Virus genome (UHGV): UHGV-0178950 | DNA length: 27,946 bases | Reading direction: 5' to 3' (one strand) | Origin: a virus | Part shown: piece after piece, positions 1 through 27,946 of the stretch | Position numbering within the stretch: the first letter of the stretch is position 1 | How the letters are laid out: the number at the start of each line of letters is the position of its first letter | Program-made: the position numbers and the translations under genes | The notes under the pieces: generated by a model | The model's input: only the letters and a program-made list of their open reading frames with translations | Database searches by the model: none | What the model was told of the DNA's origin: nothing

Positions 1-8638: not shown

Positions 8639-11600
8639 ATGCGATCAATCCAATTTAAACGCACACAAACGGCTGGTAAAAAACCAACGCCGGAACAATT
8701 ATCACAGGGTGAATTGGCTATTAACCTTGCTGATCACGTTCTGTATACCAAAGATAAAAATAACGCAGTAGTTCAAATCTCTGTTTCTCCAGAAAAACAT
8801 GCTGAACTTAACACGAAAGTAGACCAGAATAAAACCAACACTGACCGTGTTATTGCTTCCAACAAACAAGAGGCCGCTAATAATCTGGCTAGTGCTAAAG
8901 CTGAACTGAATCAGACTATTACCACGAAAGATACAGCGACCAATAAGCGCATTGATGCTACCAACACCACTGTTAGTAACTTAACCCAGACAGTTACGGC
9001 AAATAAAACCGATGCCGACACTAAGATCAATAACCTTACGGGGACCGTATCTGCGAATAAGACCGCAATTGAAAGAACCGTTGCCGCAAACAAATCTGAT
9101 GCAGATAGCAAACATGCAGCTTTAACGAAAACGGTCACTGACAATAACACCGCGATTAACAACAAGGTTAATACCACTAACACCAACGTTAGCAACTTAA
9201 CTAAAACTGTTACTGCAAATAAAACCGATGCAGATAACAAAATTTCTAGCTTAACTAGCACGGTTGCAGCTAACAAGACAGCGATCGAAAAGACTGTTTC
9301 CGACAATAAGAAAGACGCGGATACTAAGATTACCAATCTTACTGGCACTGTTAATAGCAACCATACCGCAATTAACAACAAGGTAGACCAGAATAAATCT
9401 TCTACTGATGCCGCAATTGCAGCCGCTAACAAACGAATTGATGGTATTGAAGGTAGCAATGATGCTCTTTACATCAAGAAGAATACCAATACTAAGCATG
9501 GTGGGTATCTGTTAAGCAAGACAGCTAACTATCTGGAAGACCAGACATCACGAGATCTTAACTACTTTGGTGCTTTCCGTACCAATGGTCAAGATGGACT
9601 CATGGATCTAACTCTTAATGTTCCTCATTCTGCCGGTAAAGCGCACGGTCGCGGATTTACTTTCCGTTATGCGTCTGGTGGATCTCGTGTTGAAACCTAT
9701 GGTTTTGATAGAGAAGGACAGAAGAACTTTAGCTATAAGATGTATCACGAAGGTGATAAGCCGACTCCTGGCGAGATTGGCGCATACACCAAAGCCGAAG
9801 TTGATAAGATGTTTGTTAAAAACGTCGTTATGTCTGTTCCCAATTCTAGCGAAAACGTATCTGCATATTTCAAATTGGCAACCGCAACAATTCCACAAAA
9901 CGGGCGTAGTGTGTTTTTCCGTATTCATGGTGGTAATGGTTACAACGTTACGGCATATGATCAGGTTGACGTAGTAGAAATTCTTCTGCGTAGTGGTAAC
10001 GATAGACCTAAAGGTCTTAACGTAATTGCATACCGTAGAAATACAAACAAAGATTTTGAGGTATTTGCTGTCAATACTTCCGGTGATAACTATGATATCT
10101 ACGTGAAATATCAGCGTTATACCGATAACGTTATTGTCGAATATGGGAAATCTGTTTATGTAAGTTTGACGGTTTATGATACGCCGGAAGCCACGTTAAT
10201 TAAACCTTCCGTTGGTGTTATCGGTGGTCGCAACGTAACTCTTTTTAATACTGAAAATAAACGTGGTGTGTTAAGTTTTGATGATAACACACAAAACAGC
10301 TATGACATTGTTCATCTAAGTAATGATAAAGGTACTGGACGGAAATATATTCGTAAATTCCGTAGCAACTATAACGAAATGGTTTGGCATGAAACCGTTC
10401 AGGGTGCTGTATATCGTCTTGCTACTGGTGCTACAGATTCTACAGAAGTTATTAGAATTGATTCTAATAGTGCAATACCGGGTAATTATAAAGGATATGT
10501 AATTACTGGTAAAATGGAATTGCACGGTAGTGGTAATGCGATGACTTTACATCGACAGACTGGTCAAGCTGCATATATGGCGTGGTGGGATCGTCGTGAT
10601 GGTAAAAACCAACGTAGTGGTTATATCGGTCATGCGGATGGTACTAGTGATGGTTTTGTGTGGCGTAATGATGTTGGTGCTAACTCATTTGATTTGGAAG
10701 GTAGTGGACAAGTAAATTTGACTACAGGAAAAACAAAAATTGTATATACCAATGGTCAATATTATTCCGCTAACGCTGATGCATTCCGTATGATTTACGG
10801 TAAGTATGGTGCATTCTGGCGAAATGATGGTGGTAAAGTTTATCTGTTGTCTACTGCCGAAAATGATAGATTTGGTGGTTGGAATACATATCGACCTTTT
10901 ATCTACGATCTTACTTCCGGTAACGTTCAATTAGGTGGTGATGGAAACGAAGATGTATTAACTCTAGAACGCGCAAGCAAGGCCGCTCGATTCTCTGGCA
11001 ACGCTTACATCAAAGGTCAACATTTAACATTTGATGCTGGTGCTGGACAATCCCGCGATTACTTCCGGTTTAACCATTGGGGCGATAGTAATAACGCTCG
11101 CGATAACATCCTACAGATTGAAGACAGTCAGGGTGCACACTTTACCACTGAACGCGCTATGGGTACTGGCAATATCACAGCACGTTTTAAAGGCTTTGTG
11201 CGTGTAGAATCCGGTGAGATTGCCTTTGATGCTAATCGTGGATCTGCGTCTCAATTTACCTTACATACATGGGGTAACGAGCAACGCAAACAGGTTTTTG
11301 AATGTAAGGATGCTACTAGTTATCATTGGTATACCGAACGTACAAACGGTGGAACTGGTCCTATCCTGTTCTCTGTTGCTGGTACATTAAAAACTGCGAG
11401 CAATATACAGGTTGGCGGTGCTGATATTGAGTTTCGTCGCAGTGGTAATAAGCATTTATGGTTTAGAGATCCGAACGGTTTAGAATTAGGTTTGATGTAC
11501 TGCGATGATGCTGGTGTTATCCGCTTCCGTGGTCAGAAACAAGGTCAAACTTGGAAACTTGCTGATAAAATGATTCATCTTGAGGCGGGGACTGTCGGCG

Positions 11601-12241
11601 GGTCTGATAAAGGTTTGATTCGTGGTAATGTTGCTGGTGGTAGCTGGGCTAGCTGGCGTGATCGTTCTGCCGGAATCCTCGTAGACTGTCCGAACTCAAC
11701 CGATTCCGCTCATAACATCTGGAAAGCGACTCATTGGGGAAAATATCATATTGCGGCAATGGGTGTGCATGTTCCTAGTGGTACTATTACCAATGCTTTA
11801 GCTCGCCTAAACGTTCACGACGCCAACTTTGACTTTAACGCTGCGGGTGATTTTAGCGCAGGTCGTAACGGTAGCTTTAACGATGTTTACATTCGCTCTG
11901 ACTCCCGTTTGAAGATTAACAAGGAAGAATTACAGGACGGTGCATTAGAGAAAGTAAACTCACTGAAAGTCTACACCTACGATAAAGTTAAATCTCTTTC
12001 CGATGACACGGTGATTAAACGCGAAGTAGGTATTATTGCTCAGGATCTGGAAAAAGTATTGCCGGAAGCAGTAGGTATTCAATCCACAGAAGATCCAGAA
12101 CAACCGGAAGCAATCAAGACTATTTCTAACTCTGCTGTTAATGCCTTGATTATTAAAGCTATGCAGGAAATGGACGCCAAATATAAAACACAGATCGAAG
12201 CATTACAGAAAGAAATTGCCGAACTGAAAGCAACTAAATAA
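8639..12241 (+). CDS. Long tail fibre with C-terminal intramolecular chaperone (peptidase S74-like) domain
   Basis: 1200 aa; N-terminal KKPTPEQLSQGELAIN box; Thr/Asn/Lys-rich tandem repeats; C-terminal SDSRLKINKEELQ...VYTYDK...GIIAQDLEKVLPEAV resembles the self-cleaving chaperone of L-shaped fibres and endosialidases. Confidence 0.8.
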   Translation: MRSIQFKRTQTAGKKPTPEQLSQGELAINLADHVLYTKDKNNAVVQISVSPEKHAELNTKVDQNKTNTDRVIASNKQEAANNLASAKAELNQTITTKDTATNKRIDATNTTVSNLTQTVTANKTDADTKINNLTGTVSANKTAIERTVAANKSDADSKHAALTKTVTDNNTAINNKVNTTNTNVSNLTKTVTANKTDADNKISSLTSTVAANKTAIEKTVSDNKKDADTKITNLTGTVNSNHTAINNKVDQNKSSTDAAIAAANKRIDGIEGSNDALYIKKNTNTKHGGYLLSKTANYLEDQTSRDLNYFGAFRTNGQDGLMDLTLNVPHSAGKAHGRGFTFRYASGGSRVETYGFDREGQKNFSYKMYHEGDKPTPGEIGAYTKAEVDKMFVKNVVMSVPNSSENVSAYFKLATATIPQNGRSVFFRIHGGNGYNVTAYDQVDVVEILLRSGNDRPKGLNVIAYRRNTNKDFEVFAVNTSGDNYDIYVKYQRYTDNVIVEYGKSVYVSLTVYDTPEATLIKPSVGVIGGRNVTLFNTENKRGVLSFDDNTQNSYDIVHLSNDKGTGRKYIRKFRSNYNEMVWHETVQGAVYRLATGATDSTEVIRIDSNSAIPGNYKGYVITGKMELHGSGNAMTLHRQTGQAAYMAWWDRRDGKNQRSGYIGHADGTSDGFVWRNDVGANSFDLEGSGQVNLTTGKTKIVYTNGQYYSANADAFRMIYGKYGAFWRNDGGKVYLLSTAENDRFGGWNTYRPFIYDLTSGNVQLGGDGNEDVLTLERASKAARFSGNAYIKGQHLTFDAGAGQSRDYFRFNHWGDSNNARDNILQIEDSQGAHFTTERAMGTGNITARFKGFVRVESGEIAFDANRGSASQFTLHTWGNEQRKQVFECKDATSYHWYTERTNGGTGPILFSVAGTLKTASNIQVGGADIEFRRSGNKHLWFRDPNGLELGLMYCDDAGVIRFRGQKQGQTWKLADKMIHLEAGTVGGSDKGLIRGNVAGGSWASWRDRSAGILVDCPNSTDSAHNIWKATHWGKYHIAAMGVHVPSGTITNALARLNVHDANFDFNAAGDFSAGRNGSFNDVYIRSDSRLKINKEELQDGALEKVNSLKVYTYDKVKSLSDDTVIKREVGIIAQDLEKVLPEAVGIQSTEDPEQPEAIKTISNSAVNALIIKAMQEMDAKYKTQIEALQKEIAELKATK
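8978..9409 (+). repeat. Two tandem copies of a 216-nt (72-aa) coding repeat inside the fibre gene
   Basis: NLTQTVTANKTDADTKINNLTGTVSANKTAIERTV... repeated as NLTKTVTANKTDADNKISSLTSTVAANKTAIEKTV..., period 216 nt (8978 to 9194). Confidence 0.7.
11896..12241 (+). other. Predicted autoproteolytic chaperone domain of the fibre; cleavage predicted at the Ser-Asp of SDSRLK
   Basis: SDxRLK-type motif at 11896-11913 followed by about 110 residues with a coiled-coil tail. Confidence 0.55.
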
Positions 12242-12248
12242 TAAAAGT

Positions 12249-12267
12249 CGGGGGACTAGTTCCCCCG
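12249..12267 (+). terminator. Hairpin after the fibre gene
   Basis: CGGGGGA-ctagt-TCCCCCG; weak T-tract, so terminator status uncertain. Confidence 0.4.
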
Positions 12268-12298
12268 TTATAAACAATTTTAATTAAGGGGTAATTCT

Positions 12299-12775
12299 AT
12301 GTCTCAGCAATTTAAAGATATTTTTACTGGTGGTCTGGTAAGTATGTTCTATCACGCCGATACCACTAACACCGATCTTGCACATGAAAGCTATGAAGAA
12401 ATTAAAGAGTGTGCTGGTTTTCCTGAAACTGGTATCGAGCGCGGCACTGTAGAAGTTAAATCCTTCTCTTCTCAGTACAACCGTAAGCTGGTAGGTAAAC
12501 TGAATGTTCCTGATCTGACTCTGACCGTTAACTACATTCCAGGTGATGCTACTCACGCTAAACTGGATAAGGCTGCCGAAGATGGTACGCGTATTCAGAT
12601 TAAGATTGAATATTATGTTGATGCTGGTAAGCAGACTGGTATTCGCACCGCTTTCAACGGCTTTATCTCTAAAGCTGCTATGCAGGGTGGCGACGAAGAA
12701 GTTGTAACCAAAGAATATACTTTTGCGGTTGATGGTGCTCCGATCAAACAGGAAGTGTTTACCACTGGCGGATGA
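12299..12775 (+). CDS. Abundant virion protein, candidate major tail tube protein, 158 aa
   Basis: Strong optimal codon bias as in the capsid domain; AAGGGGT Shine-Dalgarno; sits upstream of the G/T chaperones and tape measure; paralogous to the N-terminal half of the 7727 gene; a decoration protein is an alternative. Confidence 0.55.
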   Translation: MSQQFKDIFTGGLVSMFYHADTTNTDLAHESYEEIKECAGFPETGIERGTVEVKSFSSQYNRKLVGKLNVPDLTLTVNYIPGDATHAKLDKAAEDGTRIQIKIEYYVDAGKQTGIRTAFNGFISKAAMQGGDEEVVTKEYTFAVDGAPIKQEVFTTGG

Positions 12776-12901
12776 ACTAACGAAGAACTTCCTTTACCAG
12801 AATCGGAACCACTGCCGGAACATGAAGCGGTGGTGATTCCAGAAGTAGAAGAAGTTACGGCGAAAGCCACAGCAAAACGAGGCCGCAAGGCTAAGAATTA
12901 A
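12776..12901 (+). other. In-frame 41-codon extension after the major tail TGA stop; candidate readthrough product
   Basis: Open in frame 0 after TGA at 12773-12775; encodes TNEELPLPESEPLPEHEAVVIPEVEEVTAKATAKRGRKAKN; shares an identical 20-mer (gttacggcgaaagccacagc) with 6911-6930. Confidence 0.3.
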
Positions 12902-12906
12902 TTTTA

Positions 12907-12935
12907 AGCCCTGCCTTAATGGTGGGGCTTTTTTA
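12907..12935 (+). terminator. Rho-independent terminator after the major tail gene, same stem as 6964-6991
   Basis: AGCCCTGCC-ttaat-GGTGGGGCT followed by TTTTTT. Confidence 0.7.
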
Positions 12936-12949
12936 TTGGAGTAATCAAA

Positions 12950-13456
12950 ATGGCAAATGTCGTTAAAGTTCCTGGCTGGATCGGGTCATCTGCTGTATCG
13001 GTGACGGGTAAGCGATGGATGAAAGAAGCATTAACAGCTTTAAAAGTTCCGGCTCCGCGTAATATGTCGGCAATGGCTGGTCGTGGTATGGATACGGTTG
13101 TAGCTACTGCATCGTGGTCTACTTCATTGGGTAATAACTGGGGTGTAACTGCTTCAAACTATCCTGTTTCCGGTATGCAAAGCAAAGGATCTATGGAGAA
13201 CCCCGAAAACGTGGGCGTAGGGCGTCTGGTTGGCGTTATCGTTGGTCAATTCAATGGCGGTACTCCTACTATGGCTGTATATCTCCAGAACGGTAGAGCG
13301 GGGAATATAACCGTTAATTTGGGTGGTGCTGCTGTCACTGTTCCTTATAACAGTATGCAAAGTGGTTTTCATTACTATTGGTTAAGCAATCCTCCGGCTG
13401 CTTTCCTAACAAATATTAAGAAGACTGGCACTAAGCAGACTTTGAAAATCTCTTAA
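12950..13456 (+). CDS. Hypothetical tail-associated protein, 168 aa, Gly/Ser/Thr-rich
   Basis: ORF with GGAG Shine-Dalgarno; ordinary codon usage; lies between the tube candidate and the chaperones. Confidence 0.5.
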   Translation: MANVVKVPGWIGSSAVSVTGKRWMKEALTALKVPAPRNMSAMAGRGMDTVVATASWSTSLGNNWGVTASNYPVSGMQSKGSMENPENVGVGRLVGVIVGQFNGGTPTMAVYLQNGRAGNITVNLGGAAVTVPYNSMQSGFHYYWLSNPPAAFLTNIKKTGTKQTLKIS

Positions 13457-13501
13457 ATTCTAAATAAATACAGCGTAATCACTATTAATGAGGAAACAAT
13501 A

Positions 13502-13810
13502 ATGAATCTGAATGAAATGCTGAAAGCTCTTTCTCCGAAACGTGAATCTTTAACCCTCGGCGGATTTACGTTCTATGCTCGCCCTATGTCGGTGCAAGAA
13601 TTTAATGAACATGTTTTCAATACTGATAAAAAAGACCGCGATGAACGCTCTATTCTTCGTTGTATTGAAGATGAAGACGGTAAGCCAGTATTTGAATCTA
13701 TTGAACAAGTTAAGGCACTGTATACTAGCGTCCGCAGCGAATTAATCGGCTTAGTTGCTCAAGCATCATTGATGAAAGATGCGGCGGTAATTGAAAACGA
13801 GGTAAAGTAA
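13502..13810 (+). CDS. Tail assembly chaperone, G-like
   Basis: 102 aa acidic protein directly upstream of an overlapping -1 frame ORF and the tape measure gene; GAGGAAA Shine-Dalgarno. Confidence 0.6.
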   Translation: MNLNEMLKALSPKRESLTLGGFTFYARPMSVQEFNEHVFNTDKKDRDERSILRCIEDEDGKPVFESIEQVKALYTSVRSELIGLVAQASLMKDAAVIENEVK

Positions 13811-14193
13811 ACCCGCTCTTGAATTTTTATTTTCGGCAAATGATGCGTCGGGGCTTGAGTAAAGATGAGATGGATAATATGCCAATTACGCTATTTTGGG
13901 CGTTGCATATATTCGATACATATCTTGAACCACAAAGCCCCCTATATCAAGATGCGCGACATGCACAGTCGATGTATTACATGCACGTTACATCTCCTAA
14001 CATGACTCGTGAATGGTTGAATAAAATCAATGTTAACCAATTCCGAATGATTAAGGACGACAAGCAATTTAAAACGCAAGAAGAAATAAAAGAAATTGCT
14101 CGTAAGAAAGAGGAAGAACGTAACTCTGCTTTGGTTGATAGTTATTTCGACGCTTCATTATTACAAAAGCTCAAGAGCGGTCAATTGGGGTAA
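13795..14193 (+). CDS. T-like extension of the tail assembly chaperone, probably expressed as a G-T fusion by -1 frameshifting
   Basis: Frame -1 relative to the G-like ORF, open from 13795, overlapping its last four codons; no convincing Shine-Dalgarno for independent initiation at TTG 13819. Confidence 0.45.
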   Translation, partial: KRGKVNPLLNFYFRQMMRRGLSKDEMDNMPITLFWALHIFDTYLEPQSPLYQDARHAQSMYYMHVTSPNMTREWLNKINVNQFRMIKDDKQFKTQEEIKEIARKKEEERNSALVDSYFDASLLQKLKSGQLG

Positions 14194-14196
14194 TTT

Positions 14197-16629
14197 ATGA
14201 CAAAACATATAGTAACAATAGAAGGGGATAATAAAGGTCTAAGGAGAAGTACCAATGAAGCCGCCGACCTTCTCGATAGTTTGTCTGAAAAGGCAAGTGG
14301 TATTGATTTTGGTGGTGGCTTATCTGGTCTGACTGGATCTCTTCGTGGGATCGCTGGCTCTGCTGGTTTGGCTGCTGGTGGTATCGGCTTAGTTGCGACC
14401 GCAGTGGTTGCAGCCGCTAAAGCTGGCGCGGAATACGTTAAACAATATTCAGAAGTATCTAAGGCGACCGGACTCTCGATTGAATCCCTTCAAAGACTGG
14501 AAAAGGAATTTTCTGGTACTGGCCTAACAGTTGAAAAATTCGGTGATATCAACAAAGACACCTTAGATAAGATGGGTGATGCATGGGCTAACGGTGGTGG
14601 TATTGCTGATGACTTAGAATCGGTTGGCCTTAAGTTAGAAAACTATGCTCACTTCATGACTGATCCGCAAGGTGGTATGAAAGCGGCGATCCAAGTGTTC
14701 TATGACATGAAGAAAGCCGGAAAATCAATGGCTGAAATCAAGTTCATGATGGAATCTTTAGCCAGTGATTCAAGTCATATGACCAGCCAGCTTGAGAAAT
14801 ATAATAGTGCTCAAGAGGCGATGATCGCTATTCAGAATCAATCTGTTAACGTCACCGAAGAAAACGCTAAAAAATATGATAAATTTTCTCAAAATATCAA
14901 TAAGCTGGAAAATAACCTGAAAGGTGTCGGCATGACCATTTCTGGTCCTTTGGTTGATAGCTTAAACTGGTTATTTGACTGGTTTAATATTGATTGGGAA
15001 AAGAGTTCTCTATTCAGGGCATTAGATCGACTGAATAAAGAAGGCAAGACCGCAACTGGTGGTATTCTTAACGCCAACCATAAAGACGCTCAAAAGATTA
15101 TTGACAAGTACAATAAAGAAAAGCGTTGGAATAATCTAGCAGATTGGGAAAAGGCCGCGATCCGTGGTGCTGGTGTCGATCCTCGTACTGCTGGCTTTGA
15201 TGTAGAAGGATTTAAGAAACGTTTTGGTGGGTCTTATAAGAAAAATGGTGCTCTGATTGTCGTAGATGCTGGTGAACATCTGACACGCAAGGCAGATCCT
15301 AACACTGATTTAACTCTACCAAATAAACCAGTAAGACCAGAATCATTGGGTAAATCTGGCAACGAGAAGAAAGCCGAGGAAGAAGCACGCAAGAAAGCGG
15401 AAGAGGCAGCTAAAAAGGCTAAGGAAGCCGCAGAAAAAGCACAGAAAGAACGTGAGGATGCAATCAAGCGTCTGAATGCACTTGATGTTAAATTGCAAGG
15501 GCAAGTTGCAGCGTCTATTGCTTCTCAAAACAAGCAGTTAGAAGCCAGCTTGAAAGATTTGGATACTGCTTTAGATCTGGGCTTAATCTCTCAACAAGAC
15601 GCAGCCGCGAAACGCCAATCCTTAATCGATCAGAATACTGAAAACGTATACAAAATGGTCTTAGGTGCTGATCCTGTTGATGCGCTGAATGCTTTAACAC
15701 AATTGCAACAAATCAGGGACAATGAGTTAGAAAGCCATAAACGGTTACTTGATGGTAAGGCTATCTCCTACGATGAATATATGCGTCGTGTGAATGATAC
15801 CAATCAGAATTATAGTCAAATTGGCAATGCTTTACAGGGAATGGATGGTTTTAAAACCAATCAATTAACCAGCGGATTTGATTATCAAGACTCAAATAAT
15901 CCGTTTGCTAAATTTAATGCAATCGATAAAGAGAAATCGGAAGCCGAACAAGATTATAAGACCGATAAACTACTCAAGATTGATGGGATCACCGATCCGG
16001 CTAAACGGATGGAAGCATTAGAAAAACTCAATGAAAACCATCAAAAACGGATGGCTGCAATTGAAAAGAAATATGCTGATGCTCGCCAGTCAATAGCCGA
16101 TGATATGTATGGCGGTTTTGCTGCTGCAATGACTCTCTTCGGGCAGGAAAACACTAAAGCTATGCAGATGGCTTTCAATGCTCATAAAGCATTCTCTATC
16201 GGACAAGCGACGGTGAACATGTGGACGGCTGCTACCGATGCATGGAACGATCCGACCAACGTCACCACAGGTCAAAAAATTGCTGCTGCTGCATTGGCTG
16301 TTTCTCAGAACATGGGGAACATCGCAAACATCAAGTCTACTAACGTTAGCGGTATGGCTCATGATGGTATTGATAACATCCCTCGTGAGGGTACATGGTT
16401 GCTTGATAAGGGTGAACGAGTAGTTGATCAGCGTACTAACGGTGATTTGAAAGACTTCTTATCTGCTCAAAAATCAGGCGGTGGTAACTCTCAGCCGATT
16501 GAAGTTAATGCGCCTTTGAACATTAACGGCAATGTTAATAGCTCAGACAAGATGGTTATGGATGCTATCAAACGTCACGCTAAGTTAGTTGCTCAGGCGG
16601 TAGAAGACGCACAGCGCCGTAAGATGTAA
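14197..16629 (+). CDS. Tape measure protein
   Basis: 810 aa; Gly/Ala-rich hydrophobic segment near the N-terminus, long Lys/Glu/Ala coiled-coil stretches, position after the chaperone pair. Confidence 0.8.
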   Translation: MTKHIVTIEGDNKGLRRSTNEAADLLDSLSEKASGIDFGGGLSGLTGSLRGIAGSAGLAAGGIGLVATAVVAAAKAGAEYVKQYSEVSKATGLSIESLQRLEKEFSGTGLTVEKFGDINKDTLDKMGDAWANGGGIADDLESVGLKLENYAHFMTDPQGGMKAAIQVFYDMKKAGKSMAEIKFMMESLASDSSHMTSQLEKYNSAQEAMIAIQNQSVNVTEENAKKYDKFSQNINKLENNLKGVGMTISGPLVDSLNWLFDWFNIDWEKSSLFRALDRLNKEGKTATGGILNANHKDAQKIIDKYNKEKRWNNLADWEKAAIRGAGVDPRTAGFDVEGFKKRFGGSYKKNGALIVVDAGEHLTRKADPNTDLTLPNKPVRPESLGKSGNEKKAEEEARKKAEEAAKKAKEAAEKAQKEREDAIKRLNALDVKLQGQVAASIASQNKQLEASLKDLDTALDLGLISQQDAAAKRQSLIDQNTENVYKMVLGADPVDALNALTQLQQIRDNELESHKRLLDGKAISYDEYMRRVNDTNQNYSQIGNALQGMDGFKTNQLTSGFDYQDSNNPFAKFNAIDKEKSEAEQDYKTDKLLKIDGITDPAKRMEALEKLNENHQKRMAAIEKKYADARQSIADDMYGGFAAAMTLFGQENTKAMQMAFNAHKAFSIGQATVNMWTAATDAWNDPTNVTTGQKIAAAALAVSQNMGNIANIKSTNVSGMAHDGIDNIPREGTWLLDKGERVVDQRTNGDLKDFLSAQKSGGGNSQPIEVNAPLNINGNVNSSDKMVMDAIKRHAKLVAQAVEDAQRRKM

Positions 16630-16630
16630 T

Positions 16631-16680
16631 TAAAAGCCCCCATAGTGATAAATAATCATAAAACTATGGGGGCTTTTTCT
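16631..16680 (+). terminator. Long-stem hairpin with T-tract after the tape measure gene; 3' arm also carries the GGGGG Shine-Dalgarno of the next gene
   Basis: AGCCCCCATAGT-(16 nt loop)-ACTATGGGGGCT followed by TTTTT. Confidence 0.5.
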
Positions 16681-17241
16681 ATGTTCAAATCCAAGAATAT
16701 TAAAATCACAGATTTTACTCTTAAATCAAAACAACCTTTCTTCAAGGCGCAATCTATCTCCGGTAAGTTCCAGCGTCGCTTTACTGGCATCCATTTTTAC
16801 GAAGCAGAATTTACCGCGAATTACATGGCTCAGGATATTAACGAAGTAAAAGAATTTGTAGCACGTCACCTTTTTGGTCGTCCTTTTAGTGTGCCACTGT
16901 CTTACTTTTCAAAATATACAGGTGATGTACGCCAGATGGTAACGGCTGCTGCTGGTACTGCTCGCGGTGGGCGTAAGGTGAGAATCTCCAACTTCACCGG
17001 AACACTGAAAGCGGGAACTGTCATCCAGTTTGAGAACCACAAGAAAATCTACACGATCACCGAAGACGTGAAATCAGGTGGTGAAATGAAACTCTTCCCT
17101 AACTTGCGTCAAAACGTCCTGGCTGGTGAGGTGATCAAGTATCAGAACGTAGAAGGTGAATTTGTTCTCAAAACTGAAAATATCGATTGGAAGATCGCCC
17201 AGATTGGCAAGATGAAATTCGAATTAGTGGAGAATGTATAA
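16681..17241 (+). CDS. Minor tail protein (distal tail / M-like candidate)
   Basis: Start set at ATG 16681 downstream of GGGGGC; the ORF-track start at 16645 is a GTG inside the hairpin; function from position after the tape measure. Confidence 0.5.
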   Translation: MFKSKNIKITDFTLKSKQPFFKAQSISGKFQRRFTGIHFYEAEFTANYMAQDINEVKEFVARHLFGRPFSVPLSYFSKYTGDVRQMVTAAAGTARGGRKVRISNFTGTLKAGTVIQFENHKKIYTITEDVKSGGEMKLFPNLRQNVLAGEVIKYQNVEGEFVLKTENIDWKIAQIGKMKFELVENV

Positions 17242-17894
17242 TGGCAACTATTCAGGAATCATTCAGCAAACTATGCACTAATCTTGACTTCATCGAGGTC
17301 TACAACGACCAGACAGGGCAGAACGTGTCTAGATTGACGCTACCGCAGCTTTTCTCTACTGGATCGATGTTTCACATTATCGAAGTGATTACCGCGTCAG
17401 GGGATGTTCTACGGCTTACAGATGGGTATTTCGATTTGGACTATAACGGTTTTACATATCTCGCAACGGGTGATTTTCTTCAAATCTCATCGAATACCGA
17501 AGAGAAGGAGATCAACAACAACGGGATCAACGTAACTGTTTCTAACGTTCGCGAAGAATACATTACCCTGATTCGTAACAAGCAATTCGATAAATCAGAT
17601 GTGAAAATCGAGATGGTTTTCCTTAACCCCAACACGGGCAAAGTTGAAACCACTTACCCTGTTTTCCGTGGGGTAGTCGATTCCATCGGGATTAACATCG
17701 AACATGAAGATGATGAGTGTAAAAACGAATCAGAATTTCAGCTTAATAGTATCTGGGAAGTTCTAGATAAAAACGCTCGTAGTCATGCCTCCGATGGTAT
17801 CCACCGTTCCTATGTTGGAAACGAGAACGATCTATTCTTCTCAAGGGCGGGTCGCTGGCAATCAGAAAGCAAGTGGCATTCATCGAAGAAATAA
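17241..17894 (+). CDS. Minor tail protein (L-like candidate)
   Basis: Start set at the ATG at 17241 that overlaps the upstream stop (ATAATG), not the ORF-track start 17187; function from position. Confidence 0.5.
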   Translation: MATIQESFSKLCTNLDFIEVYNDQTGQNVSRLTLPQLFSTGSMFHIIEVITASGDVLRLTDGYFDLDYNGFTYLATGDFLQISSNTEEKEINNNGINVTVSNVREEYITLIRNKQFDKSDVKIEMVFLNPNTGKVETTYPVFRGVVDSIGINIEHEDDECKNESEFQLNSIWEVLDKNARSHASDGIHRSYVGNENDLFFSRAGRWQSESKWHSSKK

Positions 17895-17940
17895 TCCCTT
17901 CTCCCTAAGCCTAGTAAATAACAGCATGGAGGTATTCATC

Positions 17941-18360
17941 ATGCTAAAAACTAGGCTTATCACCGATTACATCAATTCTTTAATAGGTCAGGAGTTCGTT
18001 CAGGGTGAGAATGATTGCAATTTAATTGCATGTAAGATCATCGATATTCTCGCTGGCACTGACCTATATAATTCTCTTTATAAAAAATATTCAACTAAAG
18101 AAGAAGGCTTGAAAATCTGCAAAGAATTAAGCGGGTATTCAAATATCCTTCAACCAATTAAGAAACATTTCAAATTAGTCACTGATGATTTACAGGACGG
18201 CGATTTACTGGTCACAGCCCACAAATTAGGAAACCGTAATTATTATTCCGTAGTTCCTCATTATTCCGGTTATGGCCTCGTTGAAGAAGATGGTATCTGG
18301 ATGACCATTCCTGTTTCAGACATTGACTATGAACAAGTTTATAGATTCGGGGGTGAATAA
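17941..18360 (+). CDS. Tail assembly protein with a possible NlpC/P60-like cysteine peptidase core (K-like)
   Basis: Start set at ATG 17941, with GGAGGT 7 nt upstream; GENDCNLIACK Cys motif and downstream His; stop overlaps the next start (TAATG). Confidence 0.45.
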   Translation: MLKTRLITDYINSLIGQEFVQGENDCNLIACKIIDILAGTDLYNSLYKKYSTKEEGLKICKELSGYSNILQPIKKHFKLVTDDLQDGDLLVTAHKLGNRNYYSVVPHYSGYGLVEEDGIWMTIPVSDIDYEQVYRFGGE

Positions 18361-21300
18361 TGGGATTTGAAATATTGGTAGGCGCGGTTATTGCTGGTGC
18401 GTCTGCTGGGATGGCTGCTGCTGCAACATTTTCTGTTATGACCGCAGTCGCTATCGGTATGGCTGCTGGTGCAATGACCTTGATCGCTTCCACTGTAGGC
18501 GCACCAAAAACACCTAAAGTACAAAGCCCAGATAATGCGGTGACACTAGGAACATCAAACGATCCGAAAGCGGTGATACCAGTCGTTTTCGGTACTACCC
18601 GCACTGGCACAAACTGTGTTTACAAAGCAGTTTCTAAGCAAGAAAACAATAAGCTAGTGCAAATCTTCTCTGTAGCCGAGGGTGAAATCGACCATTACAA
18701 AGCACTCTTTATTGATAATAAAAATGTTCTTGTTGGTAAGAACATGACGATCCGTGATGGTATTCTCGATAAGGGCAACATTAAAGAAGAATATCGTAAA
18801 GTATTAGAAGTCGAGTTCCGCACGGGCAAGAATCCTAACACCGCTTTGTCGCTGGCAAAACGTCATTTAGGCTCAGACTGGACCGACGCTTTCAAGGGTA
18901 ACGGCATTGCAACCATGTGTATTGTGTTACGTCGTGATGACAAATCTCTTGCTGCTGGTGTTGATATTCTCCAGCCAAATAGCCAGGTAGCAGTAGACGT
19001 TTGCGGCCTTAAAATCCGTAACCTTGAAACCAATGCTATTGAGGCTAGCACTAACGGCGTGGATCAGATTTTCCACTACCTAACAAATGAAAAATATGGC
19101 TTATCCGTACCAATTGAAAACATTAACGTTGATTCATTCCTGAAAGTACGTAAACAAGTACGCCAGATGGATCTACATTCAAACGGTGCATGTGATCCGA
19201 ACGCCAGCTTTAAAGAAAACTTGACTAATCTTATGCAGACTTTCGGCGGGGTGATGTTCGAATCCTTTGGACGTATTACGCTGAAACTGGATGCTCCTGA
19301 TATTGTTAAGCATACCTTCAATGAAGACAATATCATGATGGGTAAGGTATCACTGAAAACAGGTGGCACTAACGGTTATTTCAATACCATTAACGCGATG
19401 TATCAAGAACCATCAATTGACTATTCAGAGCAAATGCTACGTTATCCGGCTGATGCTGAAAACGATGCTACTGTTCGCGCAGATGGTCGAATTATTGCTA
19501 AGGATGTAGAATATCGTTTCGTTAAGTCTAAAGATCAGATTGATAAACTTGCGAGCATTGAGCGAAATAAATCTCGTATCACTCAGGTTATCAGCTTTAT
19601 GACTACTGACGCATTCACTGCCGAAGTTTGGGACGTTATCAGCGTAACCTATGATGAATTGAAGCTGAATAATTCCTTATGGCGTATTACTGCAATTGAT
19701 CGCTCGATTGATTCTGGTATTGCTGGGATGATGACTATCACCGCCACAGAATATAATTCTCAGGTTTATACTGACCTGAACTATGCGGCAACTCCAGACA
19801 ATAGACCAAGTTTACCGGATTCAATGACAGTACAGAAGCCTACTAATTTCAGAATTAAGGCAACTGGTGAGACGATTTACGGTAAAAACGTTACTTTGAC
19901 ATGGGATGCACCGGAAGATTTTAACCGTTATGGTTTCCAGATTGATTACCGTGTAAGCGGATCACCTAACTGGATTAAGCTGGGACAGACTTCACAGCAA
20001 ATTTTCAGTGTCAATGCACTGGCAAAAGATCGTTCCTACGATTACCGAGTTTGTGCTTTCGGTATCATCGCGCGATCCGATTGGGTAGAACTGGTTAACC
20101 AGAATCCTACCGTTACCTATGAATTGCCGACTCCGGTTATTCGAATCAAAAATCAGGGTAGCACGCCAGGAACTTTCGAAGGTAATGATCTGATTATCGA
20201 ATGGGAAAACCAGCAACAATTAGATGTGATGATCAACGGTGAAACTAACAAGTTTAGTGACCTGTTTGAAGCATACATTATCAAGGTGACTAACAAGGCT
20301 GGTAAGTCTATTCAGTACCGTACCCGCGATCCTGAATCATGGACTTATACGCTTGATATGAACCAGTTTAACGGCCTTTCGCGTCAACTTACGGTAGAAG
20401 TATCAGCTAAGGGCTATAACAACTCAGAGAGCGCCCCAGCGCGTTTAGTGGCTATCAACCCACAACATAAGCCAATGAAAGGTTTTAGTGCGCGTGGTGG
20501 CTTTAATACTGCGTTTGTTAGCTGGGCGGATGACGTAGAACATGACTATGCAGGGTCAATCATCCAGTATGCAACCGACAACACTTTCTCAGATGCAAGG
20601 GCAGTAAGCACGAATAGTGTTAGCCATACTTCCTTTGATATTGCTGACGGTGATTATTATATCCGTGGTGCTCACTACGATATTTTCGGTATGGATGATG
20701 CTGTTTGGTCTGAACCGTATTTCATGCAAATGAAGTCTACGATTAGTTGGGACGATCAGGACAAAGAAGCACTGGAAGACCTGATCGGTTTACAAGATCG
20801 CTTAGATGAAACTATCGCGGATGCTATTAAGCAAGCTGGCGCTAATGCCGATGCTAAAATTGATGCAATGCATAAGCAAATCACTACCGAGACGGGTAAA
20901 ACTGTTCAAGCCTCAGCCGATACTCTCAAGAGTCTGATTGCTTCTGGTGATAAGGCAAGTTCAACTAAGATTGATCAGGTTAAAGCTGAACTGAAAGGCG
21001 ATATCACCAAAGAAGTTAGTGCATCTGCTACTAGCCTGAAACAAGCTATTGCTACCAGTGAAGCAGCAAGCGCAAGTAAGATTGACCAAGTTCGGGTAGA
21101 AATGGATGGCAAGATTGCTGGTGTGAATCAGGAAGCAGATGTAAAAATCGATGCTTTGAAGGGAACCATTAACAGCAAATATAATCTGGCGGTTAATGCA
21201 GATGGTCGCGTGGCTGGTATTCACATGAGCGCAACCAACGATCCGGCACAACCGACGAGAATCATCTTTAATGCTGATAAAATCGCGGTAGCTCCACAGG

Positions 21301-22133
21301 ATGGATCGGGTATTTGTCCTTTTGGTATCGAAGGTAACAAGGTTTATCTCGATAATGCGATGATTCGTAATGCTGCAATTGGTACAGCCCAGATTAATGA
21401 TGCGGCAATTACTACCGCTAAGATCGGCAATGCTGCAATTAACAGCGCGAAGATTCAGGACGGGGCAATCACTAACGCCAAGATCGTAAACGGTGCTATT
21501 GATAATGCCAAAATTGGTAACTATATCCAGTCTTCCAACTGGAACGGATCTACCGGATGGCATATCAACAAGAACGGGTCCGCTACGTTCATGAACGCTA
21601 CCGTTAAAGGTAATATCACGGCTGATTCTGGTACTCTGAACAACGTCACGATTAACTCTAGCTGTGTTATTAAGGGTATGCTTGAAGCTACTCAGGTTAA
21701 GGGTGATTTCGTTAAGGTGATTGGTCGTAAGTTCCCGCACCGTGATGTTAACGTTGATAATGGTTATGCTGGCTATCCACAGGGTACGGTCACTGTTCGC
21801 GTTGAAGATGATCACAAGTTCGATCGTCAAATCGTTATTCCGGCAATTAGTTTTGGTGGATTGCGAGCGCGTGAAGGGTCGAACAATAATACCTATTACG
21901 ACACCTGTCGCCTGATTGTTCGTAAGAATGGGTCAGAGTTGTATAATAGGGCGTATGGCGGTAATACTGGTCTTTACTCAGGTGTTATTGATATGCCAGC
22001 GGGTAAGGGTGCTGTGACCTTGACCTTTGAAGTGCAATCAAGCGCAATCAACAACTGGACGCCTAGCACATGGATCAGTGATTTAACAGTAATGGTAACT
22101 AAAAAAGCCACTACTGGTATTACTGTTTCTTAA
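18360..22133 (+). CDS. Tail tip / host-specificity protein, J-like, with an I-like Gly/Ala-rich hydrophobic N-terminus
   Basis: 1257 aa; N-terminal about 100 aa resemble the C-terminal half of lambda gpI; fibronectin III-like segments; C-terminal 9-10 aa repeats (AIGTAQINDAAITTAKIGNAAINSAKIQDGAITNAKIVNGAIDNAKIGN). Confidence 0.8.
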   Translation: MGFEILVGAVIAGASAGMAAAATFSVMTAVAIGMAAGAMTLIASTVGAPKTPKVQSPDNAVTLGTSNDPKAVIPVVFGTTRTGTNCVYKAVSKQENNKLVQIFSVAEGEIDHYKALFIDNKNVLVGKNMTIRDGILDKGNIKEEYRKVLEVEFRTGKNPNTALSLAKRHLGSDWTDAFKGNGIATMCIVLRRDDKSLAAGVDILQPNSQVAVDVCGLKIRNLETNAIEASTNGVDQIFHYLTNEKYGLSVPIENINVDSFLKVRKQVRQMDLHSNGACDPNASFKENLTNLMQTFGGVMFESFGRITLKLDAPDIVKHTFNEDNIMMGKVSLKTGGTNGYFNTINAMYQEPSIDYSEQMLRYPADAENDATVRADGRIIAKDVEYRFVKSKDQIDKLASIERNKSRITQVISFMTTDAFTAEVWDVISVTYDELKLNNSLWRITAIDRSIDSGIAGMMTITATEYNSQVYTDLNYAATPDNRPSLPDSMTVQKPTNFRIKATGETIYGKNVTLTWDAPEDFNRYGFQIDYRVSGSPNWIKLGQTSQQIFSVNALAKDRSYDYRVCAFGIIARSDWVELVNQNPTVTYELPTPVIRIKNQGSTPGTFEGNDLIIEWENQQQLDVMINGETNKFSDLFEAYIIKVTNKAGKSIQYRTRDPESWTYTLDMNQFNGLSRQLTVEVSAKGYNNSESAPARLVAINPQHKPMKGFSARGGFNTAFVSWADDVEHDYAGSIIQYATDNTFSDARAVSTNSVSHTSFDIADGDYYIRGAHYDIFGMDDAVWSEPYFMQMKSTISWDDQDKEALEDLIGLQDRLDETIADAIKQAGANADAKIDAMHKQITTETGKTVQASADTLKSLIASGDKASSTKIDQVKAELKGDITKEVSASATSLKQAIATSEAASASKIDQVRVEMDGKIAGVNQEADVKIDALKGTINSKYNLAVNADGRVAGIHMSATNDPAQPTRIIFNADKIAVAPQDGSGICPFGIEGNKVYLDNAMIRNAAIGTAQINDAAITTAKIGNAAINSAKIQDGAITNAKIVNGAIDNAKIGNYIQSSNWNGSTGWHINKNGSATFMNATVKGNITADSGTLNNVTINSSCVIKGMLEATQVKGDFVKVIGRKFPHRDVNVDNGYAGYPQGTVTVRVEDDHKFDRQIVIPAISFGGLRAREGSNNNTYYDTCRLIVRKNGSELYNRAYGGNTGLYSGVIDMPAGKGAVTLTFEVQSSAINNWTPSTWISDLTVMVTKKATTGITVS

Positions 22134-22151
22134 AATTTAATTTTAATAATT

Positions 22152-22192
22152 AATCCCGCTTAATTCTTTTGGGTTAGGCGGGATTATTTTTA
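22152..22192 (+). terminator. Terminator-like hairpin after the J-like gene
   Basis: AATCCCGC-(18 nt loop)-GCGGGATT followed by ATTTTTA. Confidence 0.45.
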
Positions 22193-22238
22193 TCTAAATA
22201 ATTTTGCCATTAAACTATATAAAAATATCGGGGGCGTA

Positions 22239-22517
22239 ATGACTGAAATTATATATGGCGGTATCGGTGTTATCGCCTTAATTTGTGGTGGTCTTTGGAG
22301 ACTTCACCGAAATCAATTAGCAACTGAAAATAGGTTATCTAAATTGGAATCCAGCGACGCATTGTTAAACCAGAAGTTTGAGACGATGCAGAATAACCAT
22401 ACTCAGATTGCTGAACGTGTTTACCAAATGGAACAAACACTACACGGTATAGAGAAGAAAGTGGTTGCGATGGACGCCAAATTTGACCAAGTTCTCGACA
22501 TACTCAAACAAAAATAA
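22239..22517 (+). CDS. Membrane protein with one N-terminal TM helix and a coiled-coil tail; holin/antiholin or i-spanin-like candidate
   Basis: 92 aa; hydrophobic IIYGGIGVIALICGGLW followed by a heptad-rich region. Confidence 0.5.
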   Translation: MTEIIYGGIGVIALICGGLWRLHRNQLATENRLSKLESSDALLNQKFETMQNNHTQIAERVYQMEQTLHGIEKKVVAMDAKFDQVLDILKQK

Positions 22518-22535
22518 TAATAAAGGGGTGAATAT

Positions 22536-22706
22536 ATGAAGAATAAACTTAAGAAATATTTTGGTTATCTCTTGATTGTCGCCCTCACTTATAACGTAGC
22601 TATTAGACCTCTGCTAACGTCCTTTGGGCTTGAACTCCCGGCTATGACCGTGGATGAACAATTGCTAAGGACACTGGCGGGGGTCTTTTCGTTATTAGGG
22701 GGCTAA
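22536..22706 (+). CDS. Small membrane protein, 56 aa (not in ORF track); holin-like candidate
   Basis: AAAGGGGTGA Shine-Dalgarno upstream of ATG 22536; hydrophobic FGYLLIVALTYNVAI; stop overlaps the next start (TAACATG). Confidence 0.4.
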   Translation: MKNKLKKYFGYLLIVALTYNVAIRPLLTSFGLELPAMTVDEQLLRTLAGVFSLLGG

Positions 22707-22707
22707 C

Positions 22708-23391
22708 ATGGCAACCAGTACCAATAAACGAAACGCTCTAAGGACTAAGAAAGCGTTACGGCAATGGTCTGAAAAGGCAACCGATACATTCGAAAGGGCA
22801 CTAGGGGAAGGAGCGATCTTTGCTTCCAGAGCACTCCAGAAGAAGATTAACAAGAATGTTGATAGACCTACTCGATGGACTCAACAAGCTGTAGGTAATA
22901 CCAACTACAAGAACCGATCAGGGACGAGACACCAAATCTTCATCAAGGGCGCAAGGGATAAGGACAAGAAGATCGGCAGTCAGGATGACTATCTGAAACA
23001 CTATTTCGATGGTGGCAAAATCAATAAGCTAGTGCCAATTGCCAACGGTAAGGTCTTAGACGCCCACGGGAACATTAAGGCCATCAAAGGCGGTAAGATG
23101 ATGCGTAACCTCGAAAACGGCAACTTCATCAAGGTAGAGAACAAGGAAGGGACTTTTATCATGAAGAAGTACAAGCCTAAGAAATCCCGAACCAAACGCG
23201 CTAGGAATGGATCGGCGGTGGCAAAACGTCGCTTAGAGAAACGCATCCAGAAACAGAGTAAGCGAATTGTTGCCGTTAAGTCGGATAAAATTTCTACTCG
23301 TTATTCGACGCTAGGATCGTGGGAAAGCAACGAGGAAATAATGCTTAAGAACATTAATAAGCACATTAAATCGCGCATGAGATATGTTTAA
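22708..23391 (+). CDS. Highly basic Lys/Arg-rich protein of unknown function, 227 aa
   Basis: ORF translationally coupled to the upstream small gene; composition suggests nucleic-acid binding. Confidence 0.55.
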   Translation: MATSTNKRNALRTKKALRQWSEKATDTFERALGEGAIFASRALQKKINKNVDRPTRWTQQAVGNTNYKNRSGTRHQIFIKGARDKDKKIGSQDDYLKHYFDGGKINKLVPIANGKVLDAHGNIKAIKGGKMMRNLENGNFIKVENKEGTFIMKKYKPKKSRTKRARNGSAVAKRRLEKRIQKQSKRIVAVKSDKISTRYSTLGSWESNEEIMLKNINKHIKSRMRYV

Positions 23392-23429
23392 TCCATAAAT
23401 ACCCTCATAGAATCTTATGGGGGTATAAC

Positions 23430-23777
23430 ATGGCTAAAAATATTTTCACTGAATTTCCTACTTATCCGGTCGATCAGCTTTCCGGTATTTTTATTAATGG
23501 CATTAGTCCAGAATCAATGACTTATGATTTTGAGGCGAAGAGAGTTAAACATAAACAATATAAAGAATGTATCCGTGACCATGAAAAGGGGACCGTGTTT
23601 TGTGTCGCTACATTGGCTAAACGTCCTAAGTATCGTTTTCGTGTCGGGCAAGAAGTCGATGTAGTTAATCCTTATAGCTTTAATTGTCTGGGCGATGCAC
23701 GCGCGGTGTGTGTAGGTACTGCTCCTTATTATATCAAGGGTATGCGCTTTATTGGTTATATCTTCGAAATGATCTAA
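23430..23777 (+). CDS. Hypothetical protein, 115 aa
   Basis: ORF preceded by a hairpin whose 3' arm supplies a GGGGGT Shine-Dalgarno. Confidence 0.55.
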   Translation: MAKNIFTEFPTYPVDQLSGIFINGISPESMTYDFEAKRVKHKQYKECIRDHEKGTVFCVATLAKRPKYRFRVGQEVDVVNPYSFNCLGDARAVCVGTAPYYIKGMRFIGYIFEMI

Positions 23778-23786
23778 GGGGGTAAT

Positions 23787-24140
23787 ATGTTAAGCAAACA
23801 TTTTTCTCGCAAGGAATTTAAATGTAAATGCGGAAAATGTGATTATGATACAATCGACGCTGAATTACTGGTAATTCTTGAGGATGTACGAGAGCACTTC
23901 GGTAAACCAGTGATTATTAACAGTGGCAACCGTTGCCCGACTCATAACAAGAATGTAGGCGGGGCAGCCAATAGCTATCACGTTCGAGGCCGTGCGGCTG
24001 ACATTGTTATCAAGGGTGTCTCACCTGATATTGTTCATGCTTATCTTGATGGGAAATATCCTACTCAATACGGCTTAGGAAAATATAAAACATTTACGCA
24101 TATCGATTCCAGATCAAAAAAATCACGGTGGAATGGATAA
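23787..24140 (+). CDS. Endolysin, zinc peptidase M15 family (YcbK-like / Peptidase_M15_3 type)
   Basis: 117 aa; KCKCGKCDYD Cys box, RCPTHNKNVGG, SYHVRGRAADI and FTHID motifs match the zinc-ligand pattern of M15 cell-wall peptidases; AAGGGGGT Shine-Dalgarno. Confidence 0.8.
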   Translation: MLSKHFSRKEFKCKCGKCDYDTIDAELLVILEDVREHFGKPVIINSGNRCPTHNKNVGGAANSYHVRGRAADIVIKGVSPDIVHAYLDGKYPTQYGLGKYKTFTHIDSRSKKSRWNG

Positions 24141-24143
24141 AAC

Positions 24144-24172
24144 AAAAGCGCCTCTGGTGGGCGCTTTTTTGT
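24144..24172 (+). terminator. Rho-independent terminator closing the + strand late operon
   Basis: AAAAGCGCC-tctggtg-GGCGCTTTT followed by TTTTT. Confidence 0.8.
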
Positions 24173-24340
24173 TAGAATATGCTGGCGACGTTAGCTATAT
24201 TTCTGACCATTTTTTCATTATAGACAAATATACCGCAGACGATAAAGTCGTTTTGACGAAGTAGATCCGTCTCTGGTTGAAGTAATGAAAGAACCGGAAG
24301 ACCTAGAGCTTGATTTAAGCCAATTATAGACTCTCTAACG

Positions 24341-24375
24341 CAATTAAATTAAAAAGGGGTACGGATGTACCCCTT
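24341..24375 (-). terminator. Rho-independent terminator for the minus-strand recombinase operon
   Basis: Perfect 9-bp inverted repeat AAGGGGTAC-ggat-GTACCCCTT; the T-rich run lies on the minus-strand transcript (CCCCTTTTTAATTTAATT). Confidence 0.6.
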
Positions 24376-24411
24376 AAAGCGTTTGGTTCGTTATACGGCG
24401 ATTTAGGCCGC

Positions 24412-24684
24412 CTATGATTTATTTTCTTGTTCTATGAAAATCTTTCTCACCTCATCAGAATAAATGTCTAGTGATTCCTCATAACATTTTCTGTATTCAT
24501 CGTAATTACTGGTGGTCTTTTGACATAGCAATTTCAATGTCTTATGTGCTCCATCAATGAAAGCATCTTCTCTATAGGTTAGCGGTCTACGCATTTCTTG
24601 GTCTACGGTTGCCAATGCCAAGCAAGAATTCATAGATAAAATCAAACCTAAAATCTTAATCATCTTCATTAGCTTAAATTCCAA
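24412..24684 (-). CDS. Small secreted or lipoprotein-like protein, about 85-90 aa
   Basis: N-terminal signal peptide MKMIKILGLILSMNSCLALA with a possible AxA cleavage or atypical lipobox; two Cys in the mature part; overlaps the recombinase 3' end by 11 nt. Confidence 0.55.
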   Translation of the reverse strand: MEFKLMKMIKILGLILSMNSCLALATVDQEMRRPLTYREDAFIDGAHKTLKLLCQKTTSNYDEYRKCYEESLDIYSDEVRKIFIEQENKS

Positions 24685-26353
24685 ATTCTTGTAATGGACC
24701 TGGTATTTCTTCTTCTGGTTTCCAGTTCTTATCTGTCAGCATGTCTAAACATGGATGCAGAACAAGCCCGTTACTCTCCAGAATCTGCCTATCATTGATA
24801 GTCTTCAAATCAACGAAGATCCGGCCTTTCCTCGGTCCTCTTGAATTTTCTATTACAACTCTCTGGGTCTTGCCATCGATGTATTCCAGTACAAACAAGT
24901 TTTTGTACTTGTCAATCCTGCTACACCCGATCCGTTTTAGAGCTTGCTTAATCTTAAACCGGACCTTAATGCGATCCTCGTTGTAAACATCTTCTAAATC
25001 AAATTCTGCGAGCTTCTCCCAGCCTTGAGAGTCAACAGAATACATTTCCTCTTCTGCCATCTTAAGTTGATTGTAGAGTGTTTCACGCTCGCTATTGAGG
25101 GTAGTAATCTGATCGGCTAGCTCCTTCGTTGCTCCTGTCATAGCAGAAAGGGTAATCAGGTTATCAATCTTGCGTGATATTTCATCAATCTGTACTTTCA
25201 AAGCCGGAACCGGATTAGCCTTATCTTCAGCAATCCAGATTTTATCAGCCAGCAATTGCAATACAGCTTTCTCTAATTGGTCGCCGCGAAAACTCCAGTT
25301 TGTATGCACACATTCAATACGACTAGAGCGCATTGCATCGCATGAATAACGATATTGGTTAGGCCGTCTGTTTGTTCCTTTCACCTTAACCATAGCGGAA
25401 CCGCAATGTTCACATTTCAGCAGATTAACACCACTAAGCAGGGGGATCGGTTTAGCTTCTTCTTTGTCTCCATAGTTACATGCTCTAACACCAATGCTTT
25501 TCTTAAGGTGATAAAACTCAGCGTCATCTAGCACACGAGGGTAATAATCCTTTAACTCATACTTAACGCCATCTACAGAGATTTCCTTGATACCAATCAA
25601 AGCGCGGGTATGGAACAACCTTTCAATCATTGCTCGTGACCAGTTTGAATGCCTCTTGTGACTTGCGGCTGGTGGTGGTGTATATGTCGCGTTAAGGTGA
25701 TCCAGTATCTCGGCGGTAGACCGTCCATTCCTGCGTAATTCCACAACCTCCTGAACAATAGGGAAGAAGACCGGATCGGGACACACATAACCGGAAGTGG
25801 TATCAGTCCACCACATATTCTTTCCAACTTCCTCGATTGCCACAGCCGGATTTTGTGGATTTTCTTGATGAGCTTTAATCTTAATCAGTGCGCTTGAGTT
25901 AGTACGATTGCGCTTAGTCTGGCTTTCCTCATTACCACGGATGAATAAAAGGATGGAGAACATCAGGTCCATCGGGTTAGCGGTAACAGTATCAAGCGAG
26001 TAGATCTTGTTATCCATGCCAGTAACAATGGTTATCCCCCTACGGATGATTGAAAGGAATAACTCCTGCGCACTGACAATATCGGCACGGGATAAACGGT
26101 CCAAGTTTTCGATGAATAGCCAGCTACCAACAGGAACGGATCTACCTATTGCATCAAGGAAACGAGATAGCGCCCCTGTTTTGGAGTTAGCACCCTTAAA
26201 CGCAGATACACCCAGATCCTGATAATCATTTACCAGTTCAAGGTCATACTTTACCGCAATCTCTCTAGCCATCCTGATTTGTCGTTCATAACTCGAACCA
26301 TCATTCTGACGCATAGACGAGAAGCGAATATACGAATACAGTTTAGTTTTCAT
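24674..26353 (-). CDS. Large serine recombinase (integrase/resolvase superfamily)
   Basis: N-terminal catalytic domain YSYIRFSSMRQ...SYERQ...ENLDRLSR, zinc-ribbon-like CEHCGSAM...YRYSC, C-terminal coiled coil; start set at the ATG encoding MKTKLYSYIR, the ORF track extends to a TTG at 26368. Confidence 0.85.
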   Translation of the reverse strand: MKTKLYSYIRFSSMRQNDGSSYERQIRMAREIAVKYDLELVNDYQDLGVSAFKGANSKTGALSRFLDAIGRSVPVGSWLFIENLDRLSRADIVSAQELFLSIIRRGITIVTGMDNKIYSLDTVTANPMDLMFSILLFIRGNEESQTKRNRTNSSALIKIKAHQENPQNPAVAIEEVGKNMWWTDTTSGYVCPDPVFFPIVQEVVELRRNGRSTAEILDHLNATYTPPPAASHKRHSNWSRAMIERLFHTRALIGIKEISVDGVKYELKDYYPRVLDDAEFYHLKKSIGVRACNYGDKEEAKPIPLLSGVNLLKCEHCGSAMVKVKGTNRRPNQYRYSCDAMRSSRIECVHTNWSFRGDQLEKAVLQLLADKIWIAEDKANPVPALKVQIDEISRKIDNLITLSAMTGATKELADQITTLNSERETLYNQLKMAEEEMYSVDSQGWEKLAEFDLEDVYNEDRIKVRFKIKQALKRIGCSRIDKYKNLFVLEYIDGKTQRVVIENSRGPRKGRIFVDLKTINDRQILESNGLVLHPCLDMLTDKNWKPEEEIPGPLQEFGI

Positions 26354-26359
26354 ACCATT

Positions 26360-26402
26360 TCCAAACAAAAACGCCCCTACCGCGTATTATAACGATAGGG
26401 GC
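26360..26402 (-). terminator. Hairpin plus T-rich run on the minus strand between the secreted-protein gene and the recombinase; loop contains TATAAT
   Basis: GCCCCTA...TAGGGGC stem; minus-strand downstream GTTTTTGTTTGG. Confidence 0.4.
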
Positions 26403-26416
26403 TAGGTGATTAAAGA

Positions 26417-26836
26417 TTAAAGAATTTCACGGCAGCTAATCAGGGAATAAGACGTATCACCTTTTTTAACATCAAATATAGGCGCGCCATCTACAGAATG
26501 CAGATATTTGATGTAGGATTTACCATCTTCGGAACCATAATATTCTTCTTTCTCGTTCTTATCTTCTTTCAGTTTTGGACTTTTGATTGTTTTATCAAAT
26601 ACCGGATCGTTGAAAGCAAATTGACTATTATCATCATTCACTCGAACCTTTACACCGATAAAACTACGGTATTTGCCAGACGGCGCATGATAATAACGGT
26701 CGCCATCACTCAGGTAGCGTGTATCATCTCCTTTATATTCGAAGTAGGAATTGCACACATAATAGGTATAGGTATTAGCATTCGCAGCACCAACCAAACC
26801 CAGAGCAAGAACAACACCAGCGATAATCTTTTTCAT
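26417..26836 (-). CDS. Secreted Tyr/Asp/Lys-rich protein of unknown function, 139 aa
   Basis: Signal peptide MKKIIAGVVLALGLVGAANA with AxA cleavage site; two Cys in the mature protein. Confidence 0.6.
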   Translation of the reverse strand: MKKIIAGVVLALGLVGAANANTYTYYVCNSYFEYKGDDTRYLSDGDRYYHAPSGKYRSFIGVKVRVNDDNSQFAFNDPVFDKTIKSPKLKEDKNEKEEYYGSEDGKSYIKYLHSVDGAPIFDVKKGDTSYSLISCREIL

Positions 26837-26881
26837 AGTAGAATTTCCTCTTGTTGTTTGAATTACGATATATTTATATCA

Positions 26882-27004
26882 TTAAAAGTTAATGCTAATA
26901 ATCAGACCAAACACAACCGCACCAATCAAATCAATCCAGTTAATACACAGCGAATATTCTTTCTTGAATGTCTTAGATGAAATGCCATCATGAAATTGTT
27001 TCAT
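26882..27004 (-). CDS. Candidate 40-aa membrane micro-protein (not in ORF track)
   Basis: ATG preceded by GGGGTGAG; encodes MKQFHDGISSKTFKKEYSLCINWIDLIGAVVFGLIISINF with a C-terminal hydrophobic helix. Confidence 0.3.
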   Translation of the reverse strand: MKQFHDGISSKTFKKEYSLCINWIDLIGAVVFGLIISINF

Positions 27005-27007
27005 TGC

Positions 27008-27088
27008 TCACCCCATACTAACGACAATATAAGAAAGACTAATCATGGTTGTGAGACTACCTCCCACGAATGAGATAAAAGCTAACAT
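27008..27088 (-). CDS. Candidate 26-aa hydrophobic micro-peptide (not in ORF track)
   Basis: ATG with GGAG 8 nt upstream; encodes MLAFISFVGGSLTTMISLSYIVVSMG; its TGA stop abuts the start of the 40-aa ORF. Confidence 0.2.
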   Translation of the reverse strand: MLAFISFVGGSLTTMISLSYIVVSMG

Positions 27089-27144
27089 GTTTGATTCTCC
27101 ATTTAAAAAGCGGTGGGAATTACACCCACCAAATTAGAAATTAA

Positions 27145-27582
27145 TTAAGCGCGAACGATGGTCAGAGTATCCAGCAAACCTTTTTCGTATAATTCGAAAC
27201 ACGTTTTATATTGCTCAATCTTCCAACCGTAGCGGGTGATCTTATTCAGTAGAATAATCACGGTATTCTCATCTAGGTATTGTCCTTGCTTACCAATTAC
27301 ATATGACTCGCGGGATAGTCTCAGCTTACGGAAACCTTTAACACCTAATTCCTTAGCCACCGCTTTAACCTCGTTAATCTCACCTTCTGCGGCTACATAT
27401 TCAGCGTCGATAATCTCAGTTGATGATCTCAGTGCTACCAGAACTAAGGCCATTGCTTCTTCTTCGGTACGAGCAACACCAGCTTTCTCGAAAGTCATCT
27501 CACCAAATTTACGAGTCATAATATTGAACATTGTCTGTATTCCGTTTAAATCGGCGGGAATAGTACCCGCCAAATTAGACAT
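27145..27582 (-). CDS. Hypothetical protein, 145 aa
   Basis: ORF whose start overlaps the stop of the upstream 90-aa gene (operon arrangement). Confidence 0.55.
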   Translation of the reverse strand: MSNLAGTIPADLNGIQTMFNIMTRKFGEMTFEKAGVARTEEEAMALVLVALRSSTEIIDAEYVAAEGEINEVKAVAKELGVKGFRKLRLSRESYVIGKQGQYLDENTVIILLNKITRYGWKIEQYKTCFELYEKGLLDTLTIVRA

Positions 27583-27854
27583 TACTTCTTGCTGATAAAC
27601 TCTTTAGCGATAAAGTTGATTACTTCTTTCAGCTTCTTGTCTGTATCGATGCACGCTGGTAATTCTTCTTTAATATCCTGCGGCAGATACACATTGCCTT
27701 TAAAGTGGAGGAAACCATCATTACCAATCATGTAGGAGAACATCCATTCACAATCGTTATCCGCTTCCCAGAACGCCACGGTCTCATCCCCAATCAAGGT
27801 AATGTCCATGTTGCGACGCGCTGCGTAGTTGATGATTGCTTTACCGATGTTCAT
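27582..27854 (-). CDS. Hypothetical protein, 90 aa, first visible gene of the minus-strand accessory operon
   Basis: ORF with GAGGGGGT Shine-Dalgarno on the minus strand; an inverted repeat (GTACCC...GGGTAC, about 27861-27885) sits just upstream. Confidence 0.55.
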   Translation of the reverse strand: MNIGKAIINYAARRNMDITLIGDETVAFWEADNDCEWMFSYMIGNDGFLHFKGNVYLPQDIKEELPACIDTDKKLKEVINFIAKEFISKK

Positions 27855-27946
27855 TGTTGTACCCCCTCGTGTTATTGTGGGTACATGATATTTGGCAAAC
27901 CTAAACAGGAGATTACTCGCCTATTTAACTTGCACCATGCGACAAA

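Follow-up and report, generated by a model that had tools for sequence, protein, structure and literature searches.

The window, the whole 27,946-nucleotide stretch of viral DNA analysed here, carries a 1200-residue tail fibre gene flanked by genes for a candidate adaptor, a tail tube protein and a candidate adhesin. The features are as follows.

7727-8560 (+): 277-aa candidate fibre adaptor; its N-domain (aa 1-161) has the tube fold, and a conserved linker rich in glycine leads to the C-terminal segment (aa 184-277)
8639-12241 (+): fibre gene, a single ORF of 1200 aa, homologue of gp37 (distal long tail fibre)
8639-8794 (+): N-terminal anchor of the fibre, aa 1-52 (IQFKRT..KPTP..GELAINLADHVLYTKD), a gp37-type gp36-joining segment by similarity to RB49
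8789-9484 (+): alpha-helical rod, aa 51-282 (AlphaFold, hydrophobic periodicity)
8978-9409 (+): two diverged 72-aa (216-nt) units inside the rod
9506-11896 (+): gp37-type body and tip, aa 290-1086, including a Gp34_trimer domain (aa 645-756), last strand ..GRNGSFNDVYIR (Pfam, PDB)
10376-10776 (+): 401-nt tract that matches RB49 gene 37 at 100% identity (exact-match scan)
11897-12241 (+): intramolecular chaperone (Peptidase_S74, PF13884), aa 1087-1200, plus the stop codon
12299-12775 (+): 158-aa tail tube protein, probably the major one (phrog_158, 1.3e-21), between the fibre and adhesin genes
12950-13456 (+): 168-aa Gp38-type adhesin candidate (Pfam Gp38_N, phrog_1121), two genes downstream of the fibre

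The fibre gene and its neighbours

Genes for the terminase, the portal, a protease-capsid fusion and an FII-like connector precede the fibre gene; those that follow it specify the tube, the assembly chaperones, the tape measure, the distal tail protein and a J-like tip protein. These neighbours confirm the placement between head and tail genes that a sequence-only reading of this DNA had described, and the prophage family as a whole keeps it; E. coli, a Proteus mirabilis prophage and a metagenomic contig all show the adaptor, fibre and tube genes in this order. That reading had missed the gp37 homology with its RB49-identical tract, the tube paralogue with a gp36-like C-terminus and the Gp38-type adhesin gene. 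The element, a ~35-kb E. coli prophage that is so far uncharacterised, has a tail of siphophage type (flexible, lambda-like). Its 158-aa tube protein gives weak Pfam lambda-like TTP matches, has homologues labelled 'phage tail tube protein' in RefSeq and is encoded in the canonical position ahead of the assembly chaperones. The hairpin and T-run 3' of its gene are nearly identical to those 3' of the capsid gene, and this common terminator-like hairpin hints that the 158-aa protein is perhaps the abundant tube protein.

RB49-type T4-like phages build the distal part of their long tail fibres from gp37, and homology of the fibre to this subunit is well supported. The protein is 75% identical to RB49 gp37 across 915 aa (residues 290-1197), and its residues 1-51 align with RB49 gp37 residues 4-54 at 47% identity; it matches the profile phrog_1699, long tail fiber distal subunit, at 1.3e-149. 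The body contains a Gp34_trimer domain (Pfam PF21446, 1.9e-37) and matches T4 gp34 in the PDB (4uxe, 2.5e-13). From position 9506 on, Krischvirus gene 37 is ~80% identical to the window in nucleotides and, when window positions 1-25000 were compared by megablast with 50,697 phage records, it was the only gene among the matches listed; one more record, outside that listing, matched over a short stretch at 99% or above. The likeness to RB49-type gp37 thus takes in the N-terminal gp36-joining segment, the Gp34_trimer-type domain, the tip and the S74 chaperone, whereas the tail module here is non-contractile and lambda-like, lacks gp34 and gp35, and has the fibre gene between head and tail genes. 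Family scans of the window found no sheath, gp34 or gp35, and a gp36-like segment only on the adaptor C-terminus; the T-even arrangement of a gp34-gp35-gp36-gp37 fibre on a contractile-tail baseplate does not describe this locus.

The C-terminal ~115 residues had been read as an SDSRLK-type intramolecular chaperone, and profile searches bear this out: Peptidase_S74 (PF13884) matches fibre residues 1087-1145 with an E-value of 8.8e-14 and 52 bits, well over the cut-off of 22. The SDSRLK motif occupies residues 1087-1092 and gives an S-D-x-x-x-K pattern at the domain start (S1087-D-S-R-L-K1092, lysine at +5). We take S1087 and K1092 to be the catalytic pair, Ser and Lys having this role in the endosialidase chaperone. 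Autocleavage is predicted at DVYIR^SDSRLK, between R1086 and S1087, which would convert a precursor with a computed mass of 131.8 kDa into a mature fibre of 119.2 kDa and a released piece of 114 aa and 12.7 kDa, in line with the ~12-kDa fragment anticipated earlier. In the PDB, the closest match of the chaperone is S16 gp37 (6F45_A), whose site SDRRIKK aligns with that of the fibre.

Proposed assembly and mounting of the fibre

We propose, with a probability of roughly 0.65, that this gene encodes a T-even-type distal long-tail-fibre subunit (gp37 type) that was adopted as a side fibre by a siphophage-tailed E. coli prophage, the likely mechanism being of the T2/S16 type on a tube-derived adaptor. 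Three fibre chains would trimerise, nucleated by the C-terminal S74 chaperone, and self-release of the chaperone would leave a 119-kDa mature chain with a DVYIR end. The bared tip would then be capped by the 168-aa Gp38-type protein through its N-terminal attachment domain. At the opposite end, the N-terminal 52 residues of the fibre would fit onto the 277-aa protein at its gp36-like C-terminus, the N-domain of this protein would form a ring in or on the tail, and the coiled-coil rod, including both 72-aa units, would space the gp37 body from the tail. Domain identities, homologies, mosaicism, synteny and co-occurrence are observed directly; autocleavage, docking at either end of the fibre, how many fibres a virion has, the position of the adaptor ring on the tail and the receptor are inferred. 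The position of the genes suggests that the fibres might sit head-proximally.

The N-domain of the 277-aa protein has a tail-tube fold, is similar to the cognate tail tube protein and is a paralogue of it. Its C-terminal segment resembles the RB49 gp36 C-terminus and ends in DRIDFGEY, a similarity that rests in part on a common KPTP..GA fibre joint motif, and longer members of the adaptor family carry additional fibre modules behind the tube domain. Neither a Pfam match nor similarity to RB49 gp35 was found for the 277-aa protein, PHROG profiles match its last 120 residues weakly (E about 1e-3), and the C-terminal part of its model is of low confidence (pLDDT 29-65). Across 53 E. coli genomes, exchange of the distal fibre leaves the adaptor gene joined to the first 52 codons of the fibre; likewise, the N-terminal anchor is kept at 73-88% in all 11 fibre variants sampled at the locus, with the remainder exchanged. 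In T-even phages, the corresponding gp37 segment is the one that joins gp36.

A C-terminal ..DFG(E/T/L)(Y/F/E) paired with an N-terminal FKR..GEL.IN..D..YTKD recurs four times: in RB49 gp36/gp37, in a DCP80 698-aa/745-aa pair, in the Proteus adaptor and its 198-aa rod, and in the Proteus rod and its 675-aa fibre. We suggest a plug-and-socket joint in which the C-terminal ..DFGxF meets the N-terminal FKR..GELAIN..YTKD. The links of the fibre appear to be separate in Proteus (adaptor, rod and gp37 body) and fused in the window (rod plus gp37 body). Somewhat against the odds, this family of enterobacterial prophages may have duplicated its tube protein and fused the copy to a gp36-type plug, yielding a tail ring that accepts interchangeable fibre links via a universal joint. 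This would be a third mounting mode for siphophage side fibres. In Ur-lambda (Stf) and T5 (p132 collar with pb1), a 12-mer collar surrounds the junction of tube and distal tail protein, and trimeric side fibres are present besides a central J-type tip (PMC12617516). Lambda and T5 encode their fibres in the tail-tip region, whereas the anchor candidate of this prophage, a tube paralogue with a gp36-like tail, is encoded ahead of the tube gene. Profile searches of the fibre and the window gave no match to Tfa or to an Stf N-domain, and the fibre differs from lambda Stf in that its gene lies upstream of the tube gene rather than downstream of J and in that its N-terminus is of gp37 type.

Alternatively, the 277-aa protein may simply act as tail terminator, as neck ring or as another structural protein of the tube, with the fibre anchored elsewhere, for example at a collar at the junction of tube and distal tail protein as in Ur-lambda or T5. 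Its gene occupies the position of lambda Z and U, terminators and distal tail proteins also have the tube fold, the C-terminal part of the protein is poorly modelled, and the side fibres of lambda and T5 do attach through collars (PMC12617516). We nevertheless consider this explanation unlikely. If instead the tube-derived adaptor and its joint are as proposed, they would explain how fibre modules are transplanted between phages of differing tail type and would offer a simple handle for host-range engineering. On the bolder reading of a universal joint, which is shared with T-even phages, entire distal fibres or pieces of them could pass freely from lytic myoviruses to temperate siphophages and back.

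The fibre tip and the adhesin candidate

Gp38_N (PF21721) matches residues 6-43 of the 168-aa protein at 3.9e-15 and 56 bits (cut-off 25), and phrog_1121, tail fiber adhesin, matches at 1.7e-34. The N-domain is 51-71% identical to the Gp38 N-termini of many T4-like phages, with W10 and W23 invariant. Over its full length, the protein is related to the short Gp38-like proteins that Stx phages and PEi20/Kosakonia T4-like phages encode; a phmmer search of the 168-aa protein against PDB sequences returned nothing meaningful. In the account of Dunne 2018 given in PMC7917993, the T2/S16 fibre tip consists of gp37 with a C-terminal chaperone and a Gp38 adhesin cap, and in T2-like fPS phages cleavage occurs at DVYIR^SDGRLKI, the motif also present in the window fibre (PMC7917993). 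The prophage shares with T2/S16 a 113-114-aa S74 chaperone, the DVYIR^SD.RLKI motif and a partner with a Gp38 N-terminal attachment domain; it differs in that the adhesin has just 168 aa and its gene does not adjoin the fibre gene. The 168-aa sequence contains no polyglycine motifs or hypervariable head, and so has no glycine-rich head of the T2/S16 type. O104:H4-type Stx phages (75/02 Stx, P13374) also have a fibre that ends in ..GSFNDVQIR^SD and an S74 chaperone, and in phage 75/02 the gene next to it encodes a protein homologous to the 168-aa one, with 45% identity over its full length. Unlike here, the Stx fibre is short and collagen-like (494 aa), the virion is of another type, and the adhesin gene is directly adjacent. 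Docking of the adhesin on the J-like tip was also considered and was dropped, the Stx-phage fibre having no similarity to the J-like tip protein.

The fibre might, on the other hand, be a self-sufficient receptor-binding protein whose own tip, once the chaperone has been released, binds the receptor, as in T5, where pb1 has an S74 chaperone (PMC7289586); the 168-aa protein would then be a transient assembly factor, a binder of some other tail part or a leftover. Several observations lean this way. At two sister loci (L005 and L011) the fibre has an S74 domain but no adhesin gene accompanies it, indicating that a cap is not obligatory for such fibres; the tube gene separates the adhesin gene from the fibre gene; and beyond the N-domain profile the 168-aa protein has no solved-structure match. 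Its head is, moreover, nearly invariant among 7 prophages, even with a different fibre tip (L007), which is unusual for a receptor-binding part. We still regard a self-sufficient fibre as improbable, since the DVYIR^SD end is that of gp37 in Gp38-bearing T2-like phages, and Gp38_N is the attachment domain for that tip surface. The adhesin gene is present at 7 of 7 loci with RB49-type fibres and at 0 of 5 others, although this co-occurrence is confounded by relatedness because the loci with the adhesin also belong to the more closely related prophages. Stx phages, too, pair the adhesin homologue with an S74 fibre, and displacement of the gene has a precedent in RB49, whose g38 homologue is likewise encoded apart from gene 37 (PMC3157838).

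Genetic exchange, maintenance of the prophage and the fibre rod

The identity profile of the fibre body is mosaic relative to RB49 and to sister prophages. Within it, the 401-nt tract is flanked by sequence 76-84% identical to RB49; it occurs in 12 Krischvirus records at 89.5-100% identity, reaching 100% in RB49 only, and in 3 of 5426 E. coli genomes. The tract is a recent recombination patch, in which part of the gene was copied from a lytic RB49-like phage, and it shows that DNA was exchanged recently between the two. Classical tail-fibre mosaicism, between lambda stf/tfa and T4 genes 37/38 and in P2 H, was reportedly described by Montag in 1989, Haggard-Ljungquist in 1992 and Sandmeier in 1994. 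As in those cases, fibre segments were swapped between unrelated lytic and temperate coliphages; here, in contrast, a perfect 401-nt patch marks a very recent event, and a gp36-type plug and an adhesin were co-opted as well. The locus holds a complete T-even distal fibre kit (joint, fibre, chaperone and adhesin) that an unrelated temperate siphophage uses or at any rate maintains. Tail fibres determine which hosts a phage can infect, and resident prophages may donate receptor-binding sequences to therapeutic T4-like phages or receive them.

Whether the cassette belongs instead to a defective prophage that assembles into no particle should also be considered. No isolated phage in the 50,697-record collection represents the prophage, and the copy in strain PI7 has a frameshifted terminase, so some copies appear to be decaying. 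Such a general defect is very unlikely, given that the structural ORFs in the window are all intact, that the family is widespread with conserved synteny and protein sequences, and that the recent RB49 patch is in frame and without disruption, as fits a gene still in use. Some part of the window matches 3595 E. coli genomes.

The rod was predicted from a single sequence by AlphaFold as one helix across residues 51-282 (pLDDT 90-97), with a hydrophobic periodicity maximum at 3.6 residues, and is probably a trimeric coiled coil that would be ~34 nm long. RB49 gp37 lacks it: a helical rod of ~230-238 aa stands in place of gp37 residues 55-70. The two units inside the rod (residues 114-185 and 186-257) are 64% identical in protein and 62-66% in DNA. 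Identity at codon positions 1, 2 and 3 is 72%, 76% and 36%, synonymous sites are saturated, and the longest exact in-register run is 17 nt; within the units lie three sub-repeats spaced 54, 87 and 75 nt apart, which sum to 216. Tandem Repeats Finder reported no 216-nt array in the whole window or, at score 30, in positions 8600-12300. The units therefore look like an old diverged duplication rather than a slippage-prone tandem repeat. Of the sequence-only description of a tail fibre with tandem repeats and a self-cleaving chaperone, the fibre, the S74 domain and the two 72-aa units stand, and the slippage-prone repeat does not. Frequent changes in fibre length between isolates through slippage of the 216-nt unit are extremely improbable: two units exist and rod length does vary in relatives (fibres of 1153 to 1203 aa), but divergence between the copies in DNA is too great, Tandem Repeats Finder was negative, and none of 6 sampled relatives with an RB49-type fibre had one or three units. 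The observed differences are many substitutions and other in-frame indels in the rod (-47 aa in one relative; -14, -18 and +4 aa in two others), and in the Proteus relative the equivalent rod is a separate 198-aa protein.

The candidate adaptor and its proposed joint with the fibre

The genes concerned are as follows.

7727-8560, + strand: 277-aa candidate fibre adaptor (below, the adaptor), with a tube-fold N-terminal domain (residues 1-161) and a gp36-like C-terminus
8639-12241, + strand: 1200-aa fibre, with an N-terminal anchor (residues 1-52) and a rod (residues 51-282)
12299-12775, + strand: 158-aa protein, probably the major tube protein
12950-13456, + strand: 168-aa candidate adhesin of Gp38 type

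The adaptor's last 70-94 residues can be aligned over their full length with the C-terminal end of RB49 gp36 (BLASTP E value of 1e-5; hhalign probability of 90%, E value of 1.4e-6), the two proteins ending in ..KPTPSEIGAVAKTDRIDFGEY and ..KPTPADVGAVPLNAVIDFGTF, respectively. Within T-even fibres, gp37 is anchored by its N-terminus in the gp36 subunit. The adaptor family comprises 82 homologues, all from Enterobacterales and named "hypothetical," in which no Pfam domain was found; longer members (465-482 aa, and 698 aa in phage DCP80) carry extra fibre modules after the tube domain. In DCP80, a protein ending in ..DFGxx is followed by a fibre beginning FKR..GEL.IN..D..YTKD, and this pairing occurs twice in a Proteus mirabilis prophage (L017), where the 198-aa rod is encoded by a gene of its own (8882-9478), carries the same N-terminal anchor and a C-terminal DFGTF, and precedes a gp37-like fibre (9489-11516) that has an anchor too. 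Because rod and gp37-like fibre are separate in Proteus, each with an anchor, the window fibre looks, from this sequence comparison, like a fusion of two links.

The linker between the adaptor's tube domain and its gp36-like tail (residues 163-210) is strongly conserved, with invariant residues G163, G169, D170, G172, G174, G176, G182, D185, and G191-N192-R193, and is modelled at very low confidence; its folding may require the assembled oligomer.

In the proposed mechanism, the chaperone would drive fibre trimerisation, self-cleavage at R1086/S1087 would follow, the tip would be capped by the 168-aa adhesin, and the N-terminal anchor would dock on the gp36-like tail of a ring of tube paralogues, which may sit at the neck or the tip end and, if hexameric, would provide a pair of trimeric sockets. 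There is precedent in T2, S16, and T5 for the chaperone, the gp37 body, and the logic of chaperone first and adhesin second, and fibre segments have for decades been known to be exchanged between T-even and temperate phages. Side fibres of the siphophages Ur-lambda and T5 are attached via collars (PMC12617516). What appears to be new, judging only from sequence, fold, and synteny, is an adaptor derived from a tube protein and bearing a gp36-type plug, the consequent position of the fibre gene, and the organisation as a chain of links.

Fibre body, chaperone, and rod

The fibre ORF is real. The C-terminal chaperone, proposed in the sequence-only reading from an SDSRLK signature, was borne out by a Pfam Peptidase_S74 match at residues 1087-1145 (E value of 8.8e-14) with SDSRLK precisely at its start; from S1087 onward the chain measures 114 aa and 12.7 kDa, where about 12 kDa had been claimed. 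A Gp34_trimer domain occupies residues 645-756 (Pfam E value of 1.9e-37), and among solved structures the C-terminus matched S16 gp37 (6F45) best. By BLASTP, residues 290-1197 are 75% identical to RB49 gp37 (979 aa), and the first 51 residues give a separate match at 47%; the fibre as a whole is therefore homologous to gp37, with the rod standing in for about 16 gp37 residues.

The identity profile of the fibre gene against RB49 is mosaic. Since a 401-nt tract (10376-10776) is 100% identical to RB49 amid flanks of 76-84%, is present in only 3 of 5426 E. coli genomes, and encodes a segment in which five sister prophages are just 42-51% identical to the window, we infer that the window's prophage lineage recently acquired it from an RB49-like phage as a conversion patch. 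Twelve Krischvirus records carry the tract at 89.5-100%, the upper value in RB49 only.

The sequence-only reading had also described tandem 72-aa repeats, changeable in copy number by slippage. Two such units are present, at 64% amino acid identity; their DNA copies, however, are just 62-66% identical (36% at third codon positions, with a longest exact run of 17 nt), and Tandem Repeats Finder did not detect them in the whole window or in the fibre region. They are an old duplication made of three sub-repeats of 18, 29, and 25 aa, and the proposed variation in number was not seen in a 12-fibre alignment, where no relative had one or three units. AlphaFold predicted residues 51-282 as a single unbroken helix (pLDDT, 90-97), and hydrophobic periodicity in this region is 3.6 positions; the repeats therefore belong to a rod of about 34 nm, most likely a trimeric coiled coil.

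Conserved anchor, exchanged distal parts, and the candidate adhesin

The adaptor gene and the 5' end of the fibre gene occur together in 53 complete E. coli genomes, in most of which the nucleotide match ends at fibre codon 52. In the alignment of the window fibre with 11 relatives (n = 12), residues 1-52 were 73-88% conserved in all 11. The rod has in-frame indels (-47 aa in one relative; -14, -18, and +4 aa in two others), and distal parts are exchanged outright, the variants including bodies of RB49 type whose tips differ, "pyocin knob" forms that have or lack S74, and a fibre encoded by two genes. Among the arrangements at this locus, L006 has the fibre in two genes with a small ORF between (6092-9952), L010 has three additional small ORFs 3' of the fibre (10651-11557), and L012 has an IS3 element beside a shortened fibre, the remaining tail genes being absent (9899-11046). 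The order of adaptor, fibre(s), and tube is conserved in the Proteus mirabilis prophage and one metagenomic contig. In the related siphophage R4C, the joining proteins are followed directly by the tube protein.

The 168-aa protein carries the Gp38 adhesin N-terminal domain (Pfam E value of 3.9e-15; phrog_1121). Its gene was present in 7 of 7 sampled loci with RB49-type fibres and 0 of 5 others, an association confounded by relatedness. T2-like fPS phages cut their fibre at DVYIR^SDGRLKI (PMC7917993), and the window fibre has the predicted site DVYIR^SDSRLKI. Stx phage 75/02 has a homologue of the 168-aa protein (45% identical) directly after a fibre that likewise ends in an S74 chaperone. The g38 homologue of RB49 lies at a locus far removed (PMC3157838), so non-adjacency of adhesin and fibre has precedent. 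Differences from T2-type Gp38 are that the 168-aa protein is short, has no glycine-rich motifs, and hardly varies.

Gene order and prophage context

The window spans the late region of an E. coli prophage, where the tail module is of the non-contractile type. Large terminase, W-like joining protein, portal, protease-capsid fusion, FII-like connector, and a 140-156-aa protein are followed by the adaptor, fibre, 158-aa protein, 168-aa protein, two assembly chaperones, and tape measure, and then by distal tail protein, hub proteins, a J-like tip protein with a lambda-type receptor-binding domain, and an M15 endolysin. Assignment of the 158-aa product as the probable major tube protein is based on its canonical position and on near-identical GC-rich hairpins with T-runs (AGCCCTGCC..GGTGGGGCT TTTTT) just 3' of the capsid gene (6964-6985) and of its own gene (12906-12930). 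These look like one element used twice, a terminator or an mRNA stabiliser, each time following one of the two most abundant structural genes.

Past the TGA of the 158-aa tube gene, the frame stays open for 42 further codons (12773-12901; TNEELPLPESEPLPEHEAVVIPEVEEVTAKATAKRGRKAKN), and it is kept open in five relatives with in-frame length differences (-6 and -15 nt); this could mean that the stop codon is read through to yield a longer tube protein, or that a gene remnant lies there. Of two small ORFs 5' of the tape measure gene, one (13502-13810) has a weak assembly-chaperone match and the other (13819-14193) a TTG start; by analogy, they resemble the usual G/GT pair with its programmed frameshift.

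The closest complete genome, strain PI7 (L001; 96% identity), carries the prophage as an element of about 35 kb with a large serine recombinase. Because it splits the antitoxin gene hicB there, hicB is the attachment site.

24674-26368 (window), - strand: serine recombinase, 564 aa, at the prophage end
4496-4804 and 39937-40056 (L001): hicB, split by the element in PI7

When window positions 1-25000 were compared with 50,697 isolated-phage records, no match among those listed fell outside the fibre gene; the listed matches paired its 3' 2.7 kb, at about 80% nucleotide identity, with gene 37 of RB49-type T4-like phages (Krischvirus), and one more record, beyond those listed, had a short match of at least 99%. 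The nearest phages by capsid protein are DCP80 (45%) and siphophage R4C (32%). DCP80 (PQ671644.1, "Escherichia phage DCP80") is a 141-kb record classified as T4-like Gaprivervirus, and it opens (positions 1-18560) with a head and tail module of siphophage type that has its homologue in the window prophage; the entry may be an assembly chimera.

The ORF for the large terminase (634 aa) is intact in the window (778-2682) and is frameshifted with an internal stop in PI7 (12748-14774); the prophage is decaying in some copies. Of 5426 complete E. coli genomes, 3595 matched some part of window positions 1-25000, almost always at an identity of at least 95%, and only 18 contained the whole prophage, so some segment of the window is very widely shared.

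Follow-up and report, generated by a model that had tools for sequence, protein, structure and literature searches.

Two late genes and the sequence beyond their stop codons

We analysed a window of 27,946 nt of UHGV virus genome UHGV-0178950 (the window being the whole stretch of DNA examined), which derives from an uncharacterised E. coli prophage, a tailed dsDNA phage with a genome of ~35 kb. Two of its late genes concern us here:

4817-6829, + strand: prohead protease-major capsid protein fusion gene, ending in TGA at 6827-6829 (translation; Pfam Peptidase_S78 and Phage_capsid; PHROG major head protein)
12299-12775, + strand: major tail tube protein gene, similar to the N-domain of lambda gpV, ending in TGA at 12773-12775 (weak Pfam matches to lambda-like tail tubes; PHROG major tail protein; AlphaFold)

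The AlphaFold model of the tube protein matches the tail tubes of lambda, NF5 and YDC107, and in predicted structure its core aligns to the gpV N-domain. Capsid and tail tube are the two most abundant proteins of the virion. Among the 22 late genes, 20 end in TAA and only these two in TGA, and the gaps downstream of the capsid and tube genes are the two largest in the set (191 and 174 nt). Within these gaps, each gene is followed by a similar cassette of features.

Capsid copy:
6827-6832, + strand: candidate leaky stop TGA-ACT (read from the sequence)
6830-6955, + strand: extension ORF of 42 codons, TSVEPSEPSPDLGEENLIPKPEEDSQTVTAKATAKKQRKTKE (translation)
6911-6930, + strand: shared 20-mer, encoding VTAKATA and holding a GGC-GAAA-GCC mini-hairpin
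6956-6961, + strand: tandem in-frame TAA TAA closing the extension
6964-6991, + strand: intrinsic terminator, AGCCCTGCC-TAAC-GGTGGGGCT and a T run (terminator scan)

Tail copy:
12773-12778, + strand: candidate leaky stop TGA-ACT (read from the sequence)
12776-12898, + strand: tail tube extension ORF of 41 codons, TNEELPLPESEPLPEHEAVVIPEVEEVTAKATAKRGRKAKN (translation)
12854-12873, + strand: shared 20-mer
12899-12907, + strand: TAA ending the extension, with a second in-frame TAA one codon on (TAA TTT TAA)
12906-12936, + strand: intrinsic terminator, AAGCCCTGCC-TTAAT-GGTGGGGCTT and a T run (terminator scan)

An earlier note on this DNA had described in-frame extensions after both TGA codons, and we recover them as 42 and 41 open codons in frame 0. 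The identical 20-mer that it reported, GTTACGGCGAAAGCCACAGC, occurs exactly twice in the window (6911 and 12854), with none expected from shuffled sequence, and forms part of a direct repeat, 80 nt long with copies 73% identical, which extends into the terminators. The shared terminator also holds, both copies being the two top-scoring terminator-like sites in our scan; where the capsid terminator stem varies in relatives, pairing is kept. The geometry usual for a gene end, with double stops 2-5 nt from a terminator, is found at the end of each extension and not at the TGA.

The same note had judged two such open frames unlikely to arise by chance. Given the base composition, an open run of at least 41 codons has a P of about 0.07 per site, so the length of an extension counts for little by itself; the evidence from stop codons (TGA in 2/22) and downstream gaps, which serve as controls, is much stronger. 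Reading the sequences by eye for a start inside either extension, we found no in-frame ATG and no start with a convincing Shine-Dalgarno sequence, and the ATG that overlaps the TGA opens a frame of only 2 codons. PGAP annotation leaves both extension regions blank in every E. coli genome that we checked.

Conservation of the stop codon and frame among relatives

TGA-A and frame 0 are kept at every extension-bearing gene end that we examined in relatives, whose extensions amount to 35 distinct sequences in a first set and further variants from later scans. The 20 unique capsid homologues have 28, 42, 43, 44 or 45 codons, with one 33-codon variant besides, and all lie in frame 0; the 15 unique tail homologues have 36, 39 or 41 codons, with one 40-codon variant, and are likewise all in frame. 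Length differences among capsid and tail variants are all multiples of three, while frames +1 and +2 contain stops in all 35 unique sequences. Of the context GA-TGA-ACTA that had been noted around both stops, and that both stops in the window do have, relatives keep only TGA-A(C/A)T, and the upstream GA varies.

For the tail gene, the window and each of the 24 loci whose tube protein shares at least 80% identity have TGA-ACT followed by an in-frame extension, and TGA-ACT is unchanged in every tail-type match of our 19-mer scans. Four E. coli loci with tube proteins 69-74% identical, and 38 loci with relatives at 36-64% identity, have TAA followed directly by a terminator or the next gene. For the capsid gene, TGA with an extension is found at 49 loci (some of them fetched twice; an independent 19-mer scan gave 23 distinct contexts), TAA without an extension at 23, and TGA with no recognisable frame-0 extension at 3; the TGA-A is kept in all 49 extension-bearing loci and in all 23 distinct scan contexts. 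A second capsid type, 37% identical, also bears the capsid extension, and some prophages carry an extension on the capsid only, their tube gene ending in TAA TAA. In variant L153, a 40-codon tail extension ORF is retained and is joined to a different terminator. It is worth noting that the relatives are closely related, exchange modules and could move the cassette as a whole, so that these loci represent far fewer independent observations than their number.

Broader searches delimit this distribution. In an unbiased scan of IMG/VR and metagenomes with the 19-mer, walking upstream in frame from every phage-type match led to a capsid or tube TGA-A; the same scan of species-representative genomes gave only chance matches in unrelated bacteria, and scanning those genomes with an alignment of the tube protein returned no relatives. 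A near-identity search of a phage collection found no cultured relatives, and a protein-level search of that collection found distant phages only (DCP80 at 43%, Vibrio phages at ~30%); of these, DCP80 lacks the extension and its stops are TAA. The extension peptides had no match in 5.8 billion predicted proteins, and no sense codon replaced the TGA there, so natural sense-codon fusions lend no support. The sole apparent ‘fused’ protein, P0003, proved to be a gene-caller artefact, a code-4 call on DNA that reads TGA.

Coding signal and properties of the extension peptides

Codon usage in frame 0 gives log-odds of +26.9 bits for the capsid extension and +18.2 bits for the tail extension, against 22.6 +/- 9.0 for windows of real genes and -28 to -52 for the off-frames. 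Substitution patterns are less emphatic: dN/dS is 0.43 in the tail extension and 0.73 in the capsid extension, and variable sites show no excess at third positions. Selection on the peptide, which the earlier note had deduced from the differing DNA of the two copies, is thus weakly shown.

In both extensions an acidic spacer rich in Glu and Pro is combined with a conserved VTAKATAK motif and a tip rich in Lys and Arg (tip peptide VTAKATAKRGRKAKN), and these three elements are retained at every variant length of either copy. AlphaFold places the tail extension below a pLDDT of 70 throughout and below 50 over most of its length, with no secondary structure, and we accordingly describe it as predicted to be disordered. 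Two identities were considered for the peptide and rejected: an Ig-like β-sandwich (the extension has 41 residues, low pLDDT and no Pfam domain) and an AT-hook, a GRP core with basic flanks. For the latter the Pfam AT_hook cut-off is 17.4 bits, and the only alleles to register, KKVGRPPKAK and KKAGRPPKAKE, reach 14.2-14.7. The window's own extension alleles do not match Pfam AT_hook.

Predicted RNA structure downstream of the stop codons

Single-sequence and alignment folds, together with a register table, predict a structure in each extension:

6840-6913, + strand: predicted forked stem-loop of the capsid copy, closing helix 6840-6848 (AACCTTCTG) with 6905-6913 (CAGACGGTT)
12786-12856, + strand: predicted stem-loop of the tail copy, closing helix 12786-12791 (AACTTC) with 12851-12856 (GAAGTT)

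The closing helix begins 11 nt past the TGA in both copies, and across five distinct versions of the sequence a helix start at +11 recurs, accompanied by compensatory changes; in the tail helix, two compensatory pairs convert AACTTC/GAAGTT to AACAAC/GTTGTT. Both regions fold better than their shuffles (z = -6.2 and -3.2). Variable sites in the capsid copy are depleted in stems (13/68 paired against 26/66 unpaired positions, p = 0.013), and the same test on the tail copy shows no such depletion. Variants carry different hairpin types (forked, an 11-bp GAAA hairpin and two tail types) with wholly different apical loops. Rfam covariance models run over 6700-13000 detect no SECIS, small RNA or leader family, the best hit reaching 21 bits against a cut-off of 50.

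As these regions fold well as RNA, part of their conservation lies at the RNA level. The earlier note had missed the stem-loop, with which some of the nucleotide conservation, including that at the start of the 20-mer, is consistent.

Alternative explanations

The RNA structure invites a first alternative, which we regard as unlikely: that each region is a structured 3'UTR RNA, either an mRNA stabiliser or a 3'UTR-derived small RNA with the 20-mer as a seed beside the terminator, and that the open frame is incidental and untranslated. Folding far in excess of shuffles, helices that persist across sequence versions through compensatory changes, and the avoidance of stems by variation in the capsid copy are all as such an RNA would have them; no nucleotide varies within the 20-mer, dN/dS is weak, and a conserved single-stranded stretch next to a terminator recalls what is generally known of Hfq-type small RNAs. 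A 3'UTR element nevertheless leaves unexplained why lengths vary only by multiples of three, why it constantly adjoins the stop codon, and why frame 0 has gene-like codon usage and closes with in-frame double stops, and it offers no account of the constant TGA-A where other late genes and extension-less relatives use TAA. Furthermore, no Rfam family matches, no target complementary to the 20-mer with at most 3 mismatches is present in the window, and variation in the tail copy does not avoid stems.

Frame and TGA conservation would still be accounted for if readthrough occurred for a regulatory purpose, a ribosome at the distal stop masking the 5' arm of the terminator and so allowing transcription into downstream genes, with the peptide itself unimportant. 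The extension stop lies just 2-5 nt from the terminator stem, and constraint at the peptide level is weak. We nonetheless find this improbable: readthrough of a few per cent would presumably alter termination only marginally, stops near terminators are normal in extension-less relatives too, and neither the retention of acidic spacer, basic tip and VTAKATAK in both copies and at all lengths nor the survival of the ORF despite the terminator swap in L153 is explained.

Slightly less probable again is that the extensions are relics, formerly fused C-terminal tails that were severed by a nonsense mutation and now drift untranslated. Distant tube proteins do bear short fused tails with basic ends (…SGLRK in Salmonella, …NVIPEAVAAKEK in Edwardsiella), and dN/dS in the capsid copy is not far under 1. 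Against drift, the extension-bearing stop is never TAA or TAG and never lost, there are zero frameshifts or internal stops among the distinct sequences, codon usage is undecayed, and the cassette occurs on three different gene ends, including that of the 37%-identical capsid type, always in frame.

Finally, it is very improbable that the UGA encodes selenocysteine with the downstream hairpin as a bacterial SECIS element, for although the stem-loop follows the UGA after a spacer of about 10-11 nt, near the UGA-hairpin spacing of the minimal E. coli SECIS (close to 10-11 nt), hairpin sequence and apical loops differ wholly between variant types, so that a common SelB-binding loop is absent, there is no Rfam match, and there is no chemical reason for Sec at the junction with a disordered tail.

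Probable programmed UGA readthrough

We consider it likely, on the strength of these sequence comparisons, that both cassettes are units of programmed stop-codon readthrough which a family of E. coli prophages has duplicated and exchanged between capsid and tube genes; a minor fraction of capsid and of tube protein would probably bear one and the same flexible tail with a positive tip. The central proposal of the earlier note, paralogous extensions reached through UGA readthrough, is supported by the kept TGA and frame, length differences in multiples of three, TAA in relatives that lack the extension, codon usage, and the hexamer shared with Qβ.

Frame, stop codon, context, codon usage and RNA helix are conserved, and we infer the following course of translation, including its level, the insertion of Trp, exposure on the surface of the capsid and the peptide's function. 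Most ribosomes would stop at the UGA and yield normal capsid and tube subunits, while a few per cent would decode it by the host Trp-tRNA(Trp), favoured by the Qβ-type UGA-ACU context; the stem-loop beginning 11 nt downstream may also promote UGA decoding. Readthrough ribosomes would append 41-42 residues and halt at the in-frame double stops that abut the terminator, and their products would be expected to have the Trp junctions …FTTGG-W-TNEELPLPESEPLPEHEAVVIPEVEEVTAK and …LHISAE-W-TSVEPSEPSPDLGEENLIPK. On the tube, the added peptide would exit the core where lambda gpV bears its outward-facing Ig-like domain. Given a basic-tipped peptide predicted to be disordered and this gpV-like exit point, a minority of head and tail subunits would be expected to display the same flexible arm on the virion surface, for which the likeliest role would be weak adhesion to polyanionic surfaces (LPS, capsule, DNA), or else a part in assembly.

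As every variant has stops in frames +1 and +2 whereas the extension is open in frame 0, neither a frameshift nor a hop is needed, and we rejected a route through frameshifting at a slippery site on the same observation. A search for suppressor tRNAs found none in a related complete prophage; in the window it gave one doubtful ARAGORN call, on the wrong strand and inside an ORF.

More tentatively, the cassette may be a portable bacterial recoding module, made up of UGA-ACU, a 10-nt spacer, a readthrough-stimulating stem-loop, a short ORF, double stops and a terminator, which phages could recombine onto the end of any structural gene, thereby fixing tagged subunits at a low proportion relative to untagged ones. 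We hold this to be possible but doubtful. If true, no structure-stimulated stop-codon readthrough signal would have been described in bacteria before it, selenocysteine insertion apart, and no tailed dsDNA phage would previously have been known to use programmed readthrough in its structural genes.

Frameshifting is a known source of minor, longer capsid and tail proteins in tailed phages, and readthrough of a natural stop is a textbook property of Qβ. If the readthrough interpretation is right, a tailed dsDNA phage employs the UGA-ACU signal on two genes, and annotation pipelines overlook it. The prophage family would then provide an approachable E. coli system in which to ask whether bacterial ribosomes can be made to read through more often by an RNA structure lying downstream, and what a disordered, positively tipped arm does for the virion; E. 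coli PI7 (NZ_CP074033), with its prophage at about 752-788 kb, is one such lysogen. The cassette might also serve phage engineering as a natural low-copy display site, and it is a warning that ‘intergenic’ DNA past structural genes ending in TGA may be coding.

Comparison with known recoding systems

A leaky-stop extension of a capsid or tube protein is known from the RNA phage Qβ, and we found no example from a tailed DNA phage in the literature. In Qβ, a small RNA phage, a single gene is extended, and the added part is a folded domain of ~200 residues. The leaky stop of its coat gene, UGAACU, is naturally read through at 3-5%, giving a minor, C-terminally extended capsid subunit (PMC13517186), and in E. 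coli generally Trp-tRNA(Trp) competes with RF2 at UGA (PMC10570021). Our cassettes share with Qβ coat/A1 the host species, a leaky UGA on a capsid gene (here a candidate) and the identical hexamer UGA-ACU; Qβ needs no phage suppressor tRNA, and none was found here either. Unlike Qβ, the present case involves a tailed dsDNA prophage, a predicted disordered peptide of 41-42 residues, two paralogous copies on capsid and tube genes, and a conserved stem-loop after the stop.

The conserved stem-loop has counterparts among eukaryotic viruses. We know of no bacterial readthrough stimulator of the stem-loop type found in alphaviruses and coltivirus. That class (Firth et al. 2011) resembles our cassettes in combining UGA, a short spacer and an extended or forked stem-loop, and tabulated stem-loops of eukaryotic-virus readthrough signals start at +2 and +12 from the stop (PMC13517186). 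It differs in its eukaryotic ribosomes and its UGA-CGG or UGA-CUA contexts, and the role of the stem-loop here as a stimulator is only a candidate one.

Among tailed phages, recoding at the 3' end of a gene yields long forms of the major capsid protein (Cps) as well as of the major tail protein (Tsh) in Listeria PSA, A118 and A500 (PMC5009743), the only described cases we found with recoded C-terminal extensions on both. Theirs arise by +1/-1 frameshifting at proline or slippery sites; our extensions lie in frame 0 with the other frames closed, so that the recoding event would be readthrough, and, unlike theirs, are paralogues of each other. In T3/T7 10B, Lactobacillus phage A2 and SPP1 gp17.1*, a fixed minority of subunits carries an extra C-terminal module encoded by the same gene, and the SPP1 gp17.1* module is dispensable, with a proposed role in transient cell-surface adhesion (PMC5009743, PMC8718954). 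The likeness lies in a minor extended capsid or tube form from the same gene, which here is predicted from the sequence; those phages use frameshifting, and what they add is mostly a folded Ig-like or FN3 domain in place of a short, disordered acidic/basic peptide. In lambda, residues 157-246 of gpV form an exterior Ig-like domain (PMC8718954), which is folded and constitutively fused to every subunit, whereas in the prophage described here a tube core matching the gpV N-domain is followed by an extension that begins where that Ig-like domain begins.

The prophage and its two genes with candidate extensions

The window comprises most of a ~35 kb siphovirus-type Escherichia coli prophage, a copy of which, 95.6% identical to the window, is inserted within hicB in strain PI7. 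DNA related to the window occurs in 58 of 5426 complete E. coli genomes, and no close relative was found among 50,697 deposited phage genomes, where the best match to the tube protein has 43% identity. Two genes are of interest here:

4817-6829, plus strand, prohead protease-major capsid fusion gene
12299-12775, plus strand, lambda-like tail tube protein gene

The features that the earlier note had described at the ends of these genes (TGA codons, open frames, a repeated 20-mer and terminators) were all located where it had placed them. The stop of both genes reads TGA-ACTA, and past the TGA frame 0 stays open for 42 codons (capsid, 6830-6955) and 41 codons (tail, 12776-12898). In-frame double stops (TAA TAA, or TAA TTT TAA) close the extensions with a terminator stem 2-5 nt away, the same gene-end geometry as at the TAA of relatives that have no extension. 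The 20-mer GTTACGGCGAAAGCCACAGC has exactly two copies in the window, where chance predicts none, and both lie within an 80-nt direct repeat reaching into two near-identical terminators.

It had also been argued that two such open frames are improbable by chance. The length of the open run is a weak argument, since composition alone gives a run this long with P of about 0.07 per site; it is the internal stop-codon control that bears out the non-randomness. TAA ends 20 of the 22 plus-strand late genes, with a second in-frame TAA directly after it in five, and TGA ends only the capsid and tube genes, which also have the two largest downstream gaps of the 22 (191 and 174 nt). The finding is real and non-random.

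Several observations concern the surrounding genes. PHROG 158 major tail protein is also matched (E=6.6e-9) by a 277-residue protein whose gene (7727-8560) lies 5' of that for the tail fibre, so the head-to-tail region may contain a second tube-like paralogue. The tube gene is flanked by a 1200-residue fibre with a T4 gp34-type trimerisation domain and an S74 intramolecular chaperone (8639-12241) and by a T4 gp38-like adhesin (12950-13456), all between the head and tail chaperone genes; this placement of fibre genes seems uncommon for a siphovirus-type module. Direct repeats occur inside genes at three sites: the scaffold-like stretch that separates the protease domain from the capsid domain has Glu-rich repeats (5375-5626), the fibre gene has a 38-nt unit in five copies (9044-9384), and the tail tip gene has tandem 30-nt units (21357-21476).

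Distribution among related loci

TGA-ACT, an in-frame extension (36, 39 or 41 codons) and the same terminator were found at 24 of the 24 tail loci fetched, whose tube proteins are 80-96% identical. At 38 more loci recovered by a profile-based scan (tube proteins 36-64% identical), all tube genes end in TAA, with the terminator or the next gene following at once. E. coli prophages with tube proteins 69-74% identical likewise have TAA and an immediate terminator, the stop being doubled to TAA TAA in two, and the tube genes of Salmonella relatives end in TAA and encode short fused tails (e.g. …SGLRK). On one metagenomic contig (L027, ENA k141_243218, 41-637), the gene caller's 198-residue protein P0003 comprises tube protein and extension with W at the stop. 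We reject it as a natural fusion: the DNA reads TGA, the caller evidently picked genetic code 4 for a short contig, and the artefact displays the readthrough product by chance.

Among capsid loci, 49 (some fetched twice) have TGA and an extension of 28, 42, 43, 44 or 45 codons, 23 distant ones have TAA without an extension, and three have TGA without a recognisable frame-0 extension. A second capsid type, only 37% identical to that of the window, also bears the extension; its pre-stop sequence is unrelated, yet the TGA-A stop and the frame-0 extension recur. Because many prophages carry the cassette of TGA, extension, double stops and terminator on the capsid gene only, the capsid and tail copies are independent modules.

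Two records differ from this arrangement. L055 (IMGVR_UViG_2823530352_000002), whose tube protein matches an Edwardsiella tarda entry, has a shortened extension homologue, VIPTGREEVSVKSGRKPKTDN, in the -1 frame after the capsid gene and overlapping its TGA (~2212-2340), a possible A-AAG slip site (GGTAAAG) just 5' of it, and a tube protein with a short fused tail and no stop between (~8960-9011, …NVIPEAVAAKEK); it represents either a decayed cassette or frameshift/fusion expression in a relative. Escherichia phage DCP80 (L001, PQ671644) is recorded as a 141 kb Straboviridae phage yet contains the siphovirus-type head and tail module described here, and the record may be misclassified or assembled as a chimera; in it a small out-of-frame ORF with a basic end, MERAISPMSLGAEALDAAPVKKSKSASG, lies between the capsid TAA and the terminator (3565-3660).

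A gene-blind scan of IMG/VR and a metagenome collection for the 19-mer GTTAMGGCGAAAGCCACAG gave 39 distinct contexts and 18 hits, respectively. From all phage-type matches an in-frame walk in the 5' direction reaches the TGA-A of a capsid or tube gene, and the other matches are chance occurrences in unrelated organisms. New variants from the scans include a capsid extension of 33 codons and, at locus L153, a 40-codon tail extension with an intact ORF and a different terminator.

Coding signal and peptide constraint

Using a codon-usage log-odds score trained on the window's 22 genes, frame 0 scores +26.9 bits in the capsid extension and +18.2 bits in the tail extension, within the range of real 41-codon gene windows (22.6 +/- 9.0), and the other frames score -28 to -52, as do off-frames of genes. 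Frames +1 and +2 contain stops in all 35 unique nucleotide sequences of the first set. At least eight indel events (42, 27, 3, 6, 3, 6, 15 and 3 nt) are each a multiple of three, for which the probability would be roughly (1/3)^8 if indels were blind to frame, a 6-nt event being less informative because it sits in a 6-nt periodic stretch.

The suggestion that selection acts on the peptide is weakly borne out. Composition and layout are kept: an acidic spacer rich in Glu and Pro, the motif VT(or K)AKAT(A/V)K, and a Lys/Arg cluster of varying form (KKQRKTKE, KRGRKAKN, KRSRKAKD, KKERKTKAK, KKVGRPPKAK or KRGRKPKE). Against the suggestion, variable sites fall at all three codon positions, and dN/dS (Nei-Gojobori, summed over pairs) is 0.73 for the capsid and 0.43 for the tail extension, with far fewer independent observations than loci because the sequences are close relatives shuffling modules. 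This pattern fits a loosely constrained disordered tail, as reviews report for readthrough extensions generally (PMC7026636), and is alone no proof of translation. Some basic-tip alleles resemble the Pfam AT-hook, all below threshold, so that polyanion binding by the tip is something we infer and do not present as a result.

RNA structure

Both regions fold far better than shuffled controls (z = -6.2 and -3.2), and they share an element that the earlier note had not described. In every variant type a helix starts 11 nt past the UGA. Its 5' strand (AAC or AAT…) is paired with a stretch whose last three bases (GTT or ATT) are at the same time the first three of the 20-mer, and the same register, with 6-9 pairs, is found in five sequence versions.

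Versions of the helix downstream of the UGA (5' arm / 3' arm)
Version 1: AACC.UCUG / CAGA.GGUU
Version 2: AAUUGCCGG / CCGGUAGUU
Version 3: AAUCGCCGG / CCGGUGAUU
Version 4: AACUUC / GAAGUU
Version 5: AACAACC / GGUUGUU

Compensatory changes separate versions 4 and 5 and versions 2 and 3, and two pairs are broken in one recombinant. Several eukaryotic viruses have readthrough stimulators arranged in this way, as a stem-loop ~10 nt past UGA (PMC13517186, review table), and by this analogy the helix is a candidate stimulator on E. coli ribosomes. The same element sustains a live alternative, that both regions are structured 3'UTR RNA. Variable sites in the capsid copy occupy 13 of 68 paired versus 26 of 66 unpaired positions of the window's own predicted fold (p=0.013), and those in the tail copy do not avoid predicted stems.

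Further hairpins were noted near both genes. KKVGRPPKAK capsid alleles (e.g. locus L013, …AAAAAGGTGGGACGTCCACCG…, versus L003, …AAAAAGGCGGGTCGTCCGCCG…) have a 5-bp hairpin, GGTGG/CCACC, in the region coding for the basic tip; in one allele it reads GGCGG/CCGCC, a compensatory pair that hints at further RNA-level constraint just 5' of the double stops. G5/C5 hairpins lie upstream of the two genes:

4779-4797, CGGGGGCGCAATGCCCCC, 5' of the capsid gene, just past the preceding gene's TAA TAA
12249-12267, CGGGGGACTAGTTCCCCCG, 5' of the tail tube gene, just past the preceding gene's TAA TAA

The two hairpins are similar and lack a T run on the plus strand; after each come TTAATTAA-GG and then the start codon. 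Paralogous elements thus lie on either side of both of the most abundant genes, a hairpin 5' and a cassette 3', and may serve as sites of processing or stabilisation.

Probable decoding and exposure of the extensions

The leaky stop of the Qβ coat gene has exactly the same hexamer, UGA-ACU, and gives 3-5% readthrough in E. coli (PMC13517186); UGA readthrough in this host reflects competition between Trp-tRNA(Trp) and RF2 (PMC10570021). The related complete prophage of PI7 has no tRNA genes, and the sole ARAGORN call in the window, a 91-nt tRNA-Glu (7482-7572, minus strand), lies inside a plus-strand ORF, is matched by no tRNA call in PI7 and is probably a false positive, which makes host tRNA(Trp) the likely decoder.

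In the AlphaFold model of the database entry carrying tube protein, W and extension, the tube core is confident, and over the extension pLDDT is low and secondary structure is absent. This core matches the N-domain with which lambda gpV forms its tube; in gpV an outward-facing Ig-like domain comes next, from residue 157 (PMC8718954). By analogy, the tail extension should project from the tube exterior. Coat proteins of the HK97 fold expose their C-terminal additions at the surface, T7 10B being an example, and the capsid extension would be exposed likewise.

Comparison with known systems

Judged from sequence, the stop context and the conserved open frame of both extensions are those expected of programmed readthrough, and we regard readthrough as the best-supported interpretation and a likely one. 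For structural genes of tailed dsDNA phages, the full-text literature of one collection yielded no account of stop-codon readthrough, which is not proof of absence, and the case is of clear interest for the recoding and phage-structure fields. The nearest mechanistic relative is Qβ A1. The nearest biological relatives are the Listeria phages PSA, A118 and A500, in which the major capsid and major tail proteins are both extended (PMC5009743); these phages extend by frameshifting, whereas the extensions described here are in frame 0, which places them outside the frameshift group. Other relatives are T3/T7 10B and SPP1 gp17.1* (PMC8718954). The extensions, being short and disordered, differ from Ig-like accessory domains.

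Follow-up and report, generated by a model that had tools for sequence, protein, structure and literature searches.

The stretch of DNA analysed here (the window) is 27,946 nt long, has a GC content of 42% and contains a lambda-like structural module with genes for a terminase gpA (778–2682), a portal (3260–4771), a protease–capsid fusion (4817–6829), a T4-like long tail fibre (8639–12241) and a J-like tip protein (18360–22133), and with a serine recombinase gene on the minus strand (24674–26368). The tail tube (major tail) gene (12299–12775, plus strand) matches phrog_158, major tail protein, at 1.3e-21; its Pfam tail-tube matches are weak, and PGAP names it 'phage tail tube protein' in the identical locus of E. 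coli 39EVA. The tape measure protein (TMP) gene (14197–16629, plus strand) matches phrog_13674, tail length tape measure protein, at 2.8e-62. Between the two lie a gene for a gp38-like adhesin (12950–13456) and an overlapping pair of ORFs, here called G and T, so that the gene order is tail tube, gp38-like, G, T and TMP. An overlapping ORF pair between the tube and tape measure genes is the lambda-type arrangement, here with the gp38-like gene inserted between the tube gene and G.

Positions 12900–14300 match the chromosome of E. coli strain 39EVA at 100% identity, and related copies are present in 53 of 5426 complete E. coli genomes, all of them chromosomal. Because of this match and these chromosomal copies, we take the window to be a siphovirus-like prophage of E. 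coli. A megablast search of 12900–14300 against 50,697 phage records returned no match, and when the whole window was compared with phages the T4-like fibre gene was the only part that matched.

The G ORF (13502–13810, plus strand) encodes a predicted G-like tail assembly chaperone of 102 aa (11.6 kDa) that ends in IENEVK, and the region upstream of its ATG at 13502 offers Shine–Dalgarno (SD) pairing of -6.3 kcal/mol. The ORF matches phrog_344, tail assembly chaperone, at 1.8e-7 (five of six family members match) and Pfam Phage_TAC_13 at 1.6e-4, where its 22.4 bits lie under the gathering cut-off of 28.8 (four of six members match). A PDB profile search with G gave nothing significant, and the AF2 single-sequence model of G, at pLDDT 54, was unusable. 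These matches weakly place G in the tail assembly chaperone family. The T family has no Pfam, PHROG or PDB match and counts 19 representatives among 1.84 billion protein clusters. No natural in-frame G–T fusion was found among these 19 representatives (1.84 billion proteins searched), and a protein homologue search with the GT fusion as the query gave no match.

The 3' end of G reads ATT GAA AAC GAG GTA AAG TAA, with the stop codon at 13808–13810 (plus strand). In the -1 frame, a TGA at 13792–13794 (plus strand) sets the upstream limit for a productive -1 shift; the frame is open from 13795, 13 nt ahead of the G stop at 13808, and runs to a TAA at 14191–14193. These ORF coordinates bear out the layout claimed in a first-pass annotation of this DNA, namely a T-like ORF in the -1 frame that opens 13 nt before the G stop. 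That annotation also held that the overlap lacks an X_XXY_YYZ heptamer, which is correct, as all four in-phase candidates (T_GAA_AAC, A_AAC_GAG, C_GAG_GTA and G_GTA_AAG) fail. The last of these, at 13801–13807 (plus strand) with the core tetramer A_AAG at 13804–13807, is the putative shift motif. Its positions 4–6 are identical (AAA at 13804–13806, then G) and its positions 1–3 are not (G_GT at 13801–13803), and the site is excluded from the canonical tandem-slippage class because it lacks the defining XXX triplet.

The missing heptamer is no anomaly: A_AAG and NNA_AAG sites are a described class of bacterial -1 sites (PMC5009743, PMC4066793), a Z_ZZN tetramer is the least that a -1 site needs, and among such tetramers A_AAG shifts most readily in E. 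coli (PMC4066793). The overlap contains an in-phase A_AAG at 13804–13807 in a -1 frame that is open from 13795, and the site fits the A_AAG/NNA_AAG class except for the absence of a stimulator. A literature search for the string GGUAAAG returned only primers and siRNAs.

Relatives were collected from IMG/VR (T and G proteins with alignments), metagenomes, complete E. coli genomes and species-representative genomes. About 60 contigs, comprising E. coli prophages, Buttiauxella and phage DCP80, were sorted into 17 lineage groups; the lineages are related by descent, and the counts of conservation given below are not counts of independent events. Among GenBank phages, tblastn picked out a single distant relative, E. 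coli phage DCP80. The first scan of genome contigs gave no match, the second found only Buttiauxella (Buttiauxella gaviniae) and one MAG contig, and the metagenome scan yielded nothing beyond the ~65% clade, which was known before.

Every related locus has T in the -1 frame with respect to G. Each of the 17 lineage groups has an in-phase N_NNA_AAG (AAA in one of them) at the homologous C-terminal Lys of G, inside the permitted -1 window, which spans 13 nt here, 7–52 nt in most of the relatives and as much as 106 nt in L113. The tetramer at this position is A_AAG in 16 of the 17 groups and A_AAA in the remaining one; AAG is thus the codon used in 16/17 groups, compared with 35% of Lys codons in the prophage. 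The shift Lys forms an invariant column both in the G alignment and in the T alignment. The structural ORFs of the prophage hold an in-phase A_AAG at 15 of 6589 codons (0.23%), so that about 1% would be expected per 4-codon window. Because of this low expectation, and because the motif is conserved in the relatives, A_AAG at the overlap goes beyond chance.

The window, the ~65% clade, L032/33/L081 and L082/L116 all carry G_GTA_AAG followed directly by TAA, and L030/L100 carry the same heptamer followed by TAG. Directly before a TAA, L080 has G_GTA_AAA, L119 has A_GTA_AAG, L121/122/L134 have G_GAA_AAG, and L118, L132 and Buttiauxella have A_AAA_AAG. The stop comes one codon later in L123–L127 (G_GAA_AAG, next AAC or AAA, then TAA) and in L130/131 (A_GAA_AAG, next AAA, then TAA). 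It is further away in L069/L113 (G_GTA_AAG, next AAA; four codons later), L120 (A_AAA_AAG, next TCA; six), DCP80 (next CCG; ten) and L129 (A_GTA_AAG, next GAA; eleven), and in DCP80 a canonical heptamer, T_TTA_AAG, occupies the same position. The residue before the shift Lys varies (Val, Glu, Lys or Leu, encoded by GTA, GAA, AAA or TTA), with the third base always A. Heptamer position 1 is not conserved, being A in L119, L129 and L130, and the working unit would for this reason be A_AAG and not the heptamer. Selection on heptamer position 1 had been considered from the retention of G in both GAG and TCG contexts, and was dropped because lineages with A_GTA_AAG and A_GAA_AAG exist.

Among 32 unique sequences from the two closest clades, the motif together with the stop (13801–13810) is invariant, and GGTAAAGTAA is invariant in the clade of the window, the ~65% clade and L032/33/L081/L082. 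A second invariant stretch, AACCCGCT, lies 3' of the stop in the close clades; it was rejected as a candidate element, as it is lost in L082 and in the distant lineages.

We examined whether T is read as a continuation of G or from a start of its own. Among the codon variants between 13810 and 13839 in 20 unique close sequences, 8 of 10 leave the amino acid unchanged when read in the -1 frame, against 1/10 and 1/7 in the other two frames. The periodicity of variation switches at the motif as well: across the 32 unique sequences, 38 of 57 variable columns in the body of G fall on 0-frame third positions, and past the motif 4 of 7, then 17 of 30, fall on those of the -1 frame. Eight lineages keep the peptide K-[VIE]-N-P-[LF]-L-x-F-Y-[FY]-R-Q while its codons vary, and ahead of the first possible start the motif F-x-Y-R-x-x-[ML]-R-[RK]-G-L is conserved. 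The synonymous variants, the switch in periodicity and a conserved motif upstream of any start all argue that 13810–13839 is translated in the -1 frame.

The first-pass annotation named production of T solely from TTG 13819 or ATG 13840 as the case that would count against a fusion. Both codons are found at these positions, the latter as the first of two consecutive ATG codons (13840–13845, plus strand) that would be an internal Met-Met of GT. That T is a separate protein made from ATG 13840/13843 or TTG 13819, for example by re-initiation about 30 nt past the G stop, is a reading that PGAP's own CDS from ATG 13843 would favour, as would the fact that gene callers start all T-family representatives at the same Met; ATG 13843 is also conserved in the close clades, and with the G stop just 30 nt upstream coupling is conceivable. 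Against it, the 10–12 codons ahead of the ATG are under -1-frame purifying selection, TTG 13819 is CTG or TTA in relatives, and ATG 13840 is ATT in L082/L116. SD pairing at ATG 13840/13843 is -1.1 and -1.7 kcal/mol, in effect no SD, compared with -4.3 to -9.9 kcal/mol at the 10 ATG starts tested in neighbouring genes. In L123, L125, L130 and DCP80, no ATG, GTG or TTG precedes the conserved F-x-Y-R-x-x-[ML]-R-[RK]-G-L motif, and a separate T would leave the strict conservation of the in-phase A_AAG unexplained. T is thus a downstream ORF in another frame that lacks a start and ribosome-binding site of its own for its conserved N-terminus, and the overlap holds a slippery sequence that is conserved in relatives, non-canonical in most groups. 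Independent starts at TTG 13819 or ATG 13840 appear unlikely on these comparisons, and we regard a T protein made without any fusion as very improbable.

The slip could in principle occur at another place in the 13-nt window, for example by tRNA-Asn on T_GAA_AAC (13792–13798), or the frame could change through transcriptional slippage. A_AAC (13795–13798) is indeed in phase and inside the permitted window, and the A7 run in the A_AAA_AAG relatives makes slippage of RNA polymerase conceivable there. A_AAC is absent from L032, L080, L082, L119 and others, and it belongs to the tetramers that are barely or not shift-prone in E. coli (PMC4066793). As to transcriptional slippage, the longest homopolymer near the junction in the window is AAAA. 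A run of this length is too short for such slippage, and together these two options are highly improbable. Equally hard to sustain, and to our minds the least credible reading of all, is a decaying locus in which nothing is programmed, whether because a frameshift mutation broke up what had been one GT gene or because the prophage is dead. The prophage setting and the disruption of G in one relative (L022/L115) would suit such decay. Against it, ~60 contigs and 53 E. coli genomes share the -1 arrangement with G and T intact, the arrangement is kept down to 25% protein identity, and both parts show coding-type substitutions.

We therefore consider it probable, and well above an even chance, that GT would be made by a lambda-type programmed -1 shift of the tail chaperone genes, with tRNA-Lys slipping on A_AAG at 13804–13807. 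Most ribosomes would translate G (13502–13810, 102 aa) and terminate at the TAA at 13808, and a small fraction would shift on G_GUA_AAG (13801–13807). The single E. coli tRNA-Lys (mnm5s2UUU) on AAG (13805–13807) would re-pair one base back on AAA (13804–13806), the next codon after the slip would be GUA (13807–13809), and translation would proceed in the -1 frame to 14193. Joining 13502–13807 to the T segment (13807–14193, plus strand; first codon GTA 13807–13809, stop TAA 14191–14193) gives a predicted GT fusion of 230 aa and 27.0 kDa, with the junction ...ENEVK-VNPLLNFYFRQMM... By analogy with lambda, GT may attach to the tape measure through its G part and to the tube protein through its T part. 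The first-pass annotation had proposed a G/T chaperone pair read by a -1 shift, which the conservation of the motif and the -1-frame selection support; it had also placed the slip at AAG, the final sense codon, from which tRNA-Lys would move back onto AAA, in agreement with the conserved A_AAG, and the junction ENEVK/VNPLLNFYF that it gave follows from a site at 13804–13807.

The slip may be timed in two ways. Either two tRNAs or the A-site tRNA may slip during translocation, or peptidyl-tRNA-Lys may slip in the P site while UAA awaits a release factor; both routes lead to the identical peptide. On dnaX, translocation-coupled two-tRNA slippage is helped by a downstream stem-loop, and a one-tRNA P-site slip is slow, takes place with a vacant A site and needs no structure (PMC6771820). 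E. coli has a single tRNA-Lys for AAA and AAG, and the efficiency of NNA_AAG sites depends on the wobble properties of the tRNA for the 5' codon (PMC5009743). Actual shifting by ribosomes, its efficiency and its timing are what we infer from the locus and its relatives.

The search for stimulators of the shift yielded no convincing element. Single-sequence folding of the downstream RNA gave z = +0.43, and the RNAalifold consensus had -4.98 kcal/mol and almost no covariation. Folds of 40 and 70 nt in 17 lineages had z values between -1.5 and +1.7, with no unusually stable 3' region, and an Rfam search at E <= 10 returned noise only. At the dnaX-like spacing of 6–17 nt upstream, the SD-like sequences GGCGGT, AAGGT and CCGGT are present in some lineages and are not conserved. 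An SD-like GAGGT (13799–13803, plus strand), 1 nt 5' of the AAG codon and encoding Glu-Val, becomes TCGGT or GAAGT in relatives and is probably incidental. A juxtaposed SD duplex reportedly attenuates -1 shifting (PMC6321510), and on that account the GAGGU abutting the site would be expected to damp a -1 shift.

In reporters, A_AAG without a stimulator gave 0.147% shifting against a background of 0.112%, and with the IS3 pseudoknot 5.6% (PMC4066793). With no stimulator found and a bare A_AAG near background, the efficiency at this site may therefore be very low unless the stop codon or another element helps. It may be that very little GT is needed, or that the adjacent stop supplies the pause. 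The G:GT ratio in lambda is ~30:1 (PMC5009743) and HK97-like chaperone frameshifts in E. coli reach 6–7% (PMC3711429), so that a low-efficiency site is compatible with function.

The G stop at 13808–13810 lies directly 3' of the shift codon and is a possible kinetic stimulator. The first-pass annotation had the AAG slip occur with this stop in the A site; the site stands, and the role of the stop is not established, as the stop adjoins AAG in 9 of the 17 groups. It comes one codon later in four groups and 4–11 codons later in the other four. In its strictest form, the proposal is an obligatory -1 'shifty stop', in which the slip happens only with UAA unread in the A site, essentially no shift occurs otherwise, and competition with the release factor sets the G:GT ratio. 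The nine groups with an adjacent stop span every major clade of a neighbour-joining tree of GT, adjacency recurs in the 25%-identical GT outgroup, and in L030 a stop, there TAG, still adjoins the shift codon despite a 3-nt duplication. The lack of any other stimulator and the near-background activity of A_AAG alone in reporters (PMC4066793) point the same way; moreover, a one-tRNA P-site slip with a vacant A site requires no downstream structure (PMC6771820), and a stop near the -1 site matters in PEMV (PMC5009743).

The other eight groups (L069/L113, L129, L120, DCP80 and those with AAG AAC/AAA TAA) keep intact G, T and motif without an adjacent stop. They include relatives with a sense codon at this place, L069/L113 beside the window and L129 beside L119. 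Where the stop comes one codon later, the tRNA that occupies the P site once the stop has entered the A site is not a slippery one. Since either release factor recognises UAA, a long pause would not be expected. A slow A site also counts more for +1 than for -1 shifting (PMC5009743). An obligatory role of the stop seems unlikely to us in view of these points. Because eight groups retain the motif without an adjacent stop, the stop would not be essential to the family. That it makes a real contribution in this phage is somewhat easier to credit, though we would still sooner doubt it than accept it.

The nearest known system is gpG/gpGT of lambda, whose slip site is the canonical G_GGA_AAG (PMC5009743); frameshifting in the tail chaperone is conserved in tailed phages (Levin 1993; Xu, Hendrix & Duda 2004, 2013, 2014, as cited in PMC5009743). 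Both loci have overlapping ORFs between the tube and tape measure genes, the second in the -1 frame and without a start, and in both the shift takes place on a Lys codon of the ...A_AAG type close to where G ends, so that G and GT share their N-terminus. Unlike lambda, the P-site triplet is broken here (G_GTA), the stop follows the motif directly, and T has no detectable similarity to any described T family.

NNA_AAG sites include G_CGA_AAG of IS1222, which is used naturally, and A_CGA_AAG of B. subtilis cdd (Licznar 2003 and Mejlhede 1999, as cited in PMC5009743). These share with the present site a host with a single Lys tRNA, a sole cognate re-pairing of tRNA-Lys from AAG to AAA, and a 5' NNA codon whose tRNA cannot fully re-pair. 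They differ in that the 5' codon is CGA there and GUA here (GAA, AAA or UUA in relatives), and IS1222 and the IS3 reporter use downstream structure, whereas none was found at our locus. E. coli dnaX (A_AAA_AAG) has the same A-site codon and the same tRNA-Lys, and L118, L120, L132 and Buttiauxella carry exactly its heptamer. In contrast to the prophage, dnaX is flanked by an SD ~10 nt upstream and a stem-loop downstream, and shifting there shortens the product, where here it would lengthen it. In prfB (RF2), which shifts +1 on CUU_UGA with an SD 3 nt upstream, the shift codon is likewise the last sense codon with the stop next, and an SD-like GAGGU stands immediately upstream here too; the prfB shift is autoregulatory with a proven role for the stop, whereas here the shift goes to -1, the part played by the stop is only a possible one, and its placement is not conserved. 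Finally, the 'twoonefour' motif of PRFect, XXYZZZZ, is an untested pattern drawn from chaperone frameshifts of high-GC actinophages in SEA-PHAGES (PMC10885494). GGTAAAA of L080 fits it and GGTAAAG of the window is off in the last base; unlike in that motif, position 1 is not conserved in this family (A in L119, L129 and L130).

Current annotation does not represent the fusion. In the 39EVA locus PGAP starts T at ATG 13843 as a separate 'hypothetical protein' with no frameshift marked, and in all inspected E. coli copies RefSeq/PGAP lists G and T as unrelated 'hypothetical protein' genes, G sometimes as 'cytochrome'. With T started at an internal Met and the two genes kept separate, the GT fusion is missing from protein databases. 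Searches for canonical heptamers (Sharma 2014, PMC4066793) or with fixed motif lists (PRFect) would miss the site.

A more far-reaching possibility, which we hold only tentatively, is that the UAA abutting A_AAG is a real stimulator, a natural -1 'shifty stop' at which the release factor competes with P-site slippage and so sets G:GT. If so, the stoichiometry of tail assembly would be sensitive to termination efficiency or growth state. The tree would then record a relaxation of the heptamer with A_AAG and the stop retained, with A_AAA_AAG plus TAA in the deepest branches and the GTA, GAA and TTA variants arising later. Most likely, this is an ordinary case of the well-known phage frameshift that was previously unannotated, and it leaves the known picture of tail-chaperone frameshifting unchanged. 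The family would offer a natural allelic series, in which A_AAG is constant while the 5' codon and the distance to the stop vary, and which could be used to weigh the bare A_AAG, the 5' codon and the adjacent stop in -1 frameshifting in E. coli.

Judged by nucleotide identity between the window clade and its close relative, the ~65% clade, the G/T junction is mosaic. Over window positions 13502–14193, compared with loci L010–L034, the two clades are ~90% identical in the G-like tail assembly chaperone ORF (G), whereas identity drops to 55–78% in T, the −1 frame segment that follows it. The best-conserved stretch of T in all lineages is the first 60 nt 3′ of the slip site (0.78–0.85). Further into T, at 13846–13860, the clades differ by paired single-base indels that compensate each other: the window has CGT CGG GGC TTG AGT and the ~65% clade has CGA TCG GGG CTT AGT, which changes the peptide from R-R-G-L-S to R-S-G-L-S and leaves the −1 frame intact.

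Natural variants occur among the relatives. L030/L100 carries a 3-nt duplication of GTA directly 3′ of the motif, giving AAG TAG TAA; the proposed GT fusion thereby gains one Val, and the adjacent stop is retained. In L022/L115, G is replaced or disrupted over its 5′ two-thirds, which leaves an ORF of 74 aa; this is probably a defective copy. Across all large plus-strand structural ORFs of the window, we counted 15 in-phase A_AAG sites vs ~38 expected from a simple codon-frequency estimate (23.9% of codons ending in A; 158 AAG codons), a shortfall against that estimate of the kind that avoidance of shift-prone sites could produce.

In the E. coli RefSeq loci (including L035, L080, and H42–H44), G and T each appear in the PGAP annotation as a gene of their own for a "hypothetical protein", and T is started at an internal ATG (window 13843). 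No programmed frameshift was annotated at G/T in any E. coli RefSeq copy that we inspected. The 102-aa G protein is labelled "cytochrome" by PGAP in many E. coli genomes. The otherwise identical prophage of E. coli 39EVA (L035) has an IS1A insertion (L035 25310–26007) downstream of the lysis-like genes, and this element has its own programmed frameshift annotated. IS1A is absent from the window (compared region ~24200–24900), which has instead a large serine recombinase on the minus strand (24674–26368).

Among GenBank phages, only Escherichia phage DCP80 (PQ671644.1) has a related G/T pair; its site is the canonical T_TTA_AAG. This 141 kb record is classified as Straboviridae/Gaprivervirus, and its G/T stretch resembles a siphovirus tail module in which all genes are annotated as hypothetical. 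One of the two, the classification or the assembly of PQ671644.1, merits a second look.

Elsewhere in the window, one uninterrupted ORF of 670 aa (4817–6829) encodes both a prohead serine protease (S78; residues 40–162) and an HK97-type major capsid domain (residues 412–666). A T4-type long tail fibre (8639–12241), with a Gp34 trimerisation domain and an S74 chaperone domain, and a gp38-like adhesin (12950–13456) are inserted around the tail tube gene, and both are borne by a lambda-like siphovirus prophage. Over 9506–12172, the fibre gene shares ~80% nucleotide identity with RB49/Krischvirus gp37. Together, the fibre and adhesin look like a myovirus-to-siphovirus transfer of a fibre module.

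Follow-up and report, generated by a model that had tools for sequence, protein, structure and literature searches.

A terminal late-gene cassette of an E. coli prophage that probably combines lysis genes with a relative of tail completion proteins

The lambda-type lysis cassette (holin, endolysin, i-spanin and o-spanin) encodes small membrane protein(s) together with a cytoplasmic endolysin, all transcribed as one late unit, and phage T4 carries a separated spanin pair, PseT.3/PseT.2. SP6-like podophages, among them Proteus phages PM93 and Pm5460, Pectobacterium phage PP1, Klebsiella phage K1-ULIP33 and UAB_Phi78, encode their endolysins (113–117 aa, with a Peptidase_M15_3 domain, zinc motifs and no signal sequence) apart from the holin. 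Tail completion proteins (TCPs) such as lambda gpZ, SPP1 gp16.1 and 80alpha gp51 (PHROG 27) are very basic, Cys-free proteins of about 190–250 aa with helical termini around a loop/beta region, encoded between the head-closure and tail-terminator genes; in siphoviruses they are defined by synteny (PMC11099176, Table 1). The sole member of this class that has been located in the virion is 80alpha gp51, which is found within the tail, flanked by the DNA end and the tape measure protein (PMC11661146). A further family, PHROG 1924 'minor tail protein', occurs in Pseudomonas phages LESphi2/3, F10 and MD8, Citrobacter phage phiNP, Rhodobacter phage RcCronus and Synechococcus phages S-CBS1/3; there its gene is flanked by the lysis cassette and TerS, at the beginning of the late operon.

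The window analysed here, a stretch of 27,946 nucleotides of the virus genome UHGV-0178950, contains a five-gene block that lies, bounded by two intrinsic terminators, at the right-hand end of a ~34-kb prophage whose integration site is E. coli hicB. As in the lambda-type cassette, small membrane protein(s) and a cytoplasmic endolysin share a single late transcription unit, the transcription pattern being one that we infer, but the block contains no spanin, two non-lysis genes are interposed, and its holin candidates belong to no known family, one of them having an unusual predicted N-out/C-in single-TMD topology. The interval probably represents the final late-gene cassette of a siphovirus prophage of lambda/T5-like type and mixes lysis with virion completion. 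Its features are:

22151 to 22186, plus strand: intrinsic terminator after the J-like tail tip gene (16-bp stem and T-run)
22239 to 22517, plus strand: ORF of a 92-aa protein, holin or holin-regulator candidate
22536 to 22706, plus strand: ORF of a 56-aa protein, holin candidate
22708 to 23391, plus strand: ORF of a 227-aa very basic protein, phrog_1924 member and probable tail completion protein
23430 to 23777, plus strand: ORF of a 115-aa conserved protein, predicted small beta-barrel
23787 to 24140, plus strand: ORF of a 117-aa Peptidase_M15_3 (M15A) endolysin (Pfam and phrog_894)
24144 to 24168, no strand assigned: bidirectional terminator closing the cassette (GC-rich hairpin with T-runs on both strands)

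The coordinates of the five ORFs, first proposed in an earlier note made from the sequence alone, were confirmed, and since relatives retain the five-gene order and the lengths of the ORFs even where protein identity falls to 27–57%, the ORFs are real genes. The block was found in E. coli, Salmonella, Providencia, Edwardsiella and a fifth lineage. The terminator at 22151 to 22186, which sets the cassette off from the tail genes, is kept in the relatives; in Providencia both stem arms are changed while pairing is apparently retained, as judged by eye from the alignment. A conserved leader (TTGCCA...TTAAAT) lies between this terminator and the cassette, and a search of the plus strand of the gap before the cassette gave no match to a sigma-70 promoter. 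The endolysin gene ends at 24140, directly before the hairpin at 24144 to 24168, and thus is the last gene before a terminator, as the note had stated. Searches of 50,697 phage records with the cassette DNA, with the 227-aa, 115-aa and 92-aa proteins and with the 99-aa protein of the relative L013 returned nothing useful. The cassette is real and its gene order uncommon, while its parts are mostly ordinary, and it is not a new kind of system.

By its sequence, the 117-aa product of the last gene is a standard cytoplasmic M15A endolysin. It matches Pfam Peptidase_M15_3 (PF08291) with an E-value of 8.8e-28 (97 bits against a cut-off of 23.2) and phrog_894 'endolysin' with 1.7e-45, and its zinc-binding motifs, H-x6-D (SYHVRGRAAD) and THID, are kept in the relatives and align with those of the Zn D-Ala-D-Ala carboxypeptidase 1lbu. 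A hydrophobic N-terminus is absent, which bears out the claim that there is no signal peptide, and neither is there a SAR sequence. The protein is 60–64% identical to the endolysins of the SP6-like podophages and shares the traits given for them above, although here its host element is a temperate prophage of siphovirus type, and it closes a cassette that includes a probable virion gene. Such a zinc peptidase would be expected to build up in the cytoplasm, cut off from the murein until the inner membrane is permeabilised. In the relatives L011 and L012 the preceding genes (101-54-186-105) are kept and the endolysin slot is occupied by a Peptidase_M15_4 protein, which is non-orthologous to the M15_3 enzyme found here.

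The absence of an evident lipoprotein o-spanin, also pointed out before, was borne out when the window and the prophage left arm were scanned in all six frames for lipoboxes, no plausible ORF for an o-spanin or u-spanin being obtained. A 90-aa antisense ORF (24412–24684) was considered as an o-spanin and rejected, its MNSC being a poor lipobox and the protein showing no similarity to the o-spanin of the Edwardsiella relative (L020). In L020 the order J-96-54-181-110-M15 is followed by two spanin-type genes, thereby adding a separated pair of the T4 type: right after the M15 endolysin comes an 83-aa PF26831 Phage_T4_Spanin lipoprotein (lipobox ISGC), and then the gene of a 108-aa i-spanin-like protein with an N-in TMD and a coiled coil. 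A tblastn search with these spanins found no match in the E. coli element, and annotation and PHROG scans of the 34-kb element recognised no further lysis genes. As the E. coli copy is devoid of a spanin, rupture of the outer membrane would be either spanin-independent or inefficient, and the E. coli and Edwardsiella elements, without and with spanins, form a natural pair in which to compare how far a temperate phage depends on them. Current models of lysis are left unchanged by these findings. The genuine endolysin, together with the spanin genes and the endolysin swap seen in relatives, supports calling the block a lysis region. The note had called it an atypical one; the lysis part of this description stands, but it is probably not purely a lysis region, and because the basic protein is related to the tail completion proteins gpZ/Neck1, with 80alpha gp51 inside the tail as the point of comparison, we read it as a mixed lysis-plus-virion cassette.

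The 227-aa protein is Lys/Arg-rich, as had been noted, with 25% Lys+Arg, a pI of 10.8, a net charge of +38 and no Cys; it has neither a signal sequence nor a TMD. It matches phrog_1924 with an E-value of 3.3e-4, a profile search reaches the phrog_1924 member P0033, and comparison of its family with phrog_1924 members by hhalign gives a probability of 98.2% (E 5.6e-14). The two share the motifs DRPT-FT, YL--Y/F-GG and YGNI, and both are encoded next to lysis genes, away from the neck module, whereas in the window the gene comes after the tail tip gene, where the operon ends, with the holin candidates before it and the endolysin behind it. Members of phrog_1924 in turn match phrog_27 'tail completion or Neck1' (E 4e-8 and 3e-3), and lambda gpZ matches phrog_1924 (E 2e-4), a link to gpZ that is transitive and confined mainly to the N-terminal ~80 residues. 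Direct comparisons were weaker: phrog_1924 members against gpZ gave an hhalign E-value of 2.3e-3 at a probability of 12%, the 227-aa family against the single lambda gpZ sequence was negative, no match to Minor_tail_Z or HK97-gp10 (PF06763/PF04883) was obtained for the 227-aa protein in Pfam, and its family profiles found chance matches only in the PDB. Taken at sequence level, the 227-aa protein belongs to phrog_1924 and is remotely related to lambda gpZ/Neck1.

Further likeness to gpZ lies in composition, both proteins being Cys-free with 24–25% K+R. The predicted secondary structure consists of long N-terminal helices, a central loop/beta region and long C-terminal helices, the AF2 model being unreliable (pLDDT 43), and this layout would match the one described for TCPs (PMC11661146), with the reservation that the fold is here a predicted one. 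The gene itself comes after the J-like gene, ~15 kb further downstream than the neck module, and is not the immediate upstream neighbour of the tail terminator and tube genes, nor does it lie between head-closure and tail-terminator genes as those of the gpZ/Neck1 proteins do, so that it departs from the synteny by which siphovirus TCPs are defined. The neck module in the window, located before the tube genes, encodes a 96-aa FII-like head-tail attachment protein (Pfam E 2.8e-5; its 25.1 bits fall slightly short of the 26-bit cut-off) and one unassigned 156-aa ORF without a relative in the PDB; no recognised TCP was found in it. The same applies to LESphi3, in which the phrog_1924 gene comes directly after holin-endolysin-Rz and the neck module likewise has no recognised TCP, and across phages the family usually adjoins lysis or terminase genes outside the neck module. 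The 227-aa protein is thus a probable tail completion protein and most likely not a lysis protein, its role and virion location being suggested by kinship. If it behaves like 80alpha gp51, it would occupy the proximal part of the tail lumen, with the cos DNA end on one side and the tape measure protein on the other, and infectivity, not lysis, would depend on it. The earlier suggestion that the basic protein could be DNA-binding or co-injected came close, and is sharpened here to a remote relative of the gpZ/Neck1 tail completion proteins by way of phrog_1924.

Other accounts of these genes have to be weighed against the mixed cassette. The 227-aa protein might be a DNA-binding accessory of packaging or of the cos end, or an internal ejected protein, and not a functional equivalent of gpZ, its Neck1 likeness being limited to a shared N-terminal helical region. 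Its extreme positive charge and the extent of the phrog_27 similarity, which covers only about 80 residues, fit such a role, and in cos phages (RcCronus, F10, MD8, S-CBS1/3, LESphi3) the phrog_1924 gene is very often the last before cos/TerS, which is where HK97 has its terminase-associated HNH. In the window and in its relatives, however, the gene lies ~20 kb from TerL and adjoins neither TerS nor cos, so that the terminase linkage is not conserved. Moreover, gpZ is equally basic and has itself been proposed to bind a DNA end (PMC11661146). The genomes that carry the phrog_1924 family have no recognised TCP gene in their neck modules, and on balance we consider the packaging role unlikely. 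Far less probable still is that the protein, with or without the 115-aa protein, acts as a cationic outer-membrane disruptor that replaces spanins in the manner of the phiKT gp28 'disruptin'. The strong cationic charge, the position of the gene inside the lysis cassette and the missing spanin in the E. coli element would suit this role, but a homologue co-occurs with the spanin pair in L020 and another follows the Rz-like spanin in LESphi3, which speaks against a spanin substitute, and the protein is homologous to a virion-protein family and has no signal sequence or TMD by which to exit the cytoplasm before holin action. The known disruptin, in addition, is one quarter of its size, 227 aa being four times that length. 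We give similarly little credence to the view that the M15 peptidase is a virion-associated murein hydrolase for entry, which would render the whole cassette structural and leave the element without a true endolysin: the gene does adjoin a tail tip gene and a probable virion protein and the enzyme is small and single-domain, but its closeness to proteins annotated as SP6-like endolysins, the M15_4 replacement in a relative and the adjacent spanin genes of L020, the latter two typical of endolysin slots, argue against it.

If the reading of the 227-aa protein as a tail completion protein is true, a whole gpZ-like family (phrog_1924) is encoded with lysis or terminase genes and not in the neck module. 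Such displaced genes would undermine the synteny rule for finding tail completion proteins and would explain the 'missing' tail completion genes in some Pseudomonas, Rhodobacter, cyanobacterial and enterobacterial siphoviruses.

The first two genes share the terminator-bounded unit with the endolysin, and each encodes a small protein with a hydrophobic segment. The 92-aa product is a membrane protein, as had been claimed, with one clear N-terminal TMD: an acidic N-tail (MTE) precedes the TMD at residues 4–20, which is followed by RLHR and a heptad-repeat coiled coil that forms a long polar C-terminus. This charge distribution is conserved in all homologues, which hold the same position in all J-adjacent cassettes, and by the positive-inside rule the protein is predicted to adopt an N-out/C-in topology with the coiled coil in the cytoplasm. 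Pfam, PHROGs and NCBIfam returned sub-threshold coiled-coil matches only. An assignment as i-spanin was rejected, since the predicted topology is the opposite one and a separate i-spanin-like gene co-occurs in L020. The 56-aa protein begins with MKNKLKK, followed by a hydrophobic stretch or TMD (residues 8–24) and a weakly hydrophobic C-terminal helix ending in ...GVFSLLGG, without the charged tail typical of holins. The hydrophobic stretch upholds its description as a membrane protein, but under the TMD call used here (19-residue Kyte-Doolittle window, threshold 1.6) the protein falls below the threshold, which makes membrane insertion likely, yet less certain than for the 92-aa protein. A single base separates its stop codon from the start codon of the 227-aa gene (TAAcATG). 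It matches phrog_2024 (function unknown) weakly (E 5e-3; 2.6e-4 for the homologue in L013), and its family is restricted to this prophage lineage, with all members hypothetical. The 54-aa homologue in L011 has a sub-threshold match to a PspC domain (E 3.2e-4, 20.9 bits against a cut-off of 25 bits).

The two proteins are the sole holin candidates of the cassette, and because neither has a significant match to a holin family (Pfam, PHROG and NCBIfam; no homologue is annotated as such) we only infer a holin role. They would be the only candidates for permeabilising the inner membrane, the 56-aa protein (N-in, one or two TMDs) being the more likely holin and the 92-aa protein, as a membrane-anchored cytoplasmic coiled coil, a possible partner, regulator or second holin. 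Alternatively, both might be late membrane factors for superinfection exclusion, envelope stress (PspB/PspC-like) or anchoring of assembly, in an element that is holin-less, and hence lysis-defective, or has an unrecognised holin. This would agree with the missing family match, the PspC-domain similarity in L011 and the tight coupling of the 56-aa gene to the tail completion gene and not to the endolysin; in L013 it stays with the former while the lysozyme is transcribed divergently. Furthermore, to our knowledge an N-out TMD with a cytoplasmic coiled coil is unlike any of the three classical holin topologies. We nevertheless regard this alternative as rather doubtful: the operon, whose last gene encodes a signal-less endolysin, has no membrane proteins other than these two, their genes are present in every cassette including the spanin-bearing one, a cytoplasmic endolysin requires a holin and none is seen elsewhere in the element, and holin families are so diverse that missing homology is weak evidence. 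If the holin reading is true, two unclassified small membrane proteins become testable holin candidates, one of them of unusual predicted topology. A more far-reaching proposal, which we think improbable, is that they constitute an undescribed holin system including a single-pass N-out/C-in protein that carries a cytoplasmic coiled coil, with a gene translationally coupled to and co-inherited with the displaced gpZ-like gene, so that tail completion and the timing of lysis would be linked genetically or physically.

With regard to the 115-aa protein, a 132-aa protein of L013 was considered as a homologue, and the comparison gave no support. The 115-aa protein itself is predicted to be a small beta-barrel, which may serve as an accessory in the cassette.

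The five forward ORFs of the cassette lie exactly at the coordinates claimed by the earlier note, and together they are a real, conserved, terminator-bounded late unit in which a probable tail completion gene accompanies the lysis genes. Its features are:

22151-22186, terminator-like hairpin just 3' of the 1257-aa J-like tail tip gene
22239-22517, + strand, 92-aa membrane protein
22536-22706, + strand, 56-aa membrane protein
22708-23391, + strand, 227-aa basic protein
23430-23777, + strand, 115-aa ORF
23787-24140, + strand, 117-aa Peptidase_M15_3 endolysin
24144-24168, terminator-like hairpin just 3' of the last ORF

The gene order J-[~92]-[~56]-[basic 181-239]-[~110-115]-[M15] is repeated in several relatives, namely a divergent lineage of E. 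coli, variants in Salmonella and E. coli, Providencia and Edwardsiella, with protein identities down to 27-57%. In a fifth lineage (L011/L012), homologues of genes one to four are present and the final position is taken by a Peptidase_M15_4 enzyme, a non-orthologous replacement of M15_3. Since the order is conserved at low protein identity, all five ORFs are real, co-inherited genes. Among 50,697 deposited phage genomes, no counterpart was found for the cassette DNA or for four of its five proteins. The hairpin between the J-like gene and the cassette is also conserved in the relatives; in Providencia both stem arms have changed with pairing apparently kept, as judged by eye from the alignment. 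In the leader alignment (A8), E. coli and relatives as far as Providencia share the stretch from this terminator to the 92-aa gene (22187-22238, ATAAATAAtTtTGCCA...TTAAAT.AT), with its conserved TTGCCA...TTAAAT sequence; this stretch fits no sigma-70 promoter and may be a late promoter or a regulatory site.

The 117-aa protein contains a Peptidase_M15_3 domain (E 8.8e-28), matches phrog_894 'endolysin' (E 1.7e-45) and has both zinc motifs, H-x6-D and H-x-D, while annotated endolysins of SP6-like podophages are 60-64% identical to it. Its N-terminus is not hydrophobic, in agreement with the earlier note that it lacks a signal peptide. In the Edwardsiella relative (L020 10448-11022, - strand), two genes beyond the M15 endolysin and convergent with it resemble a classic T4-type separated spanin pair: one encodes an 83-aa lipoprotein that carries both a PF26831 Phage_T4_Spanin domain and the lipobox ISGC, the other a 108-aa i-spanin-like protein in which an N-in TMD is combined with a coiled coil. 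The similarity to SP6-like endolysins with the zinc motifs, the replacement in the endolysin slot and the Edwardsiella spanin genes beside the endolysin together identify the cassette as a lysis locus.

This spanin pair is missing from the E. coli, Salmonella and Providencia relatives. The absence of an o-spanin, as previously noted, holds for the E. coli window, where neither Edwardsiella spanin has a homologue, and no credible o-spanin or u-spanin came from scanning all six frames of the window and of the remaining element for lipoboxes; the absence is lineage-specific. An unannotated 90-aa ORF (24412-24684, - strand) lies in the gap that separates the endolysin terminator from the integrase and shares 11 bases with the 3' end of the integrase gene. 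Its N-terminus has a signal-like segment (MKMIKILGLILSMNSCLALA), and conservation in strain 14EC029 is 99%. The ORF shows no similarity to spanins and may be a secreted moron.

All members of the 92-aa family have an acidic N-tail, a Gly-rich TMD, the motif W-R/K-L/I-H...R and a strong heptad repeat with hydrophobic residues at 15 of the 20 a/d positions. The positive-inside rule predicts an N-out/C-in protein with a cytoplasmic coiled coil; this topology is opposite to that of an i-spanin, a role further disfavoured by the separate i-spanin-like gene of the Edwardsiella relative. In the 56-aa family, a Lys-rich N-terminus precedes a single TMD, which contains a conserved YN motif, and the C-terminal helix is weakly hydrophobic. 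One base separates the stop codon of the 56-aa gene from the start of the 227-aa gene, and in L013, a metagenomic relative, the two genes stay together upstream of TerS, beside a divergently transcribed T4-type lysozyme. Neither family matched holin, spanin or other named families; since this unit, whose last gene is an endolysin without a signal, encodes no other membrane proteins, the two are perhaps best regarded as a candidate holin and its partner.

The 227-aa protein (25% Lys+Arg, pI 10.8, no Cys), which the earlier note had guessed to be DNA-binding or co-injected, has a close family of six clusters only. Searching 1.8 billion representatives with a profile recovered 12 proteins. The remote relatives among them consistently match a single PHROG, phrog_1924 'minor tail protein', to which P0033, one of these relatives, fully belongs (E 2.4e-33). 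Compared profile to profile, the enterobacterial family and phrog_1924 members (LESphi3, phiNP, RcCronus, P0033) align with 98.2% probability (E 5.6e-14) over ~110 N-terminal columns, with DRPT-FT, YL--F-GG and YGNI as common motifs. In turn, the phrog_1924 proteins LESphi3 P31_35 (E 4.2e-8) and phiNP_029 (E 3e-3) match phrog_27 'tail completion or Neck1 protein', and lambda gpZ, equally extreme in composition (24% K+R, pI 12, no Cys), matches phrog_1924 (E 1.9e-4). A low-confidence AF2 model shows long N-terminal helices, a loop/beta region and long C-terminal helices, an order agreeing with that described for the 80alpha tail completion protein and a predicted gpZ model (PMC11661146).

No tail completion gene is recognisable in the neck module of the window or of LESphi3, and in deposited phages the phrog_1924 gene adjoins lysis and terminase genes, following holin-endolysin-Rz in LESphi3 and standing last before cos/TerS in RcCronus, F10, MD8 and S-CBS1/3. 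From the phrog_1924 homology, the gpZ links, the composition, the neck module and these neighbourhoods, the 227-aa protein is therefore likely to be a displaced gpZ-like tail completion protein rather than a lysis protein. The putative link through phrog_1924 to gpZ is transitive: direct comparison with Pfam Minor_tail_Z, and with gpZ as a single sequence, yielded only negative or sub-threshold results, and the gene departs from the synteny used to recognise siphovirus tail completion genes (PMC11099176). Its cationic character might instead suggest a 'disruptin-like' spanin substitute, which is unlikely because the family coexists with spanins in the Edwardsiella relative and LESphi3. The parts of the cassette are mostly of known kinds; its gene order, its holin candidates, which are unclassified, and the lack of spanins in the E. 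coli copy are mildly unusual.

A ~34-kb element, whose right ~28 kb make up the window, is inserted in E. coli hicB and splits it; 56 of the 5,426 complete genomes of E. coli contain this element. Features around the cassette are:

NZ_CP024141.1 2587365-2621751 (L003, L004), whole element, of which window 1-27946 is part
4817-6829, 670-aa ORF matching prohead protease and major capsid families (phrog_617, phrog_4523)
7727-8560, tube-like gene, 277 aa
8639-12241, T4 gp37-like long tail fibre, 1200 aa
12299-12775, tube-like gene, 158 aa
12950-13456, gp38-like adhesin
24674-26368, - strand, large serine recombinase (integrase), 564 aa, which integrates the element
26417-26836, - strand, 139-aa protein between integrase and attR

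The order begins with TerL, a W-like protein, the portal and the 670-aa ORF, whose double match indicates a putative protease-capsid fusion, followed by a 96-aa FII-like head-tail attachment protein (Pfam E 2.8e-5, slightly below the curated cut-off) and an accompanying 156-aa ORF without family assignment. Tube-like genes flanking the T4 gp37/gp38-like fibre come next (7727-13456), an odd mosaic of T4-type fibre genes embedded in a lambda/T5-like siphovirus tail module, then G/T chaperones, the tape measure, a pb9-like distal tail protein, the hub, a DUF6950 protein, the J-like gene, the cassette and, on the opposite strand, the integrase. The left arm holds TerS, an Ant/Rha-like regulator and several proteins without assigned function, and no lysis genes were recognised there; the ~34-kb element has this regulator, TerS and a full head/tail set, and no recognisable replication or repressor genes.

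The left prophage end, outside the window, has beside TerS a gene (L004 9719-10498) for a secreted protein of 259 aa from the 'lysozyme inhibitor LprI family', a curious presence given that the element's own endolysin is a peptidase and not a lysozyme. In relatives (L001, L008-L010), UvsW-like helicase and UvsY-like genes lie between cassette and integrase, and in one (L009 2410-3183) a 257-aa NUMOD3 (homing-endonuclease-type) gene is inserted between the tail hub and DUF6950 genes. A cleavable signal peptide (MKKIIAGVVLALGLVGAANA) heads the 139-aa protein, which has no family match and is probably a lysogenic-conversion moron.

Follow-up and report, generated by a model that had tools for sequence, protein, structure and literature searches.

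A predicted large serine integrase of an Escherichia coli prophage integrated in hicB, with relatives in ycdX and codB

The characterized large serine recombinases of the integrase type include those of phiC31, Bxb1, TP901-1, A118/Listeria innocua (LI), and SPbeta (SprA). These enzymes have a domain order and a catalytic Ser/Arg motif in common, carry a four-Cys zinc ribbon with an embedded coiled coil, use short, simple att sites with a 2-bp non-palindromic crossover, and direct integration within a host gene; A118 integrates in comK and SPbeta in spsM. Serine integrases are recognized by a conservative, non-palindromic 2-bp crossover set in a short imperfect palindrome. The small serine invertases and resolvases (Hin, Gin, and Tn3/gamma-delta) are proteins of about 180–200 amino acids with no more than a catalytic domain and a C-terminal helix-turn-helix. 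YbcK-like recombinases are encoded by lambdoid E. coli phages (4A7, Perceval, and others), where the gene lies about 40 kb into records of 47–50 kb; the lambdoid phages carrying such genes integrate by a tyrosine integrase. A catalogue of large serine recombinases with predicted att sites, based on comparison of prophage ends with empty sites, was provided by Durrant et al. 2022 (PMC10083194), who also describe related enzymes with different or multiple targets.

The gene considered here lies at 24674–26353 on the minus strand of a 27,946-nucleotide stretch of viral DNA (UHGV virus genome UHGV-0178950), referred to as a whole as the window. Its product has the same domain order, catalytic Ser/Arg motif, and four-Cys zinc ribbon with embedded coiled coil as the characterized integrases, and its element likewise has short, simple att sites with a 2-bp non-palindromic crossover and is integrated within a host gene. 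It differs from them in showing only 12–15% identity in fold alignments, in having an extra C-terminal beta-rich region (about residues 472–515), and in its hosts (E. coli and Salmonella) and targets (hicB, ycdX, and codB). With the small invertases and resolvases it shares the N-terminal domain only. The closest phage-encoded relatives are the YbcK-like recombinases and those of the Burkholderia phages Bcep176 (gp53), Bcep22, and JC1, at 27–31% identity over 80–85% of the length. Assignment to the YbcK type was rejected, given an identity of only about 31% and an element in which neither annotation nor searches revealed a tyrosine integrase. In contrast to the YbcK arrangement, the gene here is the sole integrase found and has the att site 1.5 kb away; no second integrase of any kind is annotated in the complete copies of the element, and family searches of the left-arm proteins detected none. 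The att sequences described below were not found in the supplementary text searched for PMC10083194, nor were protein accessions.

The open reading frame as listed spans 24674–26368. The true start is the ATG at 26351–26353, in agreement with PGAP annotation of genomes of 99% identity and with the length found in all close homologues; the resulting protein has 559 amino acids and ends at the TAA at 24674–24676. The protein consists of a catalytic domain (about residues 1–125), a long alphaE helix (127–164), a recombinase domain (about 189–292), a zinc ribbon (312–377, with Cys314, Cys317, Cys338, and Cys348), a coiled coil (382–437), and the beta-rich region. In the AlphaFold model, which has a mean pLDDT of 79, the coiled coil is an antiparallel helical hairpin of helices 382–406 and 410–437. 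Pfam recognizes Resolvase (PF00239, 2.1e-14), Recombinase (PF07508, 1.6e-7), and Zn_ribbon_recom (PF13408, 7.3e-9), and a PHROG search gives phrog_95, "integrase" (1.8e-58). Across an alignment of 31 homologues with identity down to 28%, R10, Q16, R24, Q25, D85, R86, R89, and the four zinc-ribbon cysteines show no variation, and at least 90% of the sequences retain S12. The R10-F-S12 stretch lines up with the R-V-S motif of 3guv, a solved resolvase-family domain.

A single-sequence search of the PDB with the integrase gave a weak N-terminal match only. A profile built from the family matched phiC31, TP901-1, and a 500-amino-acid integrase chain (9iu2), and the best fold matches of the model are full-length serine integrase–att complexes, the phiC31 integrase, and the LI integrase bound to DNA (4kis); 9dxd and 9tep are among the matched structures. 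The original prediction of a large serine recombinase of the integrase type, with a catalytic serine domain, a zinc-ribbon Cys cluster, and a coiled coil, is thus borne out by the domains, the length, and the fold matches, and the catalytic and zinc-ribbon residues are undisrupted. Every feature that defines the family and can be assessed here is present, i.e., a catalytic domain with the serine and conserved arginines, a recombinase domain, a four-Cys zinc ribbon, an embedded coiled coil, a simple attP of about 50 bp that is an imperfect inverted repeat around a 2-bp crossover, and a conservative exchange at that dinucleotide, and the integrase is a further example of a well-known type of system. 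It very probably serves as integrase for the prophage making up the window, with a predicted activity in recombining attP with attB.

The prophage itself is evident from the host DNA at the end of the window. The final 55 bp are 100% identical to the 3' portion of the host gene hicB and on their own match most E. coli chromosomes. The stretch from 23700 to 27946 is 97–99% identical to chromosomal segments in about 20 complete E. coli genomes. In E. coli CE0007a, the prophage (99.4% identity over the same stretch) is flanked by two halves of hicB, the left one annotated by PGAP as "missing C-terminus" and the right one as "missing N-terminus". Other complete copies measure 33–35 kb from att to att. 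Based on the terminal hicB match, the layout in CE0007a, and these lengths, the window holds the right-hand ~28 kb of an E. coli prophage of ~35 kb, followed by 48–50 bp of host hicB. The right edge of the integrated prophage can now be placed at 27897–27898; the plus-strand hicB fragment at 27897–27946, from the codon for Lys103 on, is chromosomal rather than phage DNA. A temperate lifestyle, one of two options originally put forward, is therefore supported by the window being an integrated prophage.

The element carries complete sets of head, tail, and lysis genes. The plus-strand genes at 778–24140 include a GpA-type large terminase, a portal, a fused protease–capsid protein, tail genes, and an M15 endolysin, and a fibre module at 8639–13456 has been swapped in. 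Protein-family searches of the prophage genes recognized neither a repressor nor a replication gene nor a directionality factor, and Rfam gave no match on the window or on one full prophage. No close relative was found in the phage collection or the plasmid collection, where the best match to the large terminase had 42.6% identity (phage DCP80). Literature searches on prophages and serine integrases at the hicB and ycdX targets, and on ybcK, returned no paper on the prophage family or its att sites. One strain's element carries mcr-1.

A search of bacterial genomes for prophage junctions, as had been suggested, defined attL, attR, and attB at both hicB and ycdX. In the window, attR occupies 27871–27924, 1.5 kb upstream of the integrase gene at the extreme end of the sequence, with a P arm at 27871–27896 (GTTATTGTGGGTACATGATATTTGGC), the crossover AA at 27897–27898, and the host B' arm from 27899 (ACCTAAACAGGAG...). 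The intergenic DNA beside the integrase contains terminator-like hairpins only, with no att site, just as had been noted by eye. At hicB, attL reads ...CGAATTGGC-AA-CCCGAATGTAGTC..., attR in the window reads ...GATATTTGGC-AA-ACCTAAACAGG..., and the empty attB reads ...CGAATTGGC-AA-ACCTAAACAGG...; the left part of attL joined to the right part of attR is exactly the empty attB, with no bases gained or lost. The exchange is bounded on the left by lysogen attR sequences of AGGG-AA, AGGC-AA, or AGTG-AA where the host has TGGC, and on the right by AA-CCCG in attL where the host has AA-ACCT. Relatives in ycdX have an attL of CATCCCGGA-AA-CCCTAACG and an attR of GATATTAGGG-AA-TCCCAAAT, and the empty site is CATCCCGGA-AA-TCCCAAAT, so that the 2-bp AA is the sole identity common to all three. 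Comparison of attL, attR, and empty attB in complete genomes thus narrows the exchange to 2 bp in a conservative reaction without target duplication.

The attP of this copy was reconstructed from 99%-identical genomes because its own attL is outside the window. The 54-bp attP of the window lineage is GTTATTGTGGGTACATGATATTTGGC-AA-CCCGAATGTAGTCAACCCAAAATAAC, with the junction GATATTTGGCAACCCGAATGTAG. It is an imperfect palindrome centered on AA, symmetric at 18 of 26 positions (shuffle p <=1e-4), with outer GTTATTnnGGGT and inner TTnGGn motifs. The attB sites are weakly symmetric, and the one in hicB, set out as 54 bp by choice, is ...GCGAATTGGC-AA-ACCTAAACAGGAG.... Prophages of the hicB and ycdX types have almost the same P arm in attP, and their P' arms closely resemble each other. 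A ycdX-type attP longer by 1 bp was also considered and was refuted by the empty ycdX site; the two types of attP are equal in length.

The relatives exemplify how closely related integrases can be found with different chromosomal targets. In addition to hicB, integration is seen in ycdX (E. coli and Salmonella) or codB, with a split ycdX in about 27 genomes. The Salmonella copies, also in ycdX, have 68–74% identity overall, and the codB-integrated type has 71%. When 12 E. coli prophages in hicB were compared with 6 in ycdX, 26 residues of the enzyme fully separated the two types, and 25 of these fall within residues 196–351, i.e., in the recombinase and zinc-ribbon domains. The catalytic domain occurs as two alleles of about 80% identity that do not track the target. 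This suggests that target choice follows the DNA-binding domains, as a correlation rather than a proof of cause.

By analogy with the phiC31, Bxb1, and A118 integrases, dimers of the enzyme would bind the ~54-bp attP and the site inside hicB. The two sites would synapse, Ser12 would cut all four strands at the central AA, and one pair of subunits would turn by 180 degrees before the ends are rejoined. The product seen in the genomes is an integrated prophage with attL about 35 kb leftward, outside the window, attR at 27871–27924, and hicB split within its helix-turn-helix domain. Orientation would be fixed by the non-palindromic AA, and excision would be expected to require a phage-encoded directionality factor.

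Among 5426 complete E. coli genomes, the integrase gene is found in 57, always in the chromosome, and two of the carriers each have two matching places. Among species-representative genomes, the sole match was a 512-bp fragment from an actinomycete assembly, probably a contaminant.

The recombinase could have made these insertions in the past and now belong to a cryptic, immobile prophage, with the gene a relic that has no present role in a phage cycle. Consistent with this, a degenerate pattern for the attP junction, as expected in an excised circle or virion DNA, found nothing in IMG/VR, the JGI metagenome contigs, or the GTDB representative genomes, where a control attR pattern found four; the IMG/VR entries all stop at the att site or at a gene boundary and are therefore taken to be cut-out prophages. 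The absence of an isolated relative from the phage collection and of recognized replication or repressor genes points the same way, as do the IS elements or deletions found in some copies. Against a relic, 54 of the 57 carriers have an intact integrase gene (as a match covering at least 80% of the gene), and the element retains full head, tail, and lysis gene sets. The strains with integrated copies are unrelated and come from many countries and a range of hosts; the copies occupy three target genes and occur in Salmonella too, with heavy mosaicism and turnover of accessory genes. This wide distribution over strains and targets, together with the mosaicism, argues for continuing horizontal spread, and a relic is considered unlikely.

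The genes on either side of the integrase vary among relatives. Upstream of it is a minus-strand gene for a 139-amino-acid signal-peptide protein (26417–26836), replaced in many relatives by an unrelated gene of 81 amino acids. Between the integrase and attR, the minus strand has two small phage genes at 27145–27854 (145 amino acids, phrog_14908; 90 amino acids, phrog_6147), a stretch in which gene content also differs among relatives. Such a hot spot of accessory genes on both sides could indicate that the recombinase came with a separate mobile cassette or transposon of the TnpX/TndX kind nested in the prophage rather than being the integrase of the prophage itself, and the original prediction, which set a recruited or mobile cassette beside a temperate lifestyle, permits this. 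However, all relatives examined have the integrase gene at the same place, 0.9–1.6 kb in from the right end, while its neighbors change, and no flanking repeats or att-like sites surround it. The site of the serine integrase type with a 2-bp exchange is instead found at the junctions of the whole 33–35-kb element, and the DNA-binding domains co-vary with the gene that holds the whole prophage. A nested cassette is accordingly a very improbable source of the integrase. A role as invertase or resolvase on the phage's own genome, e.g., in tail-fibre switching or multimer resolution, is more improbable still, as the N-terminal match to phrog_125 "DNA invertase" (1.7e-11) and the swapped-in fibre module are outweighed by a 559-amino-acid protein with recombinase, zinc-ribbon, and coiled-coil domains absent from small invertases, by a single good copy of the integrase half-site in the window, at the prophage end, and by junction data consistent with integration.

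With the gene read as the integrase of the prophage, the cassette idea fits a different feature, the small open reading frame with a signal-peptide-like N-terminus that had been noticed beside the recombinase. This minus-strand frame spans 24412–24684, with a likely start at the ATG at 24669, 4 nt past the integrase stop, giving an orphan protein of 85 amino acids (24412–24669) with an N-terminus, MKMIKILGLILSMNSCLALA/TV, that resembles a signal peptide. In relatives, the integrase stop is directly followed by GCGGCCTAAATCG... and the terminator at 24354–24375. The window lineage has 262 bp inserted precisely where the integrase stop would meet this conserved sequence, and the insertion consists of the small frame alone. 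The frame is intact in both of the two near-identical genomes checked, where PGAP makes no call, and it forms a single protein cluster. No homologues were found in 5.8 billion clusters or 1.8 billion representatives, Pfam, PADLOC, and NCBIfam gave no match, there is no similarity to the LprI-like protein of the prophage, and the model matches no fold in the PDB. The mature part has a confident single-sequence prediction of three helices (pLDDT around 90). We read the small frame as a real lineage-specific accessory gene that has its terminator in common with the integrase.

The arrangement of hairpins suggests how these genes may be expressed. The minus-strand unit of integrase and small frame ends at an intrinsic-terminator-like hairpin at 24354–24375 (AAGGGGTAC-ATCC-GTACCCCTT plus a T run), which is conserved in relatives. 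The plus-strand late (lysis) operon, whose endolysin gene ends at 24140, runs into a hairpin at 24144–24168 with T runs on both sides; this is the point of convergence, and the convergent layout that had been described is confirmed. On the minus strand directly upstream of the ribosome-binding site of the integrase, at 26373–26402, is a hairpin with an 11-bp stem, a T run, and TATAAT in its loop, which is kept in E. coli and Salmonella relatives despite a different upstream gene. It may be a terminator of upstream transcription, the carrier of the -10 element of an integrase promoter, or both. Transcription of the integrase would run from this element to the terminator at 24354–24375, and in the window lineage the transcript would also carry the inserted orphan gene for a secreted protein. 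Judged from the layout, co-transcription of the small frame and the integrase is plausible.

Integration has direct consequences for the host gene. HicB has a HicB-like antitoxin domain at residues 3–67 and an HTH_3 domain at residues 88–134. Because the crossover falls after Gly102, a lysogen encodes HicB residues 1–102 followed by eight phage-encoded residues (NPNVVNPK); this leaves the N-terminal domain in place and destroys the DNA-binding domain. We infer from this domain layout that regulation of hicAB is probably altered without loss of toxin neutralization. A joint reading of the host and target data can be offered tentatively. The prophages could form a natural target-switch series in which about 25 substitutions confined to residues 196–351 shift the target from hicB to ycdX, codB is the target of more diverged versions, and the catalytic domain is exchanged independently. 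Insertion in the helix-turn-helix of HicB could also be a reversible switch in which the DNA-binding domain, and with it presumably hicAB autoregulation, is lost and the toxin-neutralizing domain is kept. This combination is possible and is put forward as a doubtful rather than a favored reading.

The identity of the gene is now settled, and the att site, which was not visible by eye, has been located. The work provides attP/attB pairs of a serine integrase native to E. coli that are ready for testing. The element splits non-essential host genes (an antitoxin, a phosphatase, and a cytosine permease) and may alter host phenotypes. The most useful by-product is the series of hicB, ycdX, and codB targets: closely related enzymes with different chromosomal targets could help to show how the recombinase and zinc-ribbon domains read DNA.

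The catalytic domain of the integrase (residues 1–165, window about 25859–26353) is found as two alleles that are ~80% identical, and these have been shuffled independently of both the DNA-binding domains of the enzyme and the host gene used as the target. A fragment of the integrase, 82% identical, also makes up a 512-bp contig (L062, JANCAF010000145.1) in an assembly of the actinomycete Actinacidiphila cocklensis, where it is most likely contamination.

Window 24141–24673, which separates the endolysin from the stop codon of the integrase, is a hot spot for accessory genes. Across the relatives in which the same interval was compared (L004, L007, L008, L014, L018, and L049–L056), it contains a GIY-YIG nuclease, a UvsW-like helicase, UvsY, CapR-like or Phage_Inh_N proteins, or a 332-aa protein. 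At window position 24250 there is one T fewer than in L001 and L011, both of them 99%-identical copies, and the loss reduces an ORF that overlaps the end of the endolysin gene from 65 aa to 43 aa (window 24133–24264).

The position occupied by the fibre module (window 7727–13456) holds other fibres in relatives. Here, a siphovirus-type tail operon houses a fibre gene of 1200 aa (window 8639–12241) whose DNA is ~80% identical to gp37 of RB49-like T-even phages. The fibre gene has a tail-tube-like gene on each side (window 7727–8560 and 12299–12775), and a gp38-like adhesin (window 12950–13456) lies just beyond the second of these.

A survey of the whole prophage, made up of the window and L011:13205–21445 from the related copy, revealed no recognisable replication gene and no recognisable CI-type repressor gene; a Rha/Ant-like regulator was the only regulator recognised. 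The sole small-terminase-like gene (phrog_57) adjoins attL and is ~6 kb from the large terminase. The left arm of this prophage family, outside the window, also includes a conserved stretch of ~1.4 kb with no annotated gene (L011:17086–18534), for which Rfam returned zero matches. Within this stretch, the iteron-like sequence TTTTTGCCCCTGAAA is present in at least eight copies (L011:17653–17847), and successive copies start 21–65 nt apart. Possible roles for the stretch are those of an origin, a terminase-binding site, or an array bound by a repressor.

The prophage copy in E. coli PE15 (NZ_CP041628.1) has ISApl1–mcr-1–pap2–ISApl1 within it (L012:8817–13470), which places colistin resistance inside the element.

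Follow-up and report, generated by a model that had tools for sequence, protein, structure and literature searches.

Small accessory genes of temperate phages such as the morons of HK97 and lambda and the gtr genes of P22 are variably present, bounded by hairpins or terminators and located at the prophage end near the integrase gene. In P22, P2 and Shigella phages, the position between att site and integrase gene is typical of lysogenic-conversion genes. A moron, by definition, carries a promoter of its own and is transcribed in the repressed prophage. Equally relevant are the circles of IS911, IS2 and IS30, where the −35 element is contributed by one end and the −10 element by the other, with a strong promoter arising only once the ends are joined. 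In integrative and conjugative elements, exemplified by Pcirc of ICEclc and the 3'-end promoter of ICEKp1, excision joins an end promoter to genes at the other end (PMC5812530, PMC13023037).

The window considered here, the whole stretch of 27,946 nucleotides of the virus genome UHGV-0178950, carries on its minus strand a set of small genes between an integrase gene and a prophage end (Table 1). The reading proposed, at a probability of roughly 0.5, is an attP-proximal accessory operon that would be active in the circular state via a split promoter and that combines putative host-takeover or anti-defence cargo with envelope-directed cargo.

The prophage end and its accessory cassette

The siphovirus-like prophage of approximately 36 kb resides in E. 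coli within the host antitoxin gene hicB, with the prophage end at the crossover core TTGGCAA, which was located by setting the two junctions of a 99.8% identical prophage against the intact hicB of K-12. The 3' part of hicB, not phage DNA, occupies positions 27892-27946, and beyond the window ydcR follows instead of further phage genes. The initial annotation had the operon run past the window edge, with its promoter and additional upstream genes expected beyond 27946; both expectations fall with this phage/host junction, as extension would reach host sequence and ydcR. The core, from which the start codon of the 90-aa gene is 37 nt away, is shared over 7 bp, short and without a long target duplication as expected of a large serine recombinase, with attP lying 1.5 kb from the integrase gene. 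The integrase itself combines the resolvase catalytic, recombinase and zinc-ribbon domains of the large serine recombinases (PF00239, 54 bits; PF07508, 32 bits; PF13408, 37.5 bits; all above cut-offs) and matches phrog_95 (E 5e-58). Its integration targets hicB, codB, ycdX and ydiJ are all intragenic and at all four the integrase is accompanied by the same cassette, always co-oriented with the integrase gene and placed between attP and that gene, the two travelling together on different phage backbones. An apparent host-gene fusion at another att site (P0048) turned out to be a chimeric scaffold from metagenome data, containing an N gap, and was discarded.

Table 1. Features of the cassette and its surroundings (window coordinates)
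Feature	Position	Strand	Remarks
Large serine recombinase (integrase)	24674..26353	-	Pfam Resolvase, Recombinase, Zn_ribbon_recom; constant partner of cassette
Strong intrinsic terminator	26373..26402	-	3' of exported gene; -20.5 kcal/mol, z -4.2
139-aa exported Tyr-rich protein	26417..26836	-	Signal peptide residues 1-20, then small all-beta barrel (model)
Conserved non-coding spacer	26837..26881	-	Palindrome GATATAAATATATC (26867-26880), upstream of exported gene
40-aa micro-protein	26882..27004	-	Basic N-terminus (MKQFHDGISSKTFKK) and C-terminal hydrophobic anchor
26-aa micro-protein	27008..27088	-	Own Shine-Dalgarno; single hydrophobic helix, no charged residue
Intrinsic terminator	27111..27131	-	3' of 128-aa gene; terminator scan
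145-aa ORF	27145..27582	-	Conserved 128-aa core from Met18 (27531)
Module-boundary hairpin (GGCGGGTACTATTCCCGCC)	27551..27573	-	Within first 17 codons of 145-aa frame; fold -16.8 kcal/mol
90-aa cytoplasmic protein, phrog_6147	27582..27854	-	Optional cassette cargo
Inverted repeat TGTACCC-N14-GGGTACA	27858..27885	-	Between -10 and start codon
Predicted -10 hexamer TATCAT	27885..27890	-	1 nt from core; in silico attP promoter
attR crossover core	27892..27898	.	TTGGCAA plus strand; TTGCCAA in cassette sense

All five minus-strand open reading frames initially annotated (90, 145, 26, 40 and 139 aa) are present at their positions. In the NCBI annotation of the 99.8% identical E. coli locus, the three larger ones appear as 'hypothetical protein' and the micro-ORFs are missing. 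Among 30 related cassettes, the 26-aa and 40-aa ORFs are found in 30, the 90-aa gene in about 20 (absent from about 10) and the gene for the 128-aa core of the 145-aa frame in all but 4, with the exported gene occurring as two unrelated alleles with one common signal peptide and some relatives carrying extra inserts. Such presence and absence at the same position is moron-like, and the stretch is a modular cassette of accessory genes, placed between att site and integrase gene as is classic for prophages. Among isolated phages, INPHARED contains none with the cassette, the 139-aa or the 40-aa protein, and literature searches found no description of the prophage family or its insertion sites. 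At the other end of the prophage an LprI-family (lysozyme-inhibitor-like) gene is located, and lysis is encoded in a region of its own, which includes an endolysin (23787-24140).

The description of the cassette as a single operon holds in part. Neighbouring genes are linked through coupled or overlapping start and stop codons, but the E. coli version is interrupted by the intrinsic terminator behind the 128-aa gene (fold -12 kcal/mol, z -3.2, then a U-run). This terminator, restricted to E. coli, would limit read-through into the micro-ORFs; the Salmonella version of the cassette is tightly coupled throughout and forms one operon starting at att.

A predicted promoter spanning attP

Joining of both prophage ends in silico reconstructed the circular junction as an attP of 143 nt. 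In the reconstructed attP of hicB type 1, a TTGACT-N17-TATCAT arrangement matches the sigma-70 consensus at 10 of 12 positions, with equal scores for the reconstructed attP of codB (TTGACC-16-TATCAT) and ycdX (TTGACT-18-TATCAT) and 11/12 for the hicB type-2 attP, which was put together by eye (TTTACA-18-TATAAT). The hicB type 1, codB and ycdX promoters are each the sole match on the cassette strand, and such a promoter on this strand is absent from every attL, attR and attB scanned. The two elements are located on opposite prophage ends and joined by circularisation, with the −35 partner TTGACT at the far prophage end outside the window; there, a conserved terminator-like hairpin and an AT-rich tract lie just upstream of the −35, and the cargo gene beyond varies. 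When the 143-nt attP was shuffled, a match of at least 10/12 anywhere in the sequence arose in only 2.9% of cases. The −10 retains T-A-T-x-A-T at six junctions and both hexamers vary between attP variants yet remain near consensus, a conservation which could partly reflect recombinase binding, as the hexamers lie within the integrase attP arms. Neither viral contigs nor metagenome contigs provided a match to a natural circular junction, and a scan of species genomes with the left-end motif gave only five matches; these come from unrelated organisms, Pseudomonas and Alteromonas among them, and were taken as chance.

In the prophage-state sequence, on the other hand, no promoter-like site was found on the cassette strand 5' of the first gene at the threshold used. 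The sole cassette-strand site of this kind is a weak 9/12 match, by the threshold of the tool, within the 26-aa ORF. With respect to morons, which bring an own promoter and an own terminator, terminators are present, but upstream of none of the genes is a cassette-strand promoter found at threshold, the conserved spacer 26837-26881 being a candidate. The only recognisable promoter of the cassette is thus predicted to be split by integration and whole only in the circular genome, and the cassette would probably be expressed only during the free, circular phase of the phage DNA. As the split promoter would be whole only in the circle, the cassette is read as a circular-state operon and not as a classic moron expressed in the lysogen.

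Between the predicted −10 and the start codon, the inverted repeat (fold -9.2 kcal/mol, z -2.4) overlaps with its 3' arm the Shine-Dalgarno sequence GAGGGGG (27862-27868). A different repeat, ATTCC...GGAAT, takes the same place in the codB-type element. The repeat is a candidate operator, attP arm or leader hairpin.

Alternatively, the promoter could be viewed as primarily an integrase promoter, with the cassette products aiding or regulating recombination as a directionality or integrase-control factor. The cassette lies co-oriented between attP and the integrase gene and travels with the integrase across backbones, and shut-off on integration would match the integrase control of ICEs. A directionality factor is, however, expected wherever its cognate integrase is present, and neither the 128-aa gene (missing in 4/30 cassettes) nor the 90-aa gene (missing in about 10) behaves in this way. 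Both have homologues in virulent phages, where no need for integration factors is expected; membrane peptides and an exported protein, the invariant products, are unlikely partners of a DNA recombinase; and a directionality factor made from circular DNA only would block integration and be absent at excision. A strong terminator furthermore separates the cassette from the integrase gene, and altogether only a very slight chance is given to a role in recombination. The loop of this terminator holds a consensus TATAAT (26386-26391) approximately 30 nt before the integrase start, also present in the differently sized Salmonella loop, which may be the −10 of a candidate integrase promoter.

Cytoplasmic cargo with relatives in virulent phages

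The 90-aa protein belongs to phrog_6147 (E 8e-33), and tblastn finds matches in 423 phage records, almost all of virulent phages. The family has an invariant motif (alignment A1), the dN/dS of the gene is 0.17 and a true homologue with about 45% identity is RB49p194 of phage RB49. The second protein had been annotated with 145 residues; the open reading frame exists as such, but the conserved protein consists of 128 aa, as the relatives begin at MFNIM and lack the 17 extra N-terminal codons, which overlap the module-boundary hairpin. It is composed of an N-domain of about 50 aa and a C-domain of about 75 aa (phrog_14908), encoded by separate genes in Salmonella. The C-domain is 46% identical to RB49p190, which lacks the extra N-domain fused to it in the prophage protein, and has matches in 57 phage records. 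A deep search with the 128-aa protein retrieved only 19 clusters in 1.84 billion proteins, with fused partners without a Pfam domain.

The boundary hairpin repeats the terminator hairpin behind the 128-aa gene, with two copies of TCTAATTTGGYGGGT in the window versus 0.12 expected, and is missing wherever the 90-aa gene is missing.

In RB49, a distance of 1.2 kb separates the two homologues, which lie in a group of small genes close to alt and a DNA methyltransferase. They are likewise without known function and reside in virulent phages, unlike the prophage setting here. Because relatives sit in apparent early accessory-gene regions of virulent coliphages, host-takeover or anti-defence roles are suggested for the 90-aa and the two-domain 128-aa protein, which would constitute the optional cytoplasmic cargo of the operon.

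Scans of all five proteins against Pfam, NCBIfam and PADLOC returned nothing significant, the 139-aa protein giving one weak PADLOC match only (PDC-M63A, E 0.031), and PDB profile searches with the three larger proteins were equally without significant result. In the structural model of the 128-aa protein, the C-domain has a pLDDT of about 87 and adopts a generic ferredoxin-like fold, which is all that the fold search recovered. In these family, profile and fold searches no cassette protein matched a family of known function significantly, and in the family scans none matched replication or structural families, a match which would have spoken against an accessory cassette. The earlier statement that no recognisable motif is present is accordingly right for Pfam, NCBIfam and PADLOC but has to be amended for the two proteins in PHROG families widespread in virulent phages. 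The suggested remote-homology and structure prediction yielded PHROG homologues as well as barrel and ferredoxin-like models, but no match to a known function.

Micro-proteins and an exported barrel

The two tiny hydrophobic ORFs postulated early on are, judged by their conservation, real genes and more than chance, because their protein sequences are conserved between E. coli and Salmonella and both are present in 30/30 cassettes. The Salmonella homologues keep the lengths, with 11/26 and 25/40 identical residues. Between the two species, dN/dS values of 0.39 (26 aa) and 0.26 (40 aa), at dS above 1, indicate purifying selection. Among E. coli copies, changes are mostly synonymous, with an in-frame 3-nt indel in the 40-aa ORF. 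The 40-aa protein, whose reading frame starts 3 nt past the stop codon of the 26-aa ORF, shows 24 invariant columns across four versions and is annotated as a gene in one Salmonella assembly.

As small hydrophobic peptides, both resemble type I toxins, and one or both might be membrane toxins (type I-like, holin-like or of abortive infection) countered by a cassette product or an antisense RNA. Their small size, pronounced hydrophobicity, invariance and tight coupling would be compatible with such a module, as would a plus-strand promoter-like site (26873-26902) that in E. coli faces the 3' end of the 40-aa ORF. In Salmonella, however, this site has lost its −10, an Rfam search gave nothing real, so that the antisense RNA of a type I system is not recognised, repeats or an RNA family are equally absent, PADLOC and Pfam provide no match and the phage has its own lysis region with an endolysin elsewhere, which makes a toxin module highly unlikely.

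The 139-aa protein is secreted and Tyr-rich, as originally proposed, with a Sec-type signal peptide (MKK, hydrophobic core, ANA|N) and 14 Tyr in 139 residues (manual count). The model has a pLDDT of less than 50 over residues 1-19 and of about 95 over the remainder and places Cys28 and Cys135 on the terminal strands, and the protein is confidently predicted to be a periplasmic, disulfide-capable beta-barrel. The fold search recovered generic barrels, PhiA, PliC and MliC among many others; the barrel matches the unrelated Cap15 and OmpW as well as these inhibitors of lysozymes and peptidoglycan hydrolases, with a sequence identity of 11-16% and no Pfam match. MliC and PliC are characterised by an eight-stranded beta-barrel and by conserved SxSGxxY and YxxxTKG loops that insert into lysozyme. 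An assignment by these signature loops was rejected, as the SGKY and KKGD of the 139-aa protein are unconserved in its own family and Pfam gives no match. The 139-aa profile also weakly matches ExbD periplasmic domains (12/23 residues identical, family-invariant residues included). Kinship with the ExbD/TolR fold was dismissed, as the model is all-beta, only a 23-residue hairpin is similar and the database-wide E is 0.36-0.58, and the likeness is kept as speculative local mimicry only.

The exported gene evolves fast and is replaced in some cassettes by the other exported allele. The spacer before it is identical between E. coli and Salmonella in 42 of 47 bases, compared with 51-69% in flanking coding DNA, and contains only weak hexamer matches by eye. 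Together with the TATAAT before the integrase gene, it provides candidate internal promoters that could be active in the lysogen. These bear on a classic lysogenic-conversion or moron cassette, in which the micro-proteins and the exported protein, if not all products, would be expressed from the resting prophage via internal promoters and shield the lysogen, for example through exclusion of superinfecting phages at the envelope or through inhibition of cell-wall hydrolases of the incoming phage or the host. The att-to-integrase position typical of conversion genes, an exported gene bracketed by the 42/47-conserved spacer and a strong terminator, its fast evolution and allelic exchange, a barrel resembling PhiA, PliC and MliC among many others, the LprI-family gene at the other prophage end and a perfect or near-perfect −10 remaining at attR are in agreement with this alternative. 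It is nevertheless considered doubtful, with the prophage state offering on the cassette strand only the weak 9/12 site inside the 26-aa ORF, the conserved spacer yielding weak hexamer matches by eye only, the MliC/PliC signature motifs unconserved in the family and unaccompanied by a Pfam match, and the Salmonella set being one coupled operon from att.

Comparison with known systems

In the proposed circular-state operon, integration into hicB by the large serine recombinase would cut the predicted promoter in two, and after infection or after excision the promoter would be whole and the operon active in the circular genome. The optional cytoplasmic cargo would then be followed by an invariant envelope set, the two single-helix micro-proteins and subsequently the exchangeable exported protein. 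This set might act on the cell envelope in the episomal phase, for example by blocking the entry of competing phages, a receptor or a cell-wall hydrolase. Envelope-acting and anti-defence roles are the most reasonable guesses for the cassette. Of the moron, superinfection-exclusion, toxin-immunity or anti-defence cassette of the initial annotation, the accessory and modular character with genes that come and go persists; the picture of a moron or exclusion cassette expressed in the lysogen is weakened because the only good promoter found is one that integration destroys, and toxin-immunity lacks specific support because conservation of the plus-strand site facing the 40-aa ORF does not extend to Salmonella. 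A bolder and rather unlikely extension has the split promoter act as a genome-state sensor confining a new entry-control or exclusion module of the envelope, together with anti-defence cargo shared with virulent phages, to the free-circle phase; still more speculatively, the barrel might present an ExbD-like beta-hairpin interfering with the Ton system.

Provided that it functions in the predicted way, the split promoter would constitute a simple built-in switch that reports the integrated versus the free state and times cargo genes, a logic known for conjugative elements and insertion sequences, of which no description was found for a serine-integrase phage. Should the promoter prove inactive, what is left is an ordinary accessory cassette. 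Within an integration module found at several E. coli and Salmonella insertion sites, two unannotated micro-proteins show the highest conservation. Equally, two uncharacterised families that are common among virulent coliphages, with 423 and 57 phage records, become tied to a context suggesting early action, and the families of the 90-aa protein and the 128-aa C-domain are reasonable candidates for anti-defence screens.

In comparison with the morons of HK97 and lambda and the gtr genes of P22, no own promoter of the moron type was found and the detectable, predicted one would be inactivated by integration. With ICEclc and ICEKp1, the cassette would share the dependence of expression on the integrated versus the circular state (PMC5812530, PMC13023037). 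In these tyrosine-recombinase elements, however, a whole, outward-facing promoter on one end drives the integrase gene, whereas here the predicted hexamers flank the crossover of a serine-integrase phage and cargo genes would be served first. In the circles of IS911, IS2 and IS30, finally, the joined promoter drives the transposase, whereas here it is a predicted attP promoter of a phage that would be destroyed by site-specific integration.

Prophage boundary, insertion site and gene content

Nothing close to the window turned up among 50,697 isolated phages. Its full length aligns at 96-99.8% identity with 20 complete E. coli chromosomes, and 23 chromosomes contain 80% or more of it. In strain 2014EL-1346-6 the element measures ~36 kb and interrupts the antitoxin gene hicB, one half of which lies on each side; comparison with the intact K-12 hicB identifies the shared core TTGGCAA at 27892-27898. 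Bases 27892-27946 are host DNA, and 37 nt separate the first start codon (27854) from the core; contrary to the initial annotation, the operon therefore begins at the prophage end and does not continue past the edge of the window. Past the window follow the remainder of hicB and then ydcR, both read away from the cassette. The insertion point is taken to fall in the C-terminal DNA-binding domain of HicB; translation of the junction (related loci L001, L002 and L007) yields a HicB of 103 residues plus nine phage-encoded residues, with hicA left intact. Excision would restore hicB, and the phage could thus control a host toxin-antitoxin locus in the manner of a switch. Equally, codB, ycdX and ydiJ are split by related elements. 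In IMG/VR, related elements are present only as prophages of ~35 kb excised in silico. The otherwise near-identical 2014EL-1346-6 prophage carries an IS1 between tail and lysis genes (L001 2168-2865), and this copy may be defective.

The initial annotation was largely right: all five minus-strand ORFs that it had claimed are present, in 26417-27854. The 145-aa ORF, however, was delimited wrongly, as in elements without the 90-aa gene the following protein begins MFNIM, which is Met18 of this ORF, and the extra 17 codons overlap a hairpin (27551-27573) repeating the terminator hairpin after the same gene, so that the conserved protein comprises 128 aa. The remaining window is a siphovirus-like structural arm with large terminase, portal, head protein, tape measure, J-like tail tip and endolysin. 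On the plus strand, 8639-12241 encodes a product of 1200 aa that strongly matches long tail fibres; with head genes on one side and the tape-measure gene on the other, this is an unusual place for a fibre gene. Immediately 3' of the integrase gene, an ORF (24412-24684, minus strand) that is without annotation in a near-identical RefSeq locus looks, when read from an internal Met (MKMIKILGLILSMNSCLALA followed by T...), like another small exported protein. The left arm outside the window (L002 4067-12000, ~8 kb) holds a Rha/Ant-like regulator and a small-terminase-like gene; repressor or replication genes were not recognised there by PHROG, which is puzzling for a 36-kb element that has to replicate and to maintain lysogeny.

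Features of the cassette and candidate promoters at attP
Feature	Coordinates	Strand	Remark
90-aa ORF	27582-27854	-	ORF check
145-aa ORF	27145-27582	-	ORF check
Intrinsic terminator	27111-27131	-	after 128-aa gene
26-aa ORF	27008-27088	-	ORF check
40-aa ORF	26882-27004	-	ORF check
139-aa ORF	26417-26836	-	ORF check
Intrinsic terminator	26373-26402	-	after exported gene, before integrase gene
Large serine recombinase, 559 aa	24674-26353		directly downstream of cassette; Resolvase, Recombinase and Zn_ribbon_recom domains; phrog_95 'integrase'
hicB type 1 attP			TTGACT-17-TATCAT, 10/12, promoter scan
codB attP			TTGACC-16-TATCAT, 10/12, promoter scan
ycdX attP			TTGACT-18-TATCAT, 10/12, promoter scan
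hicB type 2 attP			TTTACA-18-TATAAT, 11/12, assembled by eye

A predicted promoter split by integration

On the cassette strand of the prophage-state sequence, the region upstream of the first gene contains no promoter-like site at the threshold of the tool. Joining the two prophage ends in silico gives an attP that reads, in the cassette sense, ...GGGGCTTTTTATTGCAAAATTTTTAGTTATTTTGGG-TTGACT-ACATTCGGGTTGCCAAA-TATCAT-GTACCC..., a sigma-70 match whose spacer includes the crossover core, the -35 being contributed by the far prophage end and the -10 (27885-27890) by this end. The same scan detected no cassette-strand site in any attL, attR or attB sequence scanned, and upon shuffling of the 143-nt attP a match of at least 10/12 arose anywhere in only 2.9%. 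The hexamers vary among attP variants, yet remain near consensus; at two further junctions, of which this end only is available, TATCAT is kept (ydiJ) or TATTAT is present (Salmonella). As judged from a reading of the arms, TTGAC falls in a 4-5-nt asymmetry between them, which speaks for its being more than just a component of a symmetric integrase site, although recombinase binding may contribute to its conservation. The -35, itself conserved between elements, is preceded by a conserved terminator-like hairpin together with an AT-rich tract; the left-end cargo gene beyond the hairpin varies, being one of several LprI-family variants or else a 101-aa ORF unrelated to them. At the other prophage end (L002 11208-11987), an LprI-family gene (DUF1311, lysozyme-inhibitor-like) ends just before the -35 half. 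An inverted repeat, TGTACCC-N14-GGGTACA (27858-27885, minus strand), is situated between the -10 and the start codon, where it overlaps the Shine-Dalgarno sequence; at this position the codB-type element instead has the repeat ATTCC...GGAAT. Searches of public viral and metagenome contigs did not recover a natural circular junction.

The preferred explanation, with a probability of roughly one half, is an accessory operon of the circular state that has its promoter split by integration and combines optional cytoplasmic cargo with an invariant envelope set. If the predicted attP promoter is active, the operon would be on in the circular genome, upon infection or after excision, and integration, by splitting the promoter, would turn it off or low. 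Expression of the distal genes in E. coli should be attenuated by the terminator that follows the 128-aa gene. The optional cargo is shared with virulent phages, and the envelope set would consist of the two micro-proteins and an exchangeable exported protein.

Possible expression in the lysogen

Less probable, though to be considered seriously, is a conversion or exclusion cassette expressed in the lysogen, for which the conserved spacer before the exported gene and a TATAAT in a terminator loop could be two sources of expression. The spacer (26837-26881, minus strand) is identical at 42/47 positions between E. coli and Salmonella as compared to 51-69% in the flanking coding DNA, contains the palindrome GATATAAATATATC and may function as operator, promoter or translational element. 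The loop of the terminator before the integrase gene contains the consensus TATAAT ~30 nt before the integrase start, kept in Salmonella although the loop size differs; this element could at once terminate upstream transcripts and provide the -10 for the integrase gene. On the other hand, no cassette-strand promoter was found upstream of any gene at the tool's threshold.

Cassette proteins and modularity

The micro-ORFs, which had been put forward as real genes, are borne out as such by synonymous bias, an in-frame indel, conservation in Salmonella and dN/dS. Their E. coli copies differ mostly synonymously, with a 3-nt indel in the 40-aa ORF; in Salmonella both lengths are unchanged, with 11/26 and 25/40 residues identical, and dN/dS between the two species is 0.39 (26-aa) and 0.26 (40-aa) at dS >1, next to 0.39 for the 139-aa and 0.17 for the 90-aa gene. 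The 40-aa gene is already annotated in one Salmonella assembly. The 26-aa product is a hydrophobic helix and nothing more; the 40-aa one is basic at its N-terminus and carries a hydrophobic anchor at the C-terminus. That the cassette is a toxin-based module is improbable, as the antisense site is not conserved and there is no match to defence models.

The 90-aa protein belongs to phrog_6147 (E 8e-33), with tblastn matches in 423 phage records, almost all virulent, among them rV5-like, T1-like, Dhillonvirus and RB49-like phages and one jumbo Klebsiella phage. The family has the invariant motif WE..D.EWM.SY...GN.YL...KEELP and no relative in PDB or Pfam. Residues 62-84 of the 139-aa protein (26586-26654) match ExbD of E. 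coli over its first beta-hairpin with 12/23 identities, which include the residues invariant in the 139-aa family; the match is not significant database-wide (E ~0.4), and the two folds are different.

Equivalent cassettes are found beside related integrases at codB, ycdX and ydiJ; the Salmonella cassette also resides in ycdX, with a different backbone past the integrase gene. In a tblastn survey of 30 cassettes, both micro-ORFs and the integrase gene were present in all 30, the 128-aa gene in 26 and the 90-aa gene in ~20, while the exported gene was of the 139-aa type in 16 and encoded an unrelated 81-aa protein in 14. This alternative protein (related loci L031 700-945 and L040 578-823) has two Cys and shares a 20-residue signal peptide with the 139-aa type, as if the signal peptide were a recombination joint between the alleles. 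The Salmonella cassette (L012 3729-5405) has an additional 105-aa lipoprotein (phrog_13472), and its 128-aa counterpart is split into separate genes for the C-domain (81 aa) and the N-domain (62 aa), the latter between the two micro-ORFs; translational coupling runs through all seven genes, from att up to the terminator that precedes the integrase gene. The cassette is thus modular and mobile, and it is tied to the integrase. A role as recombination accessory factor is about as improbable as a toxin function, with some cassette genes being optional and the invariant products being membrane or exported proteins.

Comparison with known systems

For the preferred circular-state operon, no report of an integration-split promoter in a serine-integrase phage was found in the literature. 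The junction promoters of IS circles follow a related logic. Equally, related state-dependent expression has been documented for Pcirc of ICEclc (PMC5812530) and for ICEKp1 (PMC13023037).
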